In this document: piece by piece, positions 1 to 10,454 of the stretch
How the letters are laid out: each line of letters opens with the position of its first letter
Numbering within the stretch: position 1 is the stretch's first letter
DNA from: a virus
UHGV virus genome: UHGV-1716704
Strand: one strand, 5' to 3'
Length of the DNA: 10,454 nt
The notes under the pieces: model-generated
Database searches by the model: none
Seen by the model: the letters and a program-made list of their open reading frames with translations, nothing else
Told to the model about the DNA's origin: nothing
Program-made: the position numbers and the translations under genes

Positions 1-50
1 GCCTGTGGAGTTCAGCCGATCTGACTTATGTCATTACCTATGAAATGTGA
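1..50 (+). CDS. U: 3' end of tail terminator protein gene (gpU-like); partial, start lies upstream of the window
   Basis: Reading frame open from the window edge (codons from position 3) to TGA at 48-50, giving ...[15 protein letters not shown]. It ends 7 nt before the V start and overlaps the V ribosome-binding site. Position matches U in the lambda order U-V-G-T-H. Too short to identify from sequence alone. Confidence 0.5.
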
Positions 51-57
51 GGACGCT

Positions 58-798
58 ATGCCTGTACCAAATCCTACAATGCCGGTGAAAGGTGCCGGGA
101 CCACCCTGTGGGTTTATAAGGGGAGCGGTGACCCTTATGCGAATCCGCTTTCAGACGTTGACTGGTCGCGTCTGGCAAAAGTTAAAGACCTGACGCCCGG
201 CGAACTGACCGCTGAGTCCTATGACGACAGCTATCTCGATGATGAAGATGCGGACTGGACTGCGACCGGGCAGGGGCAGAAATCTGCCGGAGATACCAGC
301 TTCACGCTGGCGTGGATGCCCGGAGAGCAGGGGCAGCAGGCGCTGCTGGCGTGGTTTAATGAAGGCGATACCCGTGCCTATAAAATCCGCTTCCCGAACG
401 GCACGGTCGATGTGTTCCGTGGCTGGGTCAGCAGTATCGGTAAGGCGGTGACGGCGAAGGAAGTGATCACCCGCACGGTGAAAGTCACCAACGTGGGACG
501 TCCGTCGATGGCAGAAGATCGCAGCACGGTGACGGCGACAACCGGCATGACGGTGACACCCGCCAGTGCTTCCGTAGTGAAAGGGCAGAGCACCACGCTG
601 ACCGTGGCATTCCAGCCGGATGGCGCAACCGACAAGAGCTTCCGTGCGGTGTCTGCGGATAAAACAAAAGCCACCGTGTCGGTCAGTGGTATGACCATCA
701 CCGTGAATGGCGTTGCTGCAGGCAAGGTCAACATTCCGGTTGTATCCGGTAATGGTGAGTTTGCTGCGGTTGCAGAAATCACCGTCACCGCCAGTTAA
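58..798 (+). CDS. V: Major tail tube protein gpV, 246 aa, with C-terminal Ig-like (Big_2-type) domain
   Basis: ATG at 58 preceded by GAGGA at 49-53. Product [24 protein letters not shown]... is recognised as lambda-type gpV and has the same 246-aa length. The C-terminal part is rich in T/V/S/A, as in the Ig-like domain. The track ORF beginning at 28 is the same frame extended upstream; it would overlap the U stop and has no RBS, so 58 is preferred. Confidence 0.95.
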
Positions 799-813
799 TC
801 CGGAGAGTCAGCG

Positions 814-1236
814 ATGTTCCTGAAAACCGAATCATTTGAACATAACGGTGTGACCGTCACGCTTTCTGAACTGTCAGCCCTGCAGCGTATTGAGCATCTC
901 GCCCTGATGAAACGGCAGGCAGAACAGGCGGAGTCAGACAGCAACCGGAAGTTTACTGTGGAAGACGCCATCAGAACCGGCGCGTTTCTGGTGGCGATGT
1001 CCCTGTGGCATAACCATCCGCAGAAGACAAAGCAGCCTTCCATGAATGAAGCCGTTAAACAGATTGAGCAGGAAGTGCTTACCACCTGGCCCACAGAGGC
1101 AATTTCTCATGCTGAAAACGTGGTGTACCGGCTGTCTGGTATGTATGAGTTTGTGGTGAATAATGCCCCTGAACAGGCAGAGGACGCCGGGCCCGCAGAG
1201 CCTGTTTCTGCGGGAAAGTGTTCGACGGTGAGCTGA
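814..1236 (+). CDS. G: Tail assembly chaperone gpG, 140 aa
   Basis: ATG at 814 with GGAGAG at 802-807. Product MFLKTESFEHNGVTVTLSELSALQRIEHLALMKRQ... is recognised as lambda gpG. Stop TGA at 1234-1236. The slippery heptamer sits near its 3' end. Confidence 0.93.
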   Translation: MFLKTESFEHNGVTVTLSELSALQRIEHLALMKRQAEQAESDSNRKFTVEDAIRTGAFLVAMSLWHNHPQKTKQPSMNEAVKQIEQEVLTTWPTEAISHAENVVYRLSGMYEFVVNNAPEQAEDAGPAEPVSAGKCSTVS

Positions 1237-1652
1237 GTTTTGCCCTGAAACTGGCGCGTGAGATGGGGCGACCCGACTGGCGCGCCATGCTTGCCGGGAT
1301 GTCATCCACGGAGTATGCCGACTGGCACCGCTTTTACAGTACCCATTATTTTCATGATGTTCTGCTGGATATGCACTTTTCCGGGCTGACGTACACCGTG
1401 CTCAGCCTGTTTTTCAGCGATCCGGATATGCATCCGCTGGATTTCAGTCTGCTGAACCGGCGCGAGGCTGACGAAGAGCCTGAAGATGATGTGCTGATGC
1501 AGAAAGCGGCAGGGCTTGCCGGAGGTGTTCGCTTTGGCCCGGACGGGAATGAAGTTATCCCTACTTCCCCGGATGTGGCGGACATGACGGAGGATGACGC
1601 AATGCTGATGACAGTATCAGAAGGGATCGCAGGAGGAGTCCGGTATGGCTGA
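814..1652 (+). CDS. T: Tail assembly chaperone gpGT, a fusion made by programmed -1 ribosomal frameshift; G frame 814-1218, then T frame from 1218 to stop at 1650-1652; predicted 279 aa
   Basis: Heptamer G GGA AAG at 1212-1218 lies in the G frame, 5 codons before the G stop. The -1 frame is open from 1218 to 1652 and encodes VFDGELSFALKLAREMGRPDWRAMLAGMSSTEYADWHRFY..., recognised as the gpT moiety. This is the conserved G/GT frameshift architecture of long-tailed phages. The T frame has no start or RBS of its own. Confidence 0.88.
1212..1218 (+). promoter_or_regulatory. Slippery heptamer GGGAAAG, the -1 programmed frameshift site for G to GT
   Basis: Read directly: gggaaag at 1212-1218, with GGA and AAG as G-frame codons at 1213-1218. 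Shifting to GGG AAA places the next codon, GTG at 1218, in the T frame. Confidence 0.88.
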
Positions 1653-4206
1653 ACCGGTAGGCGATCTGGTCGTTGATTTGAGTCTGGATGCGGCCAGATT
1701 TGACGAGCAGATGGCCAGAGTCAGGCGTCATTTTTCCGGTACGGAAAGTGATGCGAAAAAAACAGCGGCAGTCGTTGAACAGTCGCTGAGCCGACAGGCG
1801 CTGGCTGCACAGAAAGCGGGGATTTCCGTCGGGCAGTATAAAGCTGCCATGCGTATGCTGCCTGCGCAGTTCACTGACGTGGCCACGCAGCTTGCAGGCG
1901 GGCAAAGTCCGTGGCTGATCCTGCTGCAACAGGGTGGTCAGGTTAAGGACTCCTTCGGCGGGATGATCCCCATGTTCAGGGGGCTTGCCGGTGCGATCAC
2001 CCTGCCGATGGTGGGGGCCACCTCGCTGGCGGTGGCGACCGGTGCGCTGGCGTATGCCTGGTATCAGGGCAACTCAACCCTGTCCGATTTCAACAAAACG
2101 CTGGTCCTTTCCGGTCATCAGTCGGGTCTGACGGCAGATCGTATGCTGGTCCTGTCCAGAGCCGGGCAGGCGGCAGGGCTGACGTTTAACCAGACCAGCG
2201 AGTCACTCAGCGCACTGGTTAAGGCGGGGGTAAGCGGTGAGGCTCAGATTGCGTCCATCAGCCAGAGTGTGGCGCGTTTCTCCTCTGCATCCGGCGTGGA
2301 GGTGGACAAGGTCGCTGAAGCCTTCGGGAAGCTGACCACAGACCCGACGTCGGGGCTGACGGCGATGGCACGCCAGTTCCATAACGTGACGGCGGAGCAG
2401 ATTGCGTATGTTGCTCAGTTGCAGCGTTCCGGCGATGAAGCCGGGGCATTGCAGGCGGCGAACGAGGCCGCAACGAAAGGGTTTGATGACCAGACCCGCC
2501 GCCTGAAAGAGAACATGGGCACGCTGGAGACCTGGGCAGACAGGACTGCGCGGGCATTCAAATCCATGTGGGATGCGGTGCTGGATATTGGTCGTCCTGA
2601 TACCGCGCAGGAGATGCTGATTAAGGCAGAGGCTGCGTTTAAGAAAGCAGACGACATCTGGAATCTGCGCAAGGATGATTATTTTGTTAACGATGAAGCG
2701 CGGGCGCGTTACTGGGATGATCGTGAAAAGGCCCGTCTTGCGCTTGAAGCCGCCCGAAAGAAGGCTGAGCAGCAGACTCAACAGGACAAAAATGCGCAGC
2801 AGCAGAGCGATACCGAAGCGTCACGGCTGAAATATACCGAAGAGGCGCAGAAGGCTTACGAACGGCTGCAGACGCCGCTGGAGAAATATACCGCCCGTCA
2901 GGAAGAACTGAACAAGGCACTGAAAGACGGGAAAATCCTGCAGGCGGATTACAACACGCTGATGGCGGCGGCGAAAAAGGATTATGAAGCGACGCTGAAA
3001 AAGCCGAAACAGTCCGGCGTGAAAGTGTCTGCGGGCGATCGTCAGGAAGACAGTGCTCATGCTGCCCTGCTGACGCTTCAGGCAGAACTCCGGACGCTGG
3101 AGAAGCATGCCGGAGCGAATGAGAAAATCAGCCAGCAGCGCCGGGATTTGTGGAAGGCTGAAAATCAGTTCGCGGTACTGGAGGAGGCGGCACAACGTCG
3201 CCAGCTATCCGCACAGGAGAAATCCCTGCTGGCGCATAAAGATGAGACGCTGGAGTACAAACGCCAGCTGGCTGCACTTGGCGACAAGGTTACGTATCAG
3301 GAGCGCCTGAACGCGCTGGCGCAGCAGGCGGATAAATTCGCACAGCAGCAACGGGCAAAACGGGCCGCCATTGATGCGAAAAACCGGGGGCTGACTGACC
3401 GGCAGGCAGCGCGGGAAGCCACAGAACAGCGCCTGAAGGAACAGTATGGCGATAATCCTCTGGCGCTGAATAACGTCATGTCAGAGCAGAAAAAGACCTG
3501 GGCGGCTGAAGACCAGCTTCGCGGGAGCTGGATGGCAGGCCTGAAGTCCGGCTGGAGTGAGTGGGAAGAGAGCGCCACGGACAGTATGTCGCAGGTAAAA
3601 AGTGCAGCCACGCAGACCTTTGATGGTATTGCGCAGAATATGGCGGCGATGCTGACCGGCAGTGAGCAGAACTGGCGCAGCTTCACCCGTTCCGTGCTGT
3701 CCATGATGACAGAAATTCTGCTTAAGCAGGCAATGGTGGGGATTGTCGGGAGTATCGGCAGCGCCATTGGCGGGGCTGTTGGTGGCGGCGCATCCGCGTC
3801 AGGCGGTACAGCCATTCAGGCCGCTGCGGCGAAATTCCATTTTGCAACCGGAGGATTTACGGGAACCGGCGGCAAATATGAGCCAGCGGGGATTGTTCAC
3901 CGTGGTGAATTTGTCTTCACGAAGGAGGCAACCAGCCGGATTGGCGTGGGAAATCTCTACCGGCTGATGCGCGGCTATGCCACCGGCGGTTATGTCGGTG
4001 GCACCGGAAGTCCGGCGCAAATGCGGCGTTCAGAGGGTATCAGGTTTGAGCAGAACAACAACGTGGTGATTCAGAACGACGGTACGAATGGTCTGCCAGG
4101 TCCACAGATGATGAAGGCAGTGTATGACATGGCCCGCAAGGGTGCCCGTGATGAAATTCAGGCACAGATGCGCGATGGTGGTCTGTTCTCCGGAGGTGGA
4201 CGATGA
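1645..4206 (+). CDS. H: Tail tape measure protein gpH, 853 aa
   Basis: ATG at 1645 with AGGAGGA at 1631-1637; overlaps the T-frame stop by 8 nt. The 853-aa product matches lambda gpH in length and is recognised from its sequence. It has a long central stretch rich in A/E/K/Q/R/L (coiled-coil type, about 2600-3500) and a Gly/Ala-rich hydrophobic segment near the C terminus (about 3700-3830). It sits directly after G/GT, as tape measure genes do. Confidence 0.95.
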   Translation: MAEPVGDLVVDLSLDAARFDEQMARVRRHFSGTESDAKKTAAVVEQSLSRQALAAQKAGISVGQYKAAMRMLPAQFTDVATQLAGGQSPWLILLQQGGQVKDSFGGMIPMFRGLAGAITLPMVGATSLAVATGALAYAWYQGNSTLSDFNKTLVLSGHQSGLTADRMLVLSRAGQAAGLTFNQTSESLSALVKAGVSGEAQIASISQSVARFSSASGVEVDKVAEAFGKLTTDPTSGLTAMARQFHNVTAEQIAYVAQLQRSGDEAGALQAANEAATKGFDDQTRRLKENMGTLETWADRTARAFKSMWDAVLDIGRPDTAQEMLIKAEAAFKKADDIWNLRKDDYFVNDEARARYWDDREKARLALEAARKKAEQQTQQDKNAQQQSDTEASRLKYTEEAQKAYERLQTPLEKYTARQEELNKALKDGKILQADYNTLMAAAKKDYEATLKKPKQSGVKVSAGDRQEDSAHAALLTLQAELRTLEKHAGANEKISQQRRDLWKAENQFAVLEEAAQRRQLSAQEKSLLAHKDETLEYKRQLAALGDKVTYQERLNALAQQADKFAQQQRAKRAAIDAKNRGLTDRQAAREATEQRLKEQYGDNPLALNNVMSEQKKTWAAEDQLRGSWMAGLKSGWSEWEESATDSMSQVKSAATQTFDGIAQNMAAMLTGSEQNWRSFTRSVLSMMTEILLKQAMVGIVGSIGSAIGGAVGGGASASGGTAIQAAAAKFHFATGGFTGTGGKYEPAGIVHRGEFVFTKEATSRIGVGNLYRLMRGYATGGYVGGTGSPAQMRRSEGIRFEQNNNVVIQNDGTNGLPGPQMMKAVYDMARKGARDEIQAQMRDGGLFSGGGR

Positions 4207-4532
4207 AGACCTTCCGCTGGAAAGTGAAACCCGGTATGGATGTGGCTTCGGCCCCTTCTGTAAGAAAGGTGCGCTTTGGTGATGGCTATTCCCAGCGAGC
4301 GCCTGCCGGGCTGAATGCCGACCTGAAAACGTACAGCGTGACGCTTTCTGTTCCCCGTTGGGAGGCCACGGCGCTGGAGTCGTTTCTGGCTGAGCACGGG
4401 GGCTGGAAAGCCTTTCTGTGGACGCCGCCTTATGAGTGGCGGCAGATAAAGGTGACCTGCGCAAAATGGTCGTCGCGGGTCAGTATGCTGCGTGTTGAGT
4501 TCAGCGCAGAGTTTGAACAGGTGGTGAACTGA
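4203..4532 (+). CDS. M: Minor tail (tail tip) protein gpM, 109 aa
   Basis: ATG at 4203 overlaps the H stop as ATGA at 4203-4206; GGAGGTGGA lies upstream at 4191-4199. Product MKTFRWKVKPGMDVASAPSVRKVRFGDGYSQRAP... is recognised as lambda gpM, with the same 109-aa length. Confidence 0.93.
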   Translation: MKTFRWKVKPGMDVASAPSVRKVRFGDGYSQRAPAGLNADLKTYSVTLSVPRWEATALESFLAEHGGWKAFLWTPPYEWRQIKVTCAKWSSRVSMLRVEFSAEFEQVVN

Positions 4533-5230
4533 TGCAGGATATCCGGCAGGAAACACTGAATGAATGCACCCGTGCGGAGCAGTCGGCCAGCGTGGTGCTC
4601 TGGGAAATCGACCTGACAGAGGTCGGTGGAGAACGTTATTTTTTCTGTAATGAGCAGAACGAAAAAGGTGAGCCGGTCACCTGGCAGGGGCGACAGTATC
4701 AGCCGTATCCCATTCAGGGGAGTGGTTTTGAACTGAATGGCAAAGGCACCAGTACGCGCCCCACACTGACGGTTTCTAACCTGTACGGTATGGTCACCGG
4801 GATGGCGGAAGATCTGCAGAGTCTGGTCGGCGGAACGGTGGTCCGGCGTAAGGTTTACGCCCGTTTTCTGGATGCGGTGAACTTCGTCAACGGAAACAGT
4901 GACGCCGATCCGGAGCAGGAGGTGATCAGCCGCTGGCGCATCGAGCAGTGCAGCGAACTGAGCGCGGTGAGTGCCTCTTTTGTACTGTCCACGCCGACGG
5001 AAACGGATGGCGCTGTTTTTCCGGGACGTATCATGCTGGCCAACACCTGCACCTGGACCTATCGCGGTGACGAGTGCGGTTATAGCGGTCCGGCTGTCGC
5101 GGATGAATATGACCAGCCAACGTCCGATATCACGAAGGATAAATGCAGCAAATGCCTGAGCGGTTGTAAGTTCCGCAATAACGTCGGCAACTTTGGCGGC
5201 TTCCTTTCCATTAACAAACTTTCGCAGTAA
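4532..5230 (+). CDS. L: Minor tail (tail tip) protein gpL, 232 aa, with C-terminal Cys cluster
   Basis: ATG at 4532 overlaps the M stop as TGATG. Product MQDIRQETLNECTRAEQSASVVLWEIDLTEVGGERYFFCNEQ... is recognised as lambda gpL, same 232-aa length. C-terminal cysteines fall in CTWTYRGDECGY and DKCSKCLSGCKF (nt about 5049-5171). Confidence 0.93.
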   Translation: MQDIRQETLNECTRAEQSASVVLWEIDLTEVGGERYFFCNEQNEKGEPVTWQGRQYQPYPIQGSGFELNGKGTSTRPTLTVSNLYGMVTGMAEDLQSLVGGTVVRRKVYARFLDAVNFVNGNSDADPEQEVISRWRIEQCSELSAVSASFVLSTPTETDGAVFPGRIMLANTCTWTYRGDECGYSGPAVADEYDQPTSDITKDKCSKCLSGCKFRNNVGNFGGFLSINKLSQ

Positions 5231-5235
5231 ATCCC

Positions 5236-5979
5236 ATGACACAGACAGAATCAGCGATTCTGGCGCACGCCCGGCGATGTGCGCCAGCGGAGTCGTGCGG
5301 CTTCGTGGTAAGCACGCCGGAGGGGGAAAGATATTTCCCCTGCGTGAATATCTCCGGTGAGCCGGAGGCGTATTTCCGTATGTCGCCGGAAGACTGGCTG
5401 CAGGCAGAAATGCAGGGTGAGATTGTGGCGCTGGTCCACAGCCACCCCGGTGGTCTGCCCTGGCTGAGTGAGGCCGACCGGCGGCTGCAGGTGCAGAGTG
5501 ATTTGCCGTGGTGGCTGGTCTGCCGGGGGACGATTCATAAGTTCCGCTGTGTGCCGCATCTCACCGGGCGGCGCTTTGAGCACGGTGTGACGGACTGTTA
5601 CACACTGTTCCGGGATGCTTATCATCTGGCGGGGATTGAGATGCCGGACTTTTATCGTGAGGATGACTGGTGGCGTCACGGCCAGAATCTCTATCTGGAT
5701 AATCTGGAGGCGACGGGGCTGTATCAGGTGCCGTTGTCAGCGGCACAGCCGGGCGATGTGCTGCTGTGCTGTTTTGGTTCATCAGTGCCGAATCACGCCG
5801 CAATTTACTGCGGCGACGGCGAGCTGCTGCACCATATTCCTGAACAACTGAGCAAACGAGAGAGGTACACCGACAAATGGCAGCGACGCACACACTCCCT
5901 CTGGCGTCACCGGGCATGGCACGCATCTGCCTTTACGGGGATTTACAACGATTTGGCCGCCGCATCGACCTTCGTGTGA
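5236..5979 (+). CDS. K: Tail tip assembly protein gpK, 247 aa as the full ORF: N-terminal JAB/MPN (JAMM) metallopeptidase domain and C-terminal NlpC/P60 domain. The in-frame Met at 5380 would give the 199-aa form.
   Basis: ORF begins 5 nt after the L stop. JAMM signature HSHPGGLPWLSEAD (H-x-H-x7-S-x2-D) is present; a candidate upstream Glu lies in PAESCGFV, within the N-terminal 48 codons. NlpC/P60-type Cys appears in GVTDCYTLFRDAYHLAG and His in NHAAIYCGDGELLHH. No strong SD precedes 5236, so translational coupling to L is assumed and the start is uncertain. Confidence 0.85.
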   Translation: MTQTESAILAHARRCAPAESCGFVVSTPEGERYFPCVNISGEPEAYFRMSPEDWLQAEMQGEIVALVHSHPGGLPWLSEADRRLQVQSDLPWWLVCRGTIHKFRCVPHLTGRRFEHGVTDCYTLFRDAYHLAGIEMPDFYREDDWWRHGQNLYLDNLEATGLYQVPLSAAQPGDVLLCCFGSSVPNHAAIYCGDGELLHHIPEQLSKRERYTDKWQRRTHSLWRHRAWHASAFTGIYNDLAAASTFV

Positions 5980-6548
5980 AAACGGGGGCTGAAGCCATCC
6001 GGGCACTGGCCACACAGCTCCCGGCGTTTCGTCAGAAACTGAGCGACGGCTGGTATCAGGTACGGATTGCCGGGCGGGACGTCAGCACGTCCGGGTTAAC
6101 GGCGCAGTTACATGAGACTCTGCCTGATGGCGCTGTGATTCATATTGTTCCCAGAGTCGCCGGGGCCAAGTCAGGTGGCGTATTCCAGATTGTCCTGGGG
6201 GCTGCCGCCATTGCCGGATCATTCTTTACCGCCGGAGCCACCCTTGCAGCATGGGGGGCAGCCATTGGGACCGGTGGTATGACCGGCATCCTGTTTTCTC
6301 TCGGTGCCAGTATGGTGCTCGGTGGTGTGGCGCAGATGCTGGCACCGAAAGCCAGAACTCCCCGTACACAGACAACGGATAACGGTAAGCAGAACACCTA
6401 TTTCTCCTCACTGGATAACATGGTTGCCCAGGGCAATGTTCTGCCTGTTCTGTACGGGGAAATGCGCGTGGGGTCTCGCGTGGTTTCTCAGGAGATCAGC
6501 ACGGCAGACGAAGGGGACGGTGGTCAGGTTGTGGTGATTGGTCGCTGA
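5877..6548 (+). CDS. I: Tail tip assembly protein gpI, 223 aa: N-terminal ubiquitin-like domain ending near a Gly-Gly, then a Gly/Ala-rich hydrophobic C-terminal region
   Basis: ATG at 5877 with GAGAGAGG at 5858-5865. Overlaps the 3' end of K by 103 nt in a different frame. Product MAATHTLPLASPGMARICLYGDLQRFGRRIDLRVKTGAEAIRALATQLP... is recognised as lambda gpI, same 223-aa length. Gly100-Gly101 are encoded at 6174-6179; the segment VFQIVLGAAAIAGSFFTAGATLAAWGAAIGTGGMTGILFSLGASMVLGGVAQ follows. Confidence 0.9.
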   Translation: MAATHTLPLASPGMARICLYGDLQRFGRRIDLRVKTGAEAIRALATQLPAFRQKLSDGWYQVRIAGRDVSTSGLTAQLHETLPDGAVIHIVPRVAGAKSGGVFQIVLGAAAIAGSFFTAGATLAAWGAAIGTGGMTGILFSLGASMVLGGVAQMLAPKARTPRTQTTDNGKQNTYFSSLDNMVAQGNVLPVLYGEMRVGSRVVSQEISTADEGDGGQVVVIGR

Positions 6549-6566
6549 TGCAAAATGTTTTATGTG

Positions 6567-6589
6567 AAACCGCCTGCGGGCGGTTTTGT
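6567..6589 (+). other. Small GC-rich hairpin in the I-J intergenic spacer (aaaccgcc-tgcg-ggcggttt, then tttg)
   Basis: Read directly: an inverted repeat with an 8-bp stem and 4-nt loop, followed by a short T-rich run, 20 nt after the I stop and about 25 nt before the J start. It could be an attenuating terminator or an RNA stability or processing element. Function is not established from sequence. Confidence 0.3.
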
Positions 6590-6608
6590 CATTTATGGAG
6601 CGTGAGGA

Positions 6609-9600
6609 ATGGGTAAAGGCAGCAGTAAGGGGCATACCCCGCGCGAAGCGAAGGACAACCTGAAGTCCACGCAGCTGCTGAGTGTGATCGATGCCATCAG
6701 CGAAGGGCCGGTTGAAGGTCCGGTGGATGGATTAAAAAGCGTGCTGCTGAACAGTACGCCGGTGCTGGACAGTGAGGGGAATACCAATATATCCGGCGTC
6801 ACGGTGGTGTTCCGGGCAGGTGAGCAGGAGCAGTCACCGCCGGAGGGATTTGAATCCTCCGGCTCCGAGACGGTGCTGGGTACGGAAGTGAAATATGACA
6901 CGCCGATCACCCGCACCATTACGTCTGCAAACATCGACCGTCTGCGCTTTACCTTCGGCGTGCAGGCACTGGTGGAAACCACCTCAAAGGGGGACCGGAA
7001 TCCGTCGGAAGTCCGCCTGCTGGTTCAGATCCAGCGTAATGGTGGCTGGGTGACGGAAAAAGACATCACCATTAAGGGCAAAACCACCTCGCAGTATCTG
7101 GCCTCGGTGGTGGTGGGTAACCTGCCGCCGCGCCCGTTCAATATACGGATGCGCAGGATGACGCCGGACAGCACCACAGACCAGCTGCAGAACAAAACGC
7201 TCTGGTCGTCATACACCGAAATCATCGATGTGAAACAGTGCTACCCGAACACGGCACTGGTCGGCGTGCAGGTGGACTCGGAACAGTTCGGCAGCCAGCA
7301 GGTGAGCCGTAATTATCATCTTCGCGGGCGCATTCTGCAGGTGCCGTCGAACTATAACCCGCAGACGCGGCAATACAGCGGTATCTGGGACGGAACGTTT
7401 AAGCCAGCATACAGCAACAACATGGCCTGGTGTCTGTGGGATATGCTGACCCATCCGCGCTACGGCATGGGGAAGCGTCTCGGTGCGGCGGATGTGGACA
7501 AATGGGCGCTGTATGTCATCGGCCAGAATTGCGACCAGTCGGTGCCGGATGGCTTTGGTGGCACGGAGCCGCGCATCACCTGTAATGCCTACCTGACCAC
7601 ACAGCGCAAGGCGTGGGATGTGCTCAGTGATTTCTGCTCGGCGATGCGCTGTATGCCGGTATGGAACGGGCAGACGCTGACGTTCGTGCAGGACCGACCA
7701 TCAGATAAGGTGTGGACCTATAACCGCAGTAATGTGGTGATGCCGGATGATGGCGCGCCGTTCCGCTACAGCTTCAGCGCCCTGAAGGACCGCCATAATG
7801 CCGTTGAGGTGAACTGGATTGACCCGGATAACGGCTGGGAGACGGCGACAGAGCTTGTGGAGGACACGCAGGCCATTGCCCGTTACGGTCGTAACGTCAC
7901 GAAGATGGATGCCTTTGGCTGTACCAGTCGGGGGCAGGCACACCGCGCCGGGCTGTGGCTGATTAAAACGGAGCTGCTGGAAACGCAGACCGTGGACTTC
8001 AGCGTGGGCGCAGAAGGGCTTCGTCATGTACCGGGCGATGTCATTGAAATCTGCGATGATGACTATGCGGGTATCAGTACCGGCGGGCGCGTGCTGGCGG
8101 TGAACAGCCAGGCGCGGACACTGACGCTCGACCGTGAAATCATGCTGCCATCCTCCGCCACCACGCTGATAAGCCTGGTTGACGGAAGTGGCAATCCGGT
8201 CAGCGTGGAGGTTCAGTCCGTCACCGACGGCGTGAAGGTAAAAGTGAGCCGTGTTCCTGACGGTGTTGCTGAATACAGCGTATGGGGGCTGAAGCTGCCG
8301 ACGCTGCGCCAGCGACTGTTCCGCTGCGTGAGTATCCGTGAGAACGACGACGGCACGTATGCCATCACCGCCGTGCAGCATGTACCGGAAAAAGAAGCCA
8401 TCGTGGATAACGGGGCGCACTTTGACGGCGACCAGAGCGGCACGGTGAATGGTGTCACGCCGCCAGCGGTGCAGCACCTGACCGCAGAAGTCACTGCAGA
8501 CAGCGGGGAATATCAGGTGCTGGCGCGATGGGACACACCGAAGGTGGTGAAGGGCGTGAGCTTCCTGCTTCGCCTGACCGTGGCAGCGGATGACGGCAGT
8601 GAGCGGCTGGTCAGCACGGCCCGGACGACGGAAACCACATACCGCTTCACGCAACTGGCGCTGGGAAACTACAGGCTGACAGTCCGGGCGGCAAATGCCT
8701 GGGGGCAGCAGGGCGATCCGGCATCGGTATCGTTCCGTATTGCCGCACCGGCAGCGCCGTCGCGGATTGAGCTGACGCCGGGCTATTTTCAGATAACCGC
8801 CACGCCCCATCTTGCCGTTTATGATCCGACGGTACAGTTTGAGTTCTGGTTCTCGGAAAAGCGGATTGCGGATATCAGGCAGGTTGAAACCACAGCCCGC
8901 TATCTTGGCACGGCGCTGTACTGGATAGCCGCCAGTATCAATATCAAACCGGGCCATGATTATTATTTTTACATCCGCAGTGTGAACACCGTTGGCAAAT
9001 CGGCATTTGTGGAGGCTGTTGGCCAGCCGAGTGATGATGCATCCGGCTATCTGGATTTTTTCAAAGGCGAGATAGGGAAAACCCATCTGGCTCAGGAGCT
9101 GTGGACGCAGATTGATAACGGTCAGCTTGCGCCTGACCTGGCTGAAATCAGGACGTCCATTACGGATGTCAGCAATGAAATCACGCAGACCGTCAATAAG
9201 AAACTGGAAGACCAGAGTGCAGCGATCCAGCAGATACAGAAGGTTCAGGTTGATACAAATAATAACCTGAACAGCATGTGGGCTGTGAAGCTGCAGCAGA
9301 TGCAGGACGGACGCCTTTATATCGCGGGTATTGGTGCCGGTATTGAGAACACCCCTGACGGCATGCAGAGTCAGGTGCTGCTGGCGGCGGACAGGATTGC
9401 GATGGTTAATCCTGCGAATGGCAACACAAAGCCGATGTTTGTTGGTCAGGGCGATCAGATATTCATGAATGAAGTGTTCCTGAAACGCCTGACGGCTCCC
9501 ACCATTACCAGCGGCGGTAATCCTCCGGCATTTTCCCTGACACCGGACGGAAAACTGACCGCTAAAAATGCAGATATCAGTGGCAGTGTGAATGCGAACG

Positions 9601-10106
9601 CCGGGACGCTCAACAATGTCACGGTAAATGAAAACTGTACGATTAAGGGCATGCTGGAGGCGACTCAGGTCAGAGGTGACTTCGTTAAAGCTGTATCCAA
9701 ATCATTCCCGAAACAGGCTGGTACGTGGGGTAATACGGAAACACCAAACGGGACGGTTACAGTCACCATCAGCGATGATCATAACTTTGACCGTCAAATC
9801 ATTATTCCGCCCATTATCTTTAACGGAATAGCGTATAGCGATCCGGGAAGTGGTAATAACCCGGGAGGTACAAGATACACGGGTTATGGTTTTGAAGTTC
9901 GCAAAAACGGCGTATTAATCGCATCCAGAGAAACTAAAGGGGCCATTCCCGGTAGTTACAGTGCAGTTATTGATATGCCGAGTGGCAGGGGAAGCGTCAC
10001 TCTGGAGTTTAAGATTTTCCAGAAAGGCAATCAGGGGGCAGGCAATATCACCGACTGTACGGTGATTGTGACCAAAAAAGCCGCTTCCGGCATCAGTATT
10101 CGTTGA
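6609..10106 (+). CDS. J: Central tail fibre / host specificity protein gpJ, 1165 aa
   Basis: ATG at 6609 with GGAG at 6597-6600. N terminus [34 protein letters not shown]... and most of the body are recognised as lambda-type J. Central fibronectin-III-like region (about 8380-9000) and a C-terminal receptor-binding region. Length differs from the 1132 aa I recall for lambda J. Stop TGA at 10104-10106. Confidence 0.95.
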
Positions 10107-10127
10107 AATATTTATAACCCCAATAAA

Positions 10128-10152
10128 GGGCGTCAGGAATGACGCCTTTTTT
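10128..10152 (+). terminator. Rho-independent terminator downstream of J
   Basis: Read directly: stem ggcgtca (10129-10135), loop ggaa, stem tgacgcc (10140-10146), then TTTTTT at 10147-10152. An A-run (aaa at 10125-10127) precedes the stem, so it could act in both directions. It lies 22 nt after the J stop. Confidence 0.75.
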
Positions 10153-10176
10153 ATTGCAGAAAAGCGAGAGGTAATT

Positions 10177-10454
10177 ATGCGTAAAGTTTGTGCAGCAATT
10201 TTATCCGCAGCCATTTGTCTGGCCGTATCCGGTGCGCCTGCATGGGCGTCTGAACATCAGTCCACGCTGAGCGCGGGGTATCTTCATGCCCGTACGAACG
10301 CTCCCGGCAGCGATAATCTGAACGGGATTAACGTGAAATACCGTTATGAGTTTACGGACACGCTGGGGCTGATTACGTCATTCAGTTATGCCAACGCTGA
10401 AGATGAGCAAAAAACGCATTACAGCGATACCCGCTGGCATGAAGATTCCGTGCG
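10177..10454 (+). CDS. lom: Lom (Ail/Lom/OmpX family) outer-membrane beta-barrel protein, 5' part only; 3' end lies beyond the window
   Basis: ATG at 10177 with GAGAGG at 10166-10171. Product MRKVCAAILSAAICLAVSGAPAWA/SEHQSTLSAGYLHARTNAPGSDNLNGINVKYRYEFTDTLGLITSFSYANAEDEQ... has a typical Sec signal peptide (A-W-A cleavage motif) followed by alternating amphipathic beta-strand sequence. It sits immediately downstream of J, as lom does in lambda. Confidence 0.85.
   Translation, partial: MRKVCAAILSAAICLAVSGAPAWASEHQSTLSAGYLHARTNAPGSDNLNGINVKYRYEFTDTLGLITSFSYANAEDEQKTHYSDTRWHEDSV

Follow-up and report, generated by a model that had tools for sequence, protein, structure and literature searches.

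Gene K and its neighborhood

The window, by which we mean the whole 10,454-nucleotide stretch of the virus genome UHGV-1716704 that was analyzed, is a lambdoid tail-gene block in which genes H, M and L are followed by the open reading frame (ORF) of gene K and by genes I and J. We concentrate on the 5' end of gene K, where the frame contains 48 codons that are absent from the annotation of the lambda reference. The features to which we refer are listed below, with the basis of each assignment in parentheses where one applies.

1645-4206: gene H (ORF list, Pfam)
4203-4532: gene M (ORF list, Pfam)
4532-5230, + strand: gene L, minor tail protein L (ORF list, Pfam PF05100)
5236-5979, + strand: gene K at full length, 247 codons plus stop, 28.3 kDa, with an N-terminal JAB/JAMM and a C-terminal NlpC/P60 domain (ORF list, Pfam)
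5236-5379, + strand: the 48 codons absent from the lambda reference annotation, encoding one helix (3-15) and two strands (21-27, 30-36) of the JAB fold
5290-5292, + strand: Glu19 codon GAG, within E-S-C-G, predicted general acid-base residue of the JAMM site
5364-5382, + strand: GGAGG (5364-5368), an 11-nt spacer and ATG 5380 (Met49), where the lambda reference and many gene finders place the start
5370, + strand: the G absent from J02459/NC_001416 (alignment, allele survey)
5437-5478, + strand: zinc-binding half of the JAMM motif, H68-S-H70-x7-S78-x2-D81 (translation)
5566-5907, + strand: NlpC/P60 (C40) papain-like peptidase domain, K residues 111-224 (Pfam, conservation, Foldseek)
5877-6548, + strand: gene I, with a ubiquitin-like domain at residues 14-97, Gly-Gly at 100-101 (nt 6174-6179) and then a structural part (PF06805)
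6609-10106: gene J (ORF list, Pfam)

The initial annotation, made from the letters of the window, had described the K frame as open back to ATG 5236, 5 nt past the L stop, and the ORF list confirms this, with a product of 247 aa. ATG 5236 is the earliest possible start downstream of the preceding in-frame stop (ORF 5236-5979), and it follows the TAA that ends L (5228-5230) after 5 nt (5231-5235). In the translation, PAESCGFVV forms residues 17-25 and HSHPGGLPWLSEAD forms residues 68-81 (nt 5437-5478). An open frame of 48 codons proves nothing by itself, the chance of such a stop-free run at this base composition being about 0.17; to judge from the sequence, it is the profile match, the conservation and the substitution pattern that give it significance.

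In its position, K corresponds to the TAPK/gpK orthologues: it lies between L (PF05100) and I (PF06805), with J downstream, in a lambdoid tail operon. The order L-K-I-J is common to loci from E. coli, Edwardsiella, Yersinia, Salmonella and Citrobacter, and the gap between L and K is 4-14 nt in every one of these genera. As no recognizable Shine-Dalgarno sequence stands before ATG 5236, we infer that initiation of K is coupled to termination of L; translation of K would most likely begin at ATG 5236, and coupled initiation would also suit a catalytic factor of low abundance. Pfam finds nothing in the antisense ORFs at 5251-5679 and 4430-5242 or in the +2-frame ORF at 5193-5360, Rfam finds nothing within 4900-6200, and promoter-like or terminator-like sites in that same interval are no commoner than in shuffled sequence.

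Several observations concern the flanking genes. Annotations disagree on where gene I begins: in lambda the start is ATG 5877 (223 aa, with a 103-nt overlap with K), and PGAP takes GTG 5976 (190 aa), which overlaps the K stop as GTGA. The 190-aa call would drop about 20 residues of the Lambda_tail_I domain (residues 14-97 of the long form), and Met14 of that form (ATG 5916) is a further candidate start. The product of gene J is 1165 aa in the window versus 1132 aa in lambda. As a whole, the window is closest to phages ev099 and PhiR42_1 (~96%), its L-K-I segment being 99.6% lambda-like; the tail region of the window is mosaic.

The two predicted peptidase domains of K

We compared the long and short forms of K with the Pfam profile Prok-JAB (PF14464; length 114, cut-off 25 bits). 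The 247-aa protein scores 52.3 bits, with residues 3-104 aligned to profile positions 3-112 of 114, whereas the 199-aa protein scores 23.3 bits, below the cut-off, and reaches only positions 63-112. The first 48 residues taken alone score 23.4 bits and cover positions 3-41, which places them inside a JAB alignment that, as the initial annotation allowed, they might have fallen outside. Residues 111-224 match the NlpC/P60 profile (PF00877) at 48.3 bits (cut-off 23), so that the 247-aa protein exceeds the cut-offs of both families that had been proposed for an HMM search.

The JAMM signature, E-xn-H-S/T-H-x7-S-xx-D, includes a glutamate that holds the catalytic water and serves as acid-base catalyst (Ambroggio et al. 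2003, PMC300881). This motif is complete in K, as E19-x48-H68-S69-H70-(P71-L77)-S78-E79-A80-D81. Across 60 homologues, all of its residues are at least 90% conserved, and H68, H70 and D81 are invariant. The initial annotation had expected a conserved glutamate, in the form E-x-C-G and ahead of H-x-H, within the upstream 48 codons; this is E19, in PAESCGFVV. When PDB sequences are searched by profile, the E-x-C-G of K aligns with the E-x-C-G of the solved JAB proteins 2KKS, 2KCQ and PfJAMM1 (5LDA), the K segment ILAHAR..AP.ESCG being aligned to MLAHARQALPNEACG of 2KKS. E19 is the predicted general acid-base glutamate and H68, H70 and D81 are the predicted zinc ligands, with the geometry of E19 relative to the zinc site read from the alignment. 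The further suggestion, that a 199-aa product would be without the catalytic glutamate and that the 247-aa form is more likely the real protein, is supported by the Pfam scores and the conservation of E19.

The AlphaFold2 model of the 247-aa protein, built on a 60-sequence alignment, has a pLDDT of 97.0 and a pTM of 0.91. In this model, residues 3-15 form a helix and residues 21-27 and 30-36 form strands, all of them core elements of the JAB fold. Going by the model, a 199-aa K would be without these three elements and would carry a half JAB domain that could not fold. A Foldseek search of the PDB retrieves, for the N-terminal domain of K, PfJAMM1 (5LDA; rmsd 2.5 Å over 107 columns, TM score by target 0.67) and also CSN5, Rpn11 and AMSH, and by its predicted structure K has the MPN fold. 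For the C-terminal domain, the same search retrieves MepS, LytE and other NlpC/P60 enzymes. In the 60 homologues, D120 and H199 are invariant and C121, H187 and H200 are at least 90% conserved; the NlpC/P60 domain is probably active, a prediction based on the strong conservation of C121, H187 and H199.

Conservation of the first 48 codons extends well beyond the immediate relatives of lambda. In 17 close relatives (68-96% identity) from E. coli, Shigella, Salmonella, Citrobacter, Edwardsiella and Yersinia, residues I8, L9, A10, H11, A12, A16, P17, E19, S20, C21 and G22 are invariant. An exhaustive search returned 2,762 relatives of K, and in full-length relatives at 35-60% identity the alignment begins at their own residues 3-15 and at residues 4-10 of the query. 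P17, E19, C21, G22, N38 and F47 are conserved at 90% or more in the 60 homologues, whose identity to K is 33-74% and in which the alignment begins within about the first 10 residues. At the nucleotide level, we compared codons 2-48 with those of seven relatives, one of which (L013) is identical there. In all six informative comparisons pN is far below pS, as in relative L012, which has 12 synonymous versus 3 non-synonymous differences, and in the four comparisons in which dN/dS could be computed it is 0.07-0.25, like the rest of gene K. Codons 2-48 are, on this substitution pattern, under purifying selection.

The internal start and the lambda reference

Over positions 5100-6100, identity between the window and lambda or its closest relatives is 99.5-99.6%. 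In J02459 and NC_001416, L is annotated at 13429-14127 and K at 14276-14875, as a protein of 199 aa, with a 148-nt gap between the two. The reference start of K (14276) equals the Met encoded at window position 5380, just as the initial annotation had stated.

One way to accommodate both lengths is that the gene yields two products, the 247-aa K and a 199-aa protein, initiated at Met49 and containing the NlpC/P60 domain alone, with a role of its own, in a nested-gene arrangement of the kind found elsewhere in lambda. A GGAGG stands 11 nt ahead of ATG 5380, in contrast to the lack of a recognizable Shine-Dalgarno sequence at ATG 5236; gene finders often pick Met49, as seen in the 199-aa gene-call clusters P0055, P0063, P0065 and P0070, which have 1.7-4.9 thousand members each; and phages with NlpC/P60-only versions of TAPK are mentioned in a passage of Iyer et al. 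(PMC1779556). Yet neither Met49 nor the GGAGG is conserved. Codon 49 is ATT, ATC or ATA in three of the seven relatives, and many of the 17 proteins in the alignment have Ile at position 49, among them E. coli prophage proteins at 87% identity; the GGAGG belongs to Glu-Pro-Glu codons and is gone in distant relatives. The 11-nt spacer also exceeds the optimum, and the shorter protein would, according to the model, bear the half JAB domain described above. We consider a two-product gene improbable, and give slightly less credence still to the narrower version in which a 199-residue NlpC/P60-only isoform has a distinct role in those lambda-type phages that keep both the GGAGG and an ATG at codon 49. 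If such an isoform were made, the historical 199-aa K would be a real, perhaps minor, protein and not an annotation artefact alone. The precomputed Pfam lists of the four 199-aa clusters include no JAB domain.

The reading that we favor, in which K is the 247-aa protein, leads back to the reference itself. A four-way alignment over 5220-5400 has a single difference: the reference is without the G at window position 5370 (GGAGGC[G]TATTTC), that is, after lambda nt 14266, and HK630 and lambda imm21 carry it. The 1-nt length difference relative to lambda that the initial annotation had suspected is therefore real. In J02459/NC_001416, the frame that opens at ATG 14133 meets a stop after 76 codons, and the rest of K can be reached only from a later Met. 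The absence of one G after nt 14266 of J02459 thus breaks the K frame, and annotators fell back on the next Met behind a GGAGG.

To see how common the G-less allele is, we ran a 70-nt G-less probe against 3,926 complete E. coli genomes and 50,697 phage records. It is found at none of the 7,209 matching places in the E. coli genomes, none of which aligns without a 1-nt gap. Among the phage records, exact full-length matches occur only in J02459, NC_001416, OR474059 and OR974322. OR474059 is flagged UNVERIFIED and has no annotation; OR974322 copies the coordinates and product names of NC_001416, and this exact repetition of the RefSeq coordinates suggests a reference-guided assembly. We take both to be reference-derived. 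The G is present in independently sequenced lambda (LC730321, PV340536, KT232076, the imm21 and imm434 hybrids, and DE3) and in the close lambda relative HK630.

J02459 also has an extra G near nt 138 (nt 137-139), reading GCGAGGCTT versus GCGAGCTT in LC730321 and lambda imm434. This extra base offsets the one missing from K, so the total length remains 48,502. Vendor notes on commercial lambda DNA presumably list the same two sites as '138delG' and '14266insG'. The differences at about nt 138 and after nt 14266 are both real between J02459 and resequenced lambdas, and a second single-G discrepancy fits base-calling errors in the 1982 sequence.

It could instead be that the reference is right for its strain, the lambda cI857 S7 sequenced in 1982 having truly been without the G, with K either split into 76-aa and 199-aa parts or read through by ribosomal frameshifting. 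The same allele in OR474059 and OR974322, together with an annotation that has stood for decades, speaks for this, but the provenance of those two records, the G in all clearly independent lambda sequences, its presence in every E. coli prophage copy surveyed and the compensating extra base near nt 138, which is typical of reading errors, speak against it, and no slippery heptamer is evident at GGAGGCTATTTC. A genuine G-less strain is in our judgment unlikely, and less plausible than two products. That the upstream 48 codons are an untranslated chance frame and K begins at Met49, a reading to which the expected frequency of such stop-free runs and the absent Shine-Dalgarno sequence would lend themselves, has a negligible probability given the profile match, the conservation in distant relatives, the purifying selection, the confidently predicted fold and the conserved spacing between L and K, and the other strand and frames offer no Pfam or Rfam match or conserved alternative. 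As far as sequence evidence goes, the Pfam match, the conservation across 60 homologues and the substitution pattern exclude a chance ORF.

We conclude that the missing G is very probably a base-calling error of the reference rather than a strain mutation, and the 199-residue K of the lambda reference is, as the alignments and the allele survey indicate, an artefact of it. Our literature search found no printed statement of a K frameshift or sequencing error; Casjens and Hendrix 2015 lay outside its scope. We are highly confident that the tail-assembly gene K has its true 5' end in 5236-5400, that the product is a 247-residue, 28-kDa two-domain predicted peptidase, and that the short form is an artefact.

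Proposed role of gpK and consequences for its annotation

In the long form of K, residues 1-107 make up a complete JAB/JAMM domain, of the predicted zinc metallopeptidase (MPN+) type, and residues 111-224 an NlpC/P60 papain-like domain. In the mechanism that we propose, the JAB domain would act as a deubiquitinase-type protease that removes the N-terminal ubiquitin-like (Ubl) domain of gpI after Gly-Gly, during assembly of the tail tip. The TAPK family, as set out in the passages that Iyer, Burroughs and Aravind devote to it (2006, PMC1779556), combines JAB and NlpC/P60 domains and is predicted to release the ubiquitin-like domain of TAPI at its C-terminal glycine; its architecture, neighborhood and predicted reaction are the same as those of K. 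Those passages do not discuss the start codon of lambda K. According to a report of experimental work presented by Davidson at a 2025 meeting (PMC12908700), gpK cleaves the gpI Ubl, and does so only once gpI has engaged the tail-tip complex. The literature describes gpK as absent from virions, and the cryo-EM structure of the tail resolves gpI from residue 101 onward (PMC11101478). In the product of gene I in the window, the Pfam domain Lambda_tail_I (PF06805) covers residues 14-97, Gly-Gly follows at 100-101, and V102 comes next; a Gly-Gly that adjoins the first resolved residue of gpI, 101, fits cleavage after Gly-Gly by the JAB domain of K. The gpI-cleavage model leaves the role of the NlpC/P60 domain unexplained.

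Relative to known JAMM enzymes, K shares its fold and the full E...HSH-x7-S-xx-D motif with PfJAMM1 (5LDA), AfJAMM (1R5X), 2KKS, 2KCQ and the desampylase family NF041370. It differs from the stand-alone archaeal and bacterial enzymes, to which it is 21-25% identical, in being fused to an NlpC/P60 domain and in its predicted substrate, gpI, in which Ubl and protein are fused linearly instead of being conjugated by an isopeptide bond.

Neither the protein nor its architecture nor its long form is new, and most modern annotations give the long form. PGAP calls a 744-nt K gene in all four E. coli prophages that we inspected, starting 4-10 nt past L, and the 2025 lambda record PV340536 annotates a K of 247 aa, from which the K of the window differs by 4 nucleotides and 4 residues (Y140H, H148N, H229R, A241V). 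The exact 247-aa protein of the window is found on at least 1,000 contigs, and one database name for it is 'Predicted metal-dependent protease of the PAD1/JAB1 superfamily'. The identical 247-aa sequence also appears in RefSeq, from E. coli lambdoid prophages, as 'MULTISPECIES: C40 family peptidase' or 'phage tail protein'; the C40 product name refers to the NlpC/P60 domain alone and conceals the JAB domain. Lambda gpK (TIPK_LAMBD/P03729, AAA96551) is the same gene in the same L-K-I-J context, and its reference entries give 199 aa, whereas the window and all resequenced lambdas encode 247 aa. The short K persists in J02459, NC_001416, UniProt TIPK_LAMBD, HK630 and lambda imm21, and the K of KT232076 is a 211-aa variant.

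The lambda reference and UniProt still carry the legacy error. The long K brings no new biology in itself, and the value of the finding lies in curation: the most-used records (J02459, NC_001416, P03729) give a K that is without a helix, two strands and the catalytic glutamate. The truncated protein has been copied into the newer records of HK630 and lambda imm21, and it also fed a 2020 review, in which structure prediction on the 199-aa K gave a peptidase domain at residues 52-182 only. If lambda K is cloned, modeled or mutated on the basis of the reference, its JAB domain would be non-functional, which is relevant to present studies of gpK as a deubiquitinase-like processing enzyme of gpI.

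What the first reader, a model, noticed from the sequence alone, without database searches (positions are those of the whole stretch)
5236..6548. Ubiquitin-like protein (I) plus JAB/NlpC-P60 two-domain peptidase (K), with a 103-nt out-of-frame overlap
K carries a JAMM metallopeptidase motif and an NlpC/P60-like Cys/His region. I has an N-terminal beta-grasp-like region ending near Gly100-Gly101 (nt 6174-6179), followed by a hydrophobic Gly/Ala-rich tail. The two genes overlap at 5877-5979 in different frames. Published comparative genomics has proposed this pairing as a phage ubiquitin-like processing system at the tail tip; the motifs are all intact here. It is a known association, not a new one, but the mechanism is little studied experimentally.
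Basis: partly seen in the sequence, partly recalled or inferred. Interest (0 to 1): 0.45.

Follow-up and report, generated by a model that had tools for sequence, protein, structure and literature searches.

The report
Phage lambda tail genes K and I

Summary
ORFs 5236-5979 (247 aa) and 5877-6548 (223 aa) overlap by 103 nt in different frames. The region is 99.3-99.8% identical to phage lambda and close relatives: these are lambda genes K and I.

K contains a JAB/JAMM domain and an NlpC/P60 domain, supported by Pfam, by a structure model, and by catalytic residues that are invariant in relatives. I residues 14-92 model confidently as a ThiS/MoaD/SAMP-type beta-grasp. Two hydrophobic helices and the C-terminal region follow; published cryo-EM shows that C-terminal part as the trimeric plug inside the tail tip.

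The literature already covers the mechanism. It was predicted in 2006. [quoted passage not shown] An F-pyocin homologue loses the same domain.

Refinements:
- The family-conserved glycine is G96 (G96-A97), not G100-G101.
- The 103-nt overlap is specific to the lambda clade; distant relatives have 0-4 nt.
- The I start at 5877 is supported.
- The window carries a G (5370) missing from the reference lambda record, which is why K is annotated there as only 199 aa.

Verdict: already known, low interest.

The parts
5236..5979 (+). Gene K (tail tip assembly protein K), 247 aa, full-length form. It starts 5 nt after the stop codon of L.
   Evidence: ORF list. Pfam Prok-JAB plus NLPC_P60. 99% identity to lambda. 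Homologues of 247 aa with thousands of members.
5242..5547 (+). JAB/MPN+ (JAMM) metallopeptidase domain of K, aa 3-104. Glu19 is at 5290-5292. The motif H68-S-H70-x7-S78-x2-D81 is at 5437-5478.
   Evidence: Pfam PF14464, E 6e-14. Motif located. E19, H68, H70, S78 and D81 are invariant in relatives of 31-44% identity. Fold matches to PfJAMM1, Rpn11 and CSN5. PDB sequence hit 2kks.
5566..5907 (+). NlpC/P60 (C40, papain-like) peptidase domain of K, aa 111-224. Cys121 is at 5596-5598, His187 at 5794-5796, and His199 at 5830-5832.
   Evidence: Pfam PF00877, E 1e-12. D120-C121, N186-H187 and H199-H200 are invariant in distant relatives. Fold matches to MepS/Spr, LytE and Acd autolysins.
5911..5976 (+). 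C-terminal extension of K, about 20 aa (aa 226-247), specific to the lambda clade. It is overprinted on the start of the I beta-grasp coding sequence.
   Evidence: Distant K homologues end 4-6 residues after the invariant R224. The extension is modelled as a helix at 235-246 with low pLDDT of 58-71.
5877..5979 (+). The 103-nt out-of-frame overlap of K and I. I is in the -1 frame relative to K.
   Evidence: The same overlap is annotated in lambda (14773-14875) and in BP-4795. It is absent from distant relatives. No slippery heptamer is present.
5862..5865 (+). Shine-Dalgarno-like GAGG, 11 nt upstream of the I start codon and inside K.
   Evidence: Read from the sequence. Annotated as a ribosome binding site in lambda imm21 record OM418625. 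Conserved in BP-4795-type phages.
5877..6548 (+). Gene I (tail tip assembly protein I / tip plug protein), 223 aa.
   Evidence: ORF list. Pfam Lambda_tail_I. PDB 8iyk chain I, E 9e-141.
5877..5915 (+). 13-aa N-terminal extension of I, specific to the lambda clade. Distant homologues start at the equivalent of M14.
   Evidence: Distant homologues align from query residues 14-17. The ATG at 5877 is kept in BP-4795 and Stx2a phages, where M14 is CTG-Leu.
5916..6167 (+). Ubiquitin-like (ThiS/MoaD/SAMP-type) beta-grasp domain of I, aa 14-97. It ends in the conserved P92-x-x-x-G96-A97 tail (G96-A97 at 6162-6167).
   Evidence: AF2 pLDDT 93-98 for aa 14-92. Foldseek matches to SAMP1, CysO, MoaD, ubiquitin and SUMO. 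P92 in 54/54, G96 in 52/54, A/S97 in 50/54. hhalign register to MoaD G80-G81 (weak).
6174..6179 (+). It is only partly conserved in the family. It marks the first residue (101) modelled in the closed-state cryo-EM structure.
   Evidence: position. (G100 in 27/54, G101 in 43/54). PMC11101478.
6174..6341 (+). Gly/Ala-rich hydrophobic region of I, aa 100-155. Two predicted helices (H1, H2) lie in the tip lumen; others have proposed that they insert into the outer membrane.
   Evidence: AF2 helices at 100-129 and 136-155. Hydropathy and composition. G108, G143 and G150 are invariant. Cryo-EM papers.
6351..6545 (+). C-terminal plug and beta-strand region of I, aa 159-223. As a trimer it closes the tail tip, holds the C-terminus of gpH, and augments beta-sheets of gpJ.
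   Evidence: Published structures 8IYK, 8K35, 8XCG and 9E7M. Near-invariant F176, N181, G186, P190, G194, G199 and S204.
5370..5370 (+). A G that is absent from the reference lambda records J02459 and NC_001416. With it, K reads through as 247 aa with a complete JAB domain. Without it, K is annotated as 199 aa starting at M49.
   Evidence: Pairwise comparison and alignment. Annotation. The G-less 23-mer occurs only in the NC_001416 locus among 99 loci; the G-containing 24-mer occurs in 39.

Best explanation
The segment holds the phage lambda tail-tip assembly genes K and I.

gpI is made as a precursor with three parts:
- an N-terminal ubiquitin-like beta-grasp domain (aa 14-97);
- two hydrophobic Gly/Ala-rich helices;
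- a C-terminal plug domain.

gpK is a non-structural enzyme with an N-terminal JAMM (deubiquitinase-type, zinc) peptidase domain and a C-terminal NlpC/P60 cysteine peptidase domain.

During assembly of the tip (gpJ, gpL, gpI), the C-terminal tail of the ubiquitin-like domain is presented to the JAMM site of gpK. gpK cuts the ubiquitin-like domain away once gpI is seated in the tip complex. This works as an assembly checkpoint. [quoted passage not shown]

Shown here: gene identity, domain folds, conservation of catalytic residues, and conservation of the tail motif.
Taken from the literature: the cleavage itself, its timing, and the location of the gpI C-terminal part.
Inferred by me: the scissile bond lies at or next to G96-A97, not necessarily at G100-G101. 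The 103-nt overlap arose in the lambda clade when K gained a C-terminal extension and I gained an upstream start with its own ribosome binding site.
For: Identity to lambda K and I.

Domains and folds:
- Pfam domains.
- The AF2 beta-grasp in I has SAMP1, CysO, MoaD and ubiquitin as best structural matches.
- The AF2 K model matches the PfJAMM1-SAMP2 complex, Rpn11 and CSN5, as well as NlpC/P60 hydrolases.
- The JAMM residues E19, H68, H70, S78, D81 and the NlpC/P60 residues C121, H187, H199 are invariant at 31-44% identity.
- P92-x3-G96-[A/S] is conserved in 50-54 of 54 diverse homologues.

Literature:
- Prediction of the processing in PMC1779556.
- gpK is not detected in virions by mass spectrometry (PMC10721106) and is not resolved in the Ur-lambda structure (PMC12617516). 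gpI is resolved only from residue 134/135, or from 101 in the closed state (PMC11101478).
- The single gpI peptide found by virion mass spectrometry gives 9.87% coverage. That equals exactly the C-terminal tryptic peptide 202-223.
[quoted passage not shown] Deleting the gpK homologue PA0639 gives tubes without tips.
Against: - The cleavage site and the responsible domain are therefore not documented in detail.
- Cryo-EM alone cannot tell a cleaved N-terminal domain from a disordered one.
- The mass-spectrometry inference rests on a single peptide.
- The role of the equally conserved NlpC/P60 domain is unexplained.
Confidence: 0.85

Rival explanations
1. gpI is not processed. Its ubiquitin-like domain stays attached but is flexible and invisible by cryo-EM, perhaps with its own role at infection. 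gpK acts only as a chaperone.
For: The N-terminal domain is described only as 'unresolved' or 'unseen'. [quoted passage not shown]
Against: - The domain is a beta-grasp, not a hydrolase fold.
- The peptidase residues of K are invariant.
- Only the C-terminal peptide of gpI was found in virion mass spectrometry.
- Cleavage has been reported for lambda, and loss of the domain has been shown for the F-pyocin homologue.
Confidence: 0.06
2. gpK is mainly a virion-associated cell-wall hydrolase. Its NlpC/P60 domain would cut peptidoglycan during DNA injection, and the pairing with I would be incidental.
For: The best fold matches of the C-terminal domain are cell-wall endopeptidases such as MepS, LytE and Acd autolysins. 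Many database entries name it 'cell wall-associated NlpC family hydrolase'.
Against: - gpK is not detected in virions by mass spectrometry and not resolved in the Ur-lambda structure.
- The F-pyocin homologue is also absent from mature particles.
- K mutants are blocked in tail-tip assembly, not in injection. This is established lambda genetics and is mirrored by the PA0639 deletion.
- The JAB domain is fused to the NlpC/P60 domain and conserved alongside it.
Confidence: 0.05
3. The -1-frame overlap serves a programmed ribosomal frameshift that makes a K-I fusion protein, as with lambda G-T.
For: I lies in the -1 frame relative to K. Databases contain K-I fusion proteins such as P0148, P0201 and P0131. 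Iyer et al. mention a fused prophage version.
Against: - There is no X XXY YYZ heptamer anywhere in the overlap.
- The fusion proteins are single-member clusters, each with a different junction, as expected from indel errors or decayed prophages.
- I has its own GAGG and ATG, conserved even where the internal Met is lost.
- Distant relatives have no overlap to shift in.
Confidence: 0.02
4. [quoted passage not shown]
For: The fold and the C-terminal glycine motif resemble MoaD, SAMP and CysO.
Against: - No E1-like adenylating enzyme is encoded among the tail genes V to J in the window.
- The domain is N-terminal to the part of the protein that is retained. Cleavage therefore releases it rather than attaching it.
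- No extra density or conjugate is reported in the tail structures.
Confidence: 0.02

Closest known systems
Phage lambda gpK (tail tip assembly protein K) and gpI (tail tip assembly protein I); PDB 8IYK, 8K35, 8XCG and 9E7M for gpI
   Same: The DNA is 99.3-99.4% identical. The gene order is the same (H-M-L-K-I-J). The 103-nt overlap is the same (lambda 14773-14875). gpI differs at 2 residues from the PDB sequence.
   Different: The window has the G at 5370 that the reference record lacks, so K reads as 247 aa rather than 199 aa. The neighbouring J is 1165 aa rather than 1132 aa. The best overall match is phiSTEC1575-Stx2k, not lambda itself.
TAPI/TAPK system of Iyer, Burroughs and Aravind 2006 (PMC1779556)
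   Same: This is exactly that system: a ubiquitin-like TAPI flanked by a JAB plus NlpC/P60 TAPK and by J, with predicted JAB cleavage at the C-terminal glycine of the ubiquitin-like domain.
   Different: [quoted passage not shown] Later cryo-EM shows that its C-terminal part is incorporated.
Pseudomonas aeruginosa F-type pyocin PA0639 (gpK-like) and PA0640 (tip plug, gpI-like)
   Same: Only the C-terminal part of the plug protein is present in mature particles. The N-terminal region is removed as an assembly checkpoint. The K homologue is required for the tip and is absent from particles. PDB chains of about 200 aa named 'putative tail assembly protein' match I at E 1e-18 to 1e-21.
   Different: It is a tailocin rather than a phage. 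Its sequences are distant, and the protease was not identified in that preprint.
Archaeal and bacterial JAMM peptidases acting on ThiS/MoaD-type ubiquitin-like proteins (PfJAMM1/HvJAMM1 with SAMPs; Mycobacterium tuberculosis Mec+ with CysO)
   Same: The same pairing of folds: the I domain best matches SAMP1, CysO and MoaD, and the K N-terminal domain best matches PfJAMM1, including its SAMP2 complex.
   Different: Those enzymes remove small ubiquitin-like proteins from conjugates or cleave a cysteine adduct. Here the ubiquitin-like domain is cut from its own polypeptide in a virus assembly line, there is no E1, and the peptidase carries an extra NlpC/P60 domain.
Plug domain of phage T5 baseplate hub protein pb3
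   Same: A trimeric plug closes the tip lumen at the same position, with a hydrophobic segment proposed to insert into the outer membrane (PMC10721106).
   Different: In T5 the plug is an insertion within the hub protein itself. It has no separate gene, no ubiquitin-like domain and no K-type peptidase.

Membership tests
Phage lambda genes K and I (orthologues by identity) | Near-identical sequence and conserved position between L and J in the tail module | tested here: met
   99.3-99.8% DNA identity over 1601 nt with the order L-K-I-J. gpI matches PDB 8iyk_I at E 9e-141.
JAB/MPN+ (JAMM) metallopeptidases | The E...HxHx7Sx2D zinc-binding and catalytic motif | tested here: met
   E19 and H68-S-H70-x7-S78-x2-D81 are present. 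All are invariant in homologues of 31-44% identity.
JAB/MPN+ (JAMM) metallopeptidases | MPN fold | tested here: met
   Pfam Prok-JAB, 52 bits against a cut-off of 25. The AF2 model matches PfJAMM1 (TMt 0.63), Rpn11 and CSN5.
JAB/MPN+ (JAMM) metallopeptidases | Zinc-dependent (iso)peptidase activity at the C-terminus of a ubiquitin-like domain | not testable with these tools
   Known only from the literature: reported for gpK acting on gpI in a conference summary (PMC12908700).
NlpC/P60 (C40) papain-like peptidases | Catalytic Cys at a helix N-terminus, plus His and a third polar residue | tested here: met
   D120-C121, H187 and H199/H200 are invariant. C121 lies at the start of helix 121-131 in the model.
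NlpC/P60 (C40) papain-like peptidases | NlpC/P60 fold | tested here: met
   Pfam NLPC_P60, 48 bits against a cut-off of 23. Foldseek matches to MepS, LytE and Acd autolysins, TMt 0.5-0.64.
NlpC/P60 (C40) papain-like peptidases | A known substrate (peptidoglycan stem peptide or other) | not testable with these tools
   The substrate of this domain in gpK is unknown. gpK is absent from virions.
Ubiquitin-like beta-grasp, ThiS/MoaD/SAMP branch (Pfam Lambda_tail_I, TAPI) | Beta-grasp fold | tested here: met
   AF2 gives the element order strand 14-19, helix 21-26, strand 29-33, helices 37-47 and 49-56, strand 60-64, helix 74-78, strand 87-92, with pLDDT 93-98. Best PDB matches are SAMP1 (E 9e-5), CysO and MoaD (TMt 0.76), then ubiquitin and SUMO.
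Ubiquitin-like beta-grasp, ThiS/MoaD/SAMP branch (Pfam Lambda_tail_I, TAPI) | Conserved glycine in the flexible tail that follows the last strand | tested here: met
   G96 in 52/54 and A/S97 in 50/54, four residues after the invariant P92. The register to MoaD G80-G81 comes from hhalign and is weak. The GG at 100-101 is only partly conserved (27/54 and 43/54).
Ubiquitin-like beta-grasp, ThiS/MoaD/SAMP branch (Pfam Lambda_tail_I, TAPI) | Activation by an E1-like adenylating enzyme, or conjugation or sulfur transfer | tested here: not met
   No E1-like gene lies among the tail genes of the window. This is a structural relative processed by a JAMM peptidase, not a member of a conjugation or sulfur-carrier pathway.

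The most novel reading that the evidence does not exclude
The NlpC/P60 domain of gpK is as strictly conserved as the JAMM domain but has no assigned substrate. It may be a second processing protease of the tail. [quoted passage not shown] Alternatively it may make a second cut in the Gly/Ala-rich linker of gpI. Nothing found here excludes either possibility, and nothing found here supports either directly.
Probability: 0.1. Interest if true: 0.5.

Novelty: already known. Interest (0 to 1): 0.12.

Why it matters
The window itself adds nothing new: these are textbook lambda genes. The K-I pairing was described in 2006, and the cleavage has now been reported experimentally.

The system matters in general for two reasons. 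It is a virus-encoded ubiquitin-like domain and deubiquitinase pair used as an assembly checkpoint. It also bears on the prokaryotic origins of ubiquitin signalling.

Three practical by-products came out of this check:
- The reference lambda annotation of K (199 aa) truncates the JAB domain because of one missing G.
- The most likely cleavage motif is G96-A97 rather than the lambda-specific GG at 100-101.
- The long K/I overlap is a recent feature of the lambda clade, not a property of the system.

Tried and rejected
1. Programmed -1 frameshift from K into I. Rejected: there is no slippery heptamer in the overlap, and the database K-I fusions are singletons with different junctions.
2. An I start at M14 (nt 5916), which many automatic annotations use (P0012, 210 aa) and which matches the N-terminus of distant homologues. 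Rejected for the lambda clade: BP-4795 and Stx2a phages have CTG-Leu at that position but keep the upstream ATG and the GGAGAGG.
3. Collecting diverse K-I loci from IMG/VR. The lambda I query returned only 99-100% identical prophages. The diverse alignment had no usable conserved stretch. Three distant queries gave only 9 loci, which were not analysed. I switched to tblastn against annotated phages and fetched eight representative regions.
4. A literature search for a published note on the missing G in J02459. Nothing relevant was found.
5. P0288, a 2783-aa protein with 23 weak I-like stretches. The Pfam scan gave only incoherent hits with no significant stretch, so I treated it as repetitive or low-complexity sequence and dropped it.
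6. The simple terminator scan did not flag the hairpin between I and J. Direct folding shows it.
Full report
**Observation.** The window is a lambda-type tail module. The gene order is V, G, T, H (1645-4206), M (4203-4532), L (4532-5230), K (5236-5979), I (5877-6548) and J (6609-10106). The two ORFs of the finding are at the stated coordinates, with lengths of 247 aa and 223 aa. They overlap by 103 nt (5877-5979), and I lies in the -1 frame relative to K. The JAMM motif H68-S-H70-x7-S78-x2-D81 is present, and Gly100-Gly101 of I sits at nt 6174-6179. Pfam assigns Prok-JAB (aa 3-104) and NLPC_P60 (aa 111-224) to K, Lambda_tail_I (aa 14-97) to I, and Phage_tail_L and Phage_min_tail to the two upstream genes. 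All are well above the curated cut-offs.

**Identity.** Positions 5100-6700 are 99.8% identical to Escherichia phage phiSTEC1575-Stx2k and 99.3-99.4% identical to phage lambda and its laboratory derivatives. In NC_001416, K is annotated at 14276-14875 and I at 14773-15444, which gives the same 103-nt overlap. The I protein matches the lambda gpI chains of PDB 8IYK, 8IYL, 8K35, 8XCG and 9E7M. The finding is therefore lambda K and I themselves.

**One difference from the reference record.**
- The window has a G at 5370 (GGCGTAT) that J02459 and NC_001416 lack (GGC-TAT).
- With the G, K reads from the ATG 5 nt after the stop of L and gives 247 aa, with the whole JAB domain including Glu19.
- Without it, the reference annotation starts K at Met49 (199 aa) and loses the first third of the JAB domain.
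- Most other lambda records match over 1601 nt rather than 1600, so they carry the G.
- Among the 99 loci fetched, the G-less 23-mer occurs only in the NC_001416 locus, while the G-containing 24-mer occurs in 39.
- Clusters of 247-aa K homologues have thousands of members.

**Folds.**
- I was modelled with an alignment of 54 diverse homologues of 34-60% identity. The AlphaFold2 model gives pLDDT 93-98 for residues 14-92. The order of elements is strand 14-19, helix 21-26, strand 29-33, helices 37-47 and 49-56, strand 60-64, helix 74-78, strand 87-92. Two long helices follow (100-129 and 136-155) at lower confidence, and two strands lie at 206-222.
- Foldseek against the PDB returns SAMP1 (E 9e-5, TMt 0.70), CysO, MoaD (TMt 0.76) and Urm1, then ubiquitin and SUMO. 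This is a ThiS/MoaD-type beta-grasp.
- The K model (pLDDT 84, pTM 0.71) matches NlpC/P60 hydrolases (MepS, LytE, Clostridioides autolysins). It also matches JAMM enzymes: PfJAMM1 alone and bound to SAMP2, Rpn11 and CSN5.
- In an alignment with K proteins of phages from Klebsiella, Serratia, Burkholderia and the HK97 group (31-44% identity), both catalytic sets are invariant: E19, H68, H70, S78, D81 and also C121, H187, H199, H200. Both domains therefore look like active enzymes.

**The glycine.**
- In the 54-sequence alignment, P92 is invariant. G96 is present in 52 of 54 sequences and position 97 is Ala or Ser in 50 of 54. G100 is present in only 27 and G101 in 43.
- The family motif is thus P-x-x-x-G-[A/S]. 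This has the spacing of the PPVxGG end of MoaD and SAMPs.
- A profile comparison with E. coli MoaD aligns G96-A97 with G80-G81, but the match is weak (E 0.017, 19 columns).
- I infer that the conserved glycine noted by Iyer et al. is G96, and that the scissile bond is at or next to G96-A97.
- The lambda di-glycine at 100-101 remains possible. The closed-state cryo-EM model of gpI begins at residue 101 (PMC11101478), and that fits either site.

**The overlap.**
- Distant I homologues begin at the equivalent of lambda M14.
- Distant K proteins end 4-6 residues after the invariant R224.
- In those phages the K-I junction is a 1-nt overlap (Klebsiella K50PH164C1), a 1-nt gap (Serratia Rovert), a 4-nt overlap (Burkholderia vB_E253), or a separate small ORF plus a terminator (HK633, HK97 type).
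- In the lambda, BP-4795 and Stx-phage clade, K has a C-terminal extension of about 20 aa and I has a 13-aa N-terminal extension. Together these create the 103-nt overlap.
- The upstream ATG at 5877 is the real start in this clade. It is preceded by GAGG (5862-5865). It is retained in BP-4795 and an Stx2a phage, where the M14 codon is CTG.
- There is no slippery heptamer in the overlap.
- The K-I fusion proteins in the databases are single-member clusters with different junctions, as expected from indels.
- The overlap is real, conserved within the clade and specific to it. It is not a frameshift device.

**What is already known.**
- Iyer, Burroughs and Aravind (2006) described exactly this pairing. 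They predicted that the JAB domain of TAPK releases the ubiquitin-like domain of TAPI at its C-terminal glycine (PMC1779556).
- Cryo-EM of lambda shows a gpI trimer (residues 134/135-223, or 101-223 in one closed-state model) as the plug in the tip lumen. It holds the C-terminal helices of gpH and augments sheets of gpJ. The N-terminal domain is never seen.
- gpK is not detected in virions by mass spectrometry and is not resolved in the Ur-lambda structure.
- The published virion mass-spectrometry table lists one gpI peptide with 9.87% coverage. The only tryptic peptide of that size is 202-223. None of the several well-behaved peptides of the ubiquitin-like domain was seen. This is weak evidence but consistent with removal of the domain.
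[quoted passage not shown] The report adds that this happens only after gpI has engaged other tip proteins (PMC12908700).
- An F-pyocin preprint covers the homologues. The N-terminal region of PA0640 is absent from mature particles but present in stalled assembly mutants. Deletion of the gpK homologue PA0639 gives tubes without tips, and PA0639 is not in particles.

**Mechanism.** Most likely, gpI is a precursor whose ubiquitin-like domain acts as a removable assembly module. gpK docks on it, its JAMM site cuts the tail after the beta-grasp once gpI is seated with gpJ and gpL, and gpK and the released domain then leave. The retained part of gpI plugs the tip and anchors gpH. The gene identities, folds and conservation are shown here. 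The cleavage and its timing come from the literature. The exact bond and the evolutionary origin of the overlap are my inference. The function of the NlpC/P60 domain remains open. A role as a virion cell-wall hydrolase is unlikely because gpK is not in particles.

**Verdict.** It is phage lambda itself, and the mechanism is no longer merely hypothetical. Novelty: already known. Interest: low.

Noticed in passing
window 5370 (lambda 14266/14267): The reference lambda records J02459 and NC_001416 lack one G that is present here and in most other lambda and lambdoid records. This is why K is annotated there as 199 aa, from Met49, with a truncated JAB domain. It is likely an error or stock-specific change in the 1982 sequence.
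   Followed up: partly
window 6567-6594: A GC-rich hairpin (AAACCGCC-UGCG-GGCGGUUU) followed by UGUCAUUU lies in the 60-nt gap between I and J. The 65-nt stretch around it (6546-6610) folds at -21 kcal/mol, z -2.7. HK633 has an annotated rho-independent terminator at the same place. The simple terminator scan did not list it.
   Followed up: partly
window 6609-10106: J is 1165 aa here against 1132 aa in lambda. The best match of the K-I region is an Stx2k-converting phage rather than lambda, so the receptor-binding end of J probably differs from that of lambda.
   Followed up: no
L099 (HK633) 1215-1479: In HK97/HK022-type phages a small extra ORF (gp20) and an annotated terminator sit between the K and I homologues. 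The two genes are neither overlapping nor adjacent there.
   Followed up: no
proteins P0148, P0201, P0131, P0008, P0013, P0014, P0234 (database hits): Many E. coli assemblies contain K-I fusion ORFs. I is in the -1 frame, so any single-base indel in the overlap fuses the two genes. Every junction is different and each cluster has one member, so these are artefacts or decayed prophages.
   Followed up: yes
protein P0288 (2783 aa): A giant protein with 23 weak matches to residues 10-63 of I. The Pfam scan gave only incoherent hits without significant stretches, so it is probably repetitive or low-complexity sequence.
   Followed up: partly
window 814-1652: The G ORF (814-1236) and the overlapping T-frame ORF (1218-1652) upstream of H have the arrangement of the classical lambda G-T -1 frameshift. 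I did not examine them.
   Followed up: no

Follow-up and report, generated by a model that had tools for sequence, protein, structure and literature searches.

Gene J of a lambda-type tail module combines a lambda-like body with a phage 21-type shaft and a phage 434-type receptor-binding domain

The tail module and gene J

The DNA analysed here (the window) is the whole stretch of 10,454 nt from the virus UHGV-1716704, with positions counted from its first nucleotide. It carries a lambda-type tail module, with genes V, G, H, M, L, K, I and J and the start of lom, and the G-T slippery site GGGAAAG is found at 1212. From 4 to 9105 the window is collinear with lambda, at 97.2% identity. J closes the tail operon (V-G/T-H-M-L-K-I-J) and is followed by lom, which is the gene order of lambda. 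J and the DNA behind it are divided as follows:

6609..10106, + strand: gene J (tip attachment protein or central tail fibre), an intact open reading frame (ORF) of 1165 aa, from the ORF list and translation
6609..9023, + strand: conserved J body (aa 1-805), with the hub domains and two FNIII/Ig domains, common to lambda, 434 and 21
9024..~9430, + strand: phage 21-type cassette (aa 806 to ~941), with the alpha-helical shaft and the upper beta-prism fibre, from identities
9430..9610, + strand: conserved patch, common to all J types (aa ~941-1001), from nucleotide block identities
9609..10106, + strand: phage 434-type receptor-binding domain (aa 1001-1165), from the Pfam Ig_GpJ_C match (aa 1029-1164) and identities
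10129..10152, + strand: terminator-like element between J and lom, made up of the hairpin GGCGTCAGGAATGACGCC and a TTTTTT run after it, read from the sequence
10177..10454, + strand: 5′ part of lom (outer-membrane protein), cut off by the end of the window; its 92 aa have 85% identity to 434 Lom

Over its full length, the J protein is 82% identical to lambda J, and its length of 1165 aa, against 1132 aa for lambda J (NC_001416), is as given in a preliminary description of this DNA. All six Pfam families of J were found above their curated cut-offs and in the order expected for a lambda-family J:

aa 86-207: FNIII-A_GpJ
aa 330-498: Phage-tail_3
aa 610-714: Ig_J
aa 716-818: Ig_J_second
aa 872-1000: Phage_Tail_Tip
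aa 1029-1164: Ig_GpJ_C

The C-terminal 360 aa match the lambda J structures 8iyk and 8xcj (E 1e-94 to 1e-95) and 9wca, the gpJ of A8 (E 6e-103), which also places the protein in the lambda family. Since J is homologous in sequence to J proteins with solved structures, its fold was taken as settled. A single-sequence AlphaFold2 monomer model of aa 799-1165 had a mean pLDDT of 42.8, a confidence too low for searching by fold or for judging loop geometry, and it gives no more than a weak indication of a ~35-residue helix (aa 843-877). Judged by its sequence, J is an ordinary, intact lambda-family tail-tip protein. Lambda J (8IYK, 8XCG, 8XCJ) shares its domain architecture, gene context and conserved patch.

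Two cassettes and a conserved patch in the distal part of J

The J body (aa 1-805) is 97-99% identical to the J proteins of lambda (97-98%), 434, 21 and phi458, with no gaps, and ~96% identical at the nucleotide level. At aa 806 (nt 9024) J diverges from lambda. In the following segment (aa 806-900), J is 98% identical to phage 21 and 100% identical to phi458 with no gaps, and only 46% and 48% identical to lambda and 434, with 28 gap positions in each. Compared in blocks of 60 nt, the cassette is 92-100% identical to 21 versus 13-65% to lambda and 434, and aa 901-1015 are still 89% identical to phage 21. The gaps correspond to 28 extra residues, or four heptads, which are absent from lambda and 434 and lie at about aa 836-866 (nt ~9114-9206). 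Both the sequence and the 28-residue excess match the long shaft allele of phage 21. For comparison, the alpha-helical shaft of lambda comprises residues 809-861 (PMC11101478). J has 33 residues more than lambda J, 28 of them from the shaft cassette and a net 5 from the receptor-binding domain; the added length noted in the preliminary description is therefore mainly a property of the shaft, and only in small part of the receptor-binding region. The heptad-register score of the shaft is weak (hydrophobic residues at a/d positions, 0.48 here and 0.53 in lambda), and we describe the extra residues only as part of a helical shaft, not as a canonical coiled coil.

The nearest relative changes again in the receptor-binding domain. 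Residues 1016-1165 are 93% identical to 434 with zero gaps, which puts the domain in the 434-type class, while identity is 40% to lambda (17 gap positions) and 42% to 21 (11 gap positions). In a tblastn search, the domain was 94.0% identical to OL657226. When the last 150 aa were compared by tblastn with all phage records, 74 records matched at 90% or more, 168 fell below 60%, and none lay between; these bimodal identities place the receptor-binding domain in a discrete class with 434 as its type member. The lambda-type (LamB-binding) domain, lambda J aa 985-1132 including L1-L4, is not closely matched. Relative to lambda, the indels are located at lambda residues 1011/1012, 1051/1052, 1078/1079 and 1109-1114, the same four sites that were described as loop and indel hot spots and proposed as receptor-contact loops (Maddamsetti 2018, PMC6646904). 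At all four hot spots the loop lengths equal those of 434. Twelve substitutions separate J from 434 from aa 1001 onwards (V1006I, E1008Q, S1032A, Q1036K, A1037V, N1047D, S1077D, D1078N, R1127G, I1136V, Q1138H and G1143W), and about 8 of the 12 are within or beside the putative contact loops. These results bear out the proposal of a mosaic 3′ part with a receptor-binding domain unlike that of lambda (40% to lambda vs 93% to 434). They also show that the receptor-binding region was exchanged, as proposed, though not in a single exchange, since two separate cassettes are present.

Between the two cassettes lies the patch at 9430-9610, which is 77-97% identical in nucleotide sequence to lambda, 434 and 21 alike. 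When the 3′ end of J (9024-10106) was used as query against E. coli genomes, partial matches started at query position 405 (window 9428) and stopped at 614-626 (window 9637-9649). The locus of Escherichia sp. E1V33 matches 8025-9105 and 9432-10155, and not the stretch between them. These breaks place junctions at the edges of the conserved patch. The patch is therefore likely, on the pattern of identities, to be the crossover zone in which the two cassettes recombine by homologous recombination. The junctions at its edges would have arisen, we infer, through homologous or homeologous recombination between lambdoid prophages.

The long shaft with the 434-type domain is found in the window and in Ayreon, ev099, Kati, phi458, cdtI, mEp332, PhiR34_1 and phiSTEC1575-Stx2k; these phages and PhiR68_2 have the same three-part J with point differences only, and so do many E. 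coli prophages, over the full length. The short shaft with the 434-type domain occurs in 434, mEp460, 2B8 and Evi, the long shaft with the 21-type domain in phage 21, and the short shaft with the lambda-type domain in lambda. Since all four combinations of shaft and receptor-binding domain exist, the cassettes assort independently. In agreement with this, the J body and residues 960-1132 have been reported to give discordant phylogenies, and the specificity region was described as an independently circulating segment (Maddamsetti 2018, PMC6646904). Among the type phages, 434 shares with the window the same receptor-binding domain (93%, no indels), a 434-like lom and a J body that is 97-99% identical, and differs by its short lambda-type shaft (aa 806-900 48% identical, with a 28-residue indel), which gives a J of 1137 aa in total. 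Phage 21 has a shaft/prism cassette of the same length and a receptor-binding domain that is only 42% identical. Lambda differs in both parts: its shaft is shorter by 28 residues, with 46% identity, and its less AT-rich receptor-binding domain shows 40% identity.

This arrangement is not peculiar to the phage analysed here and is among the commonest J alleles in E. coli. Phages with the same J are 95-96% identical in nucleotide sequence over J and lom, and phi458 is 98-100% identical in amino acid sequence in both cassettes. The best match to the whole window is E. coli PCP06021 (98.8%). Of 5426 complete E. coli genomes, 3670 have a match to the whole window at a coverage of at least 80%, and 1164 have the two-cassette 3′ end (at least 80% of 9024-10106); the two-cassette J is also present in at least 25 phage records. 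Among species-representative genomes, the 434-type domain was found only in E. coli, Escherichia sp. E1V33 and one contig binned to Collinsella, with strict exact peptide patterns that make absence from other species weak evidence. The Collinsella contig, of 1350 bp in a metagenome-assembled genome (MAG), is almost certainly a binning error.

Base composition along J

The 3′ part of J is more A/T-rich than the rest of the gene, as the preliminary description had noted. GC content is 0.591 (GC3 0.714) in aa 1-805 (6609-9023) and 0.498 (GC3 0.543) in aa 806-1165 (9024-10106), and among the upstream 1083-nt segments of the 10.4-kb window none was below 0.543 (mean 0.581, sd 0.014). A two-segment fit located the shift as follows:

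8758..8957 (range of 2-lnL support), no strand: GC change point, best position 8784, corresponding to J nt 2175 and aa 725

GC content is 0.601 to the left of 8784 and 0.498 to the right (log-likelihood gain 17.8), and none of 300 codon shuffles reached the observed likelihood gain. The GC minimum (0.45-0.47) lies at 9600-10200, which agrees with the earlier remark that J is most A/T-rich around 9700-9990; the 78-mer quoted there is located at 9731-9808. The shift itself was thus seen correctly, and only its start, put at 9050, has to be moved ~270 nt upstream. GC3 drops from 0.71 to 0.47-0.61 in the 3′ parts of J (0.47 in the receptor-binding domain). Since third codon positions fall too (0.71 to 0.48), the GC drop is not solely an amino-acid effect.

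The position of the change point does not coincide with the mosaic junction. Divergence from lambda starts at aa 806 (nt 9024), ~240 nt downstream of the change point, which itself falls where J is still 90-100% identical to lambda, 434 and 21; J of lambda, 434, 21 and phi458 likewise has a change point at nt 2175 (aa 725). In lambda J it is weaker, with GC falling from 0.593 to 0.532. Because lambda, 434 and 21 have the same change point, upstream of the mosaic junction, the GC drop is generic to J: it is a shared, ancestral feature of the gene and not a scar of the exchange seen here. Only the depth of the drop is cassette-specific, the 434-type and 21-type cassettes being GC-poorer than that of lambda; GC content in the receptor-binding domain is 0.477 here, 0.479 in 434 and 0.472 in 21 versus 0.556 in lambda. 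A shift in GC content within J is not on its own enough to diagnose a recombination scar. Of the earlier proposal, the mosaic stands, and A/T-richness is a poor marker of it, given that lambda J shares the change point. For the same reason, a recent import of foreign GC content was rejected as the main explanation. When J was checked for a C-terminal part nearly identical to lambda J, for freedom from indels there and for uniform GC content across the gene, none of the three was found.

The predicted receptor and the origin of the mosaic J

Phage 434, and lambda carrying 434 J, use OmpC (PMC3509688, PMC11101478). The native receptor of phage 21 is LamB (PMC11336670). Because 434 uses OmpC and the receptor-binding domain described here is 434-type, we infer by analogy that OmpC, and not LamB, is probably the receptor. 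The laboratory hybrid lambda h434 imm21 (Feiss 2022, PMC9119081) has a J gene identical to lambda until about nt 2150 and identical to 434 beyond it. Between lambda and 434 J, only ~10 residues ahead of aa 985 differ, and most positions beyond it do; together, these findings place the host-range determinant of 434 in the segment homologous to aa 1001-1165. It has also been reported that C-termini of J from natural E. coli prophages redirect lambda J to OmpC when grafted onto it (PMC11338833). By analogy with these systems, the four loops at the bottom of the trimeric receptor-binding domain would enter an outer-membrane porin (OmpC in the case of 434), and the phage would adsorb irreversibly to OmpC, after which the shaft would refold and the tip open as for lambda. 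The loops predicted to touch the extracellular loops of OmpC lie at aa 1033-1048, 1075-1087, ~1105-1115 and 1137-1149. In lambda, the shaft flips by ~180 degrees and partly refolds into beta-sheet upon receptor binding (PMC11101478).

Given the 12 substitutions, the receptor or the range of OmpC alleles could differ from that of 434. A 434-like domain might thus, through its loop substitutions, use another porin (LamB, OmpF or else) or a subset of OmpC alleles. Most of the substitutions are near the loop and indel hot spots; in phage 21, single J mutations alter porin use, one being sufficient to add OmpC to LamB (PMC11336670), and the engineered J chimeras A8 and 1A2 differ in the OmpC alleles that they accept (PMC11338833). 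Against this, the domain is 93-94% identical to that of 434 with identical loop lengths, its class is sharply set apart from all other classes of receptor-binding domain, and the lambda-type and 21-type domains, which bind LamB, are only 40-42% identical to it. We therefore regard the use of another porin or of an OmpC-allele subset as unlikely. A literature search for the receptors of Ayreon, phi458, mEp332, the PhiR collection and ev099, which have exactly the J described here, found no data, and the sequence of the OmpC-targeting chimera 1A2 was sought in the supplements of PMC11338833 and not found.

Two further explanations concern the origin of the divergent 3′ end and not its receptor. 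In the first, only amino-acid or functional constraint would have made the 3′ third of J A/T-rich under vertical inheritance, without horizontal exchange. In its favour, the change point at aa 725 is found in lambda, 434, 21 and phi458 too, inside a segment that is 97% conserved. Because it is shared, part of the compositional shift is unlinked to the mosaic junctions. Constraint, however, does not account for the fall in third-position GC, for the nearest relative switching along J from all comparators to 21 and then to 434, for the existence of all four cassette combinations, or for the published conflict between trees of the J body and of its specificity region (PMC6646904), and vertical inheritance alone is highly improbable. 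The close matches to the window are mostly prophages in E. coli chromosomes, which would fit a J gene in a decaying prophage whose 3′ end diverged by drift after loss of function. Yet the 1165-codon ORF, with all its domains, and the whole tail module V-J (97% identical to lambda) are intact, and the same allele occurs in plaque-forming phages isolated on K-12 and other strains (Ayreon, phi458, mEp332, PhiR34_1). It is thus scarcely credible that the divergence reflects decay.

The explanation that we favour is that homologous recombination put together the distal third of J out of two circulating cassettes, which would have been joined through the ~180 nt conserved in all J genes. The protein has a lambda-like body, a long phage 21-type shaft and a phage 434-type tip, with OmpC as the predicted receptor, and we consider this reading as a whole to be likely. 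The finding is real and ordinary: the two-cassette arrangement of J is common and already described in kind, and the modularity of the J specificity region, the use of OmpC by 434-type J and engineered chimeras have all been published. OmpC over LamB is predictable for this prophage and for the roughly one-fifth of complete E. coli genomes with the same allele. The prediction bears on host range, superinfection and phage-based delivery vectors, and its value is practical and not conceptual.

What the long and the short shaft allele mean for function is the one point left of some interest, and the literature that we found gave no explanation for it. Peaks of indels in J outside the specificity region have been reported, with a consequence not known to the authors (Maddamsetti 2018, PMC6646904); the shaft indel described here may be among these peaks, for which their text gives no positions. 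We think it rather doubtful, though conceivable, that the four-heptad longer shaft is not a neutral passenger and that the loop substitutions may also shift the OmpC alleles used. If so, a shaft longer by ~4 nm could alter how far the fibre reaches through O-antigen or capsule, or affect the energetics of triggering, and the long shaft could be selected in particular pairings with receptor-binding domains.

Downstream of J, nucleotide identity to 434 is 89-98% up to 10342 and 72-77% from there on. It was observed that lom travels with the 434-type J end; phage 21, unlike the window, is without lom after J. The records of Ayreon and mEp460 annotate a terminator in the stretch between J and lom, and the stem of the GGCGTCAGGAATGACGCC hairpin was also reported by a scan on the opposite strand.

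Composition boundary and candidate junction in J

The GC content of J, the tip attachment protein gene, was found to fall at a change point with a best position of 8784 (interval 8758-8957), which corresponds to J nt 2175 and codon aa 725. The same codon is the GC change point in the J genes of lambda, 434, 21 and phi458 as well as in J of the window. In lambda h434 imm21, a hybrid made in the laboratory, the crossover likewise lies at J nt ~2100-2250. Their occurrence at one place may be a coincidence, or the FNIII-1/FNIII-2 border may be a preferred site for junctions. An antisense open reading frame was also observed, with one end near the GC fall:

7701-9086, minus strand: antisense open reading frame of 461 aa, wholly within the GC-rich part of J

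This reading frame is probably a by-product of base composition rather than a gene.

Relatives of the receptor-binding end of J

Among solved structures, the best match to the C-terminal 360 aa of J was PDB 9wca/9wcb ('A8 gpJ 713'), ahead of lambda J. A8 gpJ is an engineered protein that targets OmpC (PMC11338833). Judged by eye alone, its receptor-binding domain looks phage-21-like rather than 434-like; if it is truly so, no fewer than two distinct receptor-binding-domain classes would give access to OmpC.

The 3′ end of J is also contained in JAGZNZ010000056.1 (L006), a contig of 1350 bp labelled 'MAG: Collinsella sp.'. This contig showed 96.7% nucleotide identity to window positions 8915-10155, and its receptor-binding domain was 100% identical to that of J at the amino acid level. 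It is almost certainly an E. coli prophage fragment mis-binned into an actinobacterial MAG.

Mosaic patch, possible mosaic junction and reading frames outside J

At the 3′ end of the tape measure gene H, identity to lambda was 62% in the 100-nt block 4001-4100 and 88% in the block 4101-4200, with the left arm around 4001-4200 at ~97%. The C-terminus of H, directly upstream of M, thus holds a short mosaic patch. In lom, identity to both 434 and phi458 dropped from ~90-98% before 10343 to 72-77% at 10343-10454, which suggests a further mosaic junction inside the gene. Between J and lom lies the following element:

10129-10152: GC-rich hairpin GGCGTCAGGAATGACGCC followed by T6

The scan output reported its stem on the minus strand only. 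In the records of Ayreon and mEp460, the corresponding stretch bears a terminator annotation.

The window also carries K:

5236-5979: K open reading frame, 247 aa

K is likewise annotated at 247 aa in 434, whereas the lambda reference annotates 199 aa from a start further downstream, and the first ~45 codons of the lambda K region are out of frame relative to the window sequence. The slippery heptamer of the G-T programmed frameshift, GGGAAAG (1212-1218), is kept at the end of G, as it is in lambda.
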